A stretch of DNA of 64,000 nucleotides from sequence record NC_047995.1. The stretch is one strand, 5' to 3'. The translations under genes and the position numbers were made by a program. The number at the start of each line of letters is the position of its first letter. The first letter of the stretch is position 1. Positions 1-64,000 of this stretch are shown here, one piece after another. The notes below the pieces were generated by a model. That model had not been told where the DNA came from, made no database searches, and was given only the letters and a program-made list of their open reading frames with translations.

Positions 1-636
1 TCGCATAGGCACTTCGTACCCATCAAGTAAGCCATGTCGCTTATATGCGTTCAGGCGTAGCACAGGTGAACTGACCCGACCAAGTTCCATGATGTTCAGG
101 TCAATCTTGTCAGCGTATATGAAAGGCCGCTCCCGCTTACACAAGATGTAATCTATCTCATGCAAATTAAAGAGTGTGAAATTCATATAGCCAATAATGA
201 ACTCCGCAATCAGCCTGAACGATTCGAACATGTCAGGCCTAAATTGTTGTGTGAGAATCTGATCAACGTAGGGTCTGATCTCGGTACGCATCTCGTACCA
301 ACTCTCACAGAACAATGCAGGGAAGTCTTCAGGGTGATGGGCCATAAGGCCCAACACTTCTTTCTCTGTATCTGCGAAAGAGTATAGGATGTCGGTAACG
401 TCATCGGACGCCTCGACACCTCTACCCGTGGAAATGAAACGTCGCTCAATGTCTCGTAACCACGACTCTGATGCAGATAGGTATTGAAGCAGTGTTTCTC
501 TAGCGGCTGCCGAGAACTCATGCCTGTTTGAGTCAAGAACCTCACCAAGCATGAAGGCTTTCGCTTTGTAGAAATCACTATAGCGTTCGGCGGTGAATCG
601 TCGGAACCCTATGTTATTCCTCAAATAGCCCATCAT
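1..636 (-). CDS. Hypothetical protein, at least 212 aa, truncated by the left window edge and absent from the ORF track
   Basis: My translation gives MMGYLRNNIGFRRFTAERYSDFYKAKAF...YEVPMR with no stop to position 1; its ATG (636) overlaps the TGA of 633..1148 (ATGA coupling). Confidence 0.8.
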   Translation of the reverse strand, partial: MMGYLRNNIGFRRFTAERYSDFYKAKAFMLGEVLDSNRHEFSAAARETLLQYLSASESWLRDIERRFISTGRGVEASDDVTDILYSFADTEKEVLGLMAHHPEDFPALFCESWYEMRTEIRPYVDQILTQQFRPDMFESFRLIAEFIIGYMNFTLFNLHEIDYILCKRERPFIYADKIDLNIMELGRVSSPVLRLNAYKRHGLLDGYEVPMR

Positions 637-1148
637 CGCAATGCCCTCAGATCATTCAACTCCGTGTTGCCTTGAGCGTTAGGAGTTGTATATAGAGAAC
701 TGGAGATACTCTGCAACCGAAGCCCGAGCTTCTCAAGTTCTTGCTGGTTGCCGCCTAACTTATCAAGGACCTCGCGCATGAGATCGACAGACCCTTGATG
801 GTCACGGGATTGCTGAGAGATGATTCGTTCGAAACGCTGCATCGCGCGGAGAACAGAGTTCAATCCCTCTTTCATGTCCAAATTATCGACTGGCGCGGAA
901 TCAGAGATTGACTGAATCATCCTCATCATCTGCGTCAAGTCGGCCTGTAGCTCGTCGTTGTCTGGATTGCTAATGATGCCGCTCTCCAGCTCTGCGTTAC
1001 GTGCTTTAACTTGCTCCAGTTCTTCCAGCTGAGGCAGTAGTTTCCACCAAACGTAGGCACCGCCCACGATCAGTAAGACAACCGAACCGACAGTCGCGTA
1101 GTTGGACGCAAGCAACTTGTCTAAAATTTCCGCCCACATTATATTCAA
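633..1148 (-). CDS. Single-pass membrane protein with a coiled-coil C-terminus (171 aa)
   Basis: Hydrophobic segment ATVGSVVLLIVGGAYVWW followed by heptad-like LEELEQVKARNAELE; coupled to neighbours. Confidence 0.75.
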   Translation of the reverse strand: MNIMWAEILDKLLASNYATVGSVVLLIVGGAYVWWKLLPQLEELEQVKARNAELESGIISNPDNDELQADLTQMMRMIQSISDSAPVDNLDMKEGLNSVLRAMQRFERIISQQSRDHQGSVDLMREVLDKLGGNQQELEKLGLRLQSISSSLYTTPNAQGNTELNDLRALR

Positions 1149-1429
1149 CCCTTACAGGTGTTATCGTTGAGATCAACAATGACTCGTTGAGCACCTGGTT
1201 CGTTTACGTCAGTGGTTTTGTACGTGTGCGCCATCCGAGGCTTGAACTCTAAGCAGCTCTGTCCGTATCTTCCATCTACTACACAAATGGCAGACAAGCA
1301 ACTAACATCTTCCTTGAGAATTAAATTTTCAGGAGATTGGTTAACACTCCTAACGGCAGTGATCACAAAGCCCACCACAGCGATAGCAATGACAACCACA
1401 ATGGCAATCCTAATTCGCTTGGCTTGCAT
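1145..1429 (-). CDS. Small membrane-anchored protein with a Cys-containing extracytoplasmic domain (94 aa)
   Basis: Basic N-terminus KRIR, then IAIVVVIAIAVVGFVITAV, then 4 Cys; GAGG upstream. Confidence 0.75.
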   Translation of the reverse strand: MQAKRIRIAIVVVIAIAVVGFVITAVRSVNQSPENLILKEDVSCLSAICVVDGRYGQSCLEFKPRMAHTYKTTDVNEPGAQRVIVDLNDNTCKG

Positions 1430-1464
1430 TTCTGGTTCTACCTCATGGTCCTTTCATCTGACTG

Positions 1465-1472
1465 AAATTAGC
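1465..1472 (-). promoter_or_regulatory. Putative phage late-promoter octamer GCTAATTT
   Basis: In the intergenic gap, 36 nt upstream of the 1429 start; the same octamer recurs in other gaps. Confidence 0.6.
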
Positions 1473-1495
1473 GAACCACAAGCTATCGGAGGATT

Positions 1496-2524
1496 TTATT
1501 CCTCCAATACACCACTAATCTCCGCAAACATATTTTTGTACACTAAACTACCATCGAGCATGTCCAGCCTGGCTGCCTGTACATAGAGCTTGGGTGTCGT
1601 GCGCATGTTAGCCCACGTCTTCTCGTTCGGGTCAAGGCCGCCCAACATCGGGACGATGACCATGCTAAGGTTGTGGTTAGCACGAACGAAACCAATGTCC
1701 ATGTGTTTCCTGTTTATGGTTCTGATTAGCTTGTTGATTGCGTCCAAACCAACTGGCTTATTGAATTCCGTATCATTGACAGTGTTGACCAGACTAACGA
1801 GAACTCCCTTATCTAAACCGGAGATCTCAAACAGATCCGACTTGAGATCAGCCTGAGTTGTTGCCGAGAAGTACGACACGTCATGGCCAAGATCTTTCAA
1901 GCAGGAGCCGAGAGCGCGTGCCGACTCGATGTGCGCTATGTTGTCATCACGAATAATGTACATAGGTGCATCGGGCTGGTACGTGCGTTTCGTTACCATG
2001 TCGATAAGCTCGCAAGAAGGACGGCCGACAGTGGCCAGCCCTTTGTTTGCGATGAAGAACTTATCTTTGTACTGCGCGTATATGTTCGGAGGCATATACT
2101 TCATGTAGTCATCGTCCAGGCTAAGTATCATTCGAGGCTTAGTGATCTGGACGACGAGTTGCATGGTACGCAGTGAAGCCTTGTACTCTGTATCAGAGAG
2201 CACACGGCTTATTGGTAGGTACTGCACTACAACGAACCGCTCGTCAATCGAATCGACTACAGAGCGAATCAACGTACTACCCAACGTAGGACCTGCCGAG
2301 AACTGAGTAACGATCATCACGCCGTCTTGCACGAGACTTTTCGTTGAGGCTACTGTTGCACCTCTTCCCCACTGTTGTGTAGAGGATTCCCAAGTTATGG
2401 CTGGTCGTTCGTCTCCGCTATCGGCATATACATGAGCTGTGCTACCCCAGAGACAGGCTCCAAGAAGGTAAGCAAGAGCACGTTTTCTGGATCGGCCTCG
2501 GCAGGATTGACCGTTTCGGGCCAT
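1496..2524 (-). CDS. Secreted protein with probable type I periplasmic-binding-protein fold (ABC substrate-binding/sensor-like, 342 aa)
   Basis: GAGGAG 7 nt before ATG; signal-peptide-like RKRALAYLLGACLWGSTAHVYA; alternating beta/alpha pattern with KPRMILSLDDDY resembling the KPD-x-I-x-x-x-DDNA motif. Confidence 0.55.
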   Translation of the reverse strand: MARNGQSCRGRSRKRALAYLLGACLWGSTAHVYADSGDERPAITWESSTQQWGRGATVASTKSLVQDGVMIVTQFSAGPTLGSTLIRSVVDSIDERFVVVQYLPISRVLSDTEYKASLRTMQLVVQITKPRMILSLDDDYMKYMPPNIYAQYKDKFFIANKGLATVGRPSCELIDMVTKRTYQPDAPMYIIRDDNIAHIESARALGSCLKDLGHDVSYFSATTQADLKSDLFEISGLDKGVLVSLVNTVNDTEFNKPVGLDAINKLIRTINRKHMDIGFVRANHNLSMVIVPMLGGLDPNEKTWANMRTTPKLYVQAARLDMLDGSLVYKNMFAEISGVLEE

Positions 2525-3222
2525 AGCACTTCTCCTCTCTCGTCAGTGACGTAAGGAATGCCTGCGCCTTTACCCAATCCATGACGTAAGGCCCACACTG
2601 TATCGGCATTCTCCTGCACGAACACTAACCCTTTGACTTGCGCTTCGTCTGTCGCAGTCTCTAACACCTCAACGCGCTTCTCAAGAAGCTCGGCATCAGA
2701 TTGCAGCACACGAATAGCAGACAGGTTAGAGTTAACACGCTGGTTCATGTTGTTGAACATGGTGAAGAACGAGTTGTTCATCGCCGTGCGAACGCCGTCC
2801 GTATAGGACTTAGGAATTAGTTCATCGTTGTCAAAGACGGTTACGCCTGTGCGAGCGAGAACTTTACCGGTAAGACGTCCACCACTTGCGCTAATGATTT
2901 GAGGAGCAGGTAAATCTGACTCGTCCCAAATCTGAACAGTGGTCATCACCGTATTGTAATCAGTCTCTTCCTGCCACGTATTCTTATACGGAGCAGAAGC
3001 TGCTTTCGACTTACGACGCATGACTTTCTTATAGCCAGCGTTTGCGCCATCAGCGATAATCCAGAGACCGTTTAGTGGAAATACGTGAGTAATCGGTTCA
3101 GCAAACGAAAGAATGATCGTAACGTCTGCGCCTACCTTGTACGCAATATCGTTCGACGCTGACAGACCTTGCTGTTGGGCAAGATTAATCAACGTGTCCA
3201 CGTAGTTAGTCAACTGGCTCAT
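2395..3222 (-). CDS. Putative virion/fibre-associated protein with a short coiled coil (275 aa)
   Basis: Long ORF with GGAG RBS, downstream of fibre genes; coiled coil LQSDAELLEKRVEVLE. Confidence 0.6.
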   Translation of the reverse strand: MSQLTNYVDTLINLAQQQGLSASNDIAYKVGADVTIILSFAEPITHVFPLNGLWIIADGANAGYKKVMRRKSKAASAPYKNTWQEETDYNTVMTTVQIWDESDLPAPQIISASGGRLTGKVLARTGVTVFDNDELIPKSYTDGVRTAMNNSFFTMFNNMNQRVNSNLSAIRVLQSDAELLEKRVEVLETATDEAQVKGLVFVQENADTVWALRHGLGKGAGIPYVTDERGEVLWPETVNPAEADPENVLLLTFLEPVSGVAQLMYMPIAETNDQP

Positions 3223-3682
3223 CCGAAACTCCTAACGATAATAAAAGTGAAGAACTTGTATCGGAGAAGGCCTTAGCGATATGAGAGGCGGCAGCCTTAT
3301 CGACAACGAGAGTGCTGATTCTGCCTTTGGTGTTACACACAATAGTCTGCGGAGCATACTGCGCGAGCGCCAGAGCGAATAGCAGATGATTGCCGAGATC
3401 ACCCGAGATAGATACCTCAACGTCCAATTCAGGAACGTAAATGTTCTGGTTGATTTCAGCAACGAACTGCGCCAGCGCAACGGGGTCGAACTCAGGAGGC
3501 GCTGTATCATAACCTTCAACAAGATCAATCTGACCTGTCTCAGGGTAGTAACGGAAAGCGGCAGGGTCTGAAAGGATTCTGCCAAACAGGTCATCGCTAA
3601 CTTCAATGCAAGACTCGTCCGTCTTCTCTCTAACACGACCAACGATGCTGTTGTTCGCTTGGTTAATACGAATGATAGGCAT
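3206..3682 (-). CDS. Hypothetical protein, possible fibre assembly chaperone (158 aa)
   Basis: Directly follows a collagen-like fibre gene; function inferred from position and size only. Confidence 0.45.
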   Translation of the reverse strand: MPIIRINQANNSIVGRVREKTDESCIEVSDDLFGRILSDPAAFRYYPETGQIDLVEGYDTAPPEFDPVALAQFVAEINQNIYVPELDVEVSISGDLGNHLLFALALAQYAPQTIVCNTKGRISTLVVDKAAASHIAKAFSDTSSSLLLSLGVSDEPVD

Positions 3683-3684
3683 CG

Positions 3685-4506
3685 TTAGTCTCCTACTGCC
3701 GTGTACCAGAAGTCCCAGCCGACAGTGTTAGTGCCGCTAGACTTAATGGTAAAGCCACCTAACAAGGCGTTCTCGTTCATCGCACTGGTGCCGTCCAAGT
3801 TATACAGCGTGAAAGTCTTGGACTGGTTCGTTGCTGCGTTCACAAACGTAATGTGAAGGCTGATACAACGGTTGATGAACGGGCTATTGAAGATAACGTG
3901 CAGCGTGTCAGTTGTCGATTTGTTCACGACTCGACCCATGTTGTGGGTGAAGCCTGTGTTCATATTTCGATTGCTACCAATCCACGCGTTCGCAATAGGT
4001 GCACCAGTTACTGGGTCGAGTGCTTGCGCTGTGCGATATTCATCAATCGCTGCGTCACGCCCTGGACTACCAGTAGGGCCAGTTGCTCCAGTAGGACCGA
4101 CTGAGCCTGTGTTACCTGTAGCACCTACAGGACCTGTGTTACCAGTAGGCCCATTACGACCACGGGGGCCGCGAGGACCGGGACAGCCATCAGTGCCGTC
4201 ACGACCATCGCGTCCGTTAGTACCAGAGAGACCGCGTAAGCCGTCTTTACCCTGTTTCCCTTCACGACCAGACTTGAGCTGATCAGCAGTAGGCAAACCA
4301 ATTACGTTTGACTGACTGCCGTCTGGCCAGATGATTGAAAGTGTACCTGTATTGGTATCGAACTGAGCACCCTGAGCACCTGGAATCTTCGCGGCTTCTT
4401 GCGGGTCAATGAACGCAACAGCCGTGGACGTCTTCTTACCCAGCACTTTACCTACAGGGTCTTTACCACCGTCGATAAGTGATGGGCTAATTCTTGTAAG
4501 AGACAT
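3685..4506 (-). CDS. Collagen-like fibre protein D (273 aa, 24 Gly-X-Y triplets)
   Basis: Uninterrupted GRE..GCP..GRD triplets, preceded by FDTNTGTL..GLPT; globular C-terminal domain. Confidence 0.85.
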   Translation of the reverse strand: MSLTRISPSLIDGGKDPVGKVLGKKTSTAVAFIDPQEAAKIPGAQGAQFDTNTGTLSIIWPDGSQSNVIGLPTADQLKSGREGKQGKDGLRGLSGTNGRDGRDGTDGCPGPRGPRGRNGPTGNTGPVGATGNTGSVGPTGATGPTGSPGRDAAIDEYRTAQALDPVTGAPIANAWIGSNRNMNTGFTHNMGRVVNKSTTDTLHVIFNSPFINRCISLHITFVNAATNQSKTFTLYNLDGTSAMNENALLGGFTIKSSGTNTVGWDFWYTAVGD

Positions 4507-4516
4507 GGGTGAACTC

Positions 4517-4720
4517 CTAACCAGTCAGTGTTGTCCAATCAGGTTGGCCCGATTGTCCGGCTTCGGGATTTTTGACTTTCGTGTTATTGATAGTCATACG
4601 AATCCAACGGACCGTTCCGTCCGTATCTTGCCACCGAACCTTCGTCCCACCGTATGCTAAATTAGCTACCCATCTGTCTCTGCTCGGGTCTTTGAATGCT
4701 AAACGTGCATATGCAGGCAT
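4517..4720 (-). CDS. Small virion protein resembling the N-terminus of 7648..9666 (67 aa)
   Basis: GGAG RBS, fills the gap exactly; RWIRMTINNTKVKNP resembles DWTPLTPEKFSVRNQ. Confidence 0.7.
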   Translation of the reverse strand: MPAYARLAFKDPSRDRWVANLAYGGTKVRWQDTDGTVRWIRMTINNTKVKNPEAGQSGQPDWTTLTG

Positions 4721-4729
4721 ACGCTCTCC

Positions 4730-7606
4730 TTATTCGATTTCACTCGGTTCCCAACATAGAATAGGACGGCGCCACACCTGGAACACACCGATAGGGTTCG
4801 AACGGAAGTCATCAATGTAAGCATCGAAAGTACGTCCGCCACTGTTGCCGCTAGCCATGAGTGTCTGCAAGTTAGACAGCCAAGAAGCACGTCCACCAGA
4901 GTCAGCTTCAAACAATCCTTCCCACACCATGTCGAATGCGCCGCGCCACGCGTTGAAGTGATGAGAAGAATATGCACCATCACCAACTGAACACAGCACC
5001 ATGTACTGGTAGTCTTTCACGCACGGAATCATGTAGTCATTCCCACGTGGGATAGCAGTGCCGTTATTGTTGAAGATACACTCCCAACCAGTACGGTCTG
5101 CGGCGCCTGTCGTCAAGAACAGGGGACGACGAATGATCATCATAATTCCGTTCGCCCAGCCGTCATTGCTTGACTTCTCGCAATACGCATTGCAGCGTAA
5201 CGCACGGTCAACGGTAAACGTGGTAGAGTTTGAGAAGTCACGGCTGTAGAAGTTCGAACCCCACTTAGGAAGATACTCTGCTGGTGGTACGAAGAAGTGA
5301 CGTTCAGCCAATTCAACTTCACCATAAGCATCATACGCAAACACGATGTACTCGAAGCCTGCTTCAATCTGAATGTTATGACCCTGTGAGCCATAGCCAC
5401 TCCACTTCCATACAACCTGCCAATCGTTTGTATCTCGCTCAGGCATTTCCGTGATGAGCTGATATGGGCGCTCGTACACATGCCACACTTTCCCTTCTTC
5501 TGTCGTGTTGATGTACAGAGAGTTAGGGTCATTGATGTTACCGTTAGACGTACCGCAGTAGACTTTGTGTGACGCACCAGCAGAGTTATAGATAGTCCCT
5601 GAGCCTATACCTGCGAACATATCCCAGTTCATCATCAGGTGCGATGTACACATTTCGTTCTGGCCTGCACCATCAGATGTTGAGAGCAGATACTCATTCA
5701 AGTCTTTGAACGCATAGCGAACGTAGTTACTGCCTGCACGGTTAACACGGTGAACCCAGTCGTGCGATTGAACTTTCGGCACAGGGAAGCATGGGTTAGT
5801 GACAGACACGACGAAGTTTTTAGTTTCATACATCGGCAGTTTCTTGAAGCGGTTATCACGAATCGTTACCGTGTGCTTCATGCCGTAGGTCTTACCGCCG
5901 TCCATACCGCCTAACACTTTGTAGTACGACTCATGCGCACTCTTGGTGTTGTCGAACAGTCCAGTGATGCCCATAGCAAGTGTGCCGTCACGATCTGTAC
6001 CTGTGCAGTAAGGCACGTTGCCTGAATCGAAGTCGAAGCCTACAGAGTAGTAGCTGTCAGGCGAACTTGATTTAGGGCCCCAGTAGAGTTCAGTGTAGGC
6101 AGAACCTTCACCGATACCTGGCTCACCGAATACGCAGTACGCAGCACGGTAGACATACTGGCTGCCCTGGAACACACGACGTGAAGCACCGATGCGATAC
6201 ATAGCAGCAGGCAGTCCGCCCTGCACACGGTTAACGTCCGCAGTATCATACGACACAACGAAGACGTAACAGTCGGTTCCAATCGAGTTGAGGAACGCAG
6301 CACATGCGGCAGCATTGGCAACACCTGGGTTAGTACCTTCGGCAGATGCGTGAATGTCAAACGCTCGGCGCTCAAGAAGTGCAAGATCAGACTTACGAAT
6401 CTTATAGACATTTAGGCCACGAGAGTCGTTGTACTGTACACCGTTATATATCGTGTAGCCGTGATCGCCTGTGTCAAGATAGCGCTGATAGCCAACGACA
6501 TGCGAGAACAGTCTGCTACGTGCCTGCAACGCTTGGCCATTCTGATTCGACCAACTGACAGACACATCACCAGCAGCAAGACGCGCTGCCCAGTCATCAG
6601 GCTTGTAGGGGAACGTGGTCACATCGAAGTTAACACCGTACGCCGAACCAGGTTCTACGCAGCATGGATTGCGATAAATAACAGGCGGGTCAACCACAAT
6701 ATCATCAGGGATATCGACCTGTCCGCAATACATCTGCTTCCATGTACCAGGCTGGCCACCTAGCGAAGAAGGTCCTGCAGGAGCTGCACCAGTGAACTGA
6801 TAGATAGCAGACAGACGATAGTTAATCTGGTTGTGCAGCTGAGGCACGTTCGTCCACGAAATGTGATTGCCGAACGAGTTAACGGCCTTAGCGCGAGCAG
6901 CAGAGGTAGAGACAACGTATGCCTGACCGTTACTGCGAATACCTAACGGGTTGAAGATGGCGTTGAAGTTCACGTTCCCTTCATACGCGTTCTTTTGAAT
7001 CACGATAAGACTGACGCCGTTGCGATGCGCTTCACGTAAAGCCGTGAGCATCTGCGTAGGCATACTTTGGTTCGTCGCAGACAGCAGCAGCATTACGCAA
7101 CTAAACTGTTTGAAGTAGCGGTAGTCACCATTGTAGCCGTATGCACCTGCGTTAATCTCCTGCCAGCTATGTGCGAACATGTCCAGAGGCATGCGCTGCA
7201 TATAACCGACAAGCTGTCCCCACGACTCCATCGCACTATCATCATTGACAGGAGCAAGGTCGGAGATGACAAGCATCGAACTGCCGTTCGTAATGTTTGC
7301 GTTATAGCCCCGCTGAGTCAGGAAGTGACGCAACGCACCCATGTTGTTAACGCTCTTATTGCGGAAGTTCCCTAACCAGCCATAGTTAGCATCGACGAGA
7401 GGGCTACCCTCACGAACGAAACGACCATTCATGTAGATAGCGCCAAAGCCACACACGTAAGCGAGAGAGTGGCCATCTACAACAAACGAGGTGAAGCGTG
7501 ACGCATCGACTGCCATAGCATCGACAGCAGACTCGGAACCATTGCCAGGGCTACCGCTGAACACAGGAGTAATGCCTCGTGCGTACAGGCAACTTTGTTG
7601 CAGCAT
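4730..7606 (-). CDS. Large multidomain fibre/adhesin protein with an ILEI/PANDER-like domain (958 aa)
   Basis: RGLNVYKI..FDIH..AAFLNSIG..VFVVSYD..RIGAS..YRAAYCVFGEPGIGEG follows the ILEI pattern; three C-terminal repeats. Confidence 0.7.
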   Translation of the reverse strand: MLQQSCLYARGITPVFSGSPGNGSESAVDAMAVDASRFTSFVVDGHSLAYVCGFGAIYMNGRFVREGSPLVDANYGWLGNFRNKSVNNMGALRHFLTQRGYNANITNGSSMLVISDLAPVNDDSAMESWGQLVGYMQRMPLDMFAHSWQEINAGAYGYNGDYRYFKQFSCVMLLLSATNQSMPTQMLTALREAHRNGVSLIVIQKNAYEGNVNFNAIFNPLGIRSNGQAYVVSTSAARAKAVNSFGNHISWTNVPQLHNQINYRLSAIYQFTGAAPAGPSSLGGQPGTWKQMYCGQVDIPDDIVVDPPVIYRNPCCVEPGSAYGVNFDVTTFPYKPDDWAARLAAGDVSVSWSNQNGQALQARSRLFSHVVGYQRYLDTGDHGYTIYNGVQYNDSRGLNVYKIRKSDLALLERRAFDIHASAEGTNPGVANAAACAAFLNSIGTDCYVFVVSYDTADVNRVQGGLPAAMYRIGASRRVFQGSQYVYRAAYCVFGEPGIGEGSAYTELYWGPKSSSPDSYYSVGFDFDSGNVPYCTGTDRDGTLAMGITGLFDNTKSAHESYYKVLGGMDGGKTYGMKHTVTIRDNRFKKLPMYETKNFVVSVTNPCFPVPKVQSHDWVHRVNRAGSNYVRYAFKDLNEYLLSTSDGAGQNEMCTSHLMMNWDMFAGIGSGTIYNSAGASHKVYCGTSNGNINDPNSLYINTTEEGKVWHVYERPYQLITEMPERDTNDWQVVWKWSGYGSQGHNIQIEAGFEYIVFAYDAYGEVELAERHFFVPPAEYLPKWGSNFYSRDFSNSTTFTVDRALRCNAYCEKSSNDGWANGIMMIIRRPLFLTTGAADRTGWECIFNNNGTAIPRGNDYMIPCVKDYQYMVLCSVGDGAYSSHHFNAWRGAFDMVWEGLFEADSGGRASWLSNLQTLMASGNSGGRTFDAYIDDFRSNPIGVFQVWRRPILCWEPSEIE

Positions 7607-7624
7607 GTTATGTCCTTAGATCGA

Positions 7625-7646
7625 GAAGAGGGGCCGAAGCCCCTTC
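7625..7646 (-). terminator. UUCG-loop hairpin (weak terminator or stabilising hairpin)
   Basis: AGGGGC-TTCG-GCCCCT on the minus strand just after the 7648 stop; poor U-tract. Confidence 0.5.
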
Positions 7647-7647
7647 T

Positions 7648-9666
7648 TTATTCAAATACCACGTTGGTGATTGCGATGTAGTCCATGTTGATGCCGTCAC
7701 CTCTATCCCATCCAGAACTAACATACAACCAAATCTCTTCACCGATCGCTACGTTAACAGGGATGGTGAATGTTTGAATCGAAGTGTTGTTCAGTGGGTG
7801 GAAGACAGCTCCTGGATTAGAACGCTCATACCAATCAAGGCCGCTATGCCAAGAACCCTGTCTACCTGAATAGCGAATATCAACAGTGATCTGAGTGATA
7901 CGACGCGTGAAGAAGTTGTTCCACTTGAACCAACCTTTCGAGCCGCCCCAGAGTACACCGTAGTCACCATCAGGAGAACGCACTTGCGACCAGAAGTCAC
8001 CGAAGCCACGGCCACCAGTATGCTCAATCTGATAGCAGTACCAAGGGAAGCTGTCAGCAACAGGCGGCTGCGCGTTATCGCCTTCAATCGTCACACAACG
8101 ATAAGGAACGGTGAAGTCACTCACGTTGATATGTGGCGGTTGAATCGGGCAGTACACATAGTACGACCAATCACATCCGATAGGCGCCGTCACTCGCACT
8201 GTGATGTTAGAGCGCAGCACATGCTCAGGGTATTTCCAAAATTCCAGTGTGCCAGTACGACCTGCAACAACGATTGACGTATCAAGCAGGTTCATGTTCT
8301 GGTCGAACACTTCGAACTTGGTATCAAAGGAGTTCGCTACGCAAACAATAAGCTCGGCGCGAATATCCGTTTGAGTTCCTAAGGCAAAATTATCTTCTGT
8401 TGTTGGGTGACCGGCAGAGTAGACGCTATAACTCTGACAAGGGTGCATGTATTCACGCGCACCACGTTCGCCAGGGCAATACAGGCTGTAGAAGCAACTC
8501 GCCAGTGATGCAGCATTACCGAAGTCTTTACTGACTACGCGCACCATGATATCACACGCGACGTTTTGCGGGTCGAAGTAGAAGTACAGGTAACCTTCGC
8601 CCGTCTTCGCGTCCAACGTTGTCGCAATGCGTCGGCCTGACTGATACACCTCGATGAAGTCAAACGTTTCCCATGAGGTATAGTCGAGATACATCCAGCC
8701 CGCAGTCCAACCAACGAAGTGATAGTATTCGAAGGCTGAGGAGTTCTGAATGCGCTCGGTAATAGGCCAGACAGTAGCGTGACACGGTGCAGGGAAGATT
8801 GGGCTACCGATGTAATCAGGATGAATAACGTCAGGGAAGTTGATAACGTCATATGCAGCCTGGCTGTCGAGAGCCAACCCACCACGGTCAGACGGTGCAG
8901 CAAGACGAGGCGGATAGACTTCTAAGCTCCAGCCGTAACCCTGTGTTGTACGCACACGTACCATGATACGCATGTCAGCAGCGTCAGGGTCGAACTGGAA
9001 TTTGATACGTGACCGACCAACTACTTTACCGCACGTCGAAGCAACACGCACACCCATGTGATACACGTCAACGCTCGCACCAGCAGGAGCATACGACGCA
9101 ATCATCAGCTCAACGTAGCCCTCAATAGCAGGCATTGCATAGATTGTTTCTGTGACTGTAGCACCGCGGCCATGTACTGAGGCATACGGAACGTTAGGGT
9201 TAGCGTATGTGCCAAGCCCTGAACGCGAGGCCACGCCGACAGGGTCGTAGGTCTCAATAGTTTTAATACCAGGGCGATTGATAGATCTGCCAGTAGGTGG
9301 AGCAAATGAGTTAATAAGGCCGAACCCAGTGCGCCCAGCATCAGGCAAATCAAACCCAGCAGGATAGCCTTTAAGAATATCATATTTCTCTCTGCCACCG
9401 GAGCCGATACCGTTGCCAGAGCCTTTGGTTGTCGATGTAGGACCGCCACCACACGCACCTGTTTCGAGGTTCGAACAAGGGTCATCGTAAGTGGGATCGA
9501 ACGAGTCATCAATTAGATGCCAGCGCTGACCCCACTGATTACGAACGCTGAACTTCTCAGGAGTAAGAGGAGTCCAGTCACCTTCTTGTGTGCGTATGAA
9601 CATAGGCGTGTCAACACAATCGTGCCAACCGTTATTCGCAGCATTACGAACGCGAAAACGTGCCAC
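7648..9666 (-). CDS. Virion fibre-associated protein with three tandem beta-sandwich repeats (672 aa)
   Basis: Three repeats of about 90-110 aa containing VDVY/IEVY/FEVF and ending MVRV/MVRV/TVRV; in the fibre cluster. Confidence 0.65.
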   Translation of the reverse strand: MARFRVRNAANNGWHDCVDTPMFIRTQEGDWTPLTPEKFSVRNQWGQRWHLIDDSFDPTYDDPCSNLETGACGGGPTSTTKGSGNGIGSGGREKYDILKGYPAGFDLPDAGRTGFGLINSFAPPTGRSINRPGIKTIETYDPVGVASRSGLGTYANPNVPYASVHGRGATVTETIYAMPAIEGYVELMIASYAPAGASVDVYHMGVRVASTCGKVVGRSRIKFQFDPDAADMRIMVRVRTTQGYGWSLEVYPPRLAAPSDRGGLALDSQAAYDVINFPDVIHPDYIGSPIFPAPCHATVWPITERIQNSSAFEYYHFVGWTAGWMYLDYTSWETFDFIEVYQSGRRIATTLDAKTGEGYLYFYFDPQNVACDIMVRVVSKDFGNAASLASCFYSLYCPGERGAREYMHPCQSYSVYSAGHPTTEDNFALGTQTDIRAELIVCVANSFDTKFEVFDQNMNLLDTSIVVAGRTGTLEFWKYPEHVLRSNITVRVTAPIGCDWSYYVYCPIQPPHINVSDFTVPYRCVTIEGDNAQPPVADSFPWYCYQIEHTGGRGFGDFWSQVRSPDGDYGVLWGGSKGWFKWNNFFTRRITQITVDIRYSGRQGSWHSGLDWYERSNPGAVFHPLNNTSIQTFTIPVNVAIGEEIWLYVSSGWDRGDGINMDYIAITNVVFE

Positions 9667-9675
9667 ATGTTCTCC

Positions 9676-10167
9676 TTATGGGCGAACCCAGATAGCACCA
9701 GCAGCAATTTCCTGATCGATAGCAGGATCGGTGTCTTGTACAAACACCATCACTGTACCGGGATTGCCGGGAGCACCAGTAGGACCAATAGGACCCGTCG
9801 GGCCCGCAGGACCGCGATTACCCACGTAGCCTTGCTTACCCTGATTGCCGTCAGTACCACGAGGACCCGGGCAACCATCAGTACCACGACGACCATCACC
9901 GCCCATCAGACCATCAAGACCATCACGACCTGAAGGACCTACGCCACCAGCAGGACCGTAGCCGATACTGTGAATCGTAGGCAGCCCTGAGATCTGGAGT
10001 TTACCGAAGGTGGGAATGTTGATAGCAAGCACACCAGTCTGCTGGTCGAATGAACCGTTAAGAGTGCTGTCATCTTCTGTCGTATCGACGACTAAGCCGC
10101 CTTGGGTAGCTAGTACAGGACCAGATGCGTTGGTCTTGACTAGCGCAATATCAACTTTTTCTACCAT
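9676..10167 (-). CDS. Collagen-like fibre protein C (163 aa, about 22 Gly-X-Y triplets)
   Basis: Gly-X-Y run; FDQQTGVL..GLPT motif; C-terminal GAIWVRP. Confidence 0.85.
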   Translation of the reverse strand: MVEKVDIALVKTNASGPVLATQGGLVVDTTEDDSTLNGSFDQQTGVLAINIPTFGKLQISGLPTIHSIGYGPAGGVGPSGRDGLDGLMGGDGRRGTDGCPGPRGTDGNQGKQGYVGNRGPAGPTGPIGPTGAPGNPGTVMVFVQDTDPAIDQEIAAGAIWVRP

Positions 10168-10176
10168 GATTACTCC

Positions 10177-10809
10177 TTACGGCCAGGTAGTGCCTTGATC
10201 TTTAGTAGGGTCAACCCAGATTGTACCAGCAGCAACAGCGCCAGGCTGAGTAGCACTAACGATGATAGACAGACGACCAGCAGGACCAGCAGCACCTGTT
10301 GCACCAGTAGGGCCTGTAGCTCCAGTCTTGCCTGTAGGGCCTGTGCCGCCACGAGGTCCAGTAGGGCCCGTAGGTCCCATAGGTCCAGTACGACCGTCAG
10401 GTCCAGTAGGTCCGACAGGGCCGGGTAGACCATCACGACCATCAGGTCCTGGGATACCTTGCTCACCATCGGGCCCTACGTTACCGTCACACCCAGGTTC
10501 ACCCGGATTCCCATCGCGACCATCACGTCCGTCTTTACCATCAGCGCCCGTCTCACCTCTGCCCCCTTGACGGCCTTCAGGGATATCAGAAGCAGTAGGG
10601 AAGCCATTCACTTTGACAGTCTGACCGTTAGCGAACTTGAGCGTCAAGATACCGCTAGTGGCATCGAACGAGGAGTCGCCTGTCAGCTCGGAAGGTACAT
10701 CAGCATCAGCAGGACTGACTGTAAGAGTTCCCTTAGAAGCACGAACAGCGGTCGGCGTAGAGGACGAGCCTGCTTGAATGAGGCCGGTACTTACTTTAAT
10801 CAGACTCAT
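10177..10809 (-). CDS. Collagen-like fibre protein B (210 aa, about 34 Gly-X-Y triplets)
   Basis: Gly-X-Y run; [12 protein letters not shown] motif; C-terminal GTIWVDP. Confidence 0.85.
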
Positions 10810-12251
10810 TACTTTTTCTCCGCTTTTGCAACGATATCCGTGTTATGCACAAGCACATCTCCGACGAAGTAGCAGTCGAATGGGTCAACGTCAATATCGA
10901 CCGTCTGCACATTATCGTCAACGCGGCGCATCTCGTAGACAGAGACAGGACCGTTGCGGCCTAGAACAGTTTGACCAGCTTGTACATCACGCGCAGGAAC
11001 ATAGCGCCACGCAGTATCGTCGTAAATCAAAACAGGGTGTTCGTGCGTGAACTTCTGTCCGTTGATAACATAGAAGTGGTCCTCTTGACCGCGAACCAAC
11101 GCTTTAACAGTTGCGTACACAGTTGTGCCTTTGAGGCTAGGCGAAGACCAACGTCTGAACTCTTTAGGCTGATTCGAATAGCCAAGAATAGCATCGCCAA
11201 CGCGAAGTTCTTCTACAGTCTTCGGACCAACGAGAGTCTCAACAACGGAACCAAACACGATACAGCCAGATGTTGCAGTGTTGACAGGGTTACGCGCAAC
11301 GACAGTCAACGCAGAACGCGCTGTAGCTGTAGGACGCGATGTTTGTCCCATGTCAGTTACGACGCAGGTGATGGTGCCTTTGATAATACGATCAGCACCA
11401 AGACCAAGCCGCAGGTAGAAGTTAACAATGCAGGTGTTTGTCTCTGTAGCTTCGAGAGTTACACCTTCTGTGGTAGTGACTGTCCATTTATACTTATATG
11501 GACCGACACCGCCACGCGCATTGACAGGTAGATATGCCAGTGACGTAAACACATCAGAGCCTTGCACTGTACGTTGACCTACCAGGTACAGACTCGACAC
11601 TGACGCAGCAAGAGGTGATATTGTAGGAAGCGGTGGTGCTGGCGTAACGTTCGTCGTAGGGTATAACCACACGAACACTTTACTATCCAGAGGTTGAACA
11701 GACGATAGCACTGCTGTAGTGATTGGCGCTGGGCCGGTTGCACCCGTAGCACCTGCGATACAGCTTGGACCGTCATTGCCCCGCGGGCCGATTGGACCTG
11801 TAGGGCCTGTATTACCGTCAGGGCCTGTAGGACCATCGGGTCCCATACGACCCGTATCGCCGTCAGGACCATCTTCGCCGTCTCGGCCAGGGTCTCCGAC
11901 AGGACCTGTCTTACCTCTGTTACCCACACCGCCAGGACAACCAACGCGACCAGTTTCTCCATCACGACCGTTTCGCCCGTCACGACCAGGAGAGCCTGGA
12001 GCGCCTCGACGCCCAGACTTACCTTCACCGAACATGGAAACAGTCGGAAGCCCAGGGACGTTTAGCACCTCCCCGTTCTTCTTGATGAAAACCAATACAC
12101 CTGTCTTGCTGTTAAATCTTACGCTGGCGAGCTGTGTCAGTGTTGCCACATCAGAGGCTTCGAATTTAACACCTCCGTCAACTCCGACTAAGGATTTACC
12201 TTCATCGTTCTGCGTTGTTTCGACTTGCGAAAGTTTTAACAGTGTTGTCAT
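10809..12251 (-). CDS. Collagen-like fibre protein A with a C-terminal Hint (intein-like) domain (480 aa)
   Basis: 29 Gly-X-Y triplets, an interruption, then 3 more; a beta-rich domain; then a Hint domain. Confidence 0.85.
10842..11264 (-). other. Hint autoprocessing domain (141 aa, no endonuclease)
   Basis: Block A CIVFGSVV (Cys1), block B THEHP (TxxH), block [14 protein letters not shown], terminal VHN followed by Thr+1. Confidence 0.85.
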
Positions 12252-14587
12252 TTCGGTTCAACCTTAATGCACAAGTTACCAGTCAGCTTCGAACCGTAGC
12301 TAGTGATCTGCGAATCGGTGATACGCACCTTAGCAACGATATCAATGAAGCCTTGTGGTTGGTTCTCTTTCAGCACCGTGAACATCTGCGTCAGGCTTAC
12401 GTTAGAGTACGCAATTACTTCTGTCAGACTAGCATCGGAAGTAACAACGTTGAACCCTGCGCTGCCTGTGCCTTTCAGTCCACGCCCGTATTCAGCTTCT
12501 GCTGTACCCGGCATCTTGAACGAGAGCACGTACTCGATGTGTTCCTTACCGCTGGTGGCCGCGAAGCCTGGACCCAGTTGACACTGGAAGTCAGCGATAC
12601 AGGTCAGCATCACACCCTTAGAGAAGTCTATACGTTGAACGATGGTCAGTTCTTCCGAATCTGTGACATTCTGTTGGATGTTGTACATGTTCTTCGGGTC
12701 AGCTTCTTCGGCGAGTGCCTGTGTGTTGCTGATCGTAATCTCAGGCCAAGTGCCTTTAATCACAATACCTTCACCCTGAATGATAGCAGGAGCAGCAATA
12801 GGCACGTCAATCGGAGGCAGACCTTGACGCTTGAACATGTAACCTGTTGGCGTAGGGATAGCGTCGATGATAACACCATCAACTGAACTATCTTTTGAGC
12901 CGACTGCCATGACGTTCTCGAAGATGGTTACTTCAATGAGTGTGTCTGCAGGAATAGGCGACGTTGTTTTTAACGAGTTACCAGCCACTGTGAAGTCAAG
13001 CGGGTGTACAGTCAGACCGCCCATCGCCATAACGCAGTGCGCTTTATTTAGTGGCGTAGTAGGCAGAATAAATGTATCAGCATCATAAGGCAGGCGATAC
13101 TGAGCAACACGAATACGAGTAGACCAGTTGGCTCGTTCTTCATAGCGGGCCACATAGAATGAATACTTCTGACCAGATGGAATTGCTTCGGTCAGCGTTA
13201 CCTTGTTACCTGCATTCAGCTTATAGACCGTAGTAGGCTGCCAAGTTGAACCGACGACGCAGAAGATCATGTCCACGCTATCAATCGGTTTGCTGCCTAA
13301 GCTGAACGTTGCTGTCTGTCCATCGCCAGTGCCTTCGTAGACTTCAAACAACACAACGTGGCCTTGAGAAGGCTCAACGCGGAACTGCCTGAGGTCAAGC
13401 GATAGACGCTGTTCAGGGAACGACGAGAGCAGGAGCTGATCATCCACAACGCTGTATGCAGTACGAGGCTGCAAGACACCAGACGTGCCGACTAACAGAT
13501 CAGTCGAGCTATCAAGAATCTCGGACAGCGCATAGCGCATCTTATCAGGCGTCGCAGTTGTCACGACAGAACTAAACAGCATCTTGCCCGGAGGCACGAA
13601 CAACGAGGCTGTAGTCTGGCGCGCTGAGCCGCCAACAGGTGCCCAGTAAGGCTTAGCGTCTTTGCCTCGCATCAGCGCCCATGTATCAGGCACATCGTTC
13701 TGATCGGGCCAAGGCAGACCAGCAGTCGGAGTCGTCGGGTTAGTGATTCGACGCCATACTGCAATCGTAGTCTGCGCTGAGATGAACGGGATAGGTCCAT
13801 CTTGGTTGACAAGTTGACCGCCAACGAATTTGAAGTGACGACACGCACCAGCGCCAGTACCAGCAATCGTCTGAATCAGCACAACCTCATTCGCTTTCAA
13901 CGTACCCGCGAGGCTGGCGATCTTAAACGTGTTGGCGTTGATGAATCCAGCAGTCGTAATCTGGCCGCTGAACAAACGGTCATGCTCGCTGAATGCCCAG
14001 TAATATGAGCCAGCGCCATAACGATACGCAACGCCAGGAGACTTGGAACCATCAGAGTTAACGTGCATATCAAGAACCGATACGGCGTTGAACACGTTGT
14101 CTTTCAGGCTCGGTAAGTTCTCAAGCGTAGCCACACTCGGGATAGAGGTGTAGTCTGCCATTTTAACAGCAAGAATCTTTTGAATGTCCTGCTGGATATG
14201 TACGAGCAAGCTCACGCGATTGATAGAGTTCGGTACAGCGATGATAGGCTCTTCAAGGACAACGTGACCGAAAGGTCTGTTATCAGAGAGCATGATCAAC
14301 AGCTCACCCACACGCTTCATCTGTTCGCCAGCGACGTAGTTGATTTTGATATCGAATACAAATCGGGCACTGTTCTCGGTAAGTACCTGAACGTATGACA
14401 GGGCGCCCGACGCAAGCTCGTTGCCAAGTAACTGCTCTGGAACCACTGATGGGTTTGAGCCTACAAAGTCACCTGCTTTAAACGACACTGGTTGAACTGC
14501 AAGTCCACCAGAGTTAGCGTTCGCAACGGCCTGTTCTCCCTGAGGCGTTAGACGCAATGCGTCAACGTAGATAGATTCAGTGGCCAT
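12248..14587 (-). CDS. Tail-collar/fibre-attachment baseplate protein (about 779 aa)
   Basis: N-terminus LRLTPQGEQAVANA..FKAGD..VGEL resembles phage tail-collar fibre N-terminal domains; ATG at 14587 with AAGGAG RBS. Confidence 0.6.
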   Translation of the reverse strand: MATESIYVDALRLTPQGEQAVANANSGGLAVQPVSFKAGDFVGSNPSVVPEQLLGNELASGALSYVQVLTENSARFVFDIKINYVAGEQMKRVGELLIMLSDNRPFGHVVLEEPIIAVPNSINRVSLLVHIQQDIQKILAVKMADYTSIPSVATLENLPSLKDNVFNAVSVLDMHVNSDGSKSPGVAYRYGAGSYYWAFSEHDRLFSGQITTAGFINANTFKIASLAGTLKANEVVLIQTIAGTGAGACRHFKFVGGQLVNQDGPIPFISAQTTIAVWRRITNPTTPTAGLPWPDQNDVPDTWALMRGKDAKPYWAPVGGSARQTTASLFVPPGKMLFSSVVTTATPDKMRYALSEILDSSTDLLVGTSGVLQPRTAYSVVDDQLLLSSFPEQRLSLDLRQFRVEPSQGHVVLFEVYEGTGDGQTATFSLGSKPIDSVDMIFCVVGSTWQPTTVYKLNAGNKVTLTEAIPSGQKYSFYVARYEERANWSTRIRVAQYRLPYDADTFILPTTPLNKAHCVMAMGGLTVHPLDFTVAGNSLKTTSPIPADTLIEVTIFENVMAVGSKDSSVDGVIIDAIPTPTGYMFKRQGLPPIDVPIAAPAIIQGEGIVIKGTWPEITISNTQALAEEADPKNMYNIQQNVTDSEELTIVQRIDFSKGVMLTCIADFQCQLGPGFAATSGKEHIEYVLSFKMPGTAEAEYGRGLKGTGSAGFNVVTSDASLTEVIAYSNVSLTQMFTVLKENQPQGFIDIVAKVRITDSQITSYGSKLTGNLCIKVEPK

Positions 14588-14616
14588 CAAAGAACTCCTT
14601 GGGTTTTAACTGTTCT

Positions 14617-14624
14617 AAATTAGC
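14617..14624 (-). promoter_or_regulatory. Putative late promoter GCTAATTT
   Basis: Just downstream of a terminator, 30 nt before the ATG at 14587. Confidence 0.65.
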
Positions 14625-14631
14625 GTAAATG

Positions 14632-14666
14632 AAAAAGGGAGCCAGGAACAAGCGCTCCAGACTCCC
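14632..14666 (-). terminator. Intrinsic terminator
   Basis: GGGAG...CTCCC stem followed by TTTTT on the minus strand, after the 14673 stop. Confidence 0.7.
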
Positions 14667-14672
14667 TTTATT

Positions 14673-17600
14673 TTACTGATAGCGCACTGTGATTACGGCC
14701 GTACCGAACGCACGGGCATTGGTGCGATAGATCAAGACGTTCTCTGTCAGGTTATCGTAAACAATCTTACCGACGATAGGTCCTTTCTTACCGTTGTCTC
14801 CAGTGACAGGCCACTGAGCGCCATCGAACCCGAGCCACCCTTTGTTTACTGCGCCTGTTCCATCTGCGGCTGCTGCAAAGACAGCTTGACCGTAAGACTG
14901 TCTGACAACGAAGTAACCGTATTCGTCTGTCTTGGTAGACAACACGAACTGGCCACCATTGTTCGAACGCAAGCGAGTAGTCAACTGCGCCATAGCGATA
15001 CTCACACCAGTAATACCGAACGGTGCAATACCGAAGCGCGGGTATGAGGACATAGCCTTCATGAAGTGCGTTTGCTGTAGACGCTGAGAGCCTTCGGTGT
15101 AGAGAGCTTTCACACCAAATTCAGTGTCGTTCAACAACAGGCCGATAGTCAGGCGTCCAGTAGAAGCATTGATTGATATGCCTTGCACGTCAACCACATC
15201 GCCCTTGCTGTTCGTAATCTGCCACAGGCACTTAGCACTCACATCCTCTTTGACAAACGTACCAGTACGACCAAGCAGTGCATTCATCTGCATAGAGCTA
15301 TCGTCACGCACATTGGTGTAACCACCGACTGTAAGGTCTTGGGGGAAGCCAGTGCCAGGACAAGTAATCTCTTGCACCAAACTGATTTCAGTACGCTGTT
15401 CGGTAATGATACATTCCACCTTAACAGTCTGCGGGTCTTTCGATGCAGGGAAACGGAACGTACCGTCTTGACCCAGCGTGAAGCCACTAACAGACTGAAT
15501 GACATTCCATTTAAACTTCACGGAGTTGGCATCAGGTATAGACGATGAACCACCAGCACCAGAACGACGCTCGTAGTAGGCAATGAAACGATAGTCCGTA
15601 TTAGGGTTGATGTTGCCTGCAGGATTCTCGATATAGCCGTTGAGAATCGTGTTCTGCGTTTGCAACTGAATGGTACGCGTACCAGTGATTGTCTCGTCTG
15701 CGAGTGACAGAGGATTCTGCTTAGTGAATACAGCGCGAAGTCCAATCTGACCATCAGAGAGTTGCGACTGACCGATAAACAGGTGACCATTGAGCGGGTC
15801 AATAGACACACCGTCCACGTTTGTCTCGTCACCAATCGACCACAGTGCATCAGTAGAGAGGAACTCGTCGTCAGGGTCGATGATAACACGCAGCGAGTAA
15901 GGCACGTACCAGCGTCCGTTCTCATAACCGATAGTAGGGTTACGATCAGACACGTCCCAAACAATATCAGGGCCCACGATACCAATCTGTCTCAGGTACG
16001 TGTTGGCCTGCACGAGGAACACCAGCAGCGTCTTCTCAATCTGATACTGGTCGCATGTGTAACGCGCACGAATGAGTACAGCACCGTTCGTGTTCTGGCT
16101 AGGCGTCAGAGAACCTTCGGCGTCAATCTCCGCAACAATATCAGTCGTAGGCATGAGCACCTGCGTATTGTTCGGTCCATCCTGCGTGTAGTAGTTCTGC
16201 ACCACTGCCCACTCAGAATCAACTTCGAGATCAAACGTCTTAGGCGTTTCTTCGGCATACGAACCATCAAGCGTTCGCATCACACCGCCAGTCTTGTACG
16301 TGTTGACCAACGTATAGGACTCGGACAGCACACCAGCAGAGATTTGCGTTGCACCTTCGATACGACTGTTGACGATGTTGTTCACGCTTTGCTTAGGTGC
16401 GGGCGAAACAATCATGTCGATCTTGTTGCTCACACGGAAGAACGAGGCAATGACCTGCGTATACGTGTCATAGTCATACAGGATTTTGCCTGTCTGGAGA
16501 ATCGCACCGTCGTAGTACGCTTTGTCCAGGTCAGCGAGACTACCAATCGCATTGAACATAGGCAGCTTACTGACGTCCATTGCGCGGAAGTCTTTGTAGT
16601 CAGAAGGAGTGCGTCCTTCAATGATTTCCACGATAGACATACCAGAGTAACGTGCAGGACTGAACTGCAAGAACTGATATTCGTCAGTGTCTTTGTCAGG
16701 CCAGTTACCTGTCCACTCGGCCGCAGTCACATATTCCTGTGAGCCATCTACATAGGTCGCAAGCAGACGGACGAACGTGCGTGATTTCTCGTACATGGTG
16801 TCTGGACATTCAATCGTAATGCTGTCCACCAGCGAGCGCGTAGGGATAAGCTGTAGGTCACGATAGTTTGTGAGCTTGGTGCCCTCGAACTCATACGTCA
16901 TGTTGATACGCGCAGAACCATGCAGGTCGCCCTGATAGTACAGCACATATTCTTTGACGCTACGTTTCATCACAGGGTCAAACACGTCAATCGACGAGAA
17001 GCTAACGTTCAACGTAACCCAACGAGCATAGTCAGGATGGTCGGGGTCGAATTGACTTGGGTCCTGTCCTTGCTCCACTGCCTGTTGTTGCAATCGGATT
17101 GTACGCTGGCGCGCTTCTTCCTTTGCACTATCTGACGGAATGTATTCAACCGTAACAGAGCCAGCAGCCGCGTAAGACAGACCGTTGTTCCACAGACACA
17201 TGACAGGCAGCATCAGCGAGGAGCCGCTACTGATAGTCGGAGAGCTACGCAGGTCAACCGACTTAGGTATCATGATCGTGTCATTAACCATAATGATACG
17301 GTTGAACGTTACAGCCGTGCTCCCATCAATGTACGAGAAGTTAAGCGCGTATGGAACTGCGTCGCCTGACACCAGAGGTGCTTCAAACTCTCCAGTCTGC
17401 TGGTCAACACGAGGCAATGCTATAACGTTAGTCGCAGTGTCTTGACTACTGAACCAGATACCAAATACTTCGGTGTACGCTACGACAATCGCAGGGTCAC
17501 GCGCAGCAATCTGGGCGGCAGTAGCAGAGGCCAGCACGTAAAGAGCCATAGCACGAGGACGAATGATCTCACGCTCAACAACTGTCTCAGGAACAACGAG

Positions 17601-19208
17601 GTCGATAGTCGCCAGATTAATCTCTGGAGCTTTCAACGTTACCTGCTTCACTGCCTCAACAGGAACACCTTCACCGAATGCTGCATACACGGACGTCATG
17701 TAGTCTTGGCGCATGACCTTAGACATGAGGACGTTCTCAACAATCTCGGTGTGTTCGCTGGTGGTACGTGCCTGAGCGACGCCCAGCTTCGAGGTTCCAT
17801 CGTTGTACGTCACAGCATAGCGCAGTTCGAAGTCTTCGCCTTGAGGAATCTCGTCGTCAACAATGATACGCAATTGCGTAGGCACGAGGTCCTTCACACT
17901 GCGGTTCACGTCGAACTCTTTCGTCTGGGACATATCAAACTGTCCCTGATACTTGACGTTGATATCGATCGAGGTGTCTGCATCAACACTAGGCAGAATC
18001 AGCGTGGTGCCATTGAACGTACCGAGAGTGGAAGTCAGTGCAATCATGCCACTGTCAGTCAGTTCTTTCGTCGCGCCTGTAGCGAGATACTTGCCGTACA
18101 CACGGACCTTAGCGCTCGCATTACCAAACAGCGTAGGACATTCGATAGTTAGCTCGTCAGGGTCTGGCTCGATACCCATAGGATAGATACGAGACTCAAG
18201 CGGCTGGCTTGTGTTATTGTACGTCAGCGTCAGATGAATAACAGAGATGGCCAGTGGCTCATTGAAGCGCACAGCATTACCATCACGTTCTGCAATCCAA
18301 TCCGAGTCTTCTACCCATACTTCTACCGTTTCTTCCGTGTTGTCGCTGTATTTAACCACAGCACCAAACGTAGTCCACTCGCCACCGCGAATGAACTCAG
18401 GCTGGATGAATGCGACGGATGATTGTAGAGGTCGTCCAACGTTGAAACGACGAACTGGTTCGACAACAACGTGAGCACCGAGATATAACTTCGCGCCGAG
18501 GTTGATTGTGGCATAGACACCTTCCAATACTTCTTCGATTGGTGCCCATTGATAGAACAGGTCTGCGATGCGACGCTGGAACATTGCGCTACGTGCGGTG
18601 AACTGTTCGATATCGTTATTCACAGGTTCGAAGCCGATGTGGTTGTTAAACCAATCTTCTGCTTCCTGTTGCGTCATGCCTACTTCTTGCAGCGCATTAA
18701 CAACGTCTTTCTCTGCGTCTTTCGTGATCGTCAGGTCGATACCACCATCAATCAGATGCGCGTCAACTTCGAGATTAACCTTGGTTGTTTTATACCACTG
18801 ACCGCCATCTTGAATAAGAACACCGAGAGGCGTAGGCACGAACGTCTGATAGTCTGCGGTATACAGGCGAGTAGAGTCGAACTGACCACCGAGCAGCATA
18901 CCAACGAACTTAGGCCATTGAGTTGTACCAGATACTTGCTGCCAGTCAGGCAAGCAGTCGATGACACGTTTCAACGAAGGCAAACGATACTGCATCAGGT
19001 CACGCGTGATGTTGATACCAAGCTGGCGAATAGCAGCTTCGGCCAGCTCGTCGTTTGTGTTTGCCGTGATGCGACGAATATCCAGCAGTTGTTGAATGAC
19101 TGCCAGATTTTCTTCGTCGTTATGTGCATCGAGAATCCCGAACAACTCTGCCCACGCTGGATTGCCTTCGATGAAGTCAATGTTGAAGGCTAGAGTGTTT
19201 GATTTCAC
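14673..19208 (-). CDS. Large baseplate wedge protein (gp7/P2 gpI-like N-terminus) with multiple Ig-like domains (1511 aa)
   Basis: Follows the baseplate J-like gene; repeated Ig-like patterns (LTIECP..V..YxxG..W); GTGA coupling. Confidence 0.65.
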   Translation of the reverse strand: MKSNTLAFNIDFIEGNPAWAELFGILDAHNDEENLAVIQQLLDIRRITANTNDELAEAAIRQLGINITRDLMQYRLPSLKRVIDCLPDWQQVSGTTQWPKFVGMLLGGQFDSTRLYTADYQTFVPTPLGVLIQDGGQWYKTTKVNLEVDAHLIDGGIDLTITKDAEKDVVNALQEVGMTQQEAEDWFNNHIGFEPVNNDIEQFTARSAMFQRRIADLFYQWAPIEEVLEGVYATINLGAKLYLGAHVVVEPVRRFNVGRPLQSSVAFIQPEFIRGGEWTTFGAVVKYSDNTEETVEVWVEDSDWIAERDGNAVRFNEPLAISVIHLTLTYNNTSQPLESRIYPMGIEPDPDELTIECPTLFGNASAKVRVYGKYLATGATKELTDSGMIALTSTLGTFNGTTLILPSVDADTSIDINVKYQGQFDMSQTKEFDVNRSVKDLVPTQLRIIVDDEIPQGEDFELRYAVTYNDGTSKLGVAQARTTSEHTEIVENVLMSKVMRQDYMTSVYAAFGEGVPVEAVKQVTLKAPEINLATIDLVVPETVVEREIIRPRAMALYVLASATAAQIAARDPAIVVAYTEVFGIWFSSQDTATNVIALPRVDQQTGEFEAPLVSGDAVPYALNFSYIDGSTAVTFNRIIMVNDTIMIPKSVDLRSSPTISSGSSLMLPVMCLWNNGLSYAAAGSVTVEYIPSDSAKEEARQRTIRLQQQAVEQGQDPSQFDPDHPDYARWVTLNVSFSSIDVFDPVMKRSVKEYVLYYQGDLHGSARINMTYEFEGTKLTNYRDLQLIPTRSLVDSITIECPDTMYEKSRTFVRLLATYVDGSQEYVTAAEWTGNWPDKDTDEYQFLQFSPARYSGMSIVEIIEGRTPSDYKDFRAMDVSKLPMFNAIGSLADLDKAYYDGAILQTGKILYDYDTYTQVIASFFRVSNKIDMIVSPAPKQSVNNIVNSRIEGATQISAGVLSESYTLVNTYKTGGVMRTLDGSYAEETPKTFDLEVDSEWAVVQNYYTQDGPNNTQVLMPTTDIVAEIDAEGSLTPSQNTNGAVLIRARYTCDQYQIEKTLLVFLVQANTYLRQIGIVGPDIVWDVSDRNPTIGYENGRWYVPYSLRVIIDPDDEFLSTDALWSIGDETNVDGVSIDPLNGHLFIGQSQLSDGQIGLRAVFTKQNPLSLADETITGTRTIQLQTQNTILNGYIENPAGNINPNTDYRFIAYYERRSGAGGSSSIPDANSVKFKWNVIQSVSGFTLGQDGTFRFPASKDPQTVKVECIITEQRTEISLVQEITCPGTGFPQDLTVGGYTNVRDDSSMQMNALLGRTGTFVKEDVSAKCLWQITNSKGDVVDVQGISINASTGRLTIGLLLNDTEFGVKALYTEGSQRLQQTHFMKAMSSYPRFGIAPFGITGVSIAMAQLTTRLRSNNGGQFVLSTKTDEYGYFVVRQSYGQAVFAAAADGTGAVNKGWLGFDGAQWPVTGDNGKKGPIVGKIVYDNLTENVLIYRTNARAFGTAVITVRYQ

Positions 19209-20668
19209 TGGTTCATCTTCCTTTCGCTGTAGGTGATGTTGATGCGAAGGTTACGCAGCGCCACATACTCAAGGACCGTGTTAGGGATGATATCCTGAAC
19301 AGGACTTTGAATGTTGCAGTAGTCCACTTCTGGTCTGCGCTTAGGCTGGTCTACATCAGTCCAGTCGTACAGCACACGGTCTGTAATGTCAGACAGCGCA
19401 AGACGTTTACCAAGCAGACCAGGACGACGCTTGAACAACTCAAGTACGGACGCTTCGAGTACAGCCTGATTCGATTCGCGTGTGCCTGGTGCATCAGCGT
19501 ATAGCGCTACGTTCAAGGTGCAGTCAATCTGGAGCTTATCAGGGTTCCACGATTGCACATCAAGTGGGCTGTGATACTGCGCAAGCCAGTTTAAAAACTT
19601 AGTCCACTGCGCTGAGGTAGGGTTAGGGTTGATGCCTCCCCACGTGCTGGTGTTACGAGGCAGTACGCACACACGCACAACTCCTTGCCACTCACGATCA
19701 TTAGGAGCAATCTCTGCCTGACCTTGTACCACCACATCAGCAACGTCAGGATAGAGCGCACATGCTGCCTTCCATTCGTCACGACGAATCAGTTTCTTAC
19801 GACTGCGACCAACGATAGGGCTGTAGTTGCGATAGTAGTCCACAGGCGTTTCATCGGAGCCGCCAAGACATGCGCTGACAGTCTTACCTTGAAGCTGTGG
19901 GTTAGACAGACACTGTACCTTCAGGCCGATGCTGTCTGTGTTACCAGAGGCACCGAGAGCTTTGATACCCTGCACTTTCAGCGTGTAGCCCGCTGGTGGC
20001 TGTGCGCCCCATTGCTCACCACCGAATTGAATCTCAACGTCACCTTCGTCTGTCGTTACATCGAGAAAGATTTGTTGTTCGGCATAGGCTTCAAACAGGC
20101 ACTTGTCGAAGCGCACGTATTCAATGCGCGTACCTGTCGGATGTTCGAACCAAACTCTGAGGTCATCGGTCAACTGGAAGTTCTCTGTGCCAAGTCGGAT
20201 TGACATGTAATCGACAGTGGCAGGAACAATCTGGCTGAACGTGAACAGGTCAGCGATCACGAAGTCAACGTCCTTAACTTCGCCGGGTTCCCATTGAGTT
20301 ACTTCGGCCAGAAGCGCATTGAAGTTACCGATAGTGAATGGCGTGTACTTGTCGTAACTGACTTTGACGCTACTCAGATTAACGACAGAGGCGGTAACAG
20401 TAGACACGGACTTGCGGCCGATATCGACACCCAAGTAACGGGCATTAGCCAGCACACTGGTGTTACGTCGGGCCAGACGACTGAATGCCTCACGCGCTGC
20501 AATCAGGTTAGCATAGGCGTTGGTTACACCAAGATCGCCAAGCGCATCAGCAAGCAATGACGTTAAGGAGCTTACCTGCGCGTCTGTCCAGTAGCTGGAG
20601 CTATTGATACGCTCAAGGAAGTCACGAGCAAACTCCTCGTGCGTGGTGTACGTGTTAAGCATGGACAT
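19205..20668 (-). CDS. Baseplate wedge subunit, T4 gp6/baseplate J-like (487 aa)
   Basis: EAFSRLARRNTSVLANARYLG, GGSDETPVDYYR, DVADVVV motifs; follows the gp25-like gene. Confidence 0.8.
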   Translation of the reverse strand: MSMLNTYTTHEEFARDFLERINSSSYWTDAQVSSLTSLLADALGDLGVTNAYANLIAAREAFSRLARRNTSVLANARYLGVDIGRKSVSTVTASVVNLSSVKVSYDKYTPFTIGNFNALLAEVTQWEPGEVKDVDFVIADLFTFSQIVPATVDYMSIRLGTENFQLTDDLRVWFEHPTGTRIEYVRFDKCLFEAYAEQQIFLDVTTDEGDVEIQFGGEQWGAQPPAGYTLKVQGIKALGASGNTDSIGLKVQCLSNPQLQGKTVSACLGGSDETPVDYYRNYSPIVGRSRKKLIRRDEWKAACALYPDVADVVVQGQAEIAPNDREWQGVVRVCVLPRNTSTWGGINPNPTSAQWTKFLNWLAQYHSPLDVQSWNPDKLQIDCTLNVALYADAPGTRESNQAVLEASVLELFKRRPGLLGKRLALSDITDRVLYDWTDVDQPKRRPEVDYCNIQSPVQDIIPNTVLEYVALRNLRINITYSERKMNQ

Positions 20669-20669
20669 G

Positions 20670-21092
20670 TTACTGTGCCCTCATAGCGAACGTGACAGAT
20701 TCTTTCGATTCGAGCTTAGGACAACGCCACGTGATAACACACACGTAGGTCTGCTCATATTGATCGCTCATGGTACACGCTGTCTGGACGTTGGTCACAT
20801 CATTAGTCAGACCGTTAGCTCTGTCTTCGAGAGCAAGGCGCATGTACGTTGCAATCCATTCGGCAGTTGTCTGGTCGAAAGGCTCAAACAAATATTTATA
20901 CACATCAGCACCGAAGGACTCTCGCCACTTGCGCGTTCTCTTACGGGTACCGATGACCATCAGAATTTTCTGGACGATGCTGTCCATGTTCTGCACGTTA
21001 TCTCGTGGCTCAAGTTGAATCCACGCATTGATATCACAATAGATTCGCTCGCTGATAGGAACGTCTATTAATCTGATTCCGATTCCTGCCAT
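20670..21092 (-). CDS. Baseplate wedge protein, gp25/GpW-like (140 aa)
   Basis: SIVQKILMVIGTRKRTRKWRESFGADVYKYLFEP is typical of the gp25 family. Confidence 0.8.
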   Translation of the reverse strand: MAGIGIRLIDVPISERIYCDINAWIQLEPRDNVQNMDSIVQKILMVIGTRKRTRKWRESFGADVYKYLFEPFDQTTAEWIATYMRLALEDRANGLTNDVTNVQTACTMSDQYEQTYVCVITWRCPKLESKESVTFAMRAQ

Positions 21093-21382
21093 TAGCCAAA
21101 TCTCACGTTAGAACTACCGTTAGATGCAGTGTCTCCGCAACTGTTACCATCACCCGCACGTTGGGCCGGTTTACCGTTGACACGCACACTCGAACTGGAA
21201 GTAGCTTTGCCTACGTGCGGTGGCTTCTTTGGCTTCCAGTGTGGCATATATGAGTCACCCTGTCTCACGCTTCCCTTACCGTTGATCATCACGTTAGCAG
21301 ACGCTTGCGCGGCGACAACAGGAAAGTAACCGCTATGGCCTGTAGATTGGTCTGCTCCTAGGCGAATAGCTTTCTGTCCCAT
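21092..21382 (-). CDS. PAAR-repeat spike-tip protein (gp5.4-like, 96 aa)
   Basis: AIRLGAD..GH, VMINGKGSVRQGD, VRVNGKPAQRAGD..CG..GSSNV. Confidence 0.9.
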   Translation of the reverse strand: MGQKAIRLGADQSTGHSGYFPVVAAQASANVMINGKGSVRQGDSYMPHWKPKKPPHVGKATSSSSVRVNGKPAQRAGDGNSCGDTASNGSSNVRFG

Positions 21383-21405
21383 GATTATTCTCCTCTGTTA
21401 GACAC

Positions 21406-21413
21406 AAATTAGC
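21406..21413 (-). promoter_or_regulatory. Putative late promoter GCTAATTT
   Basis: Between a terminator and the PAAR gene, 24 nt before its ATG. Confidence 0.65.
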
Positions 21414-21431
21414 TTGTTACGAGACAGAAAC

Positions 21432-21457
21432 AAAAACGGGCAGCCTAATGGCCACCC
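21432..21457 (-). terminator. Intrinsic terminator closing the long non-coding region
   Basis: GGGTGGCC-ATTA-GGCTGCCC followed by GTTTTT on the minus strand. Confidence 0.8.
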
Positions 21458-21493
21458 AGTTTCTGTACGCTTGGATTTTGTGTCGTCATTCCC

Positions 21494-21652
21494 TTACGCC
21501 CGATGCAAGTGCCTATCAGCTTTCGCTGTTAAGCCGGAATGAGTGTTCGAGAGTGAAGGTACACCTGGTACCGACAGAAGGTGACTCTCGGACCATGCAA
21601 GCAATAGACCAAGCATCGCTATTGCAAGCATCGACACTAAGAACAAAAGCAT
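21494..21652 (-). CDS. Putative 52-aa hydrophobic small protein inside the candidate RNA
   Basis: AAGGAG 7 nt before ATG; MLLFLVSMLAIAMLGLLLAW (20 hydrophobic residues), then a polar tail ending ..RHLHRA*. Confidence 0.45.
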   Translation of the reverse strand: MLLFLVSMLAIAMLGLLLAWSESHLLSVPGVPSLSNTHSGLTAKADRHLHRA

Positions 21653-21711
21653 GTTTCGCTCCTTGTGTCATACTTTAAAGGACTACGTTTGATCGACGGT
21701 TACTTTATTCT

Positions 21712-21740
21712 GCTCGTCGCCTAAACTCCACTTGAGTATC
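21712..21740 (-). repeat. Copy 2 of the motif GATACTCAAGTG-N6/7-GGCGACGAGC
   Basis: 22 identical nt shared with 22106-22133; enclosed by an ATTCTG/CAGAAT stem. Confidence 0.85.
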
Positions 21741-22105
21741 AGAATGTTTCTCTGTCTTTACCGCCTACGTTGCGGCAAGCCGCGCACGACACTCACACAT
21801 CAAGGACACTCGGCGGAAGGAGGAAGTTCCGATTGCCCTAACAGCGTAAGTGAAGCGAAGGAGGTCCCGTATCGGTGATCTGCAGGGGTTCACGCACTTT
21901 TAACATTCGCTTCTTTGTGCGTTAAACCTTCGTGGACCCGAATGCCCTGCTAATCATTCCACGAAGATATTGCACACCCTATTGTGAACGAGGGGGTCGA
22001 GCTATGGCATCACGTCAACAGCAGTGGACGGCGGACACACTCCATTGCAATCTGTTAAGGGCAGAATGCAACAGGCTGTGAACAGCTTTGGCCAAATGTA
22101 GAGTC

Positions 22106-22133
22106 GCTCGTCGCCCAACATCACTTGAGTATC
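22106..22133 (-). repeat. Copy 1 of the motif GATACTCAAGTG-N6/7-GGCGACGAGC
   Basis: 22 identical nt shared with 21712-21740; enclosed by an AATGTAGA/TCTACATT stem. Confidence 0.85.
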
Positions 22134-22725
22134 TCGTCTACATTCGTTTACTCCCTGAAAGCATCACTAGGCAGCTTACCTGTGATACCCATGAGGACCT
22201 GCGGATGTTTATCACTCTCAGACTCTTAGTTCCCTGCATGTGAAAACAACACGTTGAGTCGTCCGCTGGATGACGTGCTGTTTATTCTCAATCCGCTTAG
22301 GCAGCGAAAGGCACATATCAGATAATGATGGAACTGTCATGAAGGAATCCCTGGAGGTCATCGCTTCCCAATGCACACAGGGTGAAAGCCTATGCACATC
22401 AGGCAGCGTCTGCTGCGATACTGCTATCCCTATTAGACTGCCCACAGCGTTGAGTTTTCCGCTCCAACAGTCTACGTGCCTGGAAGGTATATGCCGTGCC
22501 AAGTATGTATCAGCATGGTTCCTGCTGGGCCTTGAGAGCGTCAGCGACAGAGCATATATTCATCACGTGGGTGCCGGGGTTGTCCTCACGATTACAGAGC
22601 GCAAACTCAAACCGGCTGGAGGCCTACACAAACCGCATGTAGGTTTCACATCAAGAGAAGCCCGCTATGAGTCCTCTCCCTTGAGACATATTGATATTAC
22701 TATCTGCAATTTTTATTTACAGATT

Positions 22726-24486
22726 TTAGAAGGCTTTTCGTTCCACATTCGAATAATAAGTTTCGTATGGGTCAGAGTACAGCTCAGGACCACGCTGCGC
22801 ACGAATCGTCACGTAACCAGTGTGTCGGTTGAATGCGATGATTTCGACAGTAGGCTGCTTAGGCTTGATGGTCGAATAGATTGGTGCGTCCATTGTCGGT
22901 TCGTCTGTCTGAATCTTATTTACAGATTTCAGAGCATCACCAGACAGCGTAGGCAGATTAAATCTGATCTCAGCGCGTTTCGTACCAAAGGCAATCTTGA
23001 TAACGCCTGCAGGCAGTTCGACACCGTTCTGCTTCATGTACGCGCCGATACGACGAGCAACGCCAGTCAACTGGTCACGAGTACGTGGGTCGAATGTACC
23101 TTCGAAGCTGATTGCTTCTGCTGGCTGACGCACCGACATGTGCAGGCCTGTGTTGAAATAACCTTCGGCCAGAAGTCGCGTCACTTCCTTCACGATTTCT
23201 TTCGTGTTGGATTTGATAGCCGCAATCTTCAACTCAGGCACGTCAACCTTAACAGGGTCACGCATCTCAGTCTGGTTGTCCATGTAACCGAGGGATACGT
23301 GTTTCGCTTTGGTGTACGTGTGCTGGAGCACGCCAGTAGCACGAATCATGACAGAGCCAGACTTCGCTTGGTCGTACAGTTCATCGCTGGTGGTTGTGCT
23401 GAACAGGTAGTAGTCCGTAGGCACAGCCATGCGACCAACCGCTTCAACTGCTTTCGTCTGTACTTCTTTTACAGTCTTGCCGAAGACAACACGACTGCGA
23501 TTCGGCTGGGAAGCAGACACAGGGAAGAATGCGCCGTAAACAACCTGCACGTTCTTTTGAATCGGCTTGGAAGAGTTTACCTTGATGCCACCTTGCAGCG
23601 GAGGTAACTTAACGCCCACCAGCTTACCGCTGACGATAGCCTTGTTAGCGACAACAGGCTTGAGTGCACCAATCAGCTTCTGCACCTCAGCGCCGTCCAG
23701 AATCTTCTCCAGCGGAACAGCGAGGTTCTGCGGCAGATAGTGTTTCTTACGGAACGAGTAGATAACAGTGTCTTTCTTGATCTGCAACGGCGTAGCCATG
23801 TTGCGACCAATCTGACCTACAGGCTGGAAGGTGTTCTTCTTATCGTCAGCGATAGAGCCGAATGCTTTCGTGAACTCTGTCTGGCCGATGATGTTAGCAA
23901 CACGCTGGTGGCCACGAACGATGAAGATAATCTTCGGTTCGTCTTTCAGGCGCAGTTCGTAGCGGTCACGGTTCAAATAAACCATGCTGTACTTGTCGCC
24001 TTTCTCCAACACAAGGTCGTACTCGTCGTTGGCGTCATCGACAATAACTTTCTTACCTTGATAGGTTGCATATTGTCGGGCAGCAGAAGTAGAAGCAATC
24101 TCCAGCGCCTTGCCTGTGTTAGACAATGCAACAGCAAAGTCAGTCACGGCAGGCATCAGGTCAACAGAGGATGCAACCGCATAGCTGTTACGACGTTCAC
24201 CGAGATGCAAATGCACGGCAGATGATGCAGACATGAATACAGTGTTACCTGTGTCTTCATGTTTACCTGCAAAGTTCATGCCGCTAATGCGTTCGATGAT
24301 GTTCGCACTTAGAGCAGGAAACGCGATATCGTCACCAGCAGCGAAGTCAAAGATTTCGCCATGACGCCATGCGTATGCGACGTTGTTGGAGCTAAGTCCG
24401 ATAAACGCATCGCCGATCTGTTTAACAGTCATCGGCATAATACTCAGATCACGAATGACCGAGTTTTGCTTTTGAATAAGATTCAT
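22726..24486 (-). CDS. Hypothetical, probable internal head protein carrying the dispersed paralogous domain (586 aa)
   Basis: YATYQGKK..LEKGDKYSM..RYEL..DEPKIIFIV resembles domains in 37018, 45593 and 52904. Confidence 0.6.
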   Translation of the reverse strand: MNLIQKQNSVIRDLSIMPMTVKQIGDAFIGLSSNNVAYAWRHGEIFDFAAGDDIAFPALSANIIERISGMNFAGKHEDTGNTVFMSASSAVHLHLGERRNSYAVASSVDLMPAVTDFAVALSNTGKALEIASTSAARQYATYQGKKVIVDDANDEYDLVLEKGDKYSMVYLNRDRYELRLKDEPKIIFIVRGHQRVANIIGQTEFTKAFGSIADDKKNTFQPVGQIGRNMATPLQIKKDTVIYSFRKKHYLPQNLAVPLEKILDGAEVQKLIGALKPVVANKAIVSGKLVGVKLPPLQGGIKVNSSKPIQKNVQVVYGAFFPVSASQPNRSRVVFGKTVKEVQTKAVEAVGRMAVPTDYYLFSTTTSDELYDQAKSGSVMIRATGVLQHTYTKAKHVSLGYMDNQTEMRDPVKVDVPELKIAAIKSNTKEIVKEVTRLLAEGYFNTGLHMSVRQPAEAISFEGTFDPRTRDQLTGVARRIGAYMKQNGVELPAGVIKIAFGTKRAEIRFNLPTLSGDALKSVNKIQTDEPTMDAPIYSTIKPKQPTVEIIAFNRHTGYVTIRAQRGPELYSDPYETYYSNVERKAF

Positions 24487-24494
24487 ATAAATCC

Positions 24495-24929
24495 CTAATA
24501 CGAAACAAGGCGGAAGGCGTTCTGCTTGAGCAGATTGAGATTGCCCAGCATCAGGCTGTACGCCAGTGTGCCGTGCTGTTCGATCAGACTCTCAGGAACG
24601 ATAGACCCGAAGTAAATCGAGTTGTCTGGCCGAGTGTTAATCTCCTCACCAATAGACTTCATTGCATCAGGGACAACGAAGCACCACGGTTCAGCAACGT
24701 ACTTACCTTTGACGTACTGAATCCTATAGCCAACAGCAATGTGCTGGCCTTTGGTTGGGCGGCACGAAAAGACGTCCGTATTCTGGTTGCGAGACTTGCG
24801 CACCGCAAACAACGCCATAGTCAGGAAGCGCTGTTCGAACTGCGGGATGAACGCGTTGTCTTCACAAATCTTTTTCAGTACCGCCTCTTGTCGAGCTTTA
24901 GGCATCGACGAGAACAGGTTTAAATTCAT
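24495..24929 (-). CDS. Hypothetical protein (144 aa)
   Basis: ATGA-coupled to tmk; no recognised motif. Confidence 0.7.
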   Translation of the reverse strand: MNLNLFSSMPKARQEAVLKKICEDNAFIPQFEQRFLTMALFAVRKSRNQNTDVFSCRPTKGQHIAVGYRIQYVKGKYVAEPWCFVVPDAMKSIGEEINTRPDNSIYFGSIVPESLIEQHGTLAYSLMLGNLNLLKQNAFRLVSY

Positions 24930-25540
24930 GAGAGCTTGGCGAGAATTTGACGAACAACGTCTGACACCGAATTGACTTCTGTATCAATAACCAAATCAAA
25001 GCCGCCAGGCACTTCGAGGTAGCGCTGATTGTATTGCTCGAACACTTCTTTGGTCTGACGCTTTTCAATGCGGTCTTCACCACCGATGCGAATCTTACGA
25101 CGCTCAACGGAAGTTTCATAACCACAGGTCAGCAGCACGGTCAAACGATTCTCAGGAGCAAGTGCCTCCCAAGTGTGCTGATAGATGTGCGCGTTAACAT
25201 CCGACTCGCCTGCCTGATAAACGTAAGTGGATGGGTAACCACGATCTGCGATAATGACAGTATCAGGTTCGTTCTCCAGAATGCGTTCATAAGCAGTCAT
25301 GGTGGAAGAACGTGCGGCCAGGAAGAGCAGCAGTTCCGTACGCGGGTCCATACCTTCGTTAAGGGTGTTGGTGTTGGACAGCAGAACATCACGAATGTGT
25401 TCAGCGAGCGGCGTACCACCAGGCTCACGCAAGCGCAAAGTCTTCGCGCCACGTTGAGTGAGAATTTCAGACAGAGCAGTACATACAGTAGATTTACCGC
25501 TACCCTCTGGGCCTTCGACTAAGAGATAGGTTGAGTTCAT
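24926..25540 (-). CDS. tmk: Thymidylate (dTMP) kinase
   Basis: P-loop EGPEGSGKST, REPGGT, ELLLFLAAR, IADR..STYVYQ. Confidence 0.95.
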   Translation of the reverse strand: MNSTYLLVEGPEGSGKSTVCTALSEILTQRGAKTLRLREPGGTPLAEHIRDVLLSNTNTLNEGMDPRTELLLFLAARSSTMTAYERILENEPDTVIIADRGYPSTYVYQAGESDVNAHIYQHTWEALAPENRLTVLLTCGYETSVERRKIRIGGEDRIEKRQTKEVFEQYNQRYLEVPGGFDLVIDTEVNSVSDVVRQILAKLS

Positions 25541-25549
25541 AATGATTCC

Positions 25550-26038
25550 TTAGGCAAATCGCCCACCACGCCATGCGGCCTTAATGAGCAATTTCGCCAC
25601 GATTTCGTTCTTCATTGTCTTTCGCTTGGCATTGCTTCTGACAAATGCAGAGCCGAACTTATTCACGACGATTAGGCCGCAGCCTAACTCTTTAATGCGA
25701 CCAATGATCTTATCGCCGTGAGTTTCAAACAGTTGCTCGTCAATGATGAAGTACATGCGCATACAGAAAGGCAAATACTTGTGCCACTTCTTATCAGTGT
25801 TGAAGTCAGCCCAGCAACTCTTAACCTCAGTGATAATCATATCACACTTGGTATTCAGGCAGAACACGTCAGCCCTTAAGTTACCATGCTTTATCAGACC
25901 AAGTTCAACGTGGCAGGAATAGCGTTTGTCAATCCAGTAGCGTTGTGCAGCTTCGGTAAGAAATGCCGTCTTATCAGGACGGCTCATTGATTTGAATACT
26001 GCTTGAAGGGGTTCAGCCTTGCGCCGCTTATAGGCCAT
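25550..26038 (-). CDS. MmcB-family PD-(D/E)xK DNA repair nuclease (162 aa)
   Basis: RADV..IITEVKSCWADFNTDKKWHKYLPFC.RMYF matches the MmcB consensus. Confidence 0.8.
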   Translation of the reverse strand: MAYKRRKAEPLQAVFKSMSRPDKTAFLTEAAQRYWIDKRYSCHVELGLIKHGNLRADVFCLNTKCDMIITEVKSCWADFNTDKKWHKYLPFCMRMYFIIDEQLFETHGDKIIGRIKELGCGLIVVNKFGSAFVRSNAKRKTMKNEIVAKLLIKAAWRGGRFA

Positions 26039-26486
26039 ACGAGTCGATAATGTCCAGGGCCTGCTCTACGATAGGTCGGAGTTTCTTGTCCAACTTACGC
26101 AGTGCCTTATCCGCTTTAAACCATTTGCGTTCACGGGTCAGGGCTTCATCGTACTCGGTCAACATGGTCTTGACCTTCATGACGAACCATTCAACGTGTT
26201 GCTCACGGCCGGTCTTGCCTTTGACGTAACGCATGATATCTACGAAGTCTTTAGGCTTACCAAGAACACCAGCTTCTTCCATTGCTTCTTTAAGCGCACT
26301 GTCGAGTGCAGTCATTCCCTTTTCAACGCCGCCTTTTGGGAGACCCCAATTGCCTGCGTGAGTTGTACGGATGAGCAAGAGTTCAACCGTACCATCCTTT
26401 TTCTTGCGATATGGGATGACGCCAGACTGCTTACGAGGCTTCTTCTCGCTAGGCAGCTTGGCGGACAATGACACGTCGATCATCAT
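26028..26486 (-). CDS. Nudix hydrolase (152 aa)
   Basis: Nudix box GGVEKGMTALDSALKEAMEEAG preceded by WGLPKG. Confidence 0.93.
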   Translation of the reverse strand: MMIDVSLSAKLPSEKKPRKQSGVIPYRKKKDGTVELLLIRTTHAGNWGLPKGGVEKGMTALDSALKEAMEEAGVLGKPKDFVDIMRYVKGKTGREQHVEWFVMKVKTMLTEYDEALTRERKWFKADKALRKLDKKLRPIVEQALDIIDSYGL

Positions 26487-26986
26487 AATGAATCAAGGCC
26501 TCTCGGCAGGTCAACGTCCCACGAGCCAGCGTTGTCTTTCCACAGACCCTGATTCTGTAACTCCTGATAAGCATCATAGAGCGACACGCGAGCCTGCACA
26601 GAGATTTCGTTGATACCAGCAGCACCCATACTGTAGCTGTACATGCAGCCTGGGAAGTATTGTGTGCGACTAGCTTCGTGGGAGTCGAATACGATCTGGC
26701 CTTCGCTGTTAGATACGACAGCATGAGAAGCCATACCACCATGACCGAGAATAACGATATCATATTCAGGGTGCTGTTTGTAGCAGCGTTGAACGAACTC
26801 GGCGACTTCTGCAAATGGTCGAGCTACGGCAGCAGCGCGATTGCAGTTGAACTGGGCAGCAGACTCAGACAGAGAGCGAGCGCCAGTAAGGTTCATGGCC
26901 GAGGCAAAGATAAGAGTTGCGAGCGATTCAGGCTCAACGGCAGTGGGGAAAAACTTTGTGCCCCACGCTTGTGATAGCGAAAGCAT
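26483..26986 (-). CDS. Hypothetical protein (167 aa)
   Basis: AAGGAG RBS; coupled to the Nudix gene. Confidence 0.7.
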   Translation of the reverse strand: MLSLSQAWGTKFFPTAVEPESLATLIFASAMNLTGARSLSESAAQFNCNRAAAVARPFAEVAEFVQRCYKQHPEYDIVILGHGGMASHAVVSNSEGQIVFDSHEASRTQYFPGCMYSYSMGAAGINEISVQARVSLYDAYQELQNQGLWKDNAGSWDVDLPRGLDSL

Positions 26987-27015
26987 GGACGTCTCCTTAT
27001 ACGATAGTCTCAGCT

Positions 27016-27023
27016 AAATTAGT
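27016..27023 (-). promoter_or_regulatory. Putative late-promoter variant ACTAATTT
   Basis: 7/8 match, intergenic, 30 nt before the 26986 start. Confidence 0.5.
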
Positions 27024-27027
27024 GTGC

Positions 27028-27318
27028 TTAGTCTTCTGGGCAGATAAGCACCTGACGACGATTCTTCATAAAGTCGCTCGGAGCTGGACCGCCGATAACT
27101 ACAGCGTGTTTGATACGATGCTTAGGCGGACGCGTAGACACATTGCAGCCGATATGCGACAGCGCGGCCATAGCCTGTGAAGTGGCAGCGCCTGTGATAA
27201 CCAGAGTGTGCGCAAAGAAAGGTTTGCCCACTTTCTTCATTGTTCGTTGCATAAGCTGGTGGATGCGCTCACACTCCGCATGTGTTGGCTTGCGCGAGCA
27301 GTACACGTCGAATGTCAT
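27028..27318 (-). CDS. Hypothetical protein (96 aa)
   Basis: GGAG RBS, ATGA coupling. Confidence 0.65.
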   Translation of the reverse strand: MTFDVYCSRKPTHAECERIHQLMQRTMKKVGKPFFAHTLVITGAATSQAMAALSHIGCNVSTRPPKHRIKHAVVIGGPAPSDFMKNRRQVLICPED

Positions 27319-28040
27319 TTGCCCTCTCCTTTGATGCTCAGAATACCGTTGAAAACACTGAACTTATCAGAGAAATGGCTGACCACATTACCGAAACTAT
27401 GCACATCGCCATGGCCGCCGTAAGGATTAAAATCTGCGATGTTGACGTGCAGATGCGTTGAACTGATGGGGTTGGTGCCTGTTTCTTTAATGAAGATGGT
27501 ATGGCCATCATAACGATGCTTATCAGTAAAGAGCACACCCATGTTAGACCACGTATTGGAGCTGGACTCCAGCACGAAGACAGACGCCTGGTAAAACTTC
27601 GCTCCCAGGTCTGGTGCCGTGTCTTGGACGTAGTGGTAATCTTCATGATCAGCAACGACCAAGTCCACAGTAATGAGTTCCGCTTCATTTCGACGGTTGC
27701 GGAGCCAGCTCTGCATACAGCGCGTAAAGTAGTCAGCCATTGCGCAACAAATGCAGCTACGGTTCGACGGGTCTTTTTCGGCGCGTGGGATTGCAGTGAT
27801 ACTGCGGTCGGAGTATTTCCATGTGACATGATCAGTTACCAGATTACCAGATTGAAACTCGAACTCCTCGTCATTGATAACGAAGATGTTGCGGCGTTGC
27901 ATTGCGATGTTCGACAATACATGGGCCGCGCTGTTTTGCAAGCCCATAGGATATTGAAGTAACACGCGAGCAGTGACGACACGAGGAACCCCGTTTTCGA
28001 GGTAAGCGAAGTTCATCGTGCGGTGCGCTACAGAAAGCAT
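27315..28040 (-). CDS. Hypothetical protein (241 aa)
   Basis: AAGGA RBS; fills the gap; no recognised family. Confidence 0.7.
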   Translation of the reverse strand: MLSVAHRTMNFAYLENGVPRVVTARVLLQYPMGLQNSAAHVLSNIAMQRRNIFVINDEEFEFQSGNLVTDHVTWKYSDRSITAIPRAEKDPSNRSCICCAMADYFTRCMQSWLRNRRNEAELITVDLVVADHEDYHYVQDTAPDLGAKFYQASVFVLESSSNTWSNMGVLFTDKHRYDGHTIFIKETGTNPISSTHLHVNIADFNPYGGHGDVHSFGNVVSHFSDKFSVFNGILSIKGEGK

Positions 28041-28050
28041 GGTACGTCCT

Positions 28051-28839
28051 TTAGTTCAGGTTGATAGTCTGTCCATTTACAGTTACTTCCTGACCTGCAT
28101 CGATCTTAACGGCGCCTTTCACGTCAAGCACGTCATCACCTTTGACCGTGATTTTGCGACTACCACCAATCTCAACAGTCTGGTTGCCTGTGATCTTAGT
28201 GTACTGATTGCCTGCGTCGTTCTTGGCTGTACCCTTGAACTTGATGCGCTTCTTCGGGTCTGGCTTCAAGGACTTAGGCGTCATCACAGGGTCATTCAGA
28301 ATGTAGTCAGGGATATCGCCCTTACTGCCCGTGATAACCAGTTGCTGATTGCCTACGATAGTCTGGTTAACGTCGCCCATGATCGTCATGTTGAAGTCAC
28401 CAGAGGTAACGAGGAAGTGCTCGTTAGTCAGACGGTCGATAATCAACTGTGTACCTGTAGACAGTCGCACACCAATACGATGCGGATAGTTAACAAGGAA
28501 CTCGGGCAGAATATCCTGTTCTGTCATACGCACGTTGGTGCTGTACATGCCTTCGTGCAATTGACCAGTGGGGAACTTCACGTTGACTTTAGCGCCACGC
28601 GTCGGAATGAATGACGAGCCGAACACAACGCCTTGATTACCGCCCTTGAGCCCTTCGAGATGACCGACAGCAGGACGAATCCAGGGAATCATTTCATCGG
28701 CAATGTCATCAGTCAAGCCCATGATACGCGCACGAATCTGACCGATGTGTCGAGGGTCGTTGTTGTCTATAACGATAGCCTCATAGTCCATTTGAGGGTC
28801 AATGCCTTTCTTGGCGTTCACACTATTCAGAGGAATCAT
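28051..28839 (-). CDS. Baseplate central spike, gp5/VgrG-like OB fold plus short beta-helix, no lysozyme (262 aa)
   Basis: YEAIVIDNNDPRHIGQIRARI..IPW..PTRGAKVNVKFPTG; C-terminal GNQ repeats. Confidence 0.85.
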   Translation of the reverse strand: MIPLNSVNAKKGIDPQMDYEAIVIDNNDPRHIGQIRARIMGLTDDIADEMIPWIRPAVGHLEGLKGGNQGVVFGSSFIPTRGAKVNVKFPTGQLHEGMYSTNVRMTEQDILPEFLVNYPHRIGVRLSTGTQLIIDRLTNEHFLVTSGDFNMTIMGDVNQTIVGNQQLVITGSKGDIPDYILNDPVMTPKSLKPDPKKRIKFKGTAKNDAGNQYTKITGNQTVEIGGSRKITVKGDDVLDVKGAVKIDAGQEVTVNGQTINLN

Positions 28840-30731
28840 TTGTTCACCCGTGGCATATACATTTCAAGTTTCTCACCGTCAGGCGTACCGTTCTTGCTTG
28901 AGCCGTCTACAGTACCATCGCCGAGTGAGCACAGGAAGTTACGCAGGTTCTCTTCCTGCTGGCGAATGAGCTGGCTCAGGTTTGTGCTAGGCCCGAGTAG
29001 CTTGCTGATAGACATAGCATCAAGGCACTTGTCCGGCAGCGCATCCGACATCATGCGATTCATGTCGTCCAGCTTGTTACTGACGCAGCGCTGGTTGATT
29101 TGAGGACCGTCGAGATACTCAGCAGGGATATCACCGTTAGCGATCAGGCCGTTCACGTCATTAGTGAATCCGCCAAGCATGTTCTCCATGCTGTCCAGAC
29201 GCGAAGCAAGACCATCGAGTATGCCGCCCTTGTAGTTGATAGCAAGGTTGACGCTCAACTTCTCCAGACTGTTCAGCACGTTACAGATACCTGTCAGGTA
29301 CTTGGCCATGTTGAACTCTTGCATAAGCGCATTCAGGTAGTCAACACCTTCACCGTACTTTGCAGCAAGCTCTGGGAATTTGAATGCCTCAGAGTCTGTC
29401 TGGAACTGATCGAGCATGACGTTGAGTTGCAGATCATGTTGTTGCGATATCCAGTCGATTGGGTTTGAACCATCGAGCGCCTGTTTGATGTTCGCGTTAA
29501 TCTGGAACGGACGCAGAACGTTGGCCACAGTAGACAACGGAGTCTGGATAATGTTAGCGCCACCGCCAATATTTGACGTACCCTCAACAGGAGTGAAGTT
29601 ACGTGACAGCAGGAATGCTTCGCTATACATGCCTCCAGTGAACACGCGAGTACGACCAATGACAAGCCACTTGCCTGACACCTTAACGTCAGTTTCTACT
29701 TCACGGCTACCGTTAATCACACCAGCAGTCACTTCGACAATATCAAAGATATCGACTTCTGGGCAGCCGCCTAATATAAGAGCACGGGCTGTCTCGGTGT
29801 AAGCCATCGACTGGCGCTTGTTGTTGTAGTACGCTTCCATGTACTTGTCGTGGATGTTGATATCGTTGGTAGGTCTGGCGTATGCCTTACGCGCACCAGC
29901 AATGTCACCACGCGTGTCACTGTTAATGTTCAGAGGGTCACGGCCTTTGACGGTCACGGTAGACAGTTCGTTTGTCTTACCTTTCGAGTCAGCCCACAAC
30001 AGCTTCTCGCCGTAGTTCGACATGCCGTTGAAGATACCACTCATGGACTTCGGTCGGAACTCATGCAGGTTATAGATAGGACTATCGCCTGTAGGCTTGT
30101 GGTTGAACAGCCAGTAAGCCTTAGGGTCTTCGTCAAACAGCTTGTTGATATCACGCACGACCATGCGCTTATCAGCAGTGATGAACATCTTAGGCAGGGC
30201 TTCTTCACCTGCCCACATGTGCTGTTCGATTTCGTGTGCGAACTTCTTCGGAGAGCACGTAGCAGATACCCAGCTCATGATATCTTTCGTTTGCAGATCA
30301 CCGAAGTCAGGAGTCAAGCCTCCGAAAGAGGCCACTTGTTTTAATGCGTCAAGGGATGTACCGCGAATGGAGAAACTGCGCGTGTCGAATAGGAAAGCAG
30401 GAGCGTCGAGAGCGCACAGCACGTTAAGCATCTGGGAACCACCCTCACCGTATTCCCTTACAGCAAAAACAGAGAACGTGAAAGTAGACGCTGATTCGCT
30501 ATCAGGTCCCATTACCAATGTCAGCTTCGTGCCGTCCACAATCGCGTGGGTAGAGCGTAGTACGTTCGTCTGGTCAGAGAATACGATCAGAGCGCAGGGC
30601 ACAGCGAATGTGTTTTCAAACACATGGACGGAACGAATAAGATTCGGCATAGACGGCGGTGCTTTACCGTCTAACAAAAGACCAAAGAAGCCTTGGTCCT
30701 TTACGCCGCCAGATGTAGCTTGGTCAGCCAT
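28836..30731 (-). CDS. Baseplate hub protein, gp27/late-control-D-like (631 aa)
   Basis: Position before the spike; SVHVFENTF..IVDGTKL; SGKWLVIGRTRVF. Confidence 0.65.
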   Translation of the reverse strand: MADQATSGGVKDQGFFGLLLDGKAPPSMPNLIRSVHVFENTFAVPCALIVFSDQTNVLRSTHAIVDGTKLTLVMGPDSESASTFTFSVFAVREYGEGGSQMLNVLCALDAPAFLFDTRSFSIRGTSLDALKQVASFGGLTPDFGDLQTKDIMSWVSATCSPKKFAHEIEQHMWAGEEALPKMFITADKRMVVRDINKLFDEDPKAYWLFNHKPTGDSPIYNLHEFRPKSMSGIFNGMSNYGEKLLWADSKGKTNELSTVTVKGRDPLNINSDTRGDIAGARKAYARPTNDINIHDKYMEAYYNNKRQSMAYTETARALILGGCPEVDIFDIVEVTAGVINGSREVETDVKVSGKWLVIGRTRVFTGGMYSEAFLLSRNFTPVEGTSNIGGGANIIQTPLSTVANVLRPFQINANIKQALDGSNPIDWISQQHDLQLNVMLDQFQTDSEAFKFPELAAKYGEGVDYLNALMQEFNMAKYLTGICNVLNSLEKLSVNLAINYKGGILDGLASRLDSMENMLGGFTNDVNGLIANGDIPAEYLDGPQINQRCVSNKLDDMNRMMSDALPDKCLDAMSISKLLGPSTNLSQLIRQQEENLRNFLCSLGDGTVDGSSKNGTPDGEKLEMYMPRVNK

Positions 30732-30733
30732 GA

Positions 30734-31198
30734 TTAACCCTCAGCATCAAGCTCAATCGCAATGGCTTTAAGTTTCGCTGCAAGCAACTTCAATTCAGAA
30801 GACTTGGCCTGCATATTAAAGCCACCGCGACCTGGCTTGATTTCAGAATCGTTTTTGGTGTTGTACCACTTACGCACTTCAACGACACGGTTACCGGCAT
30901 CATCGTCAGCGAGGTCAACAGATAAGAAGCCATGCGGACCAATTTGAATACGAAACAGCTCAGGCTCGGAAGTCTCTTTGCGAGTCTTCTTCGGTTCTTC
31001 TGCCTTAGCTTTCTTCTTCTCTTTCGGTCGCTTGAGTTCAGCGTCTTTACCTGTCAGGGGCTTATCCGCCTTCTTGGCTTTCTTCTCTTTGACACGCTTG
31101 AGTTCAGCCGCCTGTTCAGCTAAAGGCTTATCGCGCTTCAACGCCCTCTTGATCTTCTTCGCCGTCTCACCAACAATTTTGCCGTTAACCATTGCCAT
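30734..31198 (-). CDS. PC4/YdbC-like ssDNA-binding domain with a Lys-rich N-terminal arm (154 aa)
   Basis: VVEVRKWYNTK..KPGRGGFNM matches the PC4 motif; N-terminal half is Lys/Glu-rich. Confidence 0.7.
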   Translation of the reverse strand: MAMVNGKIVGETAKKIKRALKRDKPLAEQAAELKRVKEKKAKKADKPLTGKDAELKRPKEKKKAKAEEPKKTRKETSEPELFRIQIGPHGFLSVDLADDDAGNRVVEVRKWYNTKNDSEIKPGRGGFNMQAKSSELKLLAAKLKAIAIELDAEG

Positions 31199-31491
31199 TA
31201 TATTTGCGTCCTCTTAACTTTTTTGATTGCAGCACTAGGCCGCTTTTGCGGGAGCAGAACGAGCATCCCCGCTTTAAGCTCAGAGGGGTGCATCAGTGCG
31301 TTCGCCACCAGTATGAAATTCCAGTAGACGTTGCTGCCGTAGCTGTCTACTGACAATAGTTGGGGATTGCCTTCCATTGAAGCGTCAATGCGTCTGGACG
31401 TTCCCGTCTGCGCTGCATCAACATCATCGAACAACTTCATGGACAGAGGGTCAATCCCCCACTTGTCGATTACTGCGAGTGTTTCAGCCAT
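31198..31491 (-). CDS. LysM/gp53-like baseplate wedge protein (97 aa)
   Basis: SYGSNVYWNFILVANALMHPSELKAGMLVLLP. Confidence 0.8.
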   Translation of the reverse strand: MAETLAVIDKWGIDPLSMKLFDDVDAAQTGTSRRIDASMEGNPQLLSVDSYGSNVYWNFILVANALMHPSELKAGMLVLLPQKRPSAAIKKVKRTQI

Positions 31492-32285
31492 TTACGCAGG
31501 TCCTCCCTCGTTACAGCGAAGTAGCTACTTACCTGAAGGATGAAGTCAACGCTGATAGGATTCCCTGTACCATCTTCCCACACGTTGTCGAAGTTAGCAT
31601 TCACGCTATCGACTACGCACGGACTCATGGAGAAGAAATTACCAATATCAACAAAGAAGGCTTCACTGTCTTCGAGTATGCCATTCATCGCGGCGTTAGC
31701 AGCATCAGCACTTGCACCAGAAGCCGCAATCGTCATAGTCTCCATACTGACAGACTTCAACGGGCTTGGGCCAGGTGGAAGTAACAGGCCACCGTTCTCA
31801 GAAGGAGCACACAGAGACAGAAGGTTGATGGTCGTATCAACTACTTCGGTCTTCGTATCGGAATAGGCATCAACGAAGATAGGGAGTTCCACAGTCAGAT
31901 AACTAGGACCTCCCCACACGCGAGCACTCGCCAACTTGTGCATTGAACTGGCGCCCGCAAACTTGAGCGCCTTATCCATAGCACCTGCGTTATTACCTAC
32001 GAAGGAACCAGCAGCACCGAGCTTACCGCCGAACGTATTAGCTACCGCGTTACCACCAGCACCTATCACATCAGCAACAGACGTGTTAGCGAACGGTGCA
32101 TCCCATTGGGAAGACAGGCTGAATGCAAAGTCAGGCGGGATGAACCCTGTGAACTGGATAGTACCACTCTTGTTATAGATCTTGACTCGGTACATGTTAT
32201 CGACAGAGATGATATCGTCACGCGACCGAGCAGTACCTATAGCAGTGGCTTGCCCCCCATCGGCAGGCATTAAATAGTTAGCCAC
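31470..32285 (-). CDS. Probable tail-tube initiator/baseplate-tube junction protein (271 aa)
   Basis: Between the tape measure and LysM genes; tube-like beta pattern (CVVDSVNANFD..ISVDFILQV). Confidence 0.55.
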   Translation of the reverse strand: MANYLMPADGGQATAIGTARSRDDIISVDNMYRVKIYNKSGTIQFTGFIPPDFAFSLSSQWDAPFANTSVADVIGAGGNAVANTFGGKLGAAGSFVGNNAGAMDKALKFAGASSMHKLASARVWGGPSYLTVELPIFVDAYSDTKTEVVDTTINLLSLCAPSENGGLLLPPGPSPLKSVSMETMTIAASGASADAANAAMNGILEDSEAFFVDIGNFFSMSPCVVDSVNANFDNVWEDGTGNPISVDFILQVSSYFAVTREDLRKWLKHSQ

Positions 32286-32297
32286 ACAAACTCCTTA

Positions 32298-34964
32298 TCA
32301 CATATAGCCCATTGTTATCATGTTCATCATCGGGTCGTCCATGAAGATTGGAATCGAATCGAGTGAGTGACCATTCGCAGGGCTTGCGCTACTCGTACCT
32401 TTAGAGCTAGGTCGAGAGACAGCGCCGCCTTTAGGCATATTAGCAGTATCAACAGGAGGTGCAGAAGGAGCTATAGCAGCAGGTGCTTCTGTTCGAGCGA
32501 TATCGCCCTCAGTAACGAGAGGTTGTCGTTCTACAGGTGCTTCGGGCCGTGCAGTAGGCGTAATGCGATTCACATCAGGAGAAGCGAGGGCAACACGTTC
32601 TTTGAGTTGCTTATCGTAGTCCTCTTGACTGGAGCGTGGTAGCTCAGGGCCTTTGCCTGTAAGGTCTGGAACATTCTTCAGGTTACTATCAACCTGAGTA
32701 TTCGAATAGTCCTCACCGCTGCCCTTTTTCAGTTCTGGGAATCTTGCCGCAATACGCGCATCCTGCTCGGCTTCCGTCTCAGGCTTATTTACAGCTTTCT
32801 TCTTGCGTTCCGCCTCTGCAACCTTAAGCAATACGTCCTTCTCGTTCTGCGCACGGGTCGCTACAGATTGCTGCGTCTGCGCTGAACTTGACTTGAAGTA
32901 ACGATCAGTCGTCGATGCCTTGTAGTCCTGAATGGTCTTAATCAGGTCATCATCGGACATGGCGTTAACGTCTTTGCCTTGCAGTGCATTGGAGATAACG
33001 CTTGTGCCTGCACCGTACTGGACTGCCGTACTGTACATCAGCTCTTTGACACCTGCACCACGTTTCGTCAGGTCAACACCAACCTCGTTCTGCATCTTCG
33101 CAGCGAGTGGCGCATAGTGAGTACGCGTGATATAGTCCGACTGTGCTTTATCGAACTCGGCGCTGTTGTTACTCGCCACGTCTTTGTAGACAGAGTTGAA
33201 CTGCGCTGTTCCTGGTGCAAGGCCACCGAAGCGTTGTAAGAACGGTTTACCTTCAGGGCTGTTCAGGAAGTTCATCATGCTGCCGTTGTTCGTAGCAAGC
33301 TGGTGCTTACCGTAAGACACACCACCGGCATCGCCCTGACCAGTAGAGACTGTACCAACACCACGACCGCCAGACTCGAACTGTTCTGATACTGAGCCAA
33401 GACCGCCCTCTGCGATTGCACGTTGAGCGATATCGGTTACTTGTTTGCTGTCCATACGACGAGCAGGCTGTGCTCTCATAGGACCTGCGTAAGTACCAGC
33501 ACCAGAGCCAGGCATCGCACCCATACCACCGAAGTTGAAAGGCATTATCGACGGAGCAGGGAACTTCGCTTTGTTCTGGTTCTCGGCTGTAGTGTCGTTG
33601 TACTCGTCCATCTTCTCTTTGCGATCTTTCTCACCATCAGCAAGCATCTTGTCTGATTCATCGGTGATCTTGTCCGCAACGTACTCACCTATAGAGCTTC
33701 CGAAGTAGTCACCCAGTATCCCGCCAAGCAGGCCGCCAAGAGCAGCACCAGCAGCAGTACCGACGACAGGAACCACGGAGCCAAGCGCGCCACCAATCCA
33801 GGCACCAGCAATAGCGCCACCACCACCAGCAGCGGCACCACCGATAGCAGAGCCGGCAGCTTTCTTCTTCTCATGCGACTTCTCTTGTTTTGTAAGTGTC
33901 TCGTCTGCGTCGATGTGTTGAGTCTCGTTCGCATACGTCAATCCATTACCGAGAGCAGGGCCTATGATAGGAATCTTCTTCGATGCGCCCGCAAGTAACA
34001 GACTTGCACCAGCTACAGCAGCATCTTGCGCTTCGGACGGAGGCTTGGGTGCATCACCCTTAGCAGCTTCTTCTGCGCGTTGTACTTCTGGTGCTTGTAC
34101 GATAGGCTGAGGAGTTTGTTCAGTAGGCGCAGCACTAGGTGCACCTGCACCTTCGTTCTCTGCGTTCTGTTCTTCAAACTTCTCGTTAGCGCGGTTCTTC
34201 AACCACAGACCACCGCCAACAGCAGCGCCCAATGCGAGAGCGAGACCCAGCTTGCCTTTAATCTTACCGAAACGACTACGACGAGGCAGGTTACGACCAG
34301 GACCTCTTCGCTCACCACGATTGCGTCCATAACGTCTACCACGACGACGATTGCGTTCATCAGGACCTACATCAGGACCGCCACCGTCATTGTTGTTATC
34401 AGGACCTTGATCATTGCCTGCATCAGGACCTGTGTTCGGTCCACCCGCACCGGGCTGATTACCGTGTGGGTCAGACTTGGCGCGGTTCTTCTCTTTGAAT
34501 GCTTCGCGCTTCTCCCACTCAAGCCAATCTTCGAGGGCTTTCTGCGTCTTGGTTGAGACTGCATTGCCCTCTTTGATGGCAGATACAATGTCCTCACCAG
34601 ACTTCTCACCTGCAATGAACAGGTCTTCCAGTGCGGATTCTACTTCACGAGGATTCGGCTGTTGTGCTACTGCGCGGGGTGCAGGTTGAGTAGAGTCGTT
34701 GCTACTGTCCTGAACGTAACGCACACGCGTGTTGGCCATCTTCTCACGCAAGGCCTTAGCAGCACGGTTCTTAGCGCGAGAGCCTGGCCCCACATATACA
34801 ACGTCCTCGTCGTACATCTCTGGATCGTAATCGTCTACCGAGTCATTAGCAGGTTTACGTTTACGTTTGCTCTTAGGCATACCAGCGACGGAGGAACTAA
34901 CGCTATCCGCATGTTCGATCATTAGTTCGAGTGCGGTTAGTTCTTTCTCTTGGGGCTTAGCCAT
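32298..34964 (-). CDS. Tape-measure-like protein with a VgrG3-type muramidase domain (888 aa)
   Basis: Downstream of tube chaperones; Gly-zipper hydrophobic segments; SEQFESGG..VSTGQGDAGGVSYGKHQL. Confidence 0.7.
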   Translation of the reverse strand: MAKPQEKELTALELMIEHADSVSSSVAGMPKSKRKRKPANDSVDDYDPEMYDEDVVYVGPGSRAKNRAAKALREKMANTRVRYVQDSSNDSTQPAPRAVAQQPNPREVESALEDLFIAGEKSGEDIVSAIKEGNAVSTKTQKALEDWLEWEKREAFKEKNRAKSDPHGNQPGAGGPNTGPDAGNDQGPDNNNDGGGPDVGPDERNRRRGRRYGRNRGERRGPGRNLPRRSRFGKIKGKLGLALALGAAVGGGLWLKNRANEKFEEQNAENEGAGAPSAAPTEQTPQPIVQAPEVQRAEEAAKGDAPKPPSEAQDAAVAGASLLLAGASKKIPIIGPALGNGLTYANETQHIDADETLTKQEKSHEKKKAAGSAIGGAAAGGGGAIAGAWIGGALGSVVPVVGTAAGAALGGLLGGILGDYFGSSIGEYVADKITDESDKMLADGEKDRKEKMDEYNDTTAENQNKAKFPAPSIMPFNFGGMGAMPGSGAGTYAGPMRAQPARRMDSKQVTDIAQRAIAEGGLGSVSEQFESGGRGVGTVSTGQGDAGGVSYGKHQLATNNGSMMNFLNSPEGKPFLQRFGGLAPGTAQFNSVYKDVASNNSAEFDKAQSDYITRTHYAPLAAKMQNEVGVDLTKRGAGVKELMYSTAVQYGAGTSVISNALQGKDVNAMSDDDLIKTIQDYKASTTDRYFKSSSAQTQQSVATRAQNEKDVLLKVAEAERKKKAVNKPETEAEQDARIAARFPELKKGSGEDYSNTQVDSNLKNVPDLTGKGPELPRSSQEDYDKQLKERVALASPDVNRITPTARPEAPVERQPLVTEGDIARTEAPAAIAPSAPPVDTANMPKGGAVSRPSSKGTSSASPANGHSLDSIPIFMDDPMMNMITMGYM

Positions 34965-34966
34965 GA

Positions 34967-35809
34967 TTAACCTCTACGACCTCGCTGTGCAGCCAGTGCA
35001 AGCGCTCGCTGTTCTTCGGCCTTGTTCTTATCGTGAACGTAAGCACTATGCCAGTACAGCAATTTGTTGATCGTTATATTGTCCGGCACGTAGATGTTCT
35101 TGGCACTGGCGAGGTCCAGCGTCATGTTCATCATAGACGTATCGGAGAACACACGGAAGTAACCTAAGATATCGATCGGATTCTTGTAGTTATACGTGCG
35201 GAAGCATTTGTTGCACTTGTGGACAGTAGACAGTTCGCAACTAACATACACATGGTTTCCTGCGTTCATCAGTTCGATAGGGTCTGCATAGTCCAGCGTC
35301 TGCAACAGAGGCAGGTCGCTATCAATGTACATCGCGTTCATGACCTGAGTGCGGTCACGATCTTCCGCAAGTAACTCCGCATCAATCCAGCGTTGAACGG
35401 TAGGATGGCGCAAGCCTTGAGGAAGGTCGCGCCATTTGTGAGCCACTACGTTCTGCTTCATGACCTCTTCGGTGTTAAGCATGTTGCAATCTACTTCTAC
35501 GAATTTGCAACCACGTGGCCTGTCGTAGAAACGTTCTCCTCGCATATCAACGAAGAACGTTTGTGTGCATCGCCATTCGTACAGACGGTGCGACTGCGGC
35601 CAACTATTTCTGTCGAACATCGCCAGCATGTAACGGAAGTCTTCGAGGTACATCTCTCTGATCTTCACGTTGGTGAAGCGTTGCAGCGTATCGACAAAGA
35701 GTTCAGGCAGTCTATGCTTCTGGGCGTTGAACAGGCTGGACATTGCGTCCGCAGTGACCTGTTCTATACGCGCATCGGACCTGCCTGATGGAAGATAGAT
35801 CTCTAACAT
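34967..35809 (-). CDS. gp26-like hub/tail assembly chaperone with a Zn-ribbon (about 280 aa)
   Basis: IYLPSG..EMYLEDFRYML..WRC..CNKC; ATG at 35809 in a TAATG overlap. Confidence 0.6.
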   Translation of the reverse strand: MLEIYLPSGRSDARIEQVTADAMSSLFNAQKHRLPELFVDTLQRFTNVKIREMYLEDFRYMLAMFDRNSWPQSHRLYEWRCTQTFFVDMRGERFYDRPRGCKFVEVDCNMLNTEEVMKQNVVAHKWRDLPQGLRHPTVQRWIDAELLAEDRDRTQVMNAMYIDSDLPLLQTLDYADPIELMNAGNHVYVSCELSTVHKCNKCFRTYNYKNPIDILGYFRVFSDTSMMNMTLDLASAKNIYVPDNITINKLLYWHSAYVHDKNKAEEQRALALAAQRGRRG

Positions 35810-36492
35810 TAGCGGACGAACATCGCAGGATTCATATCCCAAGCGCGAGTGCTTTTGCGCTTACATGCAGGACATGTGAGTTCGATATCAGTCAGCACAC
35901 CGTGACGTGAGGCCAGTACCCATTCAGACAGTTGCAGCCACAGCGCAAGGTCTTCCTGTTCTTCGAGCTTCGCAACGTTGCGGTCGAAGTCACGGCCCAT
36001 GTGCGCTACGTGCCAGCTAAACATATCTTCCGAAGCACGTTCGTAGTGACGCATACGCGGCAGGTCGAACGTTTCATGCTCGGCCACCAGTTGCGCTACA
36101 GTCAGAGAGGTTTCATCAACCACACCGACGTTGTTTGCAGCACACGGGAATGTATTGATTGCTCCGCCCTCAGGACGCAGTTCATTCACGATGCCGTCGG
36201 AATATTCAAACAGCGGTTTATTGCAACGCCAGTGAGTCATCAAAGGCATCACGGTGTTCATCCACATACGCTGCTGGAAGACAAGCGCATAAGCATCAGG
36301 CACTGTCAGTTCTTCGAGAGGGATAGACAGGCACGGCGCTAAGGCATCGAGCAGGATATACTTCATATCCTTCGCATCAATCGCTTTCGCAATAGCGCGG
36401 TTCTCTTTGCCTCCAAAGCGGCGCATCGTAAACAACTCAGGAAGTTGTGCCTTGTAACCATGCGACGGTAAACTCGCTGTTTGAATTTCCAT
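35809..36492 (-). CDS. gp26-like hub/tail assembly chaperone with a Zn-ribbon (227 aa)
   Basis: LPSHG..MRRFGGKEN..ELTVPDAYALVFQQR..WRC..CPAC. Confidence 0.65.
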   Translation of the reverse strand: MEIQTASLPSHGYKAQLPELFTMRRFGGKENRAIAKAIDAKDMKYILLDALAPCLSIPLEELTVPDAYALVFQQRMWMNTVMPLMTHWRCNKPLFEYSDGIVNELRPEGGAINTFPCAANNVGVVDETSLTVAQLVAEHETFDLPRMRHYERASEDMFSWHVAHMGRDFDRNVAKLEEQEDLALWLQLSEWVLASRHGVLTDIELTCPACKRKSTRAWDMNPAMFVR

Positions 36493-36502
36493 TGTTCTTA
36501 TC

Positions 36503-37015
36503 TCACATCATAGGACGGGAAACATCAAGAGCCATTTGAACAGACCACATAGCTCGACCACCGGTGCCGTTAAGCGTAATGCTTTGACCGCCGATAGGCC
36601 AGCAGTTGCGGAGCTGTTGTTCGCCAACCATTTGCCCCTGGTTGTCGTATAGCTCAATGATAATGTTTTTCTTATACACAGAGGGCAGTCTAAAGCCACC
36701 AGTGTATGGGTTTTGAATCAAGTTCTGCCAAGCTGTCATGTACTTCATAACAGCGAGCTTTTGGTCGAGGCCAAACAGCAGACTGAATCCATCTACGCTC
36801 GAACCGTGTGGCCAGTTGATTTGCACCGTGGCCACTTCTTTCGATTTCGATTGATAGACAGAGAACGGCAGGTCTACTTCTTCACACGCAAACGGGCTTA
36901 ACGTCACATTACCAATAATAGGAAATTCTCGCACACGCCACTTGTCTTGCATGAAGGGATCGTCAAGGCCAGGAGCAGAAGAATCATTCAGGTCGTCAAG
37001 CGTAGGCAGCGGCAT
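36503..37015 (-). CDS. Second tail-tube-like protein (gp19/gp54-like, 170 aa)
   Basis: YKKNIIIELYDNQG..LRNCWPIGG, parallel to the tube gene at 37741. Confidence 0.7.
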   Translation of the reverse strand: MPLPTLDDLNDSSAPGLDDPFMQDKWRVREFPIIGNVTLSPFACEEVDLPFSVYQSKSKEVATVQINWPHGSSVDGFSLLFGLDQKLAVMKYMTAWQNLIQNPYTGGFRLPSVYKKNIIIELYDNQGQMVGEQQLRNCWPIGGQSITLNGTGGRAMWSVQMALDVSRPMM

Positions 37016-37017
37016 GA

Positions 37018-37689
37018 TTATTCCTCTACTATGATAAGCACAGGTCGAACATCGTTATCGAACTTGAGGAACGTTGCGCCAACCAGATAACCACCTTTCT
37101 CTACTTGCTTCACTACGGCTTTCTCGTAGTCCGTTTCCCACTTAGTGCGTTGAGTAGCTTTGTAGCCCTCGAACGTTTCAGACGCATCGTAGTAGTTGTA
37201 GACACCACCAGTCGGCATAGGGATACGTGCAAGGAACTGAATGCGGCCGGCGTTCTTAAACTTGACCTTATGCAGTTCTTGAGTCAGCTTGGTGTTCTCG
37301 GCTTTAGAGCCAGGAACGGCTGAGAAAGGTTTCTTTGGTTGAGGTTCTTTGGGTGCAGCAGGCAGCTTCTCACGCGCAGAAGTATTCTTGTCTGAGGCTT
37401 TCTTAACACGAATGCCAGAGACAGTTCCTGTGAATGGACGACTGCGGCCTAACAGTGAACGTGCAACAGCAGCATCCACAGTAAACACGACAGACGGATC
37501 ATCCTTATGCAGCACATAGAACTTGTTGCGCTTTGCGGCCACGATACCGAACACATCTTTTTCTTCGATATCGGCCTCGTGCTCTTTGTTCTCGATACTG
37601 ACCTTGCGCTTACCTTCGAAGCGATACCAGTCGCAGTCTTGAATAGACACGTCAGGTTTACGTGCGCTTTCGCTCAGTAAAATAAGCAT
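37018..37689 (-). CDS. Hypothetical, probable head protein with the dispersed paralogous domain (223 aa)
   Basis: WYRFEGKRK..IEEKDVFGI..KFYVL.KDDPSVVFTV; N-terminal LLSESA. Confidence 0.65.
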   Translation of the reverse strand: MLILLSESARKPDVSIQDCDWYRFEGKRKVSIENKEHEADIEEKDVFGIVAAKRNKFYVLHKDDPSVVFTVDAAVARSLLGRSRPFTGTVSGIRVKKASDKNTSAREKLPAAPKEPQPKKPFSAVPGSKAENTKLTQELHKVKFKNAGRIQFLARIPMPTGGVYNYYDASETFEGYKATQRTKWETDYEKAVVKQVEKGGYLVGATFLKFDNDVRPVLIIVEE

Positions 37690-37704
37690 AGAGTCTCCAA
37701 AACG

Positions 37705-37733
37705 AAAAAGGGCCAGAACGAATCTTGGCCCTT
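37705..37733 (-). terminator. Intrinsic terminator after the tail tube gene
   Basis: AAGGGCCA...TGGCCC-TTTTT on the minus strand. Confidence 0.8.
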
Positions 37734-37740
37734 GTGCTTC

Positions 37741-38250
37741 TTACACGCGTTCTGCGTAGTCGAAGGACCATTCGATTGATACCGGAACAGCCTGCGCAGC
37801 ACCAGAGAAGTTCAGGTCTGGTACCTGTTTCGGCCACACGCCGTAGATGTTGTACTCCGCTACAACCGAACCGTCCATGTCAAACACACGGAACAGAGCT
37901 TTGGTTGCGTAGTCAGCTTTACGTGCGCCCAACTGGGTTTGCGTAGCACGAACGAACTCATGCCAGTCTTCCAGTTGTTTGTACACAGCCATCTCAGAGT
38001 TTTCGTTGTACTCGGTAGAGAGCGCGTGAGAGAAGATCTTACGACCAGCGTAGTTGAGCTGGTGGCCGAACGCTTCTTTCAACACTTCTTCCAAAGTAGA
38101 ACCTGGCTTGATGCCTGTCTTACACATCAGGCGCAGAGTACGCGCGTAGTCCGACCCACCAACAGGCGGGTTAGGGATCAGGAACTCGAAGTTGTCATCG
38201 AGTAACGGATCTTTAGTAGACGCAAATTCGTCCAGAGTTACCTTTGGCAT
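37741..38250 (-). CDS. Major tail tube protein (gp19-like, 169 aa)
   Basis: Directly after the sheath; QLNYAGRKIF..LEDWHE..YNIYGVWPKQV.DLNF. Confidence 0.88.
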   Translation of the reverse strand: MPKVTLDEFASTKDPLLDDNFEFLIPNPPVGGSDYARTLRLMCKTGIKPGSTLEEVLKEAFGHQLNYAGRKIFSHALSTEYNENSEMAVYKQLEDWHEFVRATQTQLGARKADYATKALFRVFDMDGSVVAEYNIYGVWPKQVPDLNFSGAAQAVPVSIEWSFDYAERV

Positions 38251-38261
38251 CTAAAAGCTCC

Positions 38262-39947
38262 TTAGAGTGCACCAGAGTTGATAAGTTGCAGCGCGTACTG
38301 GATATCACCGACAGGCGGTACGATAGCCGTTACGTGAATGCGTTTGGTGTAGCGAGTCGGGTCAAGGAAGATATCAATGATCAGGTCGCCACGCGCTTCG
38401 TCTTCTGCGGTGTTGTTCTTGTAGTCACACTCGACTGCATACCAACGTAACCCACGGCCGAGTTTAATCGGTTCGAGGATTGCTTCCATCGCAGCTTTCT
38501 GGCGCTGTTTCAGAATGTCATCGTTCGGTTCGAACACGGCACTCAGGTTGTTAGCGCGAGCAGAGGCGTGAAGCATTGCCAGCAGACGACGCACACCGAT
38601 ATCCTGAAGAGGAGACTTCGTAGTGTAAGTGGTATCAGCACCCCACATGAAGATACCTTCACCTTCGAAGATAGCAATCGGGTTAATCTGGTTATCAACC
38701 AGAATGTCGCGGTCGTTCTGCTTGAAGCGATAGCGCACGTCAGTTGCGAAGTCCAGCTTACCGCGCTGCATACCGCCAGGAGCAAGCCATGAAGCAACTT
38801 GGTCGGCAGTCAACATGCAGTACGCCATACACACAGACGCAGGCACGTAGAAGTCACGAGCGTTGGTGTTGTCACGCGCTTTAACGTCGGCATTCGACAG
38901 CGCAGACCAAGAACCGATGATAGAGAACTCGGCTTCTTTGTAAGGCTTGTTGCCACGACGATACGCAACAGCAGCGTCACGCGCTTGAAGACTGACAGGC
39001 ACACCGTGAGTTGCGATACAGTCCATACGGCTCTCGGACAGTTCATCGATCTTGTTCGCAATGACAGGGTGTTCCAGACCACCAGCACACAGGATGCCCG
39101 CTTGAATGTCTTCCCAGTCGCGGTAGTTATCCCACGCAGTCAGAACAGCAGACAGGCTGCGGTTAGCGATGATTGGGTCTGAGTGATCAACGTCAATCAG
39201 ATCGCCGTCGCTACCACCAGTGAACTGACCGTTAGGTGCAGTCGGTGCAGTCGGGTCAGCAGGGCCACCGCCGATGGAGTTGATAACCACGAAGTTCGGG
39301 TCTTCCATCAGCTTGTAGTGGTTTTCGTTCAGCTTAACGCGGATGTACTTCGAGGCAACGTTGATAACGTCTTCAATGAAGAACTGGTTACCAGCTTCAT
39401 CTTTGTAGTAACGAGTAGTCACCACGTGCGTTTCCAGCGGAGTCAGATAGCCAACGCGGTACACTTTGATGATGGACTTAATGCCCAGCGCATCAGACAC
39501 GTCAGGTTCGAACGTGATGTACATGTTGTTCGCGTCTGCATACTGCGACATGGCGTAAATCAGGCAGATATCACGATCAGAGAAAGCAATCTGTTCTGGG
39601 TCTACCAGGCCAGCATCACCCAGGGGGCGGCAGGTGGCGAAGTTGTTATACGTTGTGAGATACACACCTGCGTACTTCACGGACAGAGCGACACGGGTAA
39701 TGTTCAGTCTGGTAGCTTTCGTCATCAGAATTTTTGCGTTCTGAACGTTGTTAGCGTACTTCCCAGTTGCTGGACCGAAGAGAGCGTCGATTTCGTCTTT
39801 AGAGGTAACAGTTGTGTTCACACCCACAGGACCTCGCGGGAACGGCAGAACCAGAGTACACATGCCGTACTGGACAAGTGACGCTTGGTTCGAGCGGTCG
39901 TTCTCCTGCGAGTATACCCCCGGAGAGGGGTGATTAGGTTGTAGCAT
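38262..39947 (-). CDS. Tail sheath protein (gp18-like, 561 aa)
   Basis: SPGVYSQEND, PRGPVG, WLAPGG..RGKL, NQINPI..GIFMWG..T..IGVRRL, FEPND. Confidence 0.95.
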   Translation of the reverse strand: MLQPNHPSPGVYSQENDRSNQASLVQYGMCTLVLPFPRGPVGVNTTVTSKDEIDALFGPATGKYANNVQNAKILMTKATRLNITRVALSVKYAGVYLTTYNNFATCRPLGDAGLVDPEQIAFSDRDICLIYAMSQYADANNMYITFEPDVSDALGIKSIIKVYRVGYLTPLETHVVTTRYYKDEAGNQFFIEDVINVASKYIRVKLNENHYKLMEDPNFVVINSIGGGPADPTAPTAPNGQFTGGSDGDLIDVDHSDPIIANRSLSAVLTAWDNYRDWEDIQAGILCAGGLEHPVIANKIDELSESRMDCIATHGVPVSLQARDAAVAYRRGNKPYKEAEFSIIGSWSALSNADVKARDNTNARDFYVPASVCMAYCMLTADQVASWLAPGGMQRGKLDFATDVRYRFKQNDRDILVDNQINPIAIFEGEGIFMWGADTTYTTKSPLQDIGVRRLLAMLHASARANNLSAVFEPNDDILKQRQKAAMEAILEPIKLGRGLRWYAVECDYKNNTAEDEARGDLIIDIFLDPTRYTKRIHVTAIVPPVGDIQYALQLINSGAL

Positions 39948-39989
39948 CGTGAATCTCCATGAGAATGGGCATCGTGAAACGACTATAAC

Positions 39990-39997
39990 AAATTAGC
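39990..39997 (-). promoter_or_regulatory. Putative late promoter GCTAATTT
   Basis: Intergenic, 43 nt before the sheath ATG. Confidence 0.6.
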
Positions 39998-40003
39998 GTA
40001 TTG

Positions 40004-40348
40004 TCAGTAGCAAATGACATTAACGCGTTGTTCTACGTCACTTACCAATACCGATTGCGCCATTTTACCAGTGAGAGTGAATTGGCCTTCGATGATCATC
40101 TGGCCCGCACCGAACTGCAAGATGATAGGCTCCGCAGTGTCGATATACAGCAGGCCCTTAATCTCAGGCAGTTGATATCCTTTCGGACCGACGATGATTG
40201 ATTGCTGCATGTACAGGCCGTCTTCAGGGATTCCCACAGCAGTCGTCTGTCGTTTCATAACAGCGTTCTGTTGACCTGACACGGTACGTACACGGCTATC
40301 AACGACAAGCGTACGGTCTAGCTTGCGATACTTCTCGCGTGTGTACAT
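40004..40348 (-). CDS. Hypothetical virion protein (114 aa)
   Basis: GGAG RBS; TGATG coupling. Confidence 0.7.
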   Translation of the reverse strand: MYTREKYRKLDRTLVVDSRVRTVSGQQNAVMKRQTTAVGIPEDGLYMQQSIIVGPKGYQLPEIKGLLYIDTAEPIILQFGAGQMIIEGQFTLTGKMAQSVLVSDVEQRVNVICY

Positions 40349-41043
40349 CAGTCAATCTCCTCTTCGTCCTGACTATTAGCAGCCGCAGCGCGTGGGCCAA
40401 AGTCAATGTCGATTTCAACGTTCTCGGTAACTTCACCGTAGTTGTTTATCTTCGCCTGCTCCATGTTGAAACCAATCTTAGTCATGATGGTGATTGGAAT
40501 CTCCAGCTCGAAGCTACCTGGCGTACTGCCTTCATCGAGGTCATCAATGTTAGGCATAGGCAAAGAGTCATCGAGTTTAACACGCACAGTCCACTTGGAC
40601 GTAGGCATCTCAATAGAGAAGCTCATTAAGTCGGTCAGGCCCGCGATCATTAGCTGTTGAATACACAGCAGCGCTTGGTTGACGTCCATGAACTTCAAGA
40701 ATAAAGAGCCCGTAAGTGTCACAGGGAAATAATAGTTCGTCACTACAATGGCGTTCGTCCCGTCTTCGTCCGTGCCTATTGCCCAGCCAGAACCGTGTCG
40801 TGCGATGGTCTTCACGTTAGCAGATTCTTCACGGTTGAATGCGATGTTAGGCAGCTTGAACCAACCATAAGGATAGTCAGTGCTTTGATTGTTCGTCGCA
40901 CGAATACCCTGCTTAGGGTTGTTGTGCACCGACCAGACAAAACGCTTTAACTGGAAGCCTTGTCTGAATTGGCGTTGAAAGCCAAAGAGGGTTGCTCGTA
41001 GCGATGTGCTGTTCTTGAGCAGCCCAGAAATGTTAGCACTCAT
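40348..41043 (-). CDS. Probable tail terminator/sheath stabiliser (gp15-like, about 231 aa)
   Basis: Upstream of the sheath; YYFPVTL motif; true start is ATG 41043 with GGAG, since the track start lies inside a terminator. Confidence 0.55.
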   Translation of the reverse strand: MSANISGLLKNSTSLRATLFGFQRQFRQGFQLKRFVWSVHNNPKQGIRATNNQSTDYPYGWFKLPNIAFNREESANVKTIARHGSGWAIGTDEDGTNAIVVTNYYFPVTLTGSLFLKFMDVNQALLCIQQLMIAGLTDLMSFSIEMPTSKWTVRVKLDDSLPMPNIDDLDEGSTPGSFELEIPITIMTKIGFNMEQAKINNYGEVTENVEIDIDFGPRAAAANSQDEEEID

Positions 41044-41060
41044 ATGGCGCTCCAAATACG

Positions 41061-41087
41061 AAAAAAGGGCAGCCGAAGCCACCCTTT
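41061..41087 (-). terminator. Intrinsic terminator
   Basis: GGGTGGC-TTCG-GCTGCCC-TTTTTT on the minus strand. Confidence 0.9.
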
Positions 41088-41107
41088 TGGTTACCCGTAA
41101 TCGGGTG

Positions 41108-41509
41108 CTAGTCGAATCGTAAGCGAATCAGAGAAGACGAGGAGGATTCAGATTCTACCGTAGTATCGTCTTCTTCTTCTTCCAAATCTTCTTCGTCTTC
41201 TTCCTCGCCATCGGAGGAGTTCAGACTAATGATTTCGTCATCACCGTATAACGATGCGACTTGTTCTTCCTCGGCATTAAGCGCTAAAGCAGCAGATAAC
41301 GCAGCGACGGATTCGTTCATGCCTGATGCGGAACTCACGGAGTTAACGAGGCACGAGGCTTCGAAGTTATCAGTAAGTTCACAGCAGAGAAAGTCCTCAG
41401 TGTCTGGCGCCACAGCAGCTTGAGCGAGCAAGCGGGAAGCATCCATCCACTGTCCGTCACGCGCTGCGACGATTGCCAGTGCAGCTAAGGAACCAGATAA
41501 AGTCTTCAT
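41108..41509 (-). CDS. Small acidic head-module protein (133 aa)
   Basis: Directly after the capsid gene; GAGGA RBS; D/E tract and S-x-S motifs. Confidence 0.7.
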   Translation of the reverse strand: MKTLSGSLAALAIVAARDGQWMDASRLLAQAAVAPDTEDFLCCELTDNFEASCLVNSVSSASGMNESVAALSAALALNAEEEQVASLYGDDEIISLNSSDGEEEDEEDLEEEEDDTTVESESSSSSLIRLRFD

Positions 41510-41522
41510 GCTTGGTCCTCAG

Positions 41523-41549
41523 TTAAGAGGGCAACGTTATGCTGCCCTC
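41523..41549 (-). terminator. Hairpin/terminator after the major capsid gene
   Basis: GAGGGCA...TGCCCTC-TTAA on the minus strand. Confidence 0.55.
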
Positions 41550-41561
41550 ATTGCACTATGC

Positions 41562-42662
41562 TCAGCCGCGAACAGCTTTGGCGACAGAACGCACGTTAGC
41601 CAGAGTGAAGGAGAAGGTGCTAGACAGCAACCAACCGCGGTCGGTGTTGCCCTGGTTTGCGCCGCTGGTAGGAGTAGACTGAGTACCGCCACGAGTGGTG
41701 TACACTGCGTGGTAGTCCTGGTCAGCCAGAACGTACAGCTCGCCGTCTTGCAGAACGCGGTGTTCTGGAGCGCGGAAGCCGTCAGTTACCAGTTCCATAC
41801 CCAGCAGGGTACCCAGACGACCGGTGGTGATCAAGTCATACTTGGACACTGGGTCCAGAGCAGAGCTGAACTGATCGTTACCAACGATATCGTTCCAGTA
41901 GTCCTGCGCCATTACAGCGGTGCTTACTGGCAGCGGCCAGCTCGATACAGAATTTTTCAGAGTAGACAGCAGACGCGGAGTCAGGTCACCGTGCACGAAG
42001 GTCATCGGGTTAGCGACGCCAACTGCCTGGTCACAAGCACGTTTCCACAGACGGTCTTCTGCAACCATGATAGAAGACAGGCCGTCTTGCTGCGCACGGT
42101 CCAGCAGGTCACCGTTGATCTGGTCCAGGTCCATCTTGCTTACGCGGATGTTGGATTTCAGTTCGAACTCAGCAGGCGTGTATACACGACCGCGGAATTG
42201 GTAGTAACCCATGTCAGAAGGACCAGTTGCGATGATCGCTTCCGCCTGGTGAATTTTCAGTTCGATACGAGCGATATCGCCCTGACGAACGGTAGCACCT
42301 TTACAAACTTTACGCAGCAGGCCAGCACGTTCTGCACGGTCTTCGATAGATGCAACGATAGAAGCACCCAGAGAAGCCCACTTTTCGCCAGAGCTGTCAG
42401 CTACAGCTTCCTGGAACAGTTCGATTTTCTCTTGCTCGCTCAGACCGCCTGCGTTAGCAGAGGTAGAGTGAACCAGTTCGCCGTTCTGGAATGCGCCCAT
42501 CAGCTTGGTGATTTGGCCCAGCAGGTCTTTTTGGCTTGATGCGTTGATCTCACCAGTGGAAGAGGAAAGCGCCAGCTCACCTTTACCACCAAAACGCAGG
42601 TCTTCGATAGGCGCGCCGTTACGCAGGGTTACTTTAGCGCCGCGCATTAAAGAGTTGTTCAT
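41562..42662 (-). CDS. Major capsid protein (HK97 fold, 366 aa)
   Basis: After scaffold and protease genes; strongly biased codons; TPAEFELKSNIRV..LLDRA..IMVAEDRLW, GRLGTLLGMELVTD. Confidence 0.8.
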   Translation of the reverse strand: MNNSLMRGAKVTLRNGAPIEDLRFGGKGELALSSSTGEINASSQKDLLGQITKLMGAFQNGELVHSTSANAGGLSEQEKIELFQEAVADSSGEKWASLGASIVASIEDRAERAGLLRKVCKGATVRQGDIARIELKIHQAEAIIATGPSDMGYYQFRGRVYTPAEFELKSNIRVSKMDLDQINGDLLDRAQQDGLSSIMVAEDRLWKRACDQAVGVANPMTFVHGDLTPRLLSTLKNSVSSWPLPVSTAVMAQDYWNDIVGNDQFSSALDPVSKYDLITTGRLGTLLGMELVTDGFRAPEHRVLQDGELYVLADQDYHAVYTTRGGTQSTPTSGANQGNTDRGWLLSSTFSFTLANVRSVAKAVRG

Positions 42663-42724
42663 TAGTTGCTCCTGAGATTAATCTCGTAAGTTTTCAGATA
42701 CTAAACAGTCACGGTGCGCGACGA

Positions 42725-43432
42725 TTAAGCGCCGTAAGAGGAAGTGGTTTCGATGATCAGGTAGCCGCGCTCAGTAGTAGGCGCTTGCTTGATGATCAGA
42801 CCTTTCAGCTCGGTGCCGTTACCACCAACAGTCAGCAGACCGTTCGGGCCCAGTGAAGGGTGCAGCACGTTGTCAGCAGACCAGTCAGCGGTTGGATCAA
42901 ACATAGAGGTAGCAACGTTACCCAGTTTGATGTACGCGATACGACCTTCAACGTTAGAAGGCAGGCCGCCGATAGGAGCATCAGCAGTGTACGAACGCGC
43001 TTCGGTCACGGTCAGTTCGTAAGCATACTGGATGCGAACTTTCTTACCAATGTCGTCAGCGTGGAAGTACAGGTCAGCACCCTGAACACCGACTTTACCT
43101 TCAGCAGTAGGAGCAGCGTTAGCTTCCTGATCTGCTTTAGCACCGTCGATTTTAACCAGCAGTGCGCCAGCGTTAGGAACGCGGGATGCAGTGAATTTTT
43201 TGGTAGCGTCGATAACGAACTCTTCCACGCGGTTCATGTTCGCTGGTGGCATGGAGCGAGCCAGAGCGAAACCGGCGAATACTTCGTCAGCAGCACCAGT
43301 AGACAGACGCAGGAAGGAGTGGCCGCCTTCGCGAGTCCAAACCAGTGCAACGCCTTCTTCATGGATTACTTCACCCGGCAGCAGATCAGCTTCCTGGGTC
43401 TGTACGATTGCGGTAGCGTTTTGAAACAACAT
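42725..43432 (-). CDS. Head decoration/cement-like structural protein (about 235 aa)
   Basis: Between scaffold and capsid; EEGVALV..VFAGFA pattern; ATG at 43432 with GGAG. Confidence 0.55.
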   Translation of the reverse strand: MLFQNATAIVQTQEADLLPGEVIHEEGVALVWTREGGHSFLRLSTGAADEVFAGFALARSMPPANMNRVEEFVIDATKKFTASRVPNAGALLVKIDGAKADQEANAAPTAEGKVGVQGADLYFHADDIGKKVRIQYAYELTVTEARSYTADAPIGGLPSNVEGRIAYIKLGNVATSMFDPTADWSADNVLHPSLGPNGLLTVGGNGTELKGLIIKQAPTTERGYLIIETTSSYGA

Positions 43433-43483
43433 AATCAGTTTCTCCAATGAGAGATTGTGCGATTAACTGTTGTCCGCCTTCAA

Positions 43484-45514
43484 TTAGAAGGTCAGACGTT
43501 TCAGTTTGTCGTCGAAGGATGAGCCAGTGGAAGCTGAACTCTGGGATTGAACAGACTCGGTGTCCTGAGACAGGAGTTCAGCAGCGGTAGGCTGTTTAAC
43601 CGGAGCGGTCGTAACCTGCTGTTGAACAACCGACGCGCGTTCAGCAGTAACAGTACCTGCGGCAGCGTCGATAGACTCAGAAATTTCGTTCTGTGCGACT
43701 TCGGACTTGCTCATAAGGTCCATCGCTTTTGACAGCGAGGTAGTGAGATAGTCTTTGCCGTGGGCAATGAATGCACGTTCAATCAGAGGGCGTGAATCTT
43801 TAACGCCAGCAGCAGACAGTGAGCCTACAATGCTATCAACGATTGGGTTGCGTACATCACCCCAGAAGTTTTTGGTGACACCCAGCTGGGAAGCGGACAG
43901 AGCAGCAACCAGACGCTCGCTGTAAGCAGCATTAGCGTTTTCGATGGTTGAAGTAACGTTCGCAGTAGCTTCGCTAATACGAGCATCAGATTCTGCCACC
44001 AGCAGTTTGTCTACCGGCATTTCGAACTGGTGCGGCATAAAGCCGAACGAATCACAAGTACCAGCAACGCCCGTCTGATTAAGAGAGTGCGATACGGCAC
44101 GGATGAAATTATCAGTATCGAAAGATTTCACCGCATTTTCTTCGCCGACTGCGTTAGATACAGAAGCGAGAGTAGCGCGGGCCAGAGGTTCGCCGTCATA
44201 GAACATGTGAACGGTGTTCACTTTGCCTTTGGCGCGGCTCAGGCTGACGAGAGACGGGTCCAGCGTACCGTGTTGTGCGGTAGCGGTAGACAGACTATCG
44301 AAGGTGCGACTGACGGCGTTGCTTTCAGAATCGAAATCGTCTTCGTCATCGAGGTCGAGGTCGTCTTCTTCCAGTTCTTCTTCGTCATCCAGATCTTCGT
44401 CATCCAGATCTTCGTCGCCGTCAGAGCTAGACTCAGAATCAAAATCTTCATCGTCCAGGTCTTCGTCATCCAGATCTTCGTCGAAGTCTTCGTCGTCGAG
44501 ATCTTCATCGAAGTCCTCGTCGTCTTCTTCGTCGTCATCAGAACTGGATTCAGAGTCGAAGTCTTCGTCGAAGTCTTCGTCATCCAGATCATCTTCATCC
44601 AGATCTTCGTCGTCCAGGTCGTCTTCTTCGTCGATATCATCTTCATCATCGTTAGATGATTCAGAGTCGAAGTCTTCATCGTCCAGATCTTCGTCGTCAT
44701 CGAGATCGTCTTCTTCAACGATATCAATGTCGCTGTCATCGCCAGACTGGGATTCGATAGGTTCATCGATCAGCGCGGCAGAGCAGTGCGCACAGAACAC
44801 AGGTTCTTCATCAGAAGACACGGTGAACGGCTGTTCGCAGTTAGCGGAGCAGCTATAGATATGCGCTTCAACTTCATCGCCAGCAGACGACAGAGCGGCT
44901 ACAGCTTCTGGCGCTTCCTGCGGTTCACATGCAGTAACTTCCTGGCCGGTGTACGGGTCGAAGTTAGCGGCAGTCGCAGCATTAAAGCTACCAGTACCAG
45001 ACAGCGCGGTAAACGTGTGTGCGTTGCTCAGAGCCAGCGCAAAGTTGCGTTGTGCAGCTTCGGCAGTCTCGCCCGTTGCAACCAGACCTTCGTGCTCAAT
45101 TTGCTCGTCAGCAGAAGCTGATTCAGCCAGGAACTGAGTAACACGCTCGTCGGTGATTTCGGACAGGTCAGCAGAGCACGATGGGCAGGAGCCCTGAACC
45201 AGTGCGGAGCTGTCAGAGATAACGTGGCAACCACAACCATCGAGACAGATGGTGTAGTGAGCTTTCACGTCACCCGCAGATGACTGCGACACGGTTTCGG
45301 CTTTCTCAACCAAATCAGGATGCTCTACCAGCAGTTCTTCACCGCCAGTTGGATTGTAAAGGTCCGCGCCGCTCTGCGAAGCAAAGCCTACACCGGCAGT
45401 ATTCCCGAAAATCATCAGGTTCTGACCAAGTGCAGTACGGCGAAAGTTCTCTACTGCCTGATTATGGTTTTGACCGACACACAGGATACCCGCGAGTTGG
45501 GTAATCTTTGGCAT
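43484..45514 (-). CDS. Probable scaffold/prohead core protein with two Cys clusters and a long acidic tract (about 676 aa)
   Basis: Position in the head module; CLDGC..CPSC and CSANC..CAHC; about 125-aa D/E tract; ATG at 45514 with GAGG. Confidence 0.55.
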   Translation of the reverse strand: MPKITQLAGILCVGQNHNQAVENFRRTALGQNLMIFGNTAGVGFASQSGADLYNPTGGEELLVEHPDLVEKAETVSQSSAGDVKAHYTICLDGCGCHVISDSSALVQGSCPSCSADLSEITDERVTQFLAESASADEQIEHEGLVATGETAEAAQRNFALALSNAHTFTALSGTGSFNAATAANFDPYTGQEVTACEPQEAPEAVAALSSAGDEVEAHIYSCSANCEQPFTVSSDEEPVFCAHCSAALIDEPIESQSGDDSDIDIVEEDDLDDDEDLDDEDFDSESSNDDEDDIDEEDDLDDEDLDEDDLDDEDFDEDFDSESSSDDDEEDDEDFDEDLDDEDFDEDLDDEDLDDEDFDSESSSDGDEDLDDEDLDDEEELEEDDLDLDDEDDFDSESNAVSRTFDSLSTATAQHGTLDPSLVSLSRAKGKVNTVHMFYDGEPLARATLASVSNAVGEENAVKSFDTDNFIRAVSHSLNQTGVAGTCDSFGFMPHQFEMPVDKLLVAESDARISEATANVTSTIENANAAYSERLVAALSASQLGVTKNFWGDVRNPIVDSIVGSLSAAGVKDSRPLIERAFIAHGKDYLTTSLSKAMDLMSKSEVAQNEISESIDAAAGTVTAERASVVQQQVTTAPVKQPTAAELLSQDTESVQSQSSASTGSSFDDKLKRLTF
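44340..44720 (-). repeat. Low-complexity coding repeat (GACGA/TGAAGA) encoding the D/E tract with four DFDSES units
   Basis: Repeated gtcttcgtcatccagatc-like units on the plus strand. Confidence 0.85.
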
Positions 45515-45559
45515 GGTTAAAACCCTCATAGAATTTTTAGTCGTTGAATCGACAGGTTA

Positions 45560-45567
45560 AAATTAAC
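45560..45567 (-). promoter_or_regulatory. Putative late-promoter variant GTTAATTT
   Basis: 7/8 match in the AT-rich gap upstream of the scaffold-capsid genes. Confidence 0.4.
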
Positions 45568-45592
45568 GATTGCAGAAAAAATTCAGGTATTT

Positions 45593-46789
45593 TTAAACTT
45601 TTCTGCTATCAATGTCAGCTTGTGGAATATAGCGATTTTCGAAGTATTTATTAACCACTTCTACTCCGTTTAACGAGTAAACGTTACGCATACTATCACC
45701 CCAAACCATTAGCTCTGCAAGTGTCGCAAAGTGTTCCGTAGGCACGCTTTTCATGGCCCGGGCATCGAGTGAATCCGGGTGGATTTTCTTGCCGCGAATG
45801 GCCTGATCGAACTTCATACGGTCAACGTTTCGTATCATCGTATGGTCCACAAAGTGTGCCAATTCGTGGGTCATTGCATGGCCAAATGAACGGCTGTTAT
45901 AACCGCCAAACAAATCAACCAACTGCTTCGGACTCATTGAAATTACACCATACAGGAATCCTGACACGGTATATGTAGCAATATGCGAGCCACCAACATC
46001 GTTGCCCTGTTTAACGATACCCACATACAAACGTTTGAATGGCAGGGGCACATTAAGACCGATGCCAGGCATAACGTTTTCCTGAATGTCTTTGAGCACA
46101 TAATCAGGAGGGCTGATACCATCAAGCAGAATCTTACGACCCCCAATAATGAGGTCATCAGCGCCCAATACTTCAAGGTGCACGTTACCGCATTTAGGTA
46201 TCTTCTGGATAGCGTAGTTGTTTGCCGTACCACCAGGATAGATAGCGTTAGCATAGATAAGAGGCTCAGTGGTACCGAACGCTTTCATATCCATCATACG
46301 CCTAGCAGCCGCCTTTCGAGCAGCAGCATCCATATTTGGATCATCCAAGATTTCTTTAGGCAGCGAAGGCTGCATATCAGTAGAACTCGGACGGCGCAGA
46401 ATAGGTGCTTTTGGCACAGGTGTTGATTCTGCTGGTGATGCAGGCTGCTCGGGTTCTGGTTGCGCTTTGACAGGCACTGGCTTTGGTTTAGGCTTAGGTT
46501 CCGCCATTTTCTTCTTCTCCTCGTAAGGAGTGAAGTCAAAGTCAGGCTTAAAGAGGGCGTCAGGCTTAGCAGTGAATGGGCGACTATTCTGGATGATGTT
46601 GTCGCCGTCTTCTCCACTGATTGCATAAGCCATGTCGTATTTAGGATGGGCTATGTAGTACAGGTCGTCACTCACCTTGAGCAGACCCACAACCTCGCGT
46701 GTATGCAGATGCACACCGTTTGAGATCATGGCGTCTGGCCCTAGATAACGAAAGTACGAATAGTCTACGATGAATAGACCTTCGATCAT
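45593..46789 (-). CDS. Head-module protein with an N-terminal paralogous domain and a C-terminal zincin-like HExxH domain (about 398 aa)
   Basis: AMTHELAHFVDH plus downstream PTEHFATL; start at 46789 in a TAATG overlap. Confidence 0.6.
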   Translation of the reverse strand: MIEGLFIVDYSYFRYLGPDAMISNGVHLHTREVVGLLKVSDDLYYIAHPKYDMAYAISGEDGDNIIQNSRPFTAKPDALFKPDFDFTPYEEKKKMAEPKPKPKPVPVKAQPEPEQPASPAESTPVPKAPILRRPSSTDMQPSLPKEILDDPNMDAAARKAAARRMMDMKAFGTTEPLIYANAIYPGGTANNYAIQKIPKCGNVHLEVLGADDLIIGGRKILLDGISPPDYVLKDIQENVMPGIGLNVPLPFKRLYVGIVKQGNDVGGSHIATYTVSGFLYGVISMSPKQLVDLFGGYNSRSFGHAMTHELAHFVDHTMIRNVDRMKFDQAIRGKKIHPDSLDARAMKSVPTEHFATLAELMVWGDSMRNVYSLNGVEVVNKYFENRYIPQADIDSRKV

Positions 46790-47568
46790 TACGCCATCCT
46801 TAACAGGTGTTCTTTGTACGTTGCCGCACACGCGAACGCCGGATCATCAACCGAGCTACATTCGAAGCCAGTCAACATCTTGCAGTCACGATACACCAGA
46901 CGGCCTGTACGACCATCGAGGTACGTTGGCTTGTTGAATGCAGTATGCGAACAGAAGTTACGATGACGAGGAGTAACCAACTGACCACAGATGCTGCACT
47001 TGTAGGCCTTGTACGTTGTGCCTTTCGAATACGTGTTAAGCTCACCACTCAGGATGCGGTCACAACGTTCCTGACAACGTGTACGGTCGAACGCTAACAG
47101 CAGAGTAAGACGCGCATGGTTGCCACGGAAGTTCTGGAGCTTAGACAGATTCGAGTCAAAGATCATGCCCATTGCTTGGCGATAATCTTTATTGTTGTGC
47201 TCGATAAACGTAGGCTTACCGACGAACGTCTGATACGCAAGACGGCCTTGGTCAGGGTTAAACGTCAACCACTCTTCCAGGCTGAATGCGTCGCCGTTCG
47301 TGTTAGGCAGCTCGGTGATGTTTACCGGTACAGGCACGATAACGTAGTCACGGATATTGCGTGAGGTGTTGTACTGCTCGGCTGCTTTCGACAACCACAC
47401 GTTCACGTCCAGATTGAATGAGCCTGACTGAATGCCTAAGCGCGAAGGGTCAACACGAATAGACTTAGCTGTTTGGCTAACGTCTTCTTTGTGCATATCA
47501 ATCGCGCCTAGTCCGACGAGGCCCATGTCCGAGGTATCAAACGACTCGGAACGAATGGACTGATCCAT
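46789..47568 (-). CDS. Prohead (capsid maturation) protease, HK97/herpes-like fold with a Cys cluster (about 259 aa)
   Basis: PTFIEH, YSKG..CSICG..CSH, FECSSVDDPAF; ATG at 47568 with GGAG. Confidence 0.75.
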   Translation of the reverse strand: MDQSIRSESFDTSDMGLVGLGAIDMHKEDVSQTAKSIRVDPSRLGIQSGSFNLDVNVWLSKAAEQYNTSRNIRDYVIVPVPVNITELPNTNGDAFSLEEWLTFNPDQGRLAYQTFVGKPTFIEHNNKDYRQAMGMIFDSNLSKLQNFRGNHARLTLLLAFDRTRCQERCDRILSGELNTYSKGTTYKAYKCSICGQLVTPRHRNFCSHTAFNKPTYLDGRTGRLVYRDCKMLTGFECSSVDDPAFACAATYKEHLLRMA

Positions 47569-47578
47569 CGTGTTCTCC

Positions 47579-48001
47579 CTATTGGAAATTGTTGATGTTA
47601 TCGTGGCTTGCATTGGCAAGACGCACACACGCTTCTTCAACCTGAAACGCGTTGAGTCCATCCATAGTGCTTAGCCAGTAACGTAAGCGTCCATCTGAAA
47701 TTACTGCGTTCTCAACATATGCAGGAACTTCATTGCCTGAATCTTTCATCAAGGCAATGACTTCGACGCCCGGGTAGAACACATCGAAGGACTTCGTACT
47801 GAATATCGGTTTGACAATATCAGTCTCGGTCACAGGGTGCATAGCGTAGCGACTTTGAATCATATAGATCGCTTCGTTAGCACCAATCAGAATCGAGTTG
47901 ATAGTGCCGCGCAATGTGCAACGCGCACTGCCGTCAAGAGTACGCCCGTGGTAAAACGTAACGATATCCGCGATGTTATACGCGAAAGAGAATTGAGCCA
48001 T
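47579..48001 (-). CDS. Hypothetical protein (about 140 aa)
   Basis: GAGG RBS before ATG 48001. Confidence 0.7.
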   Translation of the reverse strand: MAQFSFAYNIADIVTFYHGRTLDGSARCTLRGTINSILIGANEAIYMIQSRYAMHPVTETDIVKPIFSTKSFDVFYPGVEVIALMKDSGNEVPAYVENAVISDGRLRYWLSTMDGLNAFQVEEACVRLANASHDNINNFQ

Positions 48002-48002
48002 G

Positions 48003-48878
48003 TTAACCTCGCAGCGCACCACGCGCCCATGACTTAGCGAGAGCCAGAGTCATACGGCTTGGGTTTTGCAATTTGACTTCACCCTTATGGACGGCAGTGA
48101 ACGGTTCATGCGCGTTCTCTCCGCGACCAGAACGATACGCTGCTTCATTGAAGCCGTCGAATAACGTTACGACCCAGCCAGTGGATTTGTCAGAGCATTC
48201 ACCGCAGGCTTTGTCCCAGCTGATCTTACCGCAGACACGGCCACCAGCGTTCACCGCATAGCTTACCTGCTCAGTGCCTTTGTACACGTCAGAGGCTTTC
48301 AGCGTTTTGAACGTGACACGCGCAGCAGACTCAGAGCGAGGCATCATCTTCTCTTTCAATGCTTCAATGTCGAGTGAAGACCAGAACGATTCAAACAGCG
48401 CAGCGAACTTCTGCTCAATAGGCAGGTCGATAGCGTTGATCTGTGCGATGGTGCTGGAGCTATCGTTAAGCACACGGTTGATGAAGTAACCGCCGAGGAT
48501 GACTGGCATCTGCGTACCTTGATCACCAGCAGTTAGGCCCGCGCGTTTGGCGTAGATCTCACACATCCCGATAGCAAGTCGCGCCAGTGTCTGGAACGTT
48601 TGCTTCTCGGTGCTGTTAGCAATCTCAGTGTAGATGCGACTGGCGATTGACGCAACAACCGTACGCTTCGCCACACTCAGGATATCTTCAGGCGTGATAG
48701 ATTGTCCGAGTTTCTTTTTGGCAGCAAGCTCGAACGCATTAATCAGGCTTGCTTTGTTCGCTGGCGTCAGCGACTCGCTCAACTTGATTGTTGTCTGCTC
48801 CGAACTGCTCACCAGGCTCGGCTCCGGAGTTTTCGTCAGACGACGCACTCCCTTCGTTGTCAATCGGGCTACTGTCAT
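48003..48878 (-). CDS. Hypothetical, probable head protein (291 aa)
   Basis: AGGA before ATG; 5' end overlaps the glycosyltransferase gene; S-x-S motifs near the N-terminus. Confidence 0.65.
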   Translation of the reverse strand: MTVARLTTKGVRRLTKTPEPSLVSSSEQTTIKLSESLTPANKASLINAFELAAKKKLGQSITPEDILSVAKRTVVASIASRIYTEIANSTEKQTFQTLARLAIGMCEIYAKRAGLTAGDQGTQMPVILGGYFINRVLNDSSSTIAQINAIDLPIEQKFAALFESFWSSLDIEALKEKMMPRSESAARVTFKTLKASDVYKGTEQVSYAVNAGGRVCGKISWDKACGECSDKSTGWVVTLFDGFNEAAYRSGRGENAHEPFTAVHKGEVKLQNPSRMTLALAKSWARGALRG

Positions 48879-49983
48879 TTGTTTGTTCCTGAGTAGGAGC
48901 CTGTAGATACTGCAACAGGCCAGAGTTCATAATCTCCTCGTTAACGTCAAGGCCACGCAGCGCAGCCAGGTTAGCGAGGTAATTGAGAGCAGGTTCAACC
49001 ATACCCAGATTGCGGCAGCCCCAGTATGCTAGGTCATAGCACAGGTCCAAGTTAATAGGAGTCTGGTCGAACAAGAAACTTTTTGGATTCTGCTTAGACG
49101 CTTCAATCCCTTGAATAGCTTGACCGATTGCATTGATGTTATCGCCACGGCGGTAGAAGATATCGGCCAGCATCGCGTAGCATTCAATGCGATCAGGACG
49201 AAACGCGATAGCACGATAGCAAGCGCACACAGCTTCCTGAATGAATCCCTGCTTGAACGCAGCCTTAGCAAGTTCGATGTTGGCCAACGCAACGTAGTCA
49301 GGCCACTTAGCGATACCAGCCAAGCGATCAACTTCACGACGCGCATCTTCCAGCAGGTCAGGACGTTCGTAGTACGCAACAGAGTAGCAAAGTTCACGCG
49401 CATAATAGAAACTGCAACGATCATCATGCGGATAGTCACCAACGTCCAGACCAAGCTCCAGCAGATAGTTACGTGCTTTGTCATGGTCAGGATAGTGGTC
49501 AGTTGCGAACGGCGCTTCAACCGATTTGAGTTGTTGTCCAGGCTTACGCGAGGACAGGACTTCGTGCGCACGATACTTCCAGAAATAAGAGCGACGACGA
49601 TACGCTTTCATCTGCTGGTAGTGACTGTCCCCGTTACGCATCAGAATCCAAACAGCTTCTGCTTTCTTGATGCCTTGCGTACTGCGTAGCGCCTCAACCC
49701 AATTAGGGTCATCGAAGCGCTCGTCAATATCAAGCCACACTACAAGGTCGTCTTCCGAGAAAGGCGTAGCGGCCAGTTCACGGCTTGCACCTAAGTTACG
49801 CTCTGGTGATACGTCGAACGTGTGATAGATGTTAGGATGAACGAACGCCGAGATGATGTTCGTGGTCTGGTCTTCGCTGCCCGTGTCAACGATACTGATA
49901 GCATCAGCACAGGCAACGTGTTTCAACCACTCACCGATATTCTTTTCTTCATTGCGACAGATAGCCGCTACGCAGATTCTCAT
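48739..49983 (-). CDS. Family 2 glycosyltransferase with C-terminal TPR-like repeats (414 aa)
   Basis: ICRNEEKNI, IVDTGSEDQT, WLDIDE (DxD), YRAHE, then helical repeats (FYYAREL, AIAFRPDRIECYAMLA). Confidence 0.9.
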   Translation of the reverse strand: MRICVAAICRNEEKNIGEWLKHVACADAISIVDTGSEDQTTNIISAFVHPNIYHTFDVSPERNLGASRELAATPFSEDDLVVWLDIDERFDDPNWVEALRSTQGIKKAEAVWILMRNGDSHYQQMKAYRRRSYFWKYRAHEVLSSRKPGQQLKSVEAPFATDHYPDHDKARNYLLELGLDVGDYPHDDRCSFYYARELCYSVAYYERPDLLEDARREVDRLAGIAKWPDYVALANIELAKAAFKQGFIQEAVCACYRAIAFRPDRIECYAMLADIFYRRGDNINAIGQAIQGIEASKQNPKSFLFDQTPINLDLCYDLAYWGCRNLGMVEPALNYLANLAALRGLDVNEEIMNSGLLQYLQAPTQEQTNDSSPIDNEGSASSDENSGAEPGEQFGADNNQVERVADASEQSKPD

Positions 49984-49998
49984 GTTTGCCTCATTGGG

Positions 49999-50916
49999 TT
50001 ATATTAAAACGTTACCGCTATCCCACCACTGCTTACCGTAGATATCAGACACACGGTACTCAAGGATGAGAGGCTGGTCCAGGTCGACTTGTGTTATATA
50101 GCGCTGTAAGTAAGGACTCCACACTGTTTTCTCCTCAGTGTAAAGCCGTATCTCCAGTTCTATGTCGCCTTGTGAGTTCTTCGGTACGAACGGATGCGAA
50201 TAGTCGCCATCGAAACCCGAACCGATAGAGTCGTCGAAGTATGTGTACGCACGAACTTCCTCACCGCTATTGATGATGGTCGGTGCGTATACCTGACGAT
50301 TGTAATACGAGGTGTAGTCGGCAACGGTTGATTGCCAAATGACACGGCGCTTGTAGATACGCGTTACGCCTTTGCTGTCTGTCTCTGCGCGGTACTGGTT
50401 GTAGTACCAGCTTATCTGCGCAAACTTAACAGGCTTCAATTGCTCTTGGCCAGTAGCGTATTTCATGAACGGCTTCGCAGTGAAACGATGGTATGTCTTC
50501 TGCGTGTTCAGGCGATACAGCAGGACCTGATACGTGTACCACTGATAAACATCAAAGGTAATCGTGCCTGAGTCCGATTGCTGTGTCCCGTTGGTCAGGA
50601 TGTAAGAGAAACAGTCTGTGCCAACGTAACCGCTTCGTGGGTTATAGAGGAACGCATCGTTGAAATAGTTCAGACGCACAGTACCTACCATAGGGTCATT
50701 GACCTTAATAGCAGAAAGGCGCCAACCCCTTTGAGCCGGCACCTTATCGAGTACACCCTCTGTCGGGCTGTGCAACGTCACTTCATCACGAGCGCCTTGT
50801 AAGATCTTTTCGAGCGGAATCTCAGTTTGACCTGAGTTACGCACTCGCACCGTAAAGTTCGGAGCCACTGGTTTGTAGTTGCGCCAGTAGTCGAACGTAC
50901 AAGGCAAAGAGAGCAT
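49999..50916 (-). CDS. Virion protein with a cadherin-like/Ig (Big_9-type) domain (305 aa)
   Basis: GTVRL..FLYNPRSGYVGTDCFSYILTNG..SGTITFDV. Confidence 0.7.
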   Translation of the reverse strand: MLSLPCTFDYWRNYKPVAPNFTVRVRNSGQTEIPLEKILQGARDEVTLHSPTEGVLDKVPAQRGWRLSAIKVNDPMVGTVRLNYFNDAFLYNPRSGYVGTDCFSYILTNGTQQSDSGTITFDVYQWYTYQVLLYRLNTQKTYHRFTAKPFMKYATGQEQLKPVKFAQISWYYNQYRAETDSKGVTRIYKRRVIWQSTVADYTSYYNRQVYAPTIINSGEEVRAYTYFDDSIGSGFDGDYSHPFVPKNSQGDIELEIRLYTEEKTVWSPYLQRYITQVDLDQPLILEYRVSDIYGKQWWDSGNVLI

Positions 50917-50918
50917 AG

Positions 50919-52862
50919 TTACTCCAGTTTGTACTTGCTCTTAAACTCTGCGAGTCCCATAACAGGGATGCCTTTATCTATCGCTTTCTGGAGTTTCGCA
51001 GAACCAGAGCCAGGGTCTTTTGCGATCAGTATCGTCGTATCGGACTTCATGCTATCAGAAGCAGTCCCACCGAGTTCAACGATACGCTTCATCAGGTCAC
51101 GGTCACGAATGCCAGTGAACGCCACGTTAATGCCTTTGAGTTTAGCACTAACCACTTTCACCTTCTTCGGAGCAACGAGAGTCACGCCCATACTTGCAGC
51201 CATTTCGTAGGACTTCACGGCAGCTTCTGCGATAGCGGGGCCGAGTTTATCAATGCCGTGCATACCGCTAATCTTTAACGTCAGGTCAGCAGTGTAACCA
51301 CGCTTGAGGTAATACTCAAGGTTAGGAATGGCATCAACAACTTTGTCGAACGTAGTGTTAGCACCGCGCATAAACAATGACGCTGTAGCTTTCAACCACG
51401 TATTCATCGGCACACCAGCTTTCAGCGCCTTGAGGTCTTTCGCTAACTGACGGCCGCGAGAGTCGCCAACTATCTCACGCAACGCACCCATTGAAGCATC
51501 GAACAACTGCTCTGGTGTTTTGATACCAGAAGCAATCAGCAGCTTACAGGTACTTGGCCCTGTGTTAGCGACGTCCAGCCCTTTCAGGAACGAACCGAGC
51601 ATACGAGCATCAGCAGCAGACGATTTCGTTTTGGCGACAAACTCTACGCCGTTAATCTTGTACGGCACTTTGGGCAACGTAGGCAACTTAGCAGGCTTGA
51701 GAATCTCCATGATGTATGGGATTACCTTACCGCTTCGTATCAACTTAACCTTAGCACCAATTCCCAGAGGACGCTTCGGACCGAGGACACCCTTGCCCTT
51801 AGGCTTGAGATAGCCGTGTTCGACGTAGTAGCCGTTATGCGCAGAAGCACGTTCGACAGTCACACCACCAGACATGATAGTAGGTGGGAAGATTGCGACA
51901 GGCGCCAAGACTCCGTACTTGGACTCTTGGTAGATAACGTCTTTGACAGTCACGACAACCGTGTCCGACTCAACGTTCATCTTGAACTTGAATGCGTGTT
52001 TTGGATTCGACGCAGTGGCCTTTGGAGTCGCTATATCGCGCGTCATCACAACGCCGTCGAGTTCATACTTCGCTTTGGCGATACGCTTGTCCAACCAAGG
52101 AATGAGTTCATCCTCAGAGTTAAAACGCATAGGACCAAAGTGACGCACTACCTCAAATCCCCAGCGCTCCAGTCGAGCGAACTGTTTGGACTGCTTATCA
52201 GTAGCGCCTTTACCGCCAATGATTCCGAAGCATACCATATGGACATACTTGAACTCTTTGGCTGTCTCGAAGTTACGCACTAGGCCAGACGCAGCATTAC
52301 GCGCAGCTTTGAAGCGACCACCAGCAGACTCATGCAGCTTAGCCATGAACGTCTTATACGGAATCAGCGCTTCGCAGCGAAGGACGACCGTACCCTTTTC
52401 AGGTATCTTCTGAGGGATACGCATGGAGGGTAGATGCTGAGAAACATCCTTGCCGCTTGTAGCGTCACCACGAGTGAATGCTTTAACTGGTACGCCTTTT
52501 TCATAAACGAGTTCAATGCTTAGGCCATCCAGTTTGTCCGTAAGAACCCAGTCAACATCTTCGGCCAGAGCTTTAGACAGTTGCTTACCACCAAACGTAT
52601 ACTGATCGAGACTCGCCATAGGAACAGGCAGCTTAACATCAGAATCATCACGCGCACCGACCTTACGCGCCAGCTTAGACTTGGGCCAGCGCGTGTCGAT
52701 GTAGCGACGAATATGGTCATAGACCGCATCCGATATCAAGCCTTCCGAATCAGTGTGAAACGCATCATCAAGATGCGCCACAAGTTTCGTTGTCTGCGTC
52801 AGATTGAGCGTGTCCAGAATCTTATCAGGATTCCTTTCGAGCCGCTTCAATGAGATTTGCAT
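50919..52862 (-). CDS. ligA: NAD-dependent DNA ligase with a C-terminal BRCT domain (about 647 aa)
   Basis: KLDGLS, AFTRGD, ARNAASG, DGVV, FKFK, RASAHN, RSGKVIP, BRCT AFTG; ATG at 52862 with GGAG. Confidence 0.95.
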   Translation of the reverse strand: MQISLKRLERNPDKILDTLNLTQTTKLVAHLDDAFHTDSEGLISDAVYDHIRRYIDTRWPKSKLARKVGARDDSDVKLPVPMASLDQYTFGGKQLSKALAEDVDWVLTDKLDGLSIELVYEKGVPVKAFTRGDATSGKDVSQHLPSMRIPQKIPEKGTVVLRCEALIPYKTFMAKLHESAGGRFKAARNAASGLVRNFETAKEFKYVHMVCFGIIGGKGATDKQSKQFARLERWGFEVVRHFGPMRFNSEDELIPWLDKRIAKAKYELDGVVMTRDIATPKATASNPKHAFKFKMNVESDTVVVTVKDVIYQESKYGVLAPVAIFPPTIMSGGVTVERASAHNGYYVEHGYLKPKGKGVLGPKRPLGIGAKVKLIRSGKVIPYIMEILKPAKLPTLPKVPYKINGVEFVAKTKSSAADARMLGSFLKGLDVANTGPSTCKLLIASGIKTPEQLFDASMGALREIVGDSRGRQLAKDLKALKAGVPMNTWLKATASLFMRGANTTFDKVVDAIPNLEYYLKRGYTADLTLKISGMHGIDKLGPAIAEAAVKSYEMAASMGVTLVAPKKVKVVSAKLKGINVAFTGIRDRDLMKRIVELGGTASDSMKSDTTILIAKDPGSGSAKLQKAIDKGIPVMGLAEFKSKYKLE

Positions 52863-52903
52863 GTTGTTTTCTCCGATCGTCATCAACACTGTTATTTACA
52901 GTC

Positions 52904-54781
52904 TTAGCTGGCGATAGGGTCTTTGTTGACCGGGTAGTCTTCGGTCATGTCTAACACGCGATTGAACAGCTTAGGCGCCATATCTTTCACATGCTCGGCA
53001 TAATCAAAGAGGTTCTGTTTACGCGCACGGTTCACGCGGACCTGACGTACTTCATCAGGGCTGTTGGTGATATCGTACAGCGTATAGATAACGATGTTAT
53101 CCGAAGCATTGTGAGTGCTAACACGAACCACGACCCAATCACGTTTGAGCTTCGCATCTGCTTTGAACTGCAACACGTCACCTTCTTCTGCCTCTTCTGC
53201 GCGAGCACTTGGAGTAGACTGGTTAGCGGCTGCAATCTTCTTGGCAGTCTCTTTCGATTCCTGCTCGGCGGCAGCAACGTCAGAGTCCTGGTCTTCTTCA
53301 GGGTCAACTTCGTCTACAGCGTCGGCGGCGTCAGAGGATTCATCTTCCTCTTCTTCCTCGTCTGCTCCGTCTTCACCTTCTGGATCAGCTCCTTCGTCGT
53401 CAGCATCGGCATCATCCACGGATTCGTCGTCGGACTCGTCATCCCCATCTTCTGCATCAGCAGCGTCTGGATCGCTATCGTCAGTATCTTCTTCCGCATC
53501 AGGGTCCTCCTCTTCCTCGACTTCTTCCTCTTCGACTTCTTCCACCTCAGAAGGTTCTTCTTCCTCTTCTTCGGGATCAGCTTCGACAGGCTTCTTGCCT
53601 TTAACCTTAGCACGAACTTTAGGCGGCGCTACATCTTCTTCGTCGTCTTCTGGTTCGTCAATGTCAGACAGGTCAAGCGAAGGTTCTTCGTGGTCCTGTG
53701 AATCATCGCCACCAAACAGAGAGCCGATGGAGTCTTCGATGTTGTACATGTCACCTGCGAACGGGCTACGAGACAGGACGTCTTCCAGCTTCTGCTCGTC
53801 AAAGTCCAGTTCGATATCGAGTTCTTCGATTGCGTCGTCCAGTTCTTCATGCTCGATAACACGCACACGCTTACCACGTTTGTCGATACCATCTGCATAG
53901 ACAGTACGGACTTCTGCTTTAGGTGCTTCAATCTCGCCGCTCTTAACCTTGCTGCGTAGATCTTTCATCTCAGCAGAACGTTGGGCAGCGGTCTTACGTG
54001 CTTCTTTCTGGAGTTCTTTGCGTTGCTGCTTCTGCTCCAGAATCTTAGCGTTGTTGGCGAGGCGTACTGCTTCTTCCTCCTCCAACTGAGAACGCTTGCG
54101 GTGACGACGCACTTGCTTGCGATATGCCTTGAGCGTATCAACGTCCACTTCACCTTTCGGCCAATCATTGAAAGGCAGAATGTTGGTGTCGTGAACAAGC
54201 AAGTCGTATTGAGCGTCATCGACTTTGATGAACAGACCGTCGGTGTTAATGACTACACCGCCTTTGCCTTGACGCAAGTAGCGCACACCAATCATGTCGT
54301 TCTTGTATAGCTTGAGCATACCCTTAGAGGTCTTCACAGGGTATTCCATGCTCGGCACCATACGCCACTGATAGTTGTCGAAGTTAACGCCATACACAGC
54401 CTCAGACTTCACAGACTTAGGAGCGAAACGAGCGGCGTCGAACTGCACACGATTGATCTGGCGCTGCATTGTCTTAGCACCAGCGGTTTTCGTGCGTGAT
54501 TCACGATTGACAACATCAGGCACCTTACGCAGCTTGGAACTATGCTCCATCAGGAACAGACCAGTGGTCTTATCGAGAGGGAAGTCAACGTGAGGCATAT
54601 CAGCAAAAATGAGCGTGTAGCGTCCGCCATTACGCAGCGGGAGAATGCCGAAAGTATCTCCTTCACGAATCATACGCTTATGAGTTCGTTGGGATACTTC
54701 TTTTCCGCGTGAGCCTTTATACTTCATCCACGCGTACTTCGTTACTGCATCGTTATGAGATGCGGACACGGAAAGTATCAT
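52904..54781 (-). CDS. Probable internal head protein with two paralogous domains, a coiled coil and a long acidic tract (625 aa)
   Basis: WMKYKG..IREGDTFGI..RYTL; second copy ..LYKNDMIGV; D/E tract; N-terminal LSVSAS. Confidence 0.65.
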   Translation of the reverse strand: MILSVSASHNDAVTKYAWMKYKGSRGKEVSQRTHKRMIREGDTFGILPLRNGGRYTLIFADMPHVDFPLDKTTGLFLMEHSSKLRKVPDVVNRESRTKTAGAKTMQRQINRVQFDAARFAPKSVKSEAVYGVNFDNYQWRMVPSMEYPVKTSKGMLKLYKNDMIGVRYLRQGKGGVVINTDGLFIKVDDAQYDLLVHDTNILPFNDWPKGEVDVDTLKAYRKQVRRHRKRSQLEEEEAVRLANNAKILEQKQQRKELQKEARKTAAQRSAEMKDLRSKVKSGEIEAPKAEVRTVYADGIDKRGKRVRVIEHEELDDAIEELDIELDFDEQKLEDVLSRSPFAGDMYNIEDSIGSLFGGDDSQDHEEPSLDLSDIDEPEDDEEDVAPPKVRAKVKGKKPVEADPEEEEEEPSEVEEVEEEEVEEEEDPDAEEDTDDSDPDAADAEDGDDESDDESVDDADADDEGADPEGEDGADEEEEEDESSDAADAVDEVDPEEDQDSDVAAAEQESKETAKKIAAANQSTPSARAEEAEEGDVLQFKADAKLKRDWVVVRVSTHNASDNIVIYTLYDITNSPDEVRQVRVNRARKQNLFDYAEHVKDMAPKLFNRVLDMTEDYPVNKDPIAS

Positions 54782-54815
54782 GTTGTTGTTCTCTATGTTG
54801 TACTAGCACTCGTTG

Positions 54816-54823
54816 AAATTAGC
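54816..54823 (-). promoter_or_regulatory. Putative late promoter GCTAATTT
   Basis: Just downstream of a terminator, 35 nt before ATG 54781. Confidence 0.65.
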
Positions 54824-54834
54824 TTACGCAAGGT

Positions 54835-54857
54835 AAAGCGGGGATTAACCCCCGCTT
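54835..54857 (-). terminator. Intrinsic terminator overlapping the stop of 54845
   Basis: GCGGGG-GTTAAT-CCCCGC-TTT on the minus strand. Confidence 0.65.
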
Positions 54858-57800
54858 AAATACCCTCTTGCAGCACAGGACATAGAGCCACAAGATTCTT
54901 CGCACACGGTAATCTGTGCCCACGTCCAGTAACCATTGACCTGCTGGATAGCGTATACCATAGTCGGGTCAAAGCCCCAGACCTGCGTAGCGTTTTGAAG
55001 CGCCAGCAATTCTGTTTCGAAATAACCTTCTTCGAGTGGCTTATCAATCGAACCGTGGTTAGGCGCAACAGTCCACGCTTCCACAACAGGAGCAACGACA
55101 GTGTAGGTCTTGTTGCTGTCTGCTTTACGTGACTTCCTGATCTCAACAGCAATCGGAGCACGAGAAGCAGGCTTGCCTGGAGTACGCGCAACAGGAATAA
55201 TCCTTGGTGCCTTGATTAGATCTGGTTCAAGCACATCCGTGTTAATCTGCGGTGCAGCGTGGATGAACTTGCCTTCAATCAAATGCAGATACACGGTCGG
55301 AGTATTCTGGGCATTGGCTGTAGCCATATCGACAGGAGCAGCGATCAGCTTGCGTTGTTCGAACTCACCTAGAGCAGGTCCAACTGGATATTTAACAGGA
55401 TGCTCCATCCGCTCAGGCGTGGACGGTGCATAGTGATAAACAACAGCAGGCTGCGTCCAACGTGTGAACGGAATCTCAGGCATGAACAACACAGCAGGGT
55501 GGTAGTCAGGATCGACATACTTAGCCGTCGCTGAGCCTACCTTGTACGTCAGATAGGCAGGACGGAATAGTGGACGTGCCCAACCGATATGATACACAGT
55601 AGACTGCTCGGCGTAACTTGCGTCGGACATCTTCTGCGGGAACAGACCACCATTACCGACTTGTGCAGGAGCAGCGGCATCAGCAGCAAACGCGCCCTTA
55701 GTCTCAACTTTACGCGCATCAAGAAGCGGCGTTTTGTACGTGCCTTTGATATCAAAGAAGCGGGGTCGAATCTGGTCGGACTTCGCCTTAATGCTTGTGC
55801 GATACTCAGGCTCTCTTAGGTCGAAATACTGAGGCGGTTCATCCAGGTGCTCAACGAAGTTGTTGATGAACGTATCATTGACCGTAGCCACATCAGTGAA
55901 GAAGTTTGGCCAGAACCAATCAGAGACAACGGTATCACCAACGACAGCTTCAAACAGCGGGAAGTCGGTAGCAGTATCGACAGTACCTACATCAAACCCA
56001 AACAGAGGGAACGTGTCAGTCGCTGCCCCTTCGTTCGTACCGATGAATGCAAACAGAGGCGTCGTAGTGATAACGTCTTTCTGGCCAAGCATAGGCTCAA
56101 ACAGCGGGAAGTTATCAGAGGCCAGAGCTGGCGCATCCACATGCGTGAACAGAGGGATACTGTCCATCTTGATATCCGACCCCTGAATCAAGTCGAACAT
56201 GCGGAAGTTATCCACGAAGTCCTTATGACCAGTGTCGAAATCATTCCCTTTGAAGGACTGAACTACATCACGCTCACCTGCGACAACAGTACGGACAACA
56301 GATTCGGCAATGTGTGTCGTAGCATCGCTGAAATCAAACCATTGTAGCTGAACATCAAGGTCACGATCATACACAGGCGTAAGCACGATGTTCTGGCAGG
56401 ACGCAGCTATGTAGGTCTTGGTGTCAACGACAGACACAGCATCTGTGGTAGCATTCAGATACGATTGGTCGAACATCTGAATAGCGTCAGTGCCATACGC
56501 GGTGTACGTAGGGTCGACCGTCATGTCGTACAGCCAGCCTGCTTTCGCATTACCGAACTGCAACGTGTGCGGTTGATTGTGCGAAGGTAAGCCATAGATC
56601 TTGAGCATCGTTTCTGCACACTCGAACGGACCAACTACAAGGCCCTGCTCTTTGTACACACCACGCGTATCAAGCTCTTGCACAACACGCACACCATCAA
56701 TGTCCAGCAACATGCCTGCAGGAATCGTGAAGTACGTCCAGAAGTTATCTGGGATGTTGTCGATGAAGAACGTACCGCTATCGCCCATGACGTAACGCTC
56801 GGCGCGTTTAGTCGCAGGCAATGTGCCAAGCCACTCTTTGTCTGCCCACACGTACCACTCATACGCATACTGCTCTGAACGGAACTTAACAGCGTACTGC
56901 TTGTTCTCGCTCGGCGTGAACTTAATGCTGGTGGTTGCGTTGACTGCGAGAGTGATTGTCTGCAATCCGTTTGCGAACACGGCGTCGGTGTCAGTGATAG
57001 TCAACAACAGAGGAATGGTGCCTGTGTTCTTCAACACGTCCGACTGCACTTGCTTGCCGATAGGTGCGTATGCCCAGTGACGCCCTACGTCCAACTGCGC
57101 CTCAACGATAGTGAACAGGTTGAAACTAGAACTGCCCTGCCCTACATTTACGCTGATACGTGTCGTGTCGTTGTCATGCAGAATTTCAAACCCGAGCTTC
57201 TGATTGTTGCGGAGCATAACAGGCATTGCTGTCTCTACGCCGTCCACAAAAATCTTCACACGGTCATATGCTTCTACACCGTCCACCAGCACACTGACAG
57301 GCACAGCAACGTTGATACCGCTGATCGTAACGTCTTCGGTGCGGTTCCAAGTATCGTTTTCAATACCCAGAACGTTCTGCCACGAGAAAGCATTAGGCGT
57401 GTCGTCAGCTTTCATCTCAAACTGGTAAACAGTATGACCGATTGTGATCGGGAACGATGTGCTGGTGATATACGCGTGACTTAATGTAATCGTGACTTCT
57501 TGGCCGTCGTATACCTTTGTGACAGGGACGGTTGTGACAGTCGTAACTTCTTTGCCGTCTACGATATCAGTCGTGGTAACGTCAATCGTGGCAGATACTG
57601 TAACGCCGTCAGGAGCCGTGATAGGCAGAGGGATATCTGGGTCACCTGCATCCACAAGCACCTTGAACTTGACGACAGGTCCGAGTTCGACAGCGTTCAA
57701 GTCAGGCCATACGATATCGTAGTTACGAATAGCCAGGTGCTTCAAACCAGTAGTCGGTCGCGCTGCATAATAGAACAGGCGGTCATACGTGTCGGCTTGT

Positions 57801-59032
57801 GTGTACGGAGGCGTTATGAGTTCGACGTAAGGCCAGTTCGACCGTGTTTGCGTAGGAGCATCAGTCGAGGCGAAGTTGAACAGAGCGTTGGATCCGTTCG
57901 TGTCCATACCAGCAACGAGCTTGCCGCCTTTGTTCGTCCACGCAGCAGTCGTGTTGAATACCACGAGGTCATTAGCCACAAGAGGACGCGCCGCCACGTT
58001 CTGCACGTTATCACGAATGTTGAACTGGTAGATGTTTGTACCGTCATGACCAAGCACTAACAGCGAGCTAGGCACGAACTGATACCAGAAGACAGAGGCA
58101 GGAGCCGCAGCAGTGTTACCGCCCACCAGCTTACCGTCTAATGTTGACAGCACATCATAACTGTCAGAGCCGTTAACGTAGAACTGATCAGACTTGACCG
58201 AAGTCTCCACGAAACTCACATTCAAGTAATGCGCACGGCCGTCTTGGTCGAAAGCCACATAGCTATCAACGGTGTTTGTACCAACGCCAGCACGACGACA
58301 GATAACACGGTTAACCGCGTACCCCAATTGCTTAGGCTCACCGTACTGCGTCATCGCTTCATCAAGAACATCGATCTGGCCTGACGTATGGAAGACGACA
58401 GCACTGCGTTTATTGTTCGTGTCGTAACTGACTTTATAGCCTGCGATATCAACGCCTTCCATGCTGCCGAACACTTTCGTATTCGAAGCATCACCATCAG
58501 TGTGGATGTAATAGAGAACTCGCGCCTGACGGTCATAAACGATTGAAACAGGTTTGGTTAAATCGAAGAACGTACTTTCAAAGTCCGAGAACTTCGCTAC
58601 ACTACTTTGCTGCATGTCCTGCGTGGTAGGGATGCGTACACCTCCACCGAGAACAAGACCACCATAGGTAGGATTGAGCGCAGCGCCCAGAGGCATTGCG
58701 TCCATACCCTTTGTGACAAGACGATAGTCCAGCTCTTTCGTTTGCGGCCGAACGAAGATGCGAGACAGTGAATGCACCAGCACCCACAGATCACCGTCAA
58801 GGTAATACAGCAGAACAGGTTGCGTAGCAGCGGCAGAGACCGTGACTGTAGCCATGAGACTAACAGCATAGTCAGAACCAGAACTCGGCGTGATATCTTT
58901 CTCTGTGGAAGCATCTGCAAACGTACCGCCAACAACACGGAACTTGAGTGCCTCAGTGTGACCAGCAGCGGTGACGCTACCAGACCACGACTGCGCACCT
59001 GTAGCAGATACGACAGGAATCATTTCAGCCAT
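54845..59032 (-). CDS. Large virion/fibre protein (1395 aa)
   Basis: Beta-rich multidomain protein (DDTPNAFSW..VTISGINVAVPV), internal PLF repeats, Pro-rich stalk, Cys-rich C-terminus. Confidence 0.6.
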   Translation of the reverse strand: MAEMIPVVSATGAQSWSGSVTAAGHTEALKFRVVGGTFADASTEKDITPSSGSDYAVSLMATVTVSAAATQPVLLYYLDGDLWVLVHSLSRIFVRPQTKELDYRLVTKGMDAMPLGAALNPTYGGLVLGGGVRIPTTQDMQQSSVAKFSDFESTFFDLTKPVSIVYDRQARVLYYIHTDGDASNTKVFGSMEGVDIAGYKVSYDTNNKRSAVVFHTSGQIDVLDEAMTQYGEPKQLGYAVNRVICRRAGVGTNTVDSYVAFDQDGRAHYLNVSFVETSVKSDQFYVNGSDSYDVLSTLDGKLVGGNTAAAPASVFWYQFVPSSLLVLGHDGTNIYQFNIRDNVQNVAARPLVANDLVVFNTTAAWTNKGGKLVAGMDTNGSNALFNFASTDAPTQTRSNWPYVELITPPYTQADTYDRLFYYAARPTTGLKHLAIRNYDIVWPDLNAVELGPVVKFKVLVDAGDPDIPLPITAPDGVTVSATIDVTTTDIVDGKEVTTVTTVPVTKVYDGQEVTITLSHAYITSTSFPITIGHTVYQFEMKADDTPNAFSWQNVLGIENDTWNRTEDVTISGINVAVPVSVLVDGVEAYDRVKIFVDGVETAMPVMLRNNQKLGFEILHDNDTTRISVNVGQGSSSFNLFTIVEAQLDVGRHWAYAPIGKQVQSDVLKNTGTIPLLLTITDTDAVFANGLQTITLAVNATTSIKFTPSENKQYAVKFRSEQYAYEWYVWADKEWLGTLPATKRAERYVMGDSGTFFIDNIPDNFWTYFTIPAGMLLDIDGVRVVQELDTRGVYKEQGLVVGPFECAETMLKIYGLPSHNQPHTLQFGNAKAGWLYDMTVDPTYTAYGTDAIQMFDQSYLNATTDAVSVVDTKTYIAASCQNIVLTPVYDRDLDVQLQWFDFSDATTHIAESVVRTVVAGERDVVQSFKGNDFDTGHKDFVDNFRMFDLIQGSDIKMDSIPLFTHVDAPALASDNFPLFEPMLGQKDVITTTPLFAFIGTNEGAATDTFPLFGFDVGTVDTATDFPLFEAVVGDTVVSDWFWPNFFTDVATVNDTFINNFVEHLDEPPQYFDLREPEYRTSIKAKSDQIRPRFFDIKGTYKTPLLDARKVETKGAFAADAAAPAQVGNGGLFPQKMSDASYAEQSTVYHIGWARPLFRPAYLTYKVGSATAKYVDPDYHPAVLFMPEIPFTRWTQPAVVYHYAPSTPERMEHPVKYPVGPALGEFEQRKLIAAPVDMATANAQNTPTVYLHLIEGKFIHAAPQINTDVLEPDLIKAPRIIPVARTPGKPASRAPIAVEIRKSRKADSNKTYTVVAPVVEAWTVAPNHGSIDKPLEEGYFETELLALQNATQVWGFDPTMVYAIQQVNGYWTWAQITVCEESCGSMSCAARGYLSGG

Positions 59033-59056
59033 TGTTCACCTCACGATGTAGAAACG

Positions 59057-59080
59057 AAAAAGGGCGGCCGAAGCCACCCT
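59057..59080 (-). terminator. Intrinsic terminator
   Basis: GGGTGGC-TTCG-GCCGCCC-TTTTT on the minus strand. Confidence 0.9.
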
Positions 59081-59093
59081 GTGAGGAATAGGC

Positions 59094-60275
59094 TTAGCCG
59101 CCTGATACTTCTGGTGCTTTGTAGCCCTGCAGGAAGAATACGCGCATACCAGTGTTGTTCGGACTGTTAGCAGTCAGAGCTTTGTAGGTACGTTTCTTCG
59201 GAGTGCTGCCGTCGTCTTCCATTTCGTTGTACACTTGCACGTCGATCAGGGTACCGTTGGAGATAACGTCAGCAGACGCATAACCCACGATATCCATTTC
59301 ATACGGATAGCTGTAGCGCTGGGTGTTGAAGCCAGCAGGGAGACGGAAGTCGAAGTGGTTATCTTCGGAGAACGGCACCATCTGGTACGGGTTAATAACC
59401 GCGTAGCTATCAGCACTGTGAACGTGCGCAGGTACTGGTTGAGTTGGTGCGTTCACATCAGCCTCACGCACTGTGAAGCGCATGATCTGGAACGAGCCAG
59501 GGCTGAACGATGCTGGACGAACTTCCAGGTCGTTGTTGATAGAGCCGCCGCCGTTAACAGAGAACATGCAGAACAGAGGTGCTTTACCATCAACCACAAC
59601 AGTACCATCAGAGTTGATAGCACGTTGAACAACCAGCCACGCTGCGCGACAACCATCAGAGTCACGACCTTCAACACCGATATGCAGCGCGAAGCCGTGG
59701 TCAGTGAAGGACAGGTGATACGTGAACGGAGTCGCTTCCGGGTCAGCCCAAATCAGGCTGTCTGGGTTTGCAGTACCAGCAGTGTTGTTCGTGGCATTGG
59801 TAGGATAGTTCATCGTACCGCCGTAGTACACGCTGTTGCTTGGACCCGCGATGCCGCGATGGTAGAAGCATACGTCAGTGTCGCCTACAACACCACCCGT
59901 AGTGCCTGCGAAGCGAGCACCAATCTGACCGGAGTATTCAGGGATACCGCTGGAACTGACCGCAGAAGAACCAGTCTTAGAGATGGTGCCCGTGTCAGAG
60001 ATCTGCTCAGGTGCTGCGCAGTACAGGTTGGTACGTTTGTCAGTACCTTTCATGGCTAAACGCCAGCGCTGCTTACCAGCACCCGTGCCCGCCAGTGGGT
60101 CGATGGTATCAGTCGCTTCAACAACGAAAGACGCCAGGTCAGTCGAAGGGATCTCACCCGCGATGGTACCGTTGTAGCTCACCAGCTGGAAGCCGTTGTC
60201 CAGCATATCCTGCAGGATAGCTTTCCACATTTTCAGGTTGCTGGTGAAGCCAGATTTCACAATCAGTTTGTTCAT
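59094..60275 (-). CDS. Virion structural protein, paralogue of 60295..61281 (393 aa)
   Basis: Shared NGFQLV/AGFELV, HGFALHI/HGIALHI, WLVVQR/WFVAQR, PLFCMFS/PLFCIFS, GYASADVIS/GYTSADVLS. Confidence 0.75.
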   Translation of the reverse strand: MNKLIVKSGFTSNLKMWKAILQDMLDNGFQLVSYNGTIAGEIPSTDLASFVVEATDTIDPLAGTGAGKQRWRLAMKGTDKRTNLYCAAPEQISDTGTISKTGSSAVSSSGIPEYSGQIGARFAGTTGGVVGDTDVCFYHRGIAGPSNSVYYGGTMNYPTNATNNTAGTANPDSLIWADPEATPFTYHLSFTDHGFALHIGVEGRDSDGCRAAWLVVQRAINSDGTVVVDGKAPLFCMFSVNGGGSINNDLEVRPASFSPGSFQIMRFTVREADVNAPTQPVPAHVHSADSYAVINPYQMVPFSEDNHFDFRLPAGFNTQRYSYPYEMDIVGYASADVISNGTLIDVQVYNEMEDDGSTPKKRTYKALTANSPNNTGMRVFFLQGYKAPEVSGG

Positions 60276-60294
60276 GAGTCGTTATCCCTTAAGA

Positions 60295-61281
60295 TTAAGC
60301 CGCATCACCAGTGCCGACAGGAAGCATCAAACGCATACCACGGTTGTCTTTACCGTTAGCGTTCATGCCCAGATACTTAGTTTTGTTGGTCGCGTTCAGC
60401 GGGTTCAACTGAATCTCTGAACCAGCAGACAGGACGTCCGCAGAGGTATAGCCCAGCATGTCCAGTGTAGCGAAGTACACATAACGCTGGGTGTTGATCA
60501 TCTGTGGGAACAGGACGATCGCACGGTTACCTTCTGCAATCATAACCTGCTGGAGCGGGTTGATGATTGGTGCTGCGTCAGGGCTTGCCTGTACAGCAGA
60601 CAGAGGAACAGTCGCAGAGTAGATACCTGTTTCGATAACAGTGTAACGCTGAACAGCTTCTGGCTTGATGGTGTCAGGGTCGCCGGCCAGACCACCACCG
60701 CATGAGAAGATGCAGAACAGTGGGCTGTGATCACCAGGCGTAGTATCACCAGCCTGTACTCCACGCTGCGCAACGAACCAACTGAACGCGGTGCCAGTGT
60801 TGTCGAAGCCTTCTGCGTTGATATGCAGTGCGATACCGTGGTCGGTAGTGATGAAGTCATACGTCAGTGGGTACGCAGACAGGTCGGCAGTTGCATCCAT
60901 CTTCCAGTCAGCAACCAGATCGATGAATGAGTTTGCAATCTGACCGCCTTTAGACAGGCGACCGATCTCAACAGTTGCAGAGCGCTTAGCCGCAGCGTAG
61001 TCAGTCTCGCTCACCTGAATGTCAGGCAGAATGTTGATTGCCAGAGTTTTGGCGTCGTTATCTGCTTTGAACAGGATGCCCCATTGCTGGGTAGCAAACA
61101 GTGGGTCCACTGAGTCAGAAGCCAACAGGTAAAATGCTTTACCGTCAGGTTTAATCTGAGTACCAGCGACACCATCGACAGCGACAAGTTCAAAACCTGC
61201 CGCAACCATTTTCGTCACCAGGTCACGGGTCAGTGCTTCCAGACCAATGAGCTTAGTGGCGTTTACACGTTGAATAGCCAT
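60295..61281 (-). CDS. Virion structural protein, paralogue of 59094..60275 (328 aa)
   Basis: Same shared motifs; codon bias similar to capsid and sheath. Confidence 0.75.
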   Translation of the reverse strand: MAIQRVNATKLIGLEALTRDLVTKMVAAGFELVAVDGVAGTQIKPDGKAFYLLASDSVDPLFATQQWGILFKADNDAKTLAINILPDIQVSETDYAAAKRSATVEIGRLSKGGQIANSFIDLVADWKMDATADLSAYPLTYDFITTDHGIALHINAEGFDNTGTAFSWFVAQRGVQAGDTTPGDHSPLFCIFSCGGGLAGDPDTIKPEAVQRYTVIETGIYSATVPLSAVQASPDAAPIINPLQQVMIAEGNRAIVLFPQMINTQRYVYFATLDMLGYTSADVLSAGSEIQLNPLNATNKTKYLGMNANGKDNRGMRLMLPVGTGDAA

Positions 61282-61288
61282 ATGTCAA

Positions 61289-62074
61289 TCACTCCATTAC
61301 CAGATAGGTTACAGTGAGTTTCGGTTTCGACGGCGACGTTCCGATATTCCTCATACGCCATGCAATCGCAGGCGTGTTGTCCTTGTTGGACAGGAAGCTA
61401 TATCGGCGCAGCTTGCGTATAACAGGATTACCCTCGCTATCCACATCTGAAAACACGCCATCATCTTCAAGAAAATTAGCAGTGGAGCGGAATAAATACG
61501 GGTTTCTGTCATCTCGTTGCGCAGTAGGGAACGCAGAGAGTTCAATGTCAAAGGCATTGAGCTTGACCGAAAGCAGCATCACCGTCTTGTTCATCTGCAA
61601 GTCAAAATCAACCTGCTGACCAGGGGTAATGTACGCAGGAGATTCATACTCCACAGTCTTACGCACACCAGCACTTTCATTACCACTAAGGTCTGCCCAG
61701 AACATCGTACCGTTAGCACCAGATACGAGGGTCATACCCGCATATTCAGGCTCAGGCACTTGTTTGCTTGGGTCGAGGCCTACAACAGTCAAACCTGTTT
61801 CATCCACAGCAGTAACGAAAGGCGATTCAAACTTATAGTTCGAACCACCGAATTTCGCTTCTTCCCACGTCACGTTGTCAGCACCAAGTTGATACATCTT
61901 CTTGGTCTCGGTGACGTAACACAACATCCCAGGCTTTTTATTACCTACGGACATTGTGTCACGTTCCGTCATTGTGGCTACGCAACGCATACCTCCACGA
62001 AGATATTTATCCTCGAGGAGGTATGGAAGTGCTGCGGATGCTGGCAACAGGAACGAAGTCATGTATACCGGCAT
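61289..62074 (-). CDS. Fibre-associated protein (261 aa)
   Basis: N-terminal LRGGMRCVATMTERD..KKPGMLCYV.ETKKMYQL, a motif I associate with phage fibre proteins. Confidence 0.6.
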   Translation of the reverse strand: MPVYMTSFLLPASAALPYLLEDKYLRGGMRCVATMTERDTMSVGNKKPGMLCYVTETKKMYQLGADNVTWEEAKFGGSNYKFESPFVTAVDETGLTVVGLDPSKQVPEPEYAGMTLVSGANGTMFWADLSGNESAGVRKTVEYESPAYITPGQQVDFDLQMNKTVMLLSVKLNAFDIELSAFPTAQRDDRNPYLFRSTANFLEDDGVFSDVDSEGNPVIRKLRRYSFLSNKDNTPAIAWRMRNIGTSPSKPKLTVTYLVME

Positions 62075-62084
62075 CTCTTTCTCC

Positions 62085-64000
62085 TTACGCGATACCTGAA
62101 CTTGGGTTCGATGAACCGTAGGTCAGTTTAAACGTATACGCCAGGTTATCGAACGGGAAGTCGTTACGGTAGATAACGTAATCGACACCATTGATAGTCA
62201 CTTCGGCAGGACCAGCAAAGTTGAAGTCATCGAACTCCAACGCACCATCCCATGAACCAGCGAAGCCTTGTGCGGATTCGACGAAGTAACCATAGCCGAG
62301 AGACTTAGGCCACGCGACGTAGAAGTACACGCCGTTCGAACTCGTACTGGTATTCGCAGGACAGTTCAGGAGTTGCTCACCTGTCTGAGTTAGCGCAGTT
62401 TGCAGACCTGCAACGAATGCAGCGTCATAGCCAGACACAGCGCGAATCTTAGTGTGCGAACCGAAGCGAGCACCCAGAGTAGCAACCTGTTCTGGTTTCA
62501 GCGTAACATCTTTCGTTGCAGTGACAGTCTTACCGTTCAGAACAAACGACACGGTGATTGTCACAACGGCGTCAGCAGTAACCTTGTTAGACTTCAAGGA
62601 GCCGCCTACAACACTCAGGCCGGTCACAGTACCAGACTTCACAGCTACCGACCACGTTGTACCGCTGTTCGCAGTCACGTCAGGTGTAGTACCATCAGAC
62701 AGAGTTGCCGTTGCAGTGTATGCAGTGGTCACGCCGCCGATGATTGAAGCAGGTCCAGTGATGGTCACAGAGTCAGGCGTTGGTGGAGCTGGCGTGTTCG
62801 TTACAGTCAACGTTGCCGATTGAGACACGCTGTTGTACGAAGCAGTACCAGTGATGACCGCAGTCTGCACAGTGCTCACAGTGTTACCTGTGATGGTGTT
62901 GTTATTGTTGAACGTGAAGCCTGTAGAAGAACCAGAGCTACGCGTAACAACAGGCGTCAGGTCTACCGTGCCGCCACCAGAGAACGTCAGGCGAAGAATG
63001 TACGTACCAGTCTCACCTTTGTTCACAGCAGTAGGACCAATCAGTTCGCGCTTGGTGATTGTTTCCGCGCTATTGATGATCTGCACAACCTTCTCAGGTG
63101 CGTAGGTCTTACCGTCAATAACAACGTTAGCAGCACGAAGCGTTGCTGTCTGGTTCTGCGTGATGGAGTTCGGCTGCGAGGTCAGCTTGGTGCGCGAAGC
63201 CAGAGTACCAGGAGTCAGCGTAACGTAGGCCGCGCCTTGAGGCAGTGACCACGTAGGAGCATTGCCGTATTCGGCAACAGCACCAGACATACGCGTGTAG
63301 CTAACCCAGTAGTCACCAGTCACAGTACCTTCAGGCATTGAATCAGGCCCTAAGATCTCAACCGTGCTCACTTCATCAGTAGGACCAGTCACAGTGAACT
63401 GTACGCTACCAGTCTTGTTCACGCTGCCTACAGTAGCAACAACGTTAAGCTGGAAGGTCAGCAAACCGAAGAAGCCATTGAGTGTTTTCTTGGTGCGAAT
63501 GCGCCAGCCAGTAGTTCCACCAGCAACAATCTCAAAGTATTCCTGAGCGTTGGCGGAAAGCGTATAGCTGAGTTCACCACTTGTACCCTCACGAGTAGAA
63601 GAATCGGAGAACGTCAAGGTGCTATGCAGGTCGCGGGTTACCGCAGCCGCTGTACCAAAGTCAAACACAGGTGCTGGCGCCAGAGGCTGTACGCTCAACA
63701 ATGAGATGACGATGATGTTCTTGACCAGCACAGACTTCTGCGCGTTGCGTCCATCGTAGGCTGCACGAATCAGAACAGTTGTGTCCTGAGTTACTTCCCC
63801 AGCAGACAGTACACCAGTTTGAGCAATGCTCGCAATCGCGCTGCCCTGAATAACAGACCACGTAGGGTTCGTTACCTGTCGCTCTGAACCATTAGAGAGA
63901 ATCTCCCACGCAGTATAGGTCTGCACGGTGTTTTCATTCATCTGGTCAGCACCACGAACTTCCAGTGAAGTCACAACCGGCGGGTTACCGACGATGGTTA
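62085..64000 (-). CDS. Ig-like repeat fibre/whisker protein, 5' end outside the window (more than 637 aa)
   Basis: Frame stays open to 64000 (..TIVGNPPVVTSL); repeated (V/I)-x-I-x-GP..G..Y..TW Ig-like units; C-terminal domain shared with 14673. Confidence 0.75.
   Translation of the reverse strand, partial: TIVGNPPVVTSLEVRGADQMNENTVQTYTAWEILSNGSERQVTNPTWSVIQGSAIASIAQTGVLSAGEVTQDTTVLIRAAYDGRNAQKSVLVKNIIVISLLSVQPLAPAPVFDFGTAAAVTRDLHSTLTFSDSSTREGTSGELSYTLSANAQEYFEIVAGGTTGWRIRTKKTLNGFFGLLTFQLNVVATVGSVNKTGSVQFTVTGPTDEVSTVEILGPDSMPEGTVTGDYWVSYTRMSGAVAEYGNAPTWSLPQGAAYVTLTPGTLASRTKLTSQPNSITQNQTATLRAANVVIDGKTYAPEKVVQIINSAETITKRELIGPTAVNKGETGTYILRLTFSGGGTVDLTPVVTRSSGSSTGFTFNNNNTITGNTVSTVQTAVITGTASYNSVSQSATLTVTNTPAPPTPDSVTITGPASIIGGVTTAYTATATLSDGTTPDVTANSGTTWSVAVKSGTVTGLSVVGGSLKSNKVTADAVVTITVSFVLNGKTVTATKDVTLKPEQVATLGARFGSHTKIRAVSGYDAAFVAGLQTALTQTGEQLLNCPANTSTSSNGVYFYVAWPKSLGYGYFVESAQGFAGSWDGALEFDDFNFAGPAEVTINGVDYVIYRNDFPFDNLAYTFKLTYGSSNPSSGIA

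Follow-up and report, generated by a model that had tools for sequence, protein, structure and literature searches.

The gp103 gene of the Erwinia jumbo phage vB_EamM_Alexandra is a genuine gene of 342 codons whose start lies within the 3' end of the upstream gene gp104, and it encodes a protein with an N-terminal export signal, a variable linker, and a domain with a periplasmic-binding-protein (PBP) type I fold. The window analyzed here is a stretch of 64,000 nt (NC_047995.1, record bases 62001 to 126000), and the features discussed are listed in Table 1. A first-pass annotation made from the sequence alone had proposed the 342-aa open reading frame, and the frame is present as described there. 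The explanation that best accounts for the observations, and which we think is likely to be correct when all of its parts are taken jointly, is that gp103 is a PBP-fold envelope protein with an overprinted start that is exported and acts late in the host periplasm, its export signal having been made by overprinting gp104.

Table 1. Features of the gp103 region (positions are those of the window)
Feature	Position	Strand	Description
gp103 (Alexandra_104 / HOT49_gp103), full gene	1496..2524	(-)	342 codons plus stop, start ATG 2524; export signal, linker, PBP-type-I-fold domain
Shine-Dalgarno AGGAG	2532..2536	(-)	7 nt ahead of ATG 2524
gp103 signal peptide region, residues 1-34	2423..2524	(-)	Basic n-region, hydrophobic core, lipobox-like L-G-A-C, V-Y-A before D
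gp103 linker, residues 35-69	2318..2422	(-)	Disordered; variable in sequence and length; always in frame
gp103 two-lobe alpha/beta domain, residues 70-342 (~66-342)	1499..2317	(-)	Corresponds to PHROG 31505 (phrog_31505, E 1.3e-129)
gp103/gp104 dual-coding stretch	2395..2524	(-)	130 nt, out of frame; gp103 start within gp104 3' end
gp104	2395..3222	(-)	275 aa, tail-fiber-like, upstream gene; last 43 codons shared with gp103 signal region
gp102	1145..1429	(-)	94 aa; hydrophobic N-terminal segment and ~65-aa domain with four conserved Cys
gp101	633..1139	(-)	168 aa (RefSeq start), PHROG 31730; one hydrophobic segment, then ~130-aa helical region
gp100	1..636	(-)	247 aa, cut by window edge, PHROG 19088; start overlaps gp101 stop by 4 nt

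The gp103 gene starts within gp104

GenBank and RefSeq start gp103 at GTG 2332, which gives a protein of 278 aa, and PHROG 31505 spans 273 aa of it from ATG 2317; the N terminus is omitted from all three because of the out-of-frame overlap with gp104. If these databases were correct, gp103 would be a cytoplasmic protein of ~275 aa, and the signal-like extension would be a by-product of the gp104 3' end. PHROG 31505 and most gene callers do begin at the conserved M-I-V-T-Q-F, and the very conserved C terminus of gp104 would be expected to preserve the alternative frame as well. The comparative evidence nevertheless argues strongly for the far start. The equivalent of ATG 2524, its Shine-Dalgarno motif, and the open frame behind them are retained in 22 of 22 distinct lineages, which represent six named genera and metagenomes. 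The far start codon is ATG across lineages and GTG in JA29, and it is preceded by AGGAG in 19 lineages and by GAGG or GGAG in the other 3, whereas a comparable motif is absent before the proximal ATG 2317 in 16 of the 18 lineages that have this ATG. Moreover, in Yoloswag, pEa_SNUABM_5, and the metagenomic lineage L028, Leu replaces Met at the start of the domain, and the far start is the only ATG, GTG, or TTG 5' of the conserved domain.

The open frame itself was also compared with expectation. gp103 lies in the -1 frame relative to gp104, and in synonymous resamplings of gp104 this frame stayed open at rates of 0.7 to 9% per lineage (probability of 0.007 to 0.09). The highly conserved gp104 C terminus confounds much of the conservation of the gp103 signal, and the drop in synonymous differences in gp104 inside the overlap is modest (0.345 versus 0.43; P = 0.027). 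Beyond the overlap, the spacer between gp104 and the domain occurs in nine lengths (-4, 41, 56, 74, 77, 80, 83, 89, and 92 nt), all of which equal 2 modulo 3, and it was free of stop codons in 12 of 12 lineages tested (product of shuffle probabilities, 2e-7). A second frame that is held open across divergent relatives beyond what the gp104 protein imposes, with its own start and ribosome binding site, is what characterizes an overprinted gene, and gp103 conforms to this. Together with the canonical signals of remote homologues described below, these observations make the database start very unlikely. A true start downstream of the signal-like segment, which the first-pass annotation had listed among the outcomes fatal to its reading, is the one that the databases assume, and we reject it on this comparative evidence. 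Translation of gp103 would accordingly be expected to begin at ATG 2524, in the -1 frame and from its own AGGAG.

The same geometry could be read differently, as a programmed -1 frameshift near the end of gp104 that yields a fusion of tail fiber and PBP domain, that is, a virion-borne fiber with a PBP-like tip. Frameshift fusions occur in phage tail genes, and such a reading would fit the long, conserved overlap and the frame of gp103. However, a scan of the overlap for X XXY YYZ heptamers turned up none that is conserved (one chance match among the 22 lineages), the open frame of each lineage begins right at a start codon with a Shine-Dalgarno motif, and the translated overlap resembles a signal peptide. 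In distant phages, furthermore, an ATGA is all that the two genes share, and the product of the second carries a signal of its own. We regard a frameshift product as extremely unlikely and retain the separate, overprinted start.

The first-pass annotation did not mention that the signal-coding part of gp103 is overprinted on gp104. The label "HNH endonuclease" attached to gp104 is unsupported, and a scan for promoters and terminators gave no signal above shuffle expectation. The correction of the gene model applies to the whole family, in at least 57 phage genomes and in PHROG 31505, and it turns a former "hypothetical protein" into a predicted exported protein with a recognizable fold.

The N terminus carries an export signal and a putative lipobox

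The first 34 residues of gp103 contain an n-region with a charge of +6, a hydrophobic core, and a V-Y-A followed by D, in agreement with the earlier description of a signal-peptide-like N terminus ending in VYA. Across lineages, the charge of the n-region ranges from +4 to +6 and the mean Kyte-Doolittle value of the core from 1.7 to 2.2; the core of gp103 itself is moderately hydrophobic (mean of 1.67 over 12 residues) and includes Gly, Ser, Thr, and His. By heuristics, the segment has the n-region, the core of 10 to 15 residues, and the small residues at -3 and -1 of a Sec-type signal peptide, and our call was based on these heuristics and on the canonical signals of remote homologues. The signal is conserved family-wide. 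The proposal of a phage-encoded protein with an N-terminal export signal stands, and the gp103 precursor is predicted to leave the cytoplasm via the Sec pathway. In the AlphaFold model of gp103 (pLDDT of 77), a signal helix (residues 14 to 27) is followed by a disordered linker (residues 28 to 62, pLDDT below 50) and then by the two-lobe domain.

Within the signal, the codon of Cys24 (positions 2453 to 2455) is TGT throughout the 22 lineages, including those in which the gp104 codon that it overlaps reads Ala or Ser instead of Pro, and the Cys belongs to an L/F-G-[AS]-C box in 21 of the 22. Because of this invariant Cys and the disordered linker of ~45 residues, gp103 is most likely a membrane-tethered lipoprotein, and because residue +2 is Leu, the membrane to which it would be tethered is probably the outer one. 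The box is not a strict one: Gly at -2 (all lineages) and Phe at -3 (some lineages) fall outside [LVI][ASTVI][GAS]C and fit a relaxed pattern only, the core preceding Cys24 has only ~8 residues, and Ile occupies -1 in lineage L025. The noncanonical box of L025 is consistent with a different outcome for the same exported product, in which signal peptidase I would cut after V-Y-A at residue 34 and release a free periplasmic protein. So are the conservation of V-[HY]-A followed by D at this position in most lineages and the presence, in several remote homologues, of plain AxA-type signals without a cysteine, like those of signal peptidase I substrates. On the other hand, Cys24 is kept invariant even though this fixes a synonymous site, a disordered segment of 35 to 45 residues makes sense as a tether, and the nearest structural neighbor, CD0873, and the Bmp/PnrA/RfuA matches are lipoproteins. 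A soluble periplasmic form is a reasonable alternative but somewhat unlikely, and we favor a mature protein that is lipid tethered, probably in the outer membrane.

The signal appears to have arisen by overprinting

Canonical N-terminal signal peptides are present in remote homologues from uncultured jumbo phages (P0029, P0033, P0037, P0038, P0039, P0043, and P0048), with a lipobox in P0039. The two contigs examined, those encoding P0029 and P0037, have the same neighbor genes next to the homologue, with the full block at P0037, and here the overlap with the upstream gene is only 4 nt. When P0029 was used in a tblastn search, the alignment ran through the N-terminal extension of Y3 and pEa_SNUABM_5. 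gp104, in turn, is homologous over almost its whole length to the gene in the upstream position in a distant phage, where the long overlap is absent. Judged from these sequence comparisons, the arrangement without a long overlap, as in lineages L030 and L031, is ancestral. The gp103/gp104 pair would thus represent a clean, datable case of a signal peptide born by overprinting, for which the ancestral nonoverlapping state persists in distant relatives.

The mature domain has a PBP type I fold

The alternating strands and helices noted earlier by eye are real in the AlphaFold models (residues 66 to 342), where they form two Rossmann-like alpha/beta/alpha lobes that span the domain. With VIA-align, the model matched 3lft_B (Z of 15.5, 238 of ~290 residues, root mean square deviation of 4.1), 6hni_A (CD0873; Z of 14.9), and 5z6v (Z of 13.3), and nearly all of the top 50 matches listed were substrate-binding proteins, LacI-type sensor domains, or related repressors. 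Foldseek concurred, and its matches included 3lkv; 3lft, 6hni, and 3lkv make up a trio of aromatic amino acid binders. The predicted PBP type I fold of the mature domain was thus borne out by both structural comparisons of the model, at sequence identities to the fold matches of 7 to 12%. In the family alignment, the polar residues D193, E253, N271, H274, D276, N285, and R319 are nearly invariant.

Membership in PF04392 (ABC_sub_bind), which had been suggested at the same time, did not hold. No PF04392 HMM match was found for gp103 (E of ≤0.1) or for 10 remote homologues, and scanning the complete phage sequence in six frames gave none either, while control genomes were positive; 3lft, CD0873, and 3lkv are presumably members of this group. 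Searches of gp103 against Pfam, NCBIfam, PADLOC, and PDB sequences gave no meaningful match, nor did a search of PDB sequences with the gp103 family profile, and none of the sequence models of PBP families match gp103. A viral structure library returned only members of the gp103 family itself and weak giant-virus matches. gp103 is a member of a new family with a known fold that, going by its signals, is exported. To our knowledge, no PBP fold has been described in tailed phages apart from cyanophage PstS.

Two other candidate resemblances were discarded. An initial model of 273 aa, built from a shallow alignment (pLDDT of 70), gave weak matches to caspases beside those to PBPs, and these were gone with a deeper alignment. 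Molybdopterin-type clusters in the ESM Atlas were below threshold (score of 0.89) and were set aside.

Genomic context and possible role

As had been claimed, gp103 is part of a late block of virion genes, and the two genes after it, gp102 and gp101, specify proteins whose N-terminal segments are hydrophobic. Both are coconserved with gp103. Three of the gp102 cysteines are invariant and the fourth is found in at least 90% of alignment rows, and gp102 is probably extracytoplasmic, as its sequence suggests. The topology of gp101 is ambiguous, and the "ABC transporter" label of gp100 has no Pfam support. Virion or infected-cell proteomics and functional data on gp103 or its orthologues were not found in the literature searched.

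The first-pass annotation went further and proposed that gp103 senses a ligand in the periplasm and might signal through gp102 and gp101 in lysis timing or superinfection sensing, an idea that resembles T4 lysis inhibition. A five-gene block does recur among distant uncultured phages, in full in at least one (L031) and in part in another (L030), and gp102 (small, with an N-terminal anchor and a periplasmic domain) and gp101 (single pass, with a large soluble domain) recall T4 RI and T, although in outline only. Neither protein, however, matches a holin, antiholin, or spanin family in Pfam, PHROG, or NCBIfam, and the homology to holin T or RI that would mark a T4-type lysis inhibition module was not found. 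Given also the ambiguous topology of gp101 and a location in a late structural operon, which is not specific to lysis genes, such a sensor seems rather unlikely.

A second possibility by analogy is that gp103 serves as an auxiliary metabolic gene, docking on a host ABC importer and raising nutrient uptake as cyanophage PstS does. The nearest structures are aromatic amino acid binding proteins of ABC importers, which would suit such a function. However, the gene is located in the late virion and tail fiber operon rather than among early or metabolic genes, its product resembles none of the host binding protein families in sequence, and it is not free-standing but coinherited with small membrane proteins of the phage. 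We consider a metabolic role improbable. Pfam searches of the neighbors detected no ABC transporter, permease, kinase, or cyclase gene near gp103 (no ABC_tran or permease match), and hence no cognate permease and ATPase genes of the kind that accompany an importer's substrate-binding protein; the lack of such partners speaks against the explanation that we prefer.

Returning to the envelope protein that we favor, we propose that gp103 is transcribed together with the late tail fiber and virion genes and inherited together with the exported four-cysteine miniprotein gp102, the single-pass membrane protein gp101, and gp100, as a phage envelope module that would be active late during infection in the periplasm of the host. 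A small molecule or a component of the host envelope is the presumed ligand of the cleft in the two-lobe class I domain. Our preferred guess is that the module masks a receptor or the envelope, which might protect against superinfection or keep progeny from sticking to debris. More broadly, and as a speculation that we would not expect to hold in full, the "hairy" jumbo phages might carry a dedicated late periplasm module consisting of an outer membrane-tethered PBP-fold lipoprotein, an exported two-disulfide miniprotein, and a single-pass membrane protein, which would sense or sequester a ligand or mask a receptor and thereby determine whether superinfection occurs, when lysis takes place, or how many progeny are lost on debris, with the signal of the lipoprotein made de novo by overprinting in place of an ancestral conventional one. 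The position of gp103 between tail fiber and virion genes, beside two envelope proteins, points to a late periplasmic function in phages that belong to a fire blight biocontrol group.

Comparison with known systems

The closest structural counterparts of gp103, CD0873, SP1069 (3LFT), and VC_1101 (3LKV) of class I cluster B, share with it the two alpha/beta/alpha lobes and an N-terminal export signal, and in CD0873, a lipoprotein whose fold is that of a class I substrate-binding protein, the N-terminal tether is disordered (PMC6816091). gp103 differs from the three in sequence (identity of 9 to 12% and no PF04392 HMM match) and in being encoded by a phage, in a tail fiber block and with no adjacent ABC permease or ATPase genes. 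The C-terminal domain of LpoA, the activator of PBP1A, offers a precedent for an outer membrane-tethered lipoprotein whose PBP-like domain has a protein, not a nutrient, as its binding partner; LpoA (5vbg) was among the Foldseek matches but a weak one (E of 2.7e-4, TM of 0.22), gp103 has no TPR domain, and a link of gp103 to peptidoglycan synthesis would be purely speculative.

Among phage proteins, cyanophage PstS is a phage-encoded periplasmic phosphate-binding protein of class II that is clearly homologous to host PstS and serves as an auxiliary metabolic gene. gp103 is likewise a periplasmic-binding-type protein encoded by a phage, but it is of class I, lacks relatives by sequence among cellular proteins, and belongs to a structural operon. 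T5 Llp and Cor-type proteins are superinfection exclusion lipoproteins of ~60 to 80 aa; like them, gp103 is a predicted exported (lipo)protein encoded beside receptor-binding or tail fiber genes, although the folds are unrelated and no homology was detected. The gene arrangement finds its parallel in lambda Rz/Rz1, where a lipoprotein gene lies, out of frame, inside another gene and was missed by routine annotation. In both cases, a neighboring gene carries, in a second frame, the code for an export or lipoprotein signal. In gp103, however, only the signal (43 codons) overlaps, the partner is tail-fiber-like, and what follows the signal is a binding-protein fold of 270 aa instead of a 40-aa spanin.

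The far start of gp103

By megablast, bases 1-6000 of the window are 100% identical to bases 62001-68000 of the record of Erwinia phage vB_EamM_Alexandra (MH248138/NC_047995), and a genome search places the whole window at record bases 62001-126000. Alexandra is a jumbo myovirus of 266.5 kb in which gp103 lies on the minus strand, amid an extended series of late structural genes (collagen-like tail fibers, an ILEI-domain protein, and virion structural, baseplate, sheath, and head genes). In this region, a 958-aa protein (4730-7606, minus strand) has a Pfam ILEI (interleukin-like EMT inducer) domain at residues 396 to 497; the match scores 27 bits (E = 6.5e-6), which equals the gathering threshold, and the domain is kept across related jumbo phages.

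The GenBank and RefSeq gene model of gp103 starts at GTG 2332 and encodes 278 aa. PHROG 31505 covers only residues 70 to 342 of the long form, numbered from ATG 2524 (E = 1.3e-129), and 20 of 20 homologues found by word search align from M-I-V-T-Q-F-S-A-G-P onward. The first-pass annotation had described a signal-like N terminus on the longer open reading frame (ORF). These annotations seemed to place the true start downstream of that segment, but a comparison of 22 lineages overturned them, and the basic and hydrophobic signal was borne out.

Coordinates of gp103, its neighbors, and truncated database models of its homologues
Feature	Coordinates	Strand	Description
gp103 long ORF	1496..2524	-	342 aa; N terminus basic, then hydrophobic, then V-Y-A↓D
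gp104	2395..3222	-	Out-of-frame overlap with first 130 nt of gp103 ORF
gp102	1145-1429	-	94 aa; basic N terminus, strongly hydrophobic segment, 65-aa C-terminal domain
gp101	633-1139	-	One hydrophobic segment and long helical region
gp100	1-636	-	247-aa family; start overlaps gp101 stop by 4 nt
Yoloswag gp092 (L007/L022)	3085-3822		Truncated database model
pEa_SNUABM_5 gp099 (L008)	3061-3822		Truncated database model
P0020 (L028)	3001-3705		Truncated database model

The locus was gathered from GenBank phages, IMG/VR contigs, and metagenome contigs; the 22 nonidentical lineages cover Alexandravirus, Sasquatchvirus (Y3), Snuvirus, Yoloswagvirus, Rivsvirus, Salmondvirus (JA29), and uncultured relatives. 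Their comparison strongly supports the long form, initiated at the far start, as the real gp103 gene. In all 22 lineages, the gp103 frame can be followed upstream without a stop from the conserved domain into the neighboring tail-fiber-like gene, gp104. ATG serves as the far start codon in 21 of them, with GTG in its place in JA29, and an in-frame stop lies just 6 to 54 nt upstream. AGGAG with a 7-nt spacer precedes the far start in 19/22 lineages, and GAGG or GGAG does so in the other 3; a Shine-Dalgarno-like motif is absent before the proximal ATG (2317 in Alexandra) in 16 of the 18 lineages having that codon. In Yoloswag, pEa_SNUABM_5, and the metagenomic locus L028, the domain starts with Leu rather than Met, and no ATG, GTG, or TTG other than the far start precedes it in the ORF; the database models therefore remove 20 to 39 conserved domain residues, and Yoloswag gp092, pEa_SNUABM_5 gp099, and P0020 need the far upstream ATG.

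The spacer between the gp104 stop and the gp103 domain is unalignable across genera, and its nine lengths (-4, 41, 56, 74, 77, 80, 83, 89, and 92 nt) are all 2 modulo 3. It contains no stops in the gp103 frame in any of the 12 lineages tested (shuffle probability, 0.19 to 0.55 each; product, 2e-7), and the remaining two frames usually do contain stops. With the gp104 protein held fixed, synonymous resampling left the second frame open in only 0.7 to 9% of cases per lineage, versus the 22/22 observed. Synonymous differences in gp104 were somewhat lower within the overlap (0.345 versus 0.43; P = 0.027). A gp104-gp103 frameshift fusion is unlikely, since a conserved -1 slippery heptamer was not found. 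The gp103 observation is confirmed and stands on firmer ground than the databases suggest.

The signal and its origin

Across lineages, the gp103 n-region has a charge of +4 to +6, the hydrophobic core reaches 1.7 to 2.2 (mean Kyte-Doolittle value over 12 residues), and a V-[HY]-A↓D site lies at residue 34. The signal also holds an L/F-G-[AS]-C box with Cys24 (Ile at position -1 in one lineage). The Cys24 codon is TGT in 22/22 lineages. The gp104 codon that it overlaps switches from Pro to Ala or Ser in some of them, yet the third base of this gp104 codon, shared with the first position of TGT, never varies. This invariant Cys24, followed by a disordered stretch of ~45 residues, leads us to favor, with some reserve, a lipoprotein as mature gp103 over a signal peptidase I product, which is possible but less probable. 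Export would proceed by Sec, with probable lipidation.

A profile run against 1.8 billion cluster representatives returned 45 gp103-family proteins. The full-length remote members P0029, P0033, P0037, P0038, P0039, P0043, and P0048 (300 to 337 aa; ~20% identical) have textbook signal peptides, that of P0039 including an F-I-A-C lipobox; such signals strongly support predicted export as a trait of the whole family. We examined gene context on the contigs of P0029 and P0037, which are uncultured jumbo-phage contigs with neighbors as in Alexandra. The P0037 contigs carry the full block (gp104-like gene, gp103 family, ~90-aa protein, PHROG 31730 membrane protein, and then PHROG 19088), and part of this block is present on the short P0029 contig. 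On these contigs, the gp103-family gene overlaps its upstream neighbor by ATGA only, and gp104 homology is nearly end to end (Alexandra residues 1 to 264 versus residues 1 to 255 of 257 in the distant contig L031). These alignments therefore indicate that, in the Alexandra/JA29 clade, the gp103 start moved ~32 codons into the gp104 body and gp104 gained ~11 codons. It follows that the present signal peptide of this clade is an overprinted novelty, a strongly supported conclusion; the stretch between signal and domain is a degenerate linker. A tblastn alignment with P0029 as the query runs through the N-terminal extension of Y3 and pEa_SNUABM_5.

Fold of the gp103 domain

A model of gp103 from a shallow alignment was mediocre (pLDDT 70), with weak periplasmic binding protein (PBP) and caspase matches. 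The model from a deep alignment of long forms and remote homologues (pLDDT 77) has a helix at residues 14 to 27 and disorder at 28 to 62; from about residue 66 on, it shows a two-lobe alpha/beta domain modeled with confidence. VIA-align, run against 48,161 chains, matched this model best to 3lft_B (Z = 15.5; 238 aligned; root mean square deviation [RMSD], 4.1), followed by 6hni_A (CD0873; Z = 14.9) and 5z6v (Z = 13.3); class I binding proteins and LacI-type sensor domains made up ~45 more of the matches listed, at Z = 10.7 to 12.6. Foldseek agreed, with 3lkv also among its matches. CD0873, SP1069 (3LFT), and VC_1101 (3LKV) bind aromatic amino acids and belong to the class I/cluster B binding proteins; CD0873 is a lipoprotein whose N-terminal tether is disordered (PMC6816091). 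Modeling thus strongly supports a class I binding-protein fold.

Pfam gave no match for gp103 or ten remote homologues, a six-frame scan of the phage found nothing for PF04392, and the gp103-family profile found nothing among PDB sequences. In a viral structure library, only gp103 orthologues matched, with giant-virus binding proteins as weak hits after them. By sequence, the family is therefore new, although its fold is known. The first-pass interpretation, an exported PBP-fold protein of the PF04392 group that may signal through its neighbors, is partly supported: the fold and the export signal held, whereas the PF04392 membership did not. gp103 represents a new family of predicted exported proteins that has a known fold but is unusual in both its genomic setting and its gene structure.

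Neighboring genes

gp102 is very highly conserved, and its 65-aa C-terminal domain has four conserved cysteines (three of them invariant and the other present in at least 90% of alignment rows), retained even in distant phages where the gp103 domain is only ~20% identical. This retention suggests a disulfide-bonded extracytoplasmic domain, with gp102 a predicted exported mini-domain. The overlap of gp100 with gp101 may couple their translation. The C terminus of the gp100 family has a conserved C-S-L-x-x-C-[DE]-x-x-[FY]-F motif (e.g., L010:4681-5421). The "ABC transporter" label of gp100 (phrog_19088) has no Pfam support and no evident Walker motif; for gp104, labeled "HNH endonuclease" (phrog_24148), the corresponding Pfam domain is absent and the N terminus resembles tail proteins (tail-protein PHROG matches). 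Both RefSeq/PHROG product names look wrong. No holin, spanin, or defense family matched gp104, gp102, gp101, or gp100. The presence of a conserved block of envelope-directed genes within the late tail-fiber/virion operon is strongly supported.

A 10-bp hairpin with a weak T-rich tail spans the gp103 stop (1484-1509, minus strand), before the 66-nt gap to gp102, and could be an attenuator or RNA-stability element; the scan total did not exceed that expected from shuffles.

Possible role of gp103

The gp103 cleft would bind a ligand or host envelope component, and gp103 would cooperate with gp102 and gp101. Among putative roles, we rank nutrient scavenging via a host importer third and control of lysis timing, the idea of the first-pass annotation, second. 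Ranked first is a role in envelope or receptor masking and protection from superinfection, by analogy with Llp and Cor: the genes for these likewise adjoin receptor-binding genes, as gp103 lies beside tail-fiber genes.

Follow-up and report, generated by a model that had tools for sequence, protein, structure and literature searches.

The 64,000-nt window, by which we mean the whole stretch of DNA that was analysed (NC_047995.1), comes from the Erwinia jumbo phage vB_EamM_Alexandra and carries on its minus strand the genes gp106, gp110, gp111 and gp112, whose products we call chains A, B, C and D (Table 1). The genes are flanked by baseplate wedge and PAAR genes and by other fibre genes, and their products match PHROG tail-fibre families with E-values down to 1e-36. 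By this gene context and family similarity, A–D are phage tail-fibre proteins with collagen-like stalks, and the four paralogous fibres would belong to a jumbo myovirus module for baseplate and tail fibres. Upstream of D lies gp113, which is syntenic in all relatives examined, is translationally coupled to D and is a candidate attachment partner. The stop of D overlaps the start of C.

Of two IMG/VR scans, the one with this neighbour gp113 was specific, and the one with the C alignment returned mostly unrelated collagen genes. The comparative set comprises 53 related genomes (54 in some counts) in 24 clusters, and column statistics were taken from 13 genomes with four chains each.

Table 1 Coordinates in the window of the four collagen-like chains, their Cys residues and the neighbouring gene.
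Feature	Position	Strand	Description
Chain A (gp106), 273 aa	3685..4506	−	N-domain and linker 4270-4506; 24 triplets 4054-4269; all-beta tip 3688-4053
Cys108 of A, X of triplet 10	4183..4185	−	present in 13/13 orthologues
Chain B (gp110), 163 aa	9676..10167	−	N-domain and linker 9958-10167; 23 triplets 9751-9957; C-terminal peptide 9679-9750
Cys99 of B, X of triplet 10	9871..9873	−	present in 52/53 genomes
Chain C (gp111), 210 aa	10177..10809	−	N-domain and linker 10576-10809; 34 perfect triplets 10270-10575; 30-residue C-terminal peptide 10180-10269
Cys107 of C, X of triplet 10	10489..10491	−	present in 54/54 genomes
Chain D (gp112), 480 aa	10809..12251	−	N-domain and linker 12024-12251; collagen 11727-12023; neck 11640-11726
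D distal part		−	Ig-like sandwich ~11277-11639; intein-like domain 10842-11264; conserved 10-residue tail 10812-10841
Cys105 of D, X of triplet 10	11937..11939	−	49/54 genomes; absent only in the JA11-like lineage
Cys164 of D, Gly position of triplet 30	11760..11762	−	invariant in the alignment; all 54 D chains
Hint / bacterial intein-like (BIL) domain of D, residues 330-470	10842..11264	−	match to 2lwy
gp113, 780 aa	12248..14590	−	conserved fibre-module protein; stop overlaps start of D

As read by script, all four chains begin with an N-terminal domain of ~70 residues, continue through a six-residue linker and then enter an unbroken Gly-X-Y run of 24 triplets in A, 23 in B, 34 in C and 29 in D, where a Cys in the Gly position is followed by three more triplets. 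The initial annotation had defined this layout by the motifs F[DN]xx[TS]GxL and G[LF]PT placed exactly six residues before Gly-X-Y, and the script recovered it in all four ORFs; the triplet totals given there also held for A, C and D (29+3), and the 22 given for B should read 23. Pfam Collagen (PF01391) scores were 34.7–55.3 bits against a cut-off of 27.2, so that on these scores and the long Gly-X-Y runs all four chains are classed as collagen triple-helix repeat proteins. The first 10 triplets are 35–60% charged vs 15–37% of the remainder, which is richer in Pro and Thr, in agreement with the charged N-half described earlier. The C-terminal motifs had been assigned less accurately: the VWLYP-like motif ascribed to A belongs to D (the 10809–12251 gene), and the IWVDP motif of C (the 10177 gene) is followed by nine further residues and does not end the chain.

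The N-domains of the four chains are homologous and their first 10 triplets stand in a common register; the chains are true paralogues, as had been proposed, and their tips vary both between chains and between lineages. Triplet numbers are fixed separately for each paralogue. Among the related genomes, C always has 34 perfect triplets, and B has 23 triplets and a 21–26-residue tail in 53/53 genomes (24 clusters); A is variable, with 24 to 53 triplets. The collagen runs of C and D are equally long, at 34 triplet positions, and lead into a homologous cap. Imperfect triplets of the Gly-to-Ala type occur in D in 10/24 clusters and never in C or B. No relative of the N-domain was found among Pfam or PDB families, and its profile matches to repeat proteins (Calx-beta, KTSC-like hairpins) were read as generic beta-hairpin similarity. 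In our main reading, the small N-terminal beta domain and the fixed linker would be responsible for chain selection, register and fibre anchoring, and the charged proximal third would clamp the helix via interchain ion pairs. The Pro/Thr-rich distal rod of fixed length would measure about 20, 20 and 29 nm, and each chain would have a short Trp-containing cap.

A Cys sits at the X position of triplet 10 in every chain (GCP in A, GCP in B, GCD in C and GCP in D), as first noticed in the initial annotation. It is the best-conserved non-glycine column, at 0.96 of 52 chains (13 genomes × 4), and the commonest residue at the neighbouring X and Y columns reaches 0.15–0.63 in the same sample, indicating that the shared Cys is not due to chance. 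Triplet 7 holds the next two non-glycine columns in rank, an Asp at Y (0.87) and an Arg at X (0.62). The register is kept in homologues, both in the 13 genomes × 4 chains and across 53–54 genomes, which removes the objection that the Cys position might not be conserved. The Cys layout is that of a single mid-helix Cys at X of triplet 10, with one more in the Gly position of triplet 30 in D; two adjacent Cys at the helix end, as in a type III collagen-style cystine knot, were not found in the four chains. The JA11-like lineage retains the triplet-10 Cys in C and lacks it in D, and the sole B without it is one metagenomic B, so that this position must be under some constraint beyond pairing with a partner Cys.

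At X of triplet 20, C and D can share a further Cys: both chains have it in 14 genomes (10 clusters), neither has it in 39–40 genomes (14 clusters), and no genome has it in one alone. Between the sisters NCTB and L123 its presence differs in C and D at once. On a rough estimate, the X-to-X C-alpha distance between neighbouring chains is ~7 Å, which is the limit for a disulfide. We infer that the triplet-10 Cys could form an interchain disulfide staple once virions exit the reducing cytoplasm.

Bacterial and phage collagen-like proteins are, to our knowledge, regarded as homotrimers, and a heterotrimeric or disulfide-registered system of all four chains had been suggested for this locus. We compared charges of C and D from the same genome with those of permuted genomes. 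Co-variation between C and D was found only at Y(n)-X(n) (z 6.6) and Y(n)-X(n+1) (z 7.7; 24 clusters), which are contacts between neighbouring chains within one triple helix, and it was absent at other shifts, for X-X and Y-Y, and for B/C or B/D. As an interchain signal it also speaks, indirectly, for triple-helix formation. Clade composition was ruled out as the cause by permuting within clades, which left z values of 5.7 and 6.0, and gene conversion was ruled out because X/Y identity is alike for cognate (0.240) and non-cognate (0.229) pairs. Y-Gly-X ion pairs are recognised interchain clamps in collagen (PMC11923368). The idea of a heterotrimer gains from the charge co-variation, the coupled triplet-20 Cys, the equal run length, the C-C and D-D self-contacts and the imperfect triplets of D, for the C/D pair only, and a single four-chain system does not, as neither B nor A shows consistent co-variation with C or D.

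Our overall reading, to which we assign a probability of roughly 0.55, is a set of paralogous collagen fibres in which A and B form homotrimers and C and D a mixed helix, probably C-D-C, with a Cys staple. The mixed triple helix would most likely contain two C chains and a single D as the middle strand. In the C-D-C register only the middle chain D would be near both neighbours at equal triplet number, which would explain why the second staple needs a Cys in both genes. In a crude pair model, which uses charges only, takes contact geometry from general knowledge and has no explicit phylogenetic model, the net pair scores were −1.2 for D3 (≤0 in 15/24 clusters), 10.4 for C2D and 9.1 for C3; the C3 score is about equal to that of C2D, suggesting that C homotrimers may also form. 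Neither of two other sources helped with composition: ribosome-binding-site strength, examined for signs of a 2:1 C:D ratio, showed no difference in 24 lineages, and AF2 monomer models gave no information on the helix.

Alternatively, the four chains may form separate homotrimers, in which the odd Cys connects adjacent rods, or joins one of them to a baseplate protein, in the way known from adiponectin and C1q; if C3 and D3 rods, being equally long, stood side by side in register, they would share the second Cys and show charge complementarity. Side chains at X positions face outward, making rod-to-rod links sterically easy, and the Cys is equidistant from homologous N-domains in all four chains, which would suit a bundle or socket that holds them all at one level. 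The predicted stability of C3 and the retention of the triplet-10 Cys by C where D has lost it also fit such an arrangement. We nevertheless consider it rather unlikely. D3 is net repulsive in most clusters and D-D self-contacts show no co-variation or a negative one, and a signal seen at Y-X shifts 0 and +1 alone, with none for X-X or Y-Y at that level, is not what lateral packing would predict. In addition, the C-C self-contact signal peaks at n+2 (z 5.1), where the trailing chain is expected to meet the leading one, and D tolerates imperfect triplets when C never has any.

It is less probable still that the triplet-10 Cys has no disulfide partner and instead, with the Arg-Asp pair of triplet 7, binds a common partner such as a baseplate socket, an assembly factor or a metal, after the model of the fixed stalk residues of collectins and C1q. 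The conservation of these two triplet-7 columns is in keeping with a docking site, and phage assembly occurs in a reducing cytoplasm, but docking leaves unaccounted the joint gain and loss of a second Cys exactly 10 triplets further on in C and D. Free mixing of the four chains into heterotrimers that build the tail 'hairs', which their homologous N-domains and common register would allow and which suits a 'hairy' phage group whose tail-fibre genes are proposed hair candidates (PMC6143709), is very improbable given that helix lengths are separately fixed (23, 34, 24–53) with A varying independently, that B/C and B/D do not co-vary, that the genes lie in a baseplate module and that rods of 20–29 nm are short against the 119-nm hairs measured on phage CBB (PMC5259590).

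The mixed C-D helix may carry a processed tip. The C-terminus of D is assigned on its model to the Hint fold, with Cys1, a block B Thr-x-x-His and a terminal His-Asn. Its profile matched 2lwy in the PDB with E 1.1e-8, and Foldseek gave the same entry (E 2.5e-8, TM 0.80) for a model with pLDDT ~90; Pfam scores were under the cut-offs (PT-HINT 21.9 vs 27.7, Hint_2 21.3 vs 28.4). The catalytic set of Cys330, Thr402, His405, His469 and Asn470 is conserved, each at 90% or above, in 25 homologues. The terminal Asn is followed by Thr here, but lineages differ at this position: some have Thr or Ser, others Ala, Met or Glu. This variation makes cleavage likelier than true splicing. At its distal end D carries an Ig-like domain and, after it, an intein-like domain predicted to cleave itself off; B and C have no tip. 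The contig L016, which has the intein-like domain on C and not on D, is harder to reconcile with a single processed tip on each trimer. We give about even odds to the full proposal of a natural C-D-C helix in which complementary charge pairs set composition and register, Cys staples recur every 10 triplets and a single intein-matured tip makes the fibre asymmetric.

Several known systems resemble parts of this proposed arrangement. In C1q and adiponectin, paralogous chains encoded side by side form one heterotrimer of fixed register, with short stalks and a single Cys near the stalk start giving interchain links; there the Cys precedes the helix, whereas in the phage chains it lies inside it, at X of triplet 10. 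The phage chains also differ in that no gC1q head was detected with the low-confidence model of A, the chain-selecting domain would be N-terminal, and they belong to a virus of bacteria in which hydroxyproline machinery was not seen. The streptococcal Scl1 and Scl2 share an N-terminal non-collagen domain and charged Gly-X-Y stabilised by ion pairs, and sub-threshold NCBIfam similarity of this type was found in the collagen part; unlike the phage chains, they have no conserved in-helix Cys, are anchored in the cell wall and vary in length, and these and other bacterial collagen-like proteins are homotrimers (PMC8968730). BclA, the exosporium nap protein of Bacillus, likewise forms short hair-like filaments of Pro/Thr-rich collagen (PDB match 1wck in the collagen part), but it is a homotrimer nucleated from a C-terminal head, a domain not found in the phage chains. 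In the designed AAB and ABC charge-pair peptides (e.g. PDB 6q3p, 9llp), opposite charges at Y and X of neighbours and repulsion in the unwanted homotrimer determine composition and register, a logic that the C/D data share; they are synthetic and 30 residues long, whereas the C/D pattern is natural, spans ~100 residues and lies between flanking domains. Gly-X-Y stalks with variable distal parts are also seen in phage collagen-like tail fibre and minor tail proteins (PHROG 1806, 30509, 8745), and BIL domains (e.g. PDB 2lwy, 6y75) share the fold, Cys1, T-x-x-H and terminal His-Asn of the D domain, which in D is fused to a phage fibre tip.

If true, C-D-C would extend heterotrimeric collagen beyond animals for the first time. 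The natural control of heterotrimeric collagen composition and register is an open problem, mostly studied with synthetic peptides, and a natural system of ~100 residues would offer a compact model whose composition, register and covalent stapling are accessible from the sequences of dozens of diverged genomes. It would also be the first hypothesis to propose a concrete structure for the fibres of 'hairy' jumbo phages, for which the literature leaves the hair proteins unidentified (PMC6143709). The virion proteome table of phage PaBG lists 14 strong bands under a gene numbering of its own, none named collagen-like. We found no description of these collagen chains in the literature, nor, as far as we found, has a set of four co-conserved paralogues been reported that combines fixed lengths, a register-locked Cys and a predicted mixed helix.

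Chains A and B behave like homotrimers in these comparisons. Neither co-varies consistently with C or D, and B-B self-contacts follow the charge pattern expected of a homotrimer. B ends in a peptide of 24 residues with an invariant Trp and has no tip. In A, the AF2 model is of low confidence (pLDDT 47.8), and a PDB fold search with it for a C1q- or BclA-like head gave weak beta-sandwich matches only, none of which reached E≤1e-3, and the top matches included no entry for C1q; none of the four chains matched BclA_C in Pfam. The tip of A shows a weak Pfam match to Gp53-like_C (E 0.025), and a trimeric beta-sandwich at this end would be the likely binding head. Between A and B, one isolated charge co-variation value was observed (z 2.9).

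The four collagen-like chains, here A to D, lie in a minus-strand operon of vB_EamM_Alexandra (record of 266.5 kb; window position is record position minus 62000). In this operon, baseplate genes (PAAR, gp25-like, gp6-like) are followed by a 1511-aa tail protein, by gp113 and then by the fibre genes. Along gp113-D-C-B-gp109, neighbouring stop and start codons overlap or are 9 nt apart. All four scored over the Pfam Collagen threshold, and the features described by the initial annotation (shared N-terminal motifs, a 6-residue linker, Gly-X-Y runs and a Cys at the X position of triplet 10, Cys10) were reproduced by script in each. Because paralogues are only 22–29% identical in the N-terminal domain and 11–28% at X/Y positions, they are old duplicates.

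Features of the fibre locus and its surroundings (window positions)
Feature	Position	Strand	Description
gp104	2395-3222	minus	end of fibre operon
A (gp106)	3685-4506	minus	24 Gly-X-Y triplets
gp108	4730-7606	minus	958 aa, fibre module
B (gp110)	9676-10167	minus	23 triplets
C (gp111)	10177-10809	minus	34 triplets
D (gp112)	10809-12251	minus	29(+3) triplets
D, conserved 10-residue tail	10812-10841	minus	follows Hint domain
D, bacterial intein-like (Hint) domain	10842-11264	minus	Cys1, T-x-x-H, His-Asn conserved
D, Cys at Gly position of triplet 30	11760-11762	minus	in every D examined (54 genomes)
PAAR gene to gp118	21383-22725		1.3 kb without convincing ORF

The four-gene set was syntenic in Alexandravirus, Sasquatchvirus (Y3), Salmondvirus (JA11), Yoloswagvirus, the Pseudomonas phages PaBG, Lu11 and HRDY3, phage NCTB and many metagenomic contigs. 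Each locus in 53 distinct genomes contained exactly one B of 23 triplets, one C of 34 perfect triplets and one D of 29 triplets followed by the Cys at Gly of triplet 30; A had 24 or 25 triplets, and 48–53 in some lineages. The Cys10 register was kept in the homologues, with a column conservation of 0.96 in 52 chains; the runner-up columns both belonged to triplet 7 (Asp at Y, Arg at X), and the columns adjoining Cys10 were variable. Judged from these columns, strong selection acts on Cys10 itself. True exceptions were one B and the D of 5 JA11-like genomes; two apparent ones, the D chains of Lu11 and of contig L016, were counting artefacts from one imperfect triplet.

In collagen, the ion pairs recognised between chains are of the Y-Gly-X type (PMC11923368). 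We scored the Y residue of triplet n against the X residue of triplet n+shift in another chain (opposite charges +1, like charges −1) and compared cognate chains with permuted genome pairings. With this simple charge model, many tests and related genomes, cognate C/D exceeded the permuted pairings only at shift 0 (z 6.6) and +1 (z 7.7), and z remained 5.7 and 6.0, respectively, when permutation was confined to clades. The excess came from contacts spread between triplets 4 and 29, and cognate C and D were not more alike than non-cognate pairs. Other C/D shifts, X-X, Y-Y, B/C and B/D all gave |z| < 1.8. A weak, stray value was seen for A-B at shift +1 (z 2.9, p 0.002, 15 lineages; none at shift 0), which may be chance given the many tests.

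Self-contacts differed among the chains. D-D contacts showed no positive co-variation, and the D homotrimer score averaged −1.2 and was zero or below in 15 of the 24 clusters into which the genomes were grouped. C-C co-variation peaked at shift +2, the offset in triplet index that a contact of the trailing with the leading chain should give. For B-B the signal lay at shifts 0 and +1, as in a homotrimer. Taken together, these patterns point to a C-D-C register, with D as the middle chain.

Three further features join C and D. When the Cys-x-x break and last triplets are counted, D has 34 triplet positions before its C-terminal cap, which is homologous to the cap after C's 34 triplets. Triplet 20 has a Cys at X (Cys20) in C and D alike in 14 genomes (10/24 clusters) and in neither chain in the others; it was never found in one of them alone, nor in A or B. 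NCTB has it in neither chain and its nearest relative, L123, in both, and therefore Cys20 has undergone more than one coordinated change. Gly-to-Ala-type imperfect triplets occurred in D in 10/24 clusters and never in C or B, which fits D being the minority chain, its flaws offset by two perfect partners. Length, second Cys, charge pairs, self-contacts and imperfect triplets, five lines of sequence evidence, thus agree that C and D belong together. For the heterotrimer proposed at first, the comparison favours C with D and gives no such signal for B with either.

By our own geometric estimate, only the middle chain of a one-residue-staggered helix is near both neighbours at equal triplet number, and distances for a disulfide there are borderline. 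In C-D-C any interchain disulfide would have to link D with a C, and the occurrence of Cys20 in both genes or neither would follow from this. Oxidation would be possible only after lysis. This account is incomplete, since Cys10 is kept in C where D lost it. Ten triplets make about one turn of the relaxed collagen superhelix, so Cys10 and Cys20 may face the same side and may be equally suited to links between rods. If D is the single chain, its triplet-30 Cys would have no partner in the helix; Lu11-like D has two further Cys nearby, at 28Y and 32Y.

The D model contained an Ig-like sandwich (pLDDT 80–90) and the intein-like domain with conserved catalytic residues. This domain was on D in 12 of 24 clusters, on C in one and absent from 11, and JA11-type D stops exactly where it would start. 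Tails span 27–542 residues in D and 30–209 in C, and always 21–26 in B; the suggested interchangeable tips thus describe D and C fairly, and B tails are constant. Extra Hint ORFs occur in the fibre modules of NCTB and L123. The tipless B stalk may have as its load two proteins encoded between B and A: gp108, whose ILEI (interleukin-like EMT inducer) domain scores 27.0 bits, precisely the Pfam cut-off, and the 672-aa gp109, which matched no family. In the metagenomic proteins P0060, P0078 and P0084, a repeated KTSC-like hairpin resembling the N-domain core is set between short collagen segments ("collagen-flanked surface repeat"), and a repeat of this kind may have given rise to the N-domain.

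These phages are called hairy Myoviridae, and their tail-fibre genes have been named as candidates for the hair proteins (PMC6143709). The predicted rods are 20–29 nm long; in CBB, an unrelated phage, the hairs are 119 nm long (PMC5259590). Gene position favours baseplate fibres. Collagen-like phage fibres as such are already known, and our literature search found no paper on these chains; in the way they would work, C1q and designed charge-pair heterotrimers come closest.

RefSeq and PHROGs label gp104, at the end of the fibre operon, an HNH endonuclease. The N-terminus of gp104 is similar to tail-protein PHROGs, one related record names it a tail fibre protein, and the endonuclease label looks doubtful. 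The gap beside the PAAR gene gave no tRNA or Rfam matches; it occupies the same place in related phages and diverges faster than genes. Finally, this jumbo-phage fibre module is present in PV550095.1 (Alcaligenes phage Afa-NA1, 78 kb; locus L012) and in PV359490.1 (Salmonella phage Sen-NF, 108 kb). By their labels the two are mid-sized phages whose hosts are unrelated. Their matches are identical (49.4%), and both may stem from a single Lupandier-group phage, as partial or mixed assemblies.

Follow-up and report, generated by a model that had tools for sequence, protein, structure and literature searches.

The window analysed here is a stretch of 64,000 nucleotides from the jumbo phage Erwinia phage vB_EamM_Alexandra (NC_047995.1). 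It contains a module of collagen-like fibre genes, one of which, gp112, encodes a protein that ends in a Hint domain. From the N- to the C-terminus gp112 consists of a domain shared with its paralogues, a collagen stalk, an Ig-like domain, a Hint domain of 141 amino acids and 10 further residues (Table 1). The other collagen-like fibre proteins of the module are gp111, gp110 and gp106. The neighbour gp111 is translationally coupled to gp112; its start codon overlaps the gp112 stop (TAATG), and its Shine-Dalgarno sequence lies within the gp112 reading frame. The RefSeq annotation also places a free-standing HNH endonuclease gene about 7.6 kb from gp112.

Table 1. Features of gp112 and its neighbourhood (positions in the window)
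Feature	Position	Strand	Description
gp112 (HOT49_gp112)	10809..12251	-	480 aa plus stop; RefSeq 'virion structural protein'; PHROG 38766, E 5e-257
gp112 N-terminal domain, residues 1-76	12024..12251	-	common to gp111, gp110 and gp106 (alignment)
gp112 collagen-like stalk, residues 77-175	11727..12023	-	Pfam Collagen, 1.5e-13
Pro-rich linker and Ig-like beta-sandwich, residues 176-322	11286..11726	-	AlphaFold; weak SprB-repeat match
Variable linker, residues 323-329	11265..11285	-	ends in Gly329, which is present in 23/23
Hint domain, residues 330-470	10842..11264	-	Pfam, PDB, AlphaFold/Foldseek, profile
Catalytic codon Cys330	11262-11264	-	
Catalytic codon Thr402	11046-11048	-	
Catalytic codon His405	11037-11039	-	
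Catalytic codon Asp452	10896-10898	-	
Catalytic codon His469	10845-10847	-	
Catalytic codon Asn470	10842-10844	-	
C-terminal tail (C-extein), residues 471-480	10812..10841	-	Thr471 at 10839-10841
gp112 stop codon	10809-10811	-	ORF list
GGAG Shine-Dalgarno of gp111	10818..10821	-	inside the Ala477-Glu478 codons of gp112
gp111 ATG	10807-10809	-	
gp111	10177..10809	-	210-aa collagen-like fibre paralogue without Hint
gp110	9676..10167	-	163-aa collagen-like fibre paralogue without Hint

In the N-terminal domain Phe46, Gly51 and Gly67-x-Pro69-Thr70 are invariant across the alignment of gp112, gp111, gp110 and gp106, and we infer that this domain is the virion-attachment end of the protein. The stalk comprises 29 unbroken Gly-X-Y triplets, one interruption and three further triplets, with run lengths counted on homologues. 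Every third glycine of the stalk is invariant in 23 homologues, and Cys105 is invariant across the paralogues. The Ig-like domain (about residues 210-322) is all-beta in the AlphaFold model with a block-mean pLDDT of 77-93, and in the mature fibre it probably serves as the distal functional part. The linker behind it differs in length and composition among orthologues and is modelled with a pLDDT below 50 over residues 324-328. Its last residue, Gly329, is predicted to be the -1 residue of the N-terminal scissile bond. The first-pass annotation had placed the Hint domain at the tip of a collagen fibre. It does form the protein's C-terminal end, but the Ig-like domain and the seven-residue linker lie between it and the collagen.

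The same annotation described the domain as catalytically intact, and this holds true. Cys330, the TxxH motif (Thr402-His-Glu-His405), the block F Asp452 and the terminal His469-Asn470 are all present, and exactly 10 residues follow Asn470 before the stop, with Thr471 at the +1 position, just as had been proposed. A homing endonuclease is indeed missing: since the domain has only 141 amino acids and aligns contiguously with a bacterial intein-like (BIL) domain of 138 amino acids, there is no room for one. Two Pfam families match the domain slightly below their curated cut-offs, namely Pretoxin-HINT (PT-HINT, PF07591; 1.4e-5, 25.8 bits compared to a gathering threshold of 27.7), which is the best match, and Hint_2 (1.7e-5). 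The best sequence match in the PDB is 2lwy, a solved BIL domain that aligns over the whole domain (E 3.8e-5), in a comparison that covered this single solved BIL sequence rather than a curated BIL-A profile. A profile built from 66 relatives and gp112 itself scores the domain with E 4.9e-48, a value that is partly self-matching. No second Hint domain was found in the 64 kb window or in the neighbouring fibre genes. The AlphaFold model, which is that of a monomer and has no bearing on a trimer, has a block-mean pLDDT of about 82-93 across residues 330-470. In Foldseek this model matches BIL2 of Tetrahymena best (E 3.5e-7, TM 0.76), together with the gp41-1 mini-intein (TM 0.76); the probability is 1.00 for BIL2, gp41-1 and RadA inteins, at target-normalised TM scores of 0.72-0.76. 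By sequence and predicted structure, the likeness to Hint domains is far beyond chance and gp112 can be placed in the Hint superfamily.

The domain is present in 22/22 protein homologues of 45-91% identity and is kept by every Alexandra-, Y3- and Yoloswag-type relative, and tblastn finds a Hint match in 55 phage records. An "intein domain" was already noted in the annotations of phages Y3 and NCTB. All 23/23 homologues, including those with as little as 45% identity, keep Gly-1, Cys330, Thr402, His405, Asp452, His469 and Asn470. The divergence of the Hint domain correlates with that of the N-extein (Spearman rho 0.91), and its dN/dS of about 0.11 is the lowest of the five gp112 regions. These data bear out the proposal of a domesticated autoprocessing module instead of a selfish intein, and the domain is inherited vertically with its host gene. 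The +1 threonine, which had been listed among the intact features, is not a conserved one: it is found in Alexandra, while orthologues carry Ser, Ala, Val or Met. Therefore, canonical class-1 splicing is not the function that selection maintains.

The only genus that lacks the domain is Salmondvirus, the four-phage genus of the Dickeya JA phages. The JA11 orthologue has 324 amino acids and the same neighbouring genes as gp112. It keeps the anchor, the collagen and the Ig domain, ends seven residues before the position of Gly329 and has no counterpart of the tail. Since it stops in front of the junction, the N-extein can be a viable fibre by itself. The Dickeya JA phages have the same virion type as Alexandra (PMC6143709). 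The first-pass annotation had named sporadic presence across homologues as the mark of an ordinary mini-intein, and the lack of the domain in Salmondvirus agrees with this in part. It looks, however, as if a terminal module had been lost or gained by one lineage, and not like an intein-style sporadic insertion.

An ordinary selfish mini-intein near the 3' end of the gene, splicing by the class-1 route via Thr471, would explain the complete set of Cys1, block B Thr and His, block F Asp, His-Asn and Thr+1 in Alexandra, as well as the orthologue without the domain and the HNH gene in the neighbourhood. However, orthologues differ in their +1 residue, the site lies in a variable linker and not in a conserved motif, and an allele that lacks the intein and joins the exteins is absent, as the Hint-less orthologue has nothing that corresponds to the tail. 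Neither an endonuclease nor mobility, the further hallmarks of class 1 mobile inteins, is seen for gp112. Vertical inheritance, strong purifying selection across the whole domain and the same terminal position in most of the wider family (see below) also argue against it, and we consider this explanation very improbable.

A wider search returned 432 matches at E <= 1e-3, and the following counts were made on the best 150 of these 432 (149 besides gp112). The Hint domain sits at the very C-terminus, followed by a tail of 1-15 residues, in 96 of the 149 best-scoring other proteins. Many of the parts in front of these terminal Hints belong to collagen, Ig, PKD, PASTA and tail-protein families. 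Some of ten members looked at are encoded on metagenomic contigs of jumbo-phage size (224-311 kb). Among 86 distant members the mean column identity is 6%, yet all of them keep Thr402, His469 and Asn470, and at least 90% keep Cys330 and His405, which is expected only if catalysis is used. PT-HINT is matched by 54 of these 86 proteins. The +1 residue of the 96 terminal-Hint proteins is mostly Ala (20) or Lys (20), followed by Ser (11), Val (9) and Leu (9), with Thr in only two; within the clade lysine is the commonest +1 residue (46/144). In front of the domain, glycine occupies -1 in 26/41 and -2 in 20/41 terminal-Hint proteins. If the cleavage site is exposed, such a variable linker before Cys1 with glycines at -1 and -2 would be expected.

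The short tails are rich in lysine. Lysine is found in 93/96 tails of up to 15 residues and makes up 15% of the tail residues, compared to 3.7% across the whole sequences of the same proteins. It occurs within the last four residues in 73/96 proteins (76%), whereas the same measure gives 11/49 for ORFs of the window (p = 6e-10) and 8/48 for other C-termini (p = 8e-12). The signal is present in 46/59 sequence clusters, and six out of seven one-residue tails consist of lysine. A generic C-terminal or ribosome-binding-site bias was considered as the source of the family-wide lysine and rejected, with controls at 17-22% and arginine depleted in the last four residues (5/96). We also considered that lysine substitutes for Ser or Thr at +1; tails with Ser/Thr+1 carry lysine too, and this comparison does not discriminate. 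The gp112 tail has Lys476, Lys479 and Lys480 and matches the family pattern. In the Alexandra clade itself, the nine bases for Ala477-Glu478-Lys479 are identical in 9/10 genomes, with one synonymous change in the tenth, and the tail has a pS of 0.41 compared to 0.62-0.72 elsewhere. The invariant Glu478-Lys479 was therefore rejected as protein-level evidence, because the bases, nearly unchanged also at synonymous sites, make up the ribosome-binding site and spacer of gp111; tail conservation within this clade is confounded by that signal. In the papers that we searched, we found no description of a terminal lysine shared across such a family. gp112 belongs to a large, unstudied family of terminal Hints with a short lysine-bearing tail, which is new here.

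What the lysines could do is suggested by BIL2 of Tetrahymena thermophila BUBL1 (PDB 6y75/6tmm), the top structural match. There, a lysine of the C-flank is the nucleophile and forms an isopeptide bond between its epsilon-amine and the C-terminus of the N-extein (PMC8616854). By analogy, the thioester at Gly329 might be taken over in cis by the epsilon-amine of a tail lysine, so that cyclisation of Asn470 would leave a tail peptide joined by a branched isopeptide bond. The frequency of lysine in the tails, its enrichment near the C-terminus with few arginines, its spread over clusters, the single-lysine tails and the frequent +1 lysine all speak for this route. However, the lysine is fixed in its distance to the C-terminus (position -2 in 36 of the 89 tails long enough to have it) and not to the Asn, which does not obviously suit an active-site nucleophile, and Lys479 of the Alexandra clade lies in the spacer of the gp111 ribosome-binding site. 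The tail is modelled at a pLDDT of only 41. The likeness to BIL2, a eukaryotic domain of 17% identity flanked by ubiquitin-like domains, does not go beyond the general Hint fold, and the TM score of the ordinary mini-intein gp41-1 equals it. We regard lysine-directed acyl transfer in gp112 as unlikely. Equally unlikely is its extension to the family, in which terminal Hints with lysine tails would be a widespread, mostly phage-borne class performing ATP-independent isopeptide chemistry: the C-terminal glycine of the fibre would be transferred from the thioester at Cys1 onto a tail lysine, or onto a tail made of a single lysine, the Hint would leave by Asn cyclisation, and the tip would become branched or capped.

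The closest known kind appears to be the type A BIL domain, which was reportedly described by Amitai in 2003 and Dassa in 2004. The defining trait of BILs is a +1 residue that is not a conserved nucleophile. Type A BILs and gp112 have in common the Hint fold, the N-terminal Cys, the C-terminal His-Asn and the lack of a conserved +1 nucleophile; in both there is no homing endonuclease, and both lie outside conserved enzyme motifs and housekeeping sites. Both also reside in variable surface or secreted proteins. Unlike these domains, which are found between sizeable bacterial flanks, the Hint of gp112 lies at a phage fibre's extreme C-terminus and has only the ten-residue tail behind it. In type A BILs cleavage at either end dominates, with minor splicing by aminolysis (PMC4031507).

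Other Hint proteins resemble gp112 in part. Hedgehog and Hog proteins share the architectural logic of gp112: their N-terminal part is the functional one, and the Hint at the C-terminus cuts a Gly-Cys bond via a thioester and is discarded. Nucleophiles other than water may also resolve this thioester. The Hint domains of Hedgehog proteins are without the terminal His-Asn and have an extension for sterol recognition. In contrast, gp112 has the invariant His-Asn and no extension, and the Pfam Hint (Hedgehog) model gave no sequence match to it. PT-HINT domains precede a C-terminal toxin domain and are thought to release the toxin, while gp112 has no such cargo. A functional analogy exists with the Peptidase S74-type C-terminal chaperones of phage spikes and fibres, in which a C-terminal module of a trimeric fibre cuts itself off after assembly. 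However, these have an unrelated fold and use the chemistry of a serine-lysine dyad, no sequence or structural match to gp112 was found, and a chaperone role of the gp112 Hint is an analogy only.

From sequence and models we propose that the gp112 Hint is a resident, type-A-BIL-like module that removes itself, either by cleavage or by BIL-type ligation of the tail, and we would give this reading a probability of roughly 60%. gp112 is a virion fibre protein of a "hairy" jumbo myovirus, with an anchor, a collagen triple-helix stalk of about 25 nm, an Ig-like distal domain and the terminal Hint, which would act once and in cis to excise itself. Cys330 would attack the carbonyl of Gly329 (N-S acyl shift) and form a thioester at the end of the flexible linker, while Asn470, helped by His469, would cyclise and cut the domain from the ten-residue tail. 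If water resolves the thioester, a fibre of 329 residues results; if an amine or hydroxyl of the tail does so (the side chain of Thr471, the freed alpha-amine or a tail lysine), the product has 339 residues. By both routes the mature fibre would be without the Hint, as the Salmondvirus orthologue naturally is. A simple N-terminal release has no need of a His-Asn that stays invariant in front of tails of only 1-15 residues, and plain hydrolysis may therefore be just part of the explanation. The invariant His-Asn and the lysine tail point to intramolecular resolution rather than to an outside acceptor. In this view, the terminal Hint would be a transient module, with a logic like that of the C-terminal chaperone domains that cleave themselves off other phage fibres, and could conceivably serve as a chaperone, a cap or a timing device.

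It is also conceivable that the Hint is retained as a distal and possibly receptor-binding domain, whose thioester either never forms or is kept as a reactive group that couples the fibre to an outside nucleophile such as a virion protein or a host-surface molecule. The domain lies at the distal position where receptor-binding domains sit, its sequence is conserved as well as that of structural domains, and Hedgehog and BUBL offer precedents for coupling (PMC8616854). However, the invariance is centred on the catalytic residues in a family of otherwise very low identity, and in a phage of the same virion type (PMC6143709) this gene position is taken by an orthologue without the Hint. The same type of Hint also follows unrelated N-terminal parts, which suits a processing module and not a receptor binder, and coupling alone would leave the invariance of His-Asn unexplained. 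This makes a retained domain quite improbable, and even more doubtful than the lysine route. If gp112 should nevertheless stay unprocessed, the finding would reduce to an unusual distal domain. Our literature search returned no paper on phage fibres with a Hint or intein-like domain and no virion proteome of the Alexandra clade.

Known Hint domains include selfish inteins, the processing modules of Hedgehog proteins and the poorly understood bacterial BIL domains. The present finding puts a catalytically intact Hint under selection at the end of a phage virion fibre, and the layout is not a one-off, as the end-of-protein position with a lysine-bearing tail recurs in 96 of the 149 best other matches. 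Should self-removal of the gp112 Hint be confirmed, the fibres of "hairy" jumbo phages (PMC6143709) would have a maturation step that is new, and there would be a natural example of what a BIL domain is for and possibly a second case of lysine-directed protein ligation. If the lysine reading were true, the reaction would be the prokaryotic-virus counterpart of that of Tetrahymena BUBL and a new post-translational modification of virion proteins.

We find that the C-terminal domain of gp112 (HOT49_gp112), a fibre protein of Erwinia phage vB_EamM_Alexandra, is an intein-like Hint domain, and independent tools agree on this assignment. The Pfam matches PT-HINT (1.4e-5) and Hint_2 (1.7e-5) each lie slightly below their gathering score, while the solved bacterial intein-like (BIL) domain 2lwy matches the Hint by sequence over its full length (E 3.8e-5). 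Foldseek with the AlphaFold model of gp112, a monomer built from 23 sequences, retrieves Tetrahymena BIL2 (E 3.5e-7, TM 0.76) and also the gp41-1 mini-intein and RadA inteins. A profile scan shows this to be the sole Hint in the window (E 4.9e-48, a partly self-matching value, as the profile combines 66 relatives with the gp112 query itself). All residues named in the first-pass annotation, Cys330, Thr402-x-x-His405, Asp452, His469-Asn470 and Thr471, are found in the open reading frame. The Hint had been placed at the tip of the collagen; it does belong to gp112, but an Ig-like domain separates it from the collagen.

Features of gp112, its surroundings and its relatives (window positions unless another record is named)
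Feature	Position	Strand	Length	Remarks
Erwinia phage vB_EamM_Alexandra	NC_047995.1		266.5 kb	genus Alexandravirus; host Erwinia amylovora
Window	NC_047995.1, 62001-126000			positions 9000-15000 of the window match this record at 100% (megablast)
gp104	2395-3222	-		free-standing HNH endonuclease gene
gp106	3685-4506	-		collagen-like fibre gene, paralogue of gp110-gp112
gp108	4730-7606	-	958 aa	ILEI (interleukin-like EMT inducer) type domain, Pfam 6.5e-6, at gathering score
gp110	9676-10167	-		collagen-like fibre gene, paralogue
gp111	10177-10809	-		collagen-like fibre gene, paralogue
gp111 ribosome-binding site GGAG	10818-10821	-		within Ala477-Glu478 codons of gp112
gp112 stop/gp111 ATG overlap (TAATG)	10807-10823	-
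gp112	10809-12251	-	480 residues	annotated 'virion structural protein'
gp112 N-terminal domain	residues 1-76			common to gp111, gp110, gp106 (alignment)
gp112 collagen	residues 77-175			29 unbroken Gly-X-Y triplets, then 3 more; Pfam Collagen 1.5e-13
gp112 Ig-like beta-sandwich	residues about 210-322			AlphaFold block-mean pLDDT 77-93
gp112 variable linker	residues 323-329			last residue Gly329
gp112 Hint domain	residues 330-470		141 residues
gp112 tail	residues 471-480		10 residues
JA11 orthologue HOU32_gp096	NC_048077.1, 3479-4453 (coordinates of L003, the JA11 DNA record)		324 residues	syntenic, same flanking genes
NCTB Hint-bearing genes (three)	LT598654.1, 420-4334, 5698-6159, 6159-7679
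NCTB gp112 orthologue	LT598654.1 fibre module			tail AVMVAKK
NCTB stand-alone Hint	LT598654.1 fibre module		153 residues	without Cys1 and without clear block B His
NCTB Hint-ending protein	LT598654.1 fibre module		1304 residues	tail APVDQKH

A search of 5.8 billion proteins yielded 22 gp112 homologues (476-490 residues, 45-91% identical), all with the same four-part architecture. Gly329, Cys330, Thr402, His405, Asp452, His469 and Asn470 are invariant in all 23 proteins, gp112 included. By tblastn against 50,697 phage records the Hint was matched in 55, among them all collection members of Alexandravirus, Sasquatchvirus (Y3), Snuvirus, Yoloswagvirus and Rivsvirus as well as Yersinia phage fHe-Yen9-02; more distant matches are Alcaligenes phage Afa-NA1, Salmonella phage Sen-NF, phage NCTB and an uncultured 484-kb phage. 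Across the 23 proteins, pairwise identity in the Hint closely tracks that in the N-extein (the part before Cys330) with the collagen left out (Spearman 0.91). The dN/dS of the Hint is about 0.11 and that of the anchor, collagen and Ig regions 0.16-0.20 (pooled Nei-Gojobori, ten genomes), values that are rough because synonymous sites are near saturation. The residue following Asn470 (+1) is Thr in most close relatives, and elsewhere Ser (protein-search match P0023), Ala (P0019, P0024, NCTB), Val (fHe-Yen9-02) or Met (P0025, Afa-NA1). All three results speak for a resident domain, and they are the reason why we rejected a selfish class-1 intein, a reading that we regard as highly improbable. 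The domesticated, non-mobile Hint proposed earlier is thus well supported, being present in 22 of 22 homologues.

A query with the Ig-like domain adds four Dickeya phages of the genus Salmondvirus, JA11, JA13, JA29 and JA33 (42-43% identity), in which tblastn gave no match to the Hint. The JA11 protein ends in '...ARNPK', seven residues short of the Gly329 position, and nothing in it corresponds to the tail. A related phage with the same morphology can therefore manage with a fibre made of the N-extein only, and this gene is the strongest indirect argument that gp112 of Alexandra matures to the N-extein, either bare or with the tail attached. Sporadic presence across homologues had been named as the mark of an ordinary mini-intein. 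The absence of the Hint from Salmondvirus agrees with this in part, but what differs is a terminal module, and it differs between lineages rather than by patchy insertion of the intein type. Loss in Salmondvirus would be the simpler history, since the Hint persists in the orthologues of Afa-NA1 and NCTB, which are more distant.

The Hint of gp112 belongs to a larger family. With the Hint alone as query, HMMER was run exhaustively over 1.84 billion representative proteins and reported 432 matches at E <= 1e-3; the family figures rest on the best 150 of these. Of the 149 best other proteins, 96 have His-Asn 15 or fewer residues from the C-terminus, with tails of mostly 4-10 residues. The N-terminal parts of the terminal-Hint proteins are diverse, including collagen (11/86), Ig, PKD, PASTA, phage tail-collar and several 'tail protein' PHROGs; structural matches in BFVD include Hint-ending proteins of uncultured phages annotated FN3, PASTA or tip-attachment-protein-J, and some members are carried on contigs of 224-311 kb. 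Across 86 terminal-Hint proteins with a mean column identity of 6%, Thr402, His469 and Asn470 never vary, and Cys330 and His405 are conserved in at least 90%. Gly precedes Cys1 (Cys330 in gp112) in 26/41 and stands at -2 in 20/41. The +1 residues of the 96 short-tail proteins include Ala (20), Lys (20), Ser (11), Val (9), Leu (9) and Thr (2). Type A BIL domains have an intein-like His-Asn, lack the +1 nucleophile and predominantly cleave, and splicing is possible when the freed amino group attacks the thioester (PMC4031507). By sequence, the terminal-Hint family shows the defining traits of this type. Phage NCTB has three Hint genes in the equivalent fibre module, of which the stand-alone Hint is, judged by its motifs, likely inactive. 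In six metagenomic proteins (P0051, P0052, P0091, P0108, P0115, P0131) tandem Hints are joined by Lys or Lys-plus-Gly linkers, His-Asn-Lys being followed by the next Cys1 within a few residues, a layout that recalls the alternating BUBL locus.

The tails of terminal Hints are rich in lysine, a feature that is new and unexplained. Lys occurs in 93/96 short tails and makes up 15% of their residues, compared with 3.7% across the whole sequences of the same proteins. The second-to-last residue, where the tail has one, is Lys in 36/89, and the last residue is Lys in 22/96; six of seven one-residue tails are Lys, and in the clade Lys is the most frequent +1 residue (46/144). Among the four C-terminal residues, Lys is found in 73/96 short tails, against 8/48 C-termini of family members with an internal Hint (Fisher p = 8e-12) and 11/49 window ORFs (p = 6e-10), while Arg is depleted (5/96 versus 15% and 35% in the two controls). 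The signal is present in 46/59 clusters at 45% identity. This family-wide preference for Lys and not Arg, with matched controls, is protein-level evidence. Lys476, Lys479 and Lys480 of Alexandra fit the pattern. The nine bases of Ala477-Glu478-Lys479 are identical in 9/10 genomes, and the tenth has a single synonymous change. We discarded this close-relative conservation as protein-level evidence because these bases contain the ribosome-binding site of gp111, which lowers synonymous divergence (tail pS 0.41 versus 0.62-0.72 elsewhere). The JA11 protein also ends in Lys, a single case.

The invariant catalytic set argues that both an N-S acyl shift at Gly329-Cys330 and the cyclisation of Asn470, separating the tail from the Hint, would occur. 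We consider self-removal of the Hint the most probable outcome (roughly 0.6). Since His-Asn is kept before a tail of only 1-15 residues, separation of tail and Hint seems to matter, which in turn suggests that the tail, or at least its first residue, may end up joined to the fibre. This could proceed by canonical attack of Thr471, where present, by BIL-type aminolysis through the freed alpha-amine, or by attack of a lysine epsilon-amine, the route reported for Tetrahymena BIL2 (PMC8616854). A lysine-directed branch product, a specific variant of self-removal, is unlikely as the actual outcome. Simple hydrolysis, leaving a 329-residue fibre resembling the JA11 protein, is equally compatible with the data. 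That gp112 remains unprocessed or that its Hint couples the fibre outward we hold to be somewhat less likely still than the branch product.

Several features of the neighbourhood deserve mention. Phages AD1 and Y3, relatives of Alexandra, are 'hairy Myoviridae' with whisker-like tail fibres whose proteins are unassigned (PMC6143709), and gp106, gp110, gp111 and gp112 are candidates for these hairs. They share the N-terminal domain and an invariant Cys within the collagen run (Cys105 of gp112), and their differences are confined to the C-terminal ends. The order gp112-gp111-gp110 is conserved in Y3, Yoloswag, AD1, JA11, fHe-Yen9-02, Afa-NA1 and NCTB. The HNH gene gp104 lies immediately downstream of gp105 and gp106, both fibre genes; it is about 7.6 kb from the Hint and separate from it. 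The ILEI domain of gp108 is unusual in a phage tail-module protein, and its JA11 counterpart is annotated alike. Afa-NA1 (PV550095.1, 78 kb) and Sen-NF (PV359490.1, 108 kb) differ in stated host and give near-identical tblastn scores for the Ig and Hint queries; because both have a jumbo-phage-type fibre module, the two records may have a segment in common, or one or both may be an incomplete or mixed assembly. The Afa-NA1 'large intein domain protein' (7619-8845) resembles by eye the N-terminus of Alexandra gp109 without obvious Hint motifs, and its name looks transferred from NCTB.

Compared with known systems, the gp112 Hint has the testable features of a type A BIL and would work likewise, whereas in architecture Hedgehog/Hog proteins are closest. 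It differs from mobile class-1 inteins and, having no cargo, from pretoxin-HINT proteins. An 'intein domain' is already annotated in the Y3 record ('putative phage tail protein, contains intein domain') and in NCTB product names; in the searchable literature we found no paper discussing it. Four points are new here: the evidence that the Hint is domesticated, a natural orthologue that lacks it, the extent of the terminal-Hint family with its bias towards phage fibres, and the lysine tail. Other phage fibres carry C-terminal chaperone domains that cleave themselves off; by this analogy the Hint might cap the trimeric fibre transiently, aid its folding or act as a timing device.

Follow-up and report, generated by a model that had tools for sequence, protein, structure and literature searches.

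A kilobase-scale structured RNA, apparently of a new class, and an adjoining small ORF in Erwinia jumbo phage vB_EamM_Alexandra and its relatives

To our knowledge, very large structured RNAs of unknown function are few in bacteria and phages. Each of them has changed ideas of what RNA is capable of; most recently, GOLLD, ROOL, and OLE were found to form RNA-only assemblies. GOLLD and ROOL are often carried by phages or prophages, and OLE is found in Gram-positive extremophiles, with OapA and other membrane proteins as its partners. The packaging RNA of phage phi29 is a folded part of the machine that assembles the virion. GOLLD and ROOL are reported to have been observed by cryo-EM as RNA-only multimers (PMC12286853), and a kink turn in OLE is reported to be required for protein binding (PMC9723947).

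The RNA described here comes from the Erwinia jumbo phage vB_EamM_Alexandra, of which a stretch of 64,000 nt (NC_047995.1; hereafter the window) was analyzed. A preliminary description of this DNA had placed a large gap, not AT-rich, between the PAAR and 586-aa genes. The gap is present as placed and exceeds all other non-coding stretches of the window in size; its GC content (0.49) matches its surroundings, and GC skew and gene orientation are unchanged across it (Table 1). Two details of its setting had to be corrected: another gap longer than 100 nt, of 223 nt, lies at 4507-4729, although all others had been put below 100 nt, and the element is not embedded in the baseplate gene cluster but lies at the upstream border of the baseplate operon. 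The 586-aa neighbor offers no clue to function; its sole domain match is KMPT-N, it matched no PDB sequence, and its AlphaFold model (pLDDT 74.8) had no fold match at E <= 0.001. The 144-aa neighbor protein also had no match in PDB.

Table 1. Coordinates of the gap and of the features in and beside it, numbered from the first letter of the window.
Feature	Position	Strand	Remarks
Gap without long gene	21383-22725	minus	1343 nt, from the 586-aa gene stop (22726) to the PAAR gene start (21382)
Conserved 5' box, putative dedicated promoter or 5' processing signal	22693-22725	minus	directly after the 586-aa gene stop
Structured RNA body, ~1.0 kb	21695-22692	minus	two 5' hairpins, large multi-branch domain, three further domains and intervening hairpins
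5' hairpins P1 (22686-22646) and P2 (22643-22623)	22623-22686	minus	both form in 19/19 phages; stem sequences differ
Domain 1, large multi-branch	22201-22622	minus	consensus; sub-domain 22577-22426 modelled as R1
Domain 2, with module copy 1 (22096-22144)	22090-22199	minus	consensus
Three consecutive hairpins	22009-22086	minus	consensus
Domain 3	21884-21979	minus	consensus
Domain 4, with module copy 2 (21702-21751) and conserved pyrimidine-rich internal loop (about 21858-21864)	21695-21880	minus	
Poorly conserved linker, RNA body to small-ORF module	21670-21694	minus	alignment; no consensus helix
Hairpin enclosing Shine-Dalgarno-like AGGAG and small-ORF start codon	21633-21669	minus	consensus; conserved
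Small ORF, 52 codons including stop position	21494-21652	minus	frame open in relatives
Structured 3' module over C-terminal half of small ORF	21486-21595	minus	long hairpin and three-way junction; R3 model
Intrinsic terminator ending the unit	21427-21458	minus	9-pair stem and T-run
Promoter-like motif GCTAATTT, neighbor outside the unit	21406-21413	minus	begins PAAR/baseplate operon

The gap is about as conserved as its flanking genes (DNA identity 0.86, versus 0.86 in the neighboring gene), yet it does not behave as a coding sequence. Across 15 phages all six frames contain 12-32 stops each, and substitutions are flat over the codon positions (56/68/55), whereas those in the neighboring gene are periodic (46/17/189). 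No ORF common to all sequences was found in the ~1.0-kb body, and the open pieces of the gap, searched separately, matched nothing in Pfam or PHROGs. Shared frame, third-position bias, and family match, the marks of a protein-coding gene or pseudogene, are therefore all missing from the body, and frames closed in all relatives, non-periodic substitution, and the empty protein-family searches speak against a decayed protein gene. The gap is within the size range of a gene or an intron, but the broader proposal that it holds either a decayed gene or a known RNA family missed by eye (group I/II intron, RNase P, tmRNA, GOLLD, ROOL, OLE, HEARO) is barely credible in view of the searches of RNA families as well. 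Rfam 15, whose families include group I/II introns, RNase P, tmRNA, 6S, GOLLD, ROOL, OLE, HEARO, and raiA, gave no match at gathering score in the whole window or in seven homologous loci; permissive searches gave one chance-level match at E up to 10 in 21200-22900 and one at E up to 5 across the seven loci. ARAGORN detected no tRNA or tmRNA gene in the window. These results bear out the earlier reading by eye that no tmRNA, RNase P, or group I/II intron is present, and because the two flanking genes are intact in every phage compared, there are no exons to join. A blastn search against E. coli genomes and plasmids also gave no match, which indicates that the RNA is not derived from rRNA or host sequence, and a literature search found no mention of it.

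The evidence for a folded RNA comes from covariation. A consensus fold was computed with RNAalifold from 19 distinct homologues, with a coding control and column shuffles as null controls. On the gene strand it contains 369 pairs with 95% compatibility, of which 170 show compensatory double changes, compared with 46 in the coding control and 52-69 in the column shuffles, these ~170 compensated pairs coming from only about ten lineages. At a compatibility of >=95% the corresponding numbers were 75, 4, and 8-12. Pair counts from an independent tool agreed with this result. Compensatory pairs thus exceed phylogeny-aware controls, as expected of a structured non-coding RNA in general, and the covariation check on related phages that had been proposed earlier gave a signal far above chance. 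More than 25 helices covary, and many junctions and internal loops are invariant. Two sub-domains, R1 and R3, also passed the pair-counting controls (97% paired, versus 31-51% when slid). In R1, 96.9% of the cells are paired compared with 31-42% when slid, with double changes in 24 of 41 pairs; in R3 the values are 97.1% compared with 37-51%, with double changes in 18 of 28 pairs, and none of 500 shuffles attained the observed values in either case. The R1 model matched four relatives on which it had not been trained (L030, L056, L058, L059) at E values of 3e-11 to 1e-25, and R3 also matched SNUABM_5 (7.5e-7) and Yoloswag (8.9e-5). In L059, 90.8% of 347 consensus pairs are formed; compared with the window, this untrained sequence shows 50 double changes. 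A search for extra covarying stacks in the form of pseudoknots returned nothing beyond weak candidates, each with 2 double changes.

The preliminary description had listed a dense series of minus-strand helices, and 10 of the 11 appear in the covariation-supported consensus. They are the 5' hairpin, which is found in every phage with differing sequence, CCTACAT/GTGTAGG, AGACTG/CAGTCT with its inner helix, AATGTAGA/TCTACATT, TTGCA-TCTG/CAGA-TGCAA, CTTCGTGGA/TCCACGAAG, GCAATAG/CTATTGC, CGAGAGT/ACTCTCG, TCATTCC/GGAATGA, and CAGC-GAAA-GCTG. The exception, TTGCCGC/GCGGTAA, was probably mis-paired; covariation favors a short GCGG/CCGC hairpin and a longer-range helix. The folding energy of the single sequence, by contrast, was no better than that of dinucleotide shuffles (z -0.22 sense, -0.42 antisense), a result that the same description had named as one that would speak against the RNA. 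A folding-energy z-score is an uninformative criterion for large RNAs. The case therefore depends on covariation, which overrides the energy criterion.

The alignment also tells the two strands apart. On the gene strand, G-U occupies 924 cells and A-C only 76, whereas on the opposite strand the counts are 441 and 283. Tolerance of G-U and avoidance of A-C on one strand only indicates that selection acts on RNA and not on duplex DNA. These comparisons show that an RNA-level fold on the minus strand is under purifying selection. The asymmetry speaks against a DNA-level element, such as a replication origin or a packaging site, or a replication primer RNA. Such a role might be suggested by the size of the gap, which no other non-coding part of the window reaches, and by the existence of structured primer RNAs in plasmids. 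However, the gap is neither AT-rich nor the site of a change in skew or gene orientation, and it contains no iteron-type repeats beyond two copies of a module described below, so we consider this explanation very improbable.

The unit has recognizable ends. At the start of the gap, 31 of 50 positions are invariant among 15 phages of three genera, and the 5' box occurs once per genome. Its core recurs in Yoloswag and SNUABM_5, where a terminator-like hairpin precedes it, and in JA13/JA29; in Yoloswag, a second copy lies directly upstream of the small ORF. The box would act as a promoter, and a sigma-70 promoter scan gave nothing convincing on the minus strand. At the other end, the strong terminator noted earlier was confirmed as a hairpin (21458-21437) followed by a T-run; in the relatives its stem is kept and its loop varies, and it is recognizable in JA13/JA29. 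Downstream of it the operon has its own promoter-like motif, GCTAATTT, which has 7 occurrences in the window where 1.3 are expected, every one of them on the minus strand (0/100 shuffles attain 7). Six of the 7 sites are intergenic, and two of these six lie just 3' of a terminator-like hairpin, one before the PAAR gene and one before the gene at 12248-14590. The terminator, the separate motif of the operon, and, in Yoloswag and SNUABM_5, the placement of the box behind a terminator-like hairpin mark the boundaries of the unit.

Within the body, double changes occur in 8 of the 9 pairs of P2 and in 8 of the 13 pairs of the middle one of the three consecutive hairpins, where compatibility is 98%. 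A module of ~30 nt occurs exactly twice, solely inside the gap, and is also found in distant genera. The short helix that closes copy 2 covaries, and in the distant genera the inner part of the module is an ordinary Watson-Crick helix. The module model R2, in which RNAalifold retained no more than 4 pairs, is in effect a sequence profile. The repeated module looks superficially like a kink turn, a resemblance that we record only as a lead.

The 3' 160 nt had been read as helices only. Structured RNA is indeed present there, but so is a conserved small ORF. Its frame is open in 19/19 sequences (47-52 codons), without a single stop, whereas the other two frames contain 69 and 28; in 18/19 its length is divisible by three. 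Three more metagenomic relatives have the ORF as well, as do Yoloswag, SNUABM_5, JA13, and JA29, and it is annotated in some GenBank records. The first ~19 residues of the peptide are hydrophobic and resemble a membrane helix. With an open frame, indels in multiples of three, a ribosome-binding site, and a hydrophobic segment, it is a predicted small membrane protein. The peptide matched nothing in Pfam or PHROG, and tblastn found it at the same locus only.

This arrangement resembles RNAIII and hok-type transcripts, in which a structured RNA is combined with a short hydrophobic peptide and a ribosome-binding site held in a hairpin. Accordingly, the peptide (holin-like, exclusion or type I toxin-like) could be the main product of a dual-function transcript whose RNA mainly stabilizes and silences. 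The small hydrophobic ORF is kept across six genera and is accompanied by the structured 3' module in the distant ones, which would suit such a role. However, the C-terminal half of the peptide has no codon-position pattern (0.19/0.22/0.21), while the RNA helices over it covary. Neither an antisense partner nor a family match was found, and the promoter scan gave no convincing antisense promoter. Known transcripts of this kind are 0.2-0.5 kb in length, and in the related genera most of the structure can be separated from the ORF. A toxin-like transcript would leave the 1-kb upstream body unexplained, and we regard it as improbable.

The natural variants bear on how the body and the ORF are related. 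The body is common to Alexandravirus, Sasquatchvirus, Snuvirus, and uncultured relatives, while Yoloswagvirus, Rivsvirus, and Salmondvirus carry a form that is shorter and diverged. The RNA is restricted to one clade of Erwinia/Dickeya/Yersinia jumbo phages. Covariation support for the short form is weaker because only 5 distinct sequences are available; the R1 model was not detected in the distant genera, and L064 was not matched by the long-form profile (nhmmer). In mg050 and L060 an internal block of about 250 nt, which in the alignment corresponds to approximately 390-635 nt of the gap, is missing and the rest is kept, giving gaps of 1094 and 1112 nt instead of 1343. With this domain loss and the twice-occurring ~30-nt module, the architecture is modular. 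In Yoloswag-type phages, several genes lie between the small-ORF module and the 5' RNA, which speaks for an RNA that does not depend on the ORF.

Such variation is relevant to the possibility that the 1-kb fold is a giant cis-acting leader, that is, a 5' UTR that times or gates translation of the small membrane protein, for instance by opening the hairpin around the ribosome-binding site; in Yoloswag-type phages it would be the 5' UTR of the small genes after the RNA. The body and the small ORF are on the same strand with no terminator between them in the window, the ribosome-binding site and start codon are inside a conserved hairpin, and same-strand ORFs follow the RNA in every genus. Nevertheless, the Yoloswag small ORF is remote from the RNA and has a box copy of its own some 30 nt before it, and mg050 and L060 have lost a whole domain with the small-ORF module unchanged. 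In addition, the covarying helices, invariant junctions, and duplicated module far exceed the needs of known leaders. A leader is thus rather unlikely, and a folded RNA or ribonucleoprotein that acts in trans is favored over it.

We therefore propose that the gap is a self-contained minus-strand transcription unit, in which the 5' box, the ~1.0-kb multi-domain RNA, the variable linker, the small membrane-protein ORF in structured RNA, and the terminator follow each other in this order. Transcription would begin at the 5' box, and the body and the small ORF would be co-transcribed. The body would act through its fold, as an RNA or ribonucleoprotein that stands alone and not merely as a leader, either as a scaffold or as a catalytic core, possibly partnered by the adjacent small membrane protein. 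We give this composite reading, a self-contained unit with a large RNA body of a new class that stands alone, about an even chance. The missing terminator between body and ORF and the hairpin-held ribosome-binding site count against it, since both would also fit a leader. The RNA appears to be a new class. Covariation, the G-U/A-C asymmetry, and the empty Rfam, ARAGORN, and protein-family searches agree with the preliminary description, which had suggested a large minus-strand phage RNA of unrecognised class.

The RNA shares features with each of the described systems. Like GOLLD and ROOL, it is large, many-helixed, phage-associated, first recognized by covariation, and provided with invariant junctions; in contrast to them, its body is longer (~1.0 kb, or ~1.26 kb with the small-ORF module), has no covariance-model match, adjoins no tRNA genes, and has an attached small ORF. 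As OLE, a large structured RNA, lies beside a membrane-protein gene, so the Alexandra RNA is followed by a small hydrophobic ORF, and by this analogy the small protein may be its partner. However, the Alexandra RNA has no Rfam match and comes from phages of Enterobacterales, and its peptide, a single-span candidate of ~50 residues, is unrelated to the Oap proteins. The phi29 packaging RNA (about 0.17 kb, with a role as a multimeric ring) is likewise a phage-encoded structural RNA, and the Alexandra RNA adjoins baseplate genes. Tentatively, the RNA could be a machine of more than 1 kb, ribozyme-like or self-assembling as RNA or ribonucleoprotein, which the co-encoded ~50-residue peptide perhaps tethers to the membrane, and acting in jumbo-phage infection or in virion (baseplate) assembly; this is a possibility to which we attach limited confidence.

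In size, the RNA ranks among the largest of the unexplained structured RNAs of bacteria or phages. Large ornate phage RNAs are already known as a general kind, and the novelty lies in the class. For this phage group, the analysis also establishes a conserved small ORF along with two promoter-like motifs. Since the RNA is found in cultured, sequenced phages of a plant-associated host that is tractable in the laboratory, and since natural variants exist, one without a domain and a short one in other genera, a direct description of its transcript, structure, and partners is feasible. If it does work as an RNA machine, it would be the largest non-ribosomal, non-intron class of structured RNA known from bacteria or their viruses. 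The case also shows that functional RNA on the kilobase scale escapes the annotation of jumbo phages.

Our comparisons show that a minus-strand RNA in the 1343-nt gap has a specific fold, modular and composed of several domains, which is kept by selection along with a small ORF. We found this gap, at lengths of 1.09-1.47 kb, in 46 GenBank phage records and in uncultured relatives. In 15 phages of three genera, every one of the six frames contained 8-32 stops, and no long open stretch was shared. Compared with pEa_SNUABM_35, the gap was 86.2% identical, with mismatches of 56/68/55 over the three phases, and the upstream 586-aa gene was 85.7% identical, with mismatches of 46/17/189; compared with Y3, the identities were 59.9 and 67.7%, respectively. 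Since its identity was near that of the gene and its phases were flat, the gap changes far more slowly than synonymous sites and lacks a codon signature. The open pieces of the gap, each searched separately, matched no Pfam or PHROG family. Thus, a broken gene was rejected on the basis of the closed frames, the non-periodic substitutions, and the family searches. A 445-codon frame antisense to the 586-aa gene and reaching the RNA region is most likely spurious; its in-gap part had no family match, and the frame was not kept in relatives.

The fold was analyzed with RNAalifold in an alignment of 19 distinct sequences (pairwise identity 53-100%), and the opposite strand, three column shuffles, and an equal length of the 586-aa gene from the same 19 phages served as controls. 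A covariation check on syntenic relatives, of the kind that the preliminary description had proposed, was positive, with more double-change pairs than in the coding control or the shuffles. The excess of G-U over A-C cells indicates that the functional RNA strand is the minus strand of the window and rules out a purely DNA-level element. A DNA or primer element is highly improbable as an explanation.

Consensus folding of the gap and of its controls
Alignment	Energy	Pairs	Compatible	Pairs with double change	Of these, at least 95% compatible	G-U/A-C cells
Gap, gene strand	-623	369	95%	170	75	924/76
Gap, opposite strand	-516	357	91%	151	45	441/283
Column shuffles (3)	about -300	283-292	89-90%	52-69	8-12	660-777/139-179
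586-aa gene	-386	341	91%	46	4	889/161

Two sub-domains were modelled separately. In the g149-300 model, 96.9% of cells were paired, compared with 31-42% when the partners were slid, and double changes occurred in 24 of 41 pairs (2-8 when slid); none of 500 shuffles matched any observed measure. The corresponding values for the g1131-1240 model were 97.1% against 37-51%, and 18 of 28 pairs against 4-8, again with 0/500 shuffles. Sequences that had not been used in model building fitted the structure. Of the 347 consensus pairs, L059 formed 90.8% and differed from the window by 50 double changes, and L056 (60% identity, fixed-length alignment) formed 73.5%. The g149-300 model also matched such loci, namely L030, L056, L058, and L059, at E-values of 3e-11 to 1.5e-25. 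Ten of the 11 minus-strand helices noted earlier fell within the covariation-supported set, while for TTGCCGC/GCGGTAA a short hairpin combined with a covarying longer-range helix is the better explanation. The single-sequence minimum free energy was no better than that of shuffled controls (z -0.22; antisense -0.42), an outcome that the preliminary description had named as refuting. We do not accept this as a refutation, because thermodynamic z-scores are weak for large RNAs and covariation is direct.

Searches for known classes were negative. Neither the window nor seven homologous loci matched an Rfam family, whether gathering or permissive thresholds were applied; these searches included tests for membership in GOLLD, ROOL, and OLE. 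The window contained no tRNA and, in line with the preliminary description, no tmRNA. E. coli genomes and plasmids had no similarity to the element, and literature searches found no description of the RNA. An intron was rejected, since the flanking genes were intact in all phages. That a known family was missed, or that the element is a pseudogene, is the least probable of the readings considered.

Coordinates of the features discussed (g, position from the 5' end of the gap on the minus strand, window coordinate = 22726 - g; L-numbers, homologous loci in relatives)
Feature	Position	Strand	Remark
586-aa protein gene	22726-24486	minus	directly upstream of the RNA in every case
5' box	g1-33	minus	almost entirely invariant across genera; one per genome
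Two 5' hairpins	3' of box	minus	formed in every phage despite differing stem sequences
Large multi-branch domain	g104-525	minus	
Domain	g527-636	minus	
Three hairpins	g640-717	minus	
Two further domains	g747-842, g846-1031	minus	
Module of about 30 nt, two copies	22096-22144, 21702-21751		nowhere else in 64 kb
Variable linker	g1032-1056	minus	
Hairpin around AGGAG and ATG of small ORF	3' of linker	minus	
Small ORF	21652-21494	minus	open in 19/19 sequences, 47-52 codons
Three more covarying hairpins	inside small ORF	minus	one within three-way junction
Intrinsic terminator	21458-21437, then T-run	minus	closes unit
GCTAATTT sites	1465-1472, 4659-4666, 14617-14624, 21406-21413, 39990-39997, 54816-54823, 61473-61480	minus	
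Pyrimidine-rich CCUCC-type stretches	about 21858-21864, 22617-22622	minus	conserved, apparently unpaired
Candidate long-range contact	22661-22665 with 22201-22205	minus	about 460 nt apart
445-codon frame	22270-23607	plus	
Second gap above 100 nt	4507-4729		223 nt
Short variants	L050 5259-6352, L060 4759-5870		gaps 1094 and 1112 nt vs 1343
L064 gap	4377-5717		1341 nt, gene-free
Tiny glycine-rich ORF	L003 2425-2500, L005 2425-2500, L056 5271-5310, L059 4765-4800		absent from window
Extra ORF of about 40 codons	L006 3828-3956, L007 3826-3954, L009 3823-3945, L033 about 3820-3945		absent from window
Similar ORFs, distant genera	L051 7286-7414, L052 7589-7714		about 40 codons

Many junctions and internal loops of the RNA were invariant, and the short closing helix of the second module copy covaried. 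In L050 (mg050) and L060, an internal block of about 250 nt (~g390-635) was missing and the remainder was kept, a typical pattern for modular RNAs that have peripheral domains. L050 is JAVWLC010000001.1, a contig of 34.7 kb that bears the label of a metagenome-assembled genome of Raoultibacter sp.; it carries the jumbo-phage locus (586-aa gene, RNA, PAAR) and appears to be phage DNA that was binned with a bacterium. Ribosome-binding sites, among them that of the small ORF, are possible pairing partners of the CCUCC-type stretches; the stretch at about 21858-21864 was not kept in Y3. The first 5' hairpin has a conserved apical loop with complementarity to a likewise conserved downstream segment, and this candidate tertiary contact was 90% compatible, with one double change.

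The frame of the small ORF contained no stops, compared with 69 and 28 when these columns were read in the two alternative frames, and its length differences were multiples of three in 18 of the 19 sequences. It also occurred in three further relatives, and in Yoloswag (53 aa), SNUABM_5 (64 aa), and JA13 and JA29 (43 aa). The N-terminus has about 19 hydrophobic residues, and position 2 was the least variable in the first 20 codons (0.16/0.08/0.20). The codon pattern was absent from the C-terminal half (0.19/0.22/0.21), where RNA helices covary; the helix that contains the stop codon also covaries. The small ORF had no family match. We read it as a probable small membrane-protein gene whose mRNA would itself be a conserved structure. 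A toxin-like or dual-function transcript is an unlikely reading of the unit.

The locus can be recognized by its 586-aa gene in six genera and many metagenomic contigs. The long form (RNA body of about 1.0 kb) was found in Alexandravirus, Sasquatchvirus, Snuvirus, and uncultured lineages down to 60% marker-protein identity. Yoloswagvirus, Rivsvirus, and Salmondvirus have the same box followed by 0.55-1.0 kb of stop-rich sequence, and this short form and the long form have only short blocks in common, above all the twice-repeated module. In short-form phages the RNA is followed by several small genes, the small-ORF module (covariance-model matches at E 7.5e-7 and 8.9e-5), and the same terminator and operon start. 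Five distinct short-form sequences gave an alifold energy of -120 (-28 to -35 in shuffles) and 34 double-change pairs, 20 at least 95% compatible (16-21 and 5-11 in shuffles), which is supportive but thin. In L064 (marker protein 47% identity), the gap starts with the same box and carries two different small hydrophobic ORFs. No sequence similarity between this gap and the long-form profile was detected, and it may represent a third form.

All genes around the gap (22725-21383; GC 0.49, similar to its neighbors) lie on the minus strand. The window matches Erwinia phage vB_EamM_Alexandra (genus Alexandravirus), a jumbo phage of 266.5 kb, at 100% identity, and the phage record has no annotation at 83383-84725, the positions that correspond to the gap. 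Thymidylate kinase, a 144-aa protein, and the 586-aa protein are encoded upstream, and the PAAR spike-tip, gp25-like, and gp6-like baseplate wedge proteins downstream. From these neighbors, the element lies at the upstream border of the baseplate operon, and is not embedded in the cluster as first proposed. The claim that this is the only large gap nearly holds; strictly, there is a second one above 100 nt, which lies upstream of gene 3685-4506 and contains one GCTAATTT site. KMPT-N was the sole recognizable domain of the 586-aa protein; no solved-structure relative was found by sequence, its predicted fold (medium confidence) had no PDB match, and neither route gave a functional lead. In some relatives a tiny glycine-rich ORF (about 10-25 codons) separates the 586-aa gene from the 5' box, and several have an extra ORF with a lysine-/proline-rich end between the RNA terminator and the PAAR gene.

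The unit ends in an intrinsic terminator, as previously noted. We counted seven copies of the octamer GCTAATTT in the window, where 1.3 would be expected, and all of them were on the gene strand; six sites were intergenic, and two of these directly followed a terminator-like hairpin. The octamer is probably a promoter of the structural (late?) genes in this phage group. As one site lies between the RNA terminator and the PAAR gene, the baseplate operon apparently starts from a promoter of its own, and the RNA unit is closed off from it. The 5' box is a different kind of motif, and its promoter role, like that of GCTAATTT, is putative. In Yoloswag and SNUABM_5 the box follows a terminator-like hairpin 3' of the 586-aa gene, and in Yoloswag a second copy precedes the small ORF by about 30 nt. 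The phage group is reported to encode its own sigma-like factors (PMC7412058).

The RNA body might be a very long leader, a possibility to which we give clearly less weight than to a free RNA or ribonucleoprotein. In Yoloswag-type phages the small-ORF module is physically separate and has its own box, and whole domains are lost without effect on this module. In addition, no known leader equals the helix number, invariant junctions, and duplicated module of this RNA. For these reasons, a free RNA or ribonucleoprotein is preferred, with about an even chance of being correct; such an RNA body would act through its shape. Its nearest analogies include GOLLD and ROOL, which are large, phage-borne, self-assembling RNAs, and OLE RNA, which has adjacent membrane-protein partners. 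As natural domain-deletion forms, the short variants of L050 and L060 are useful for structure work.
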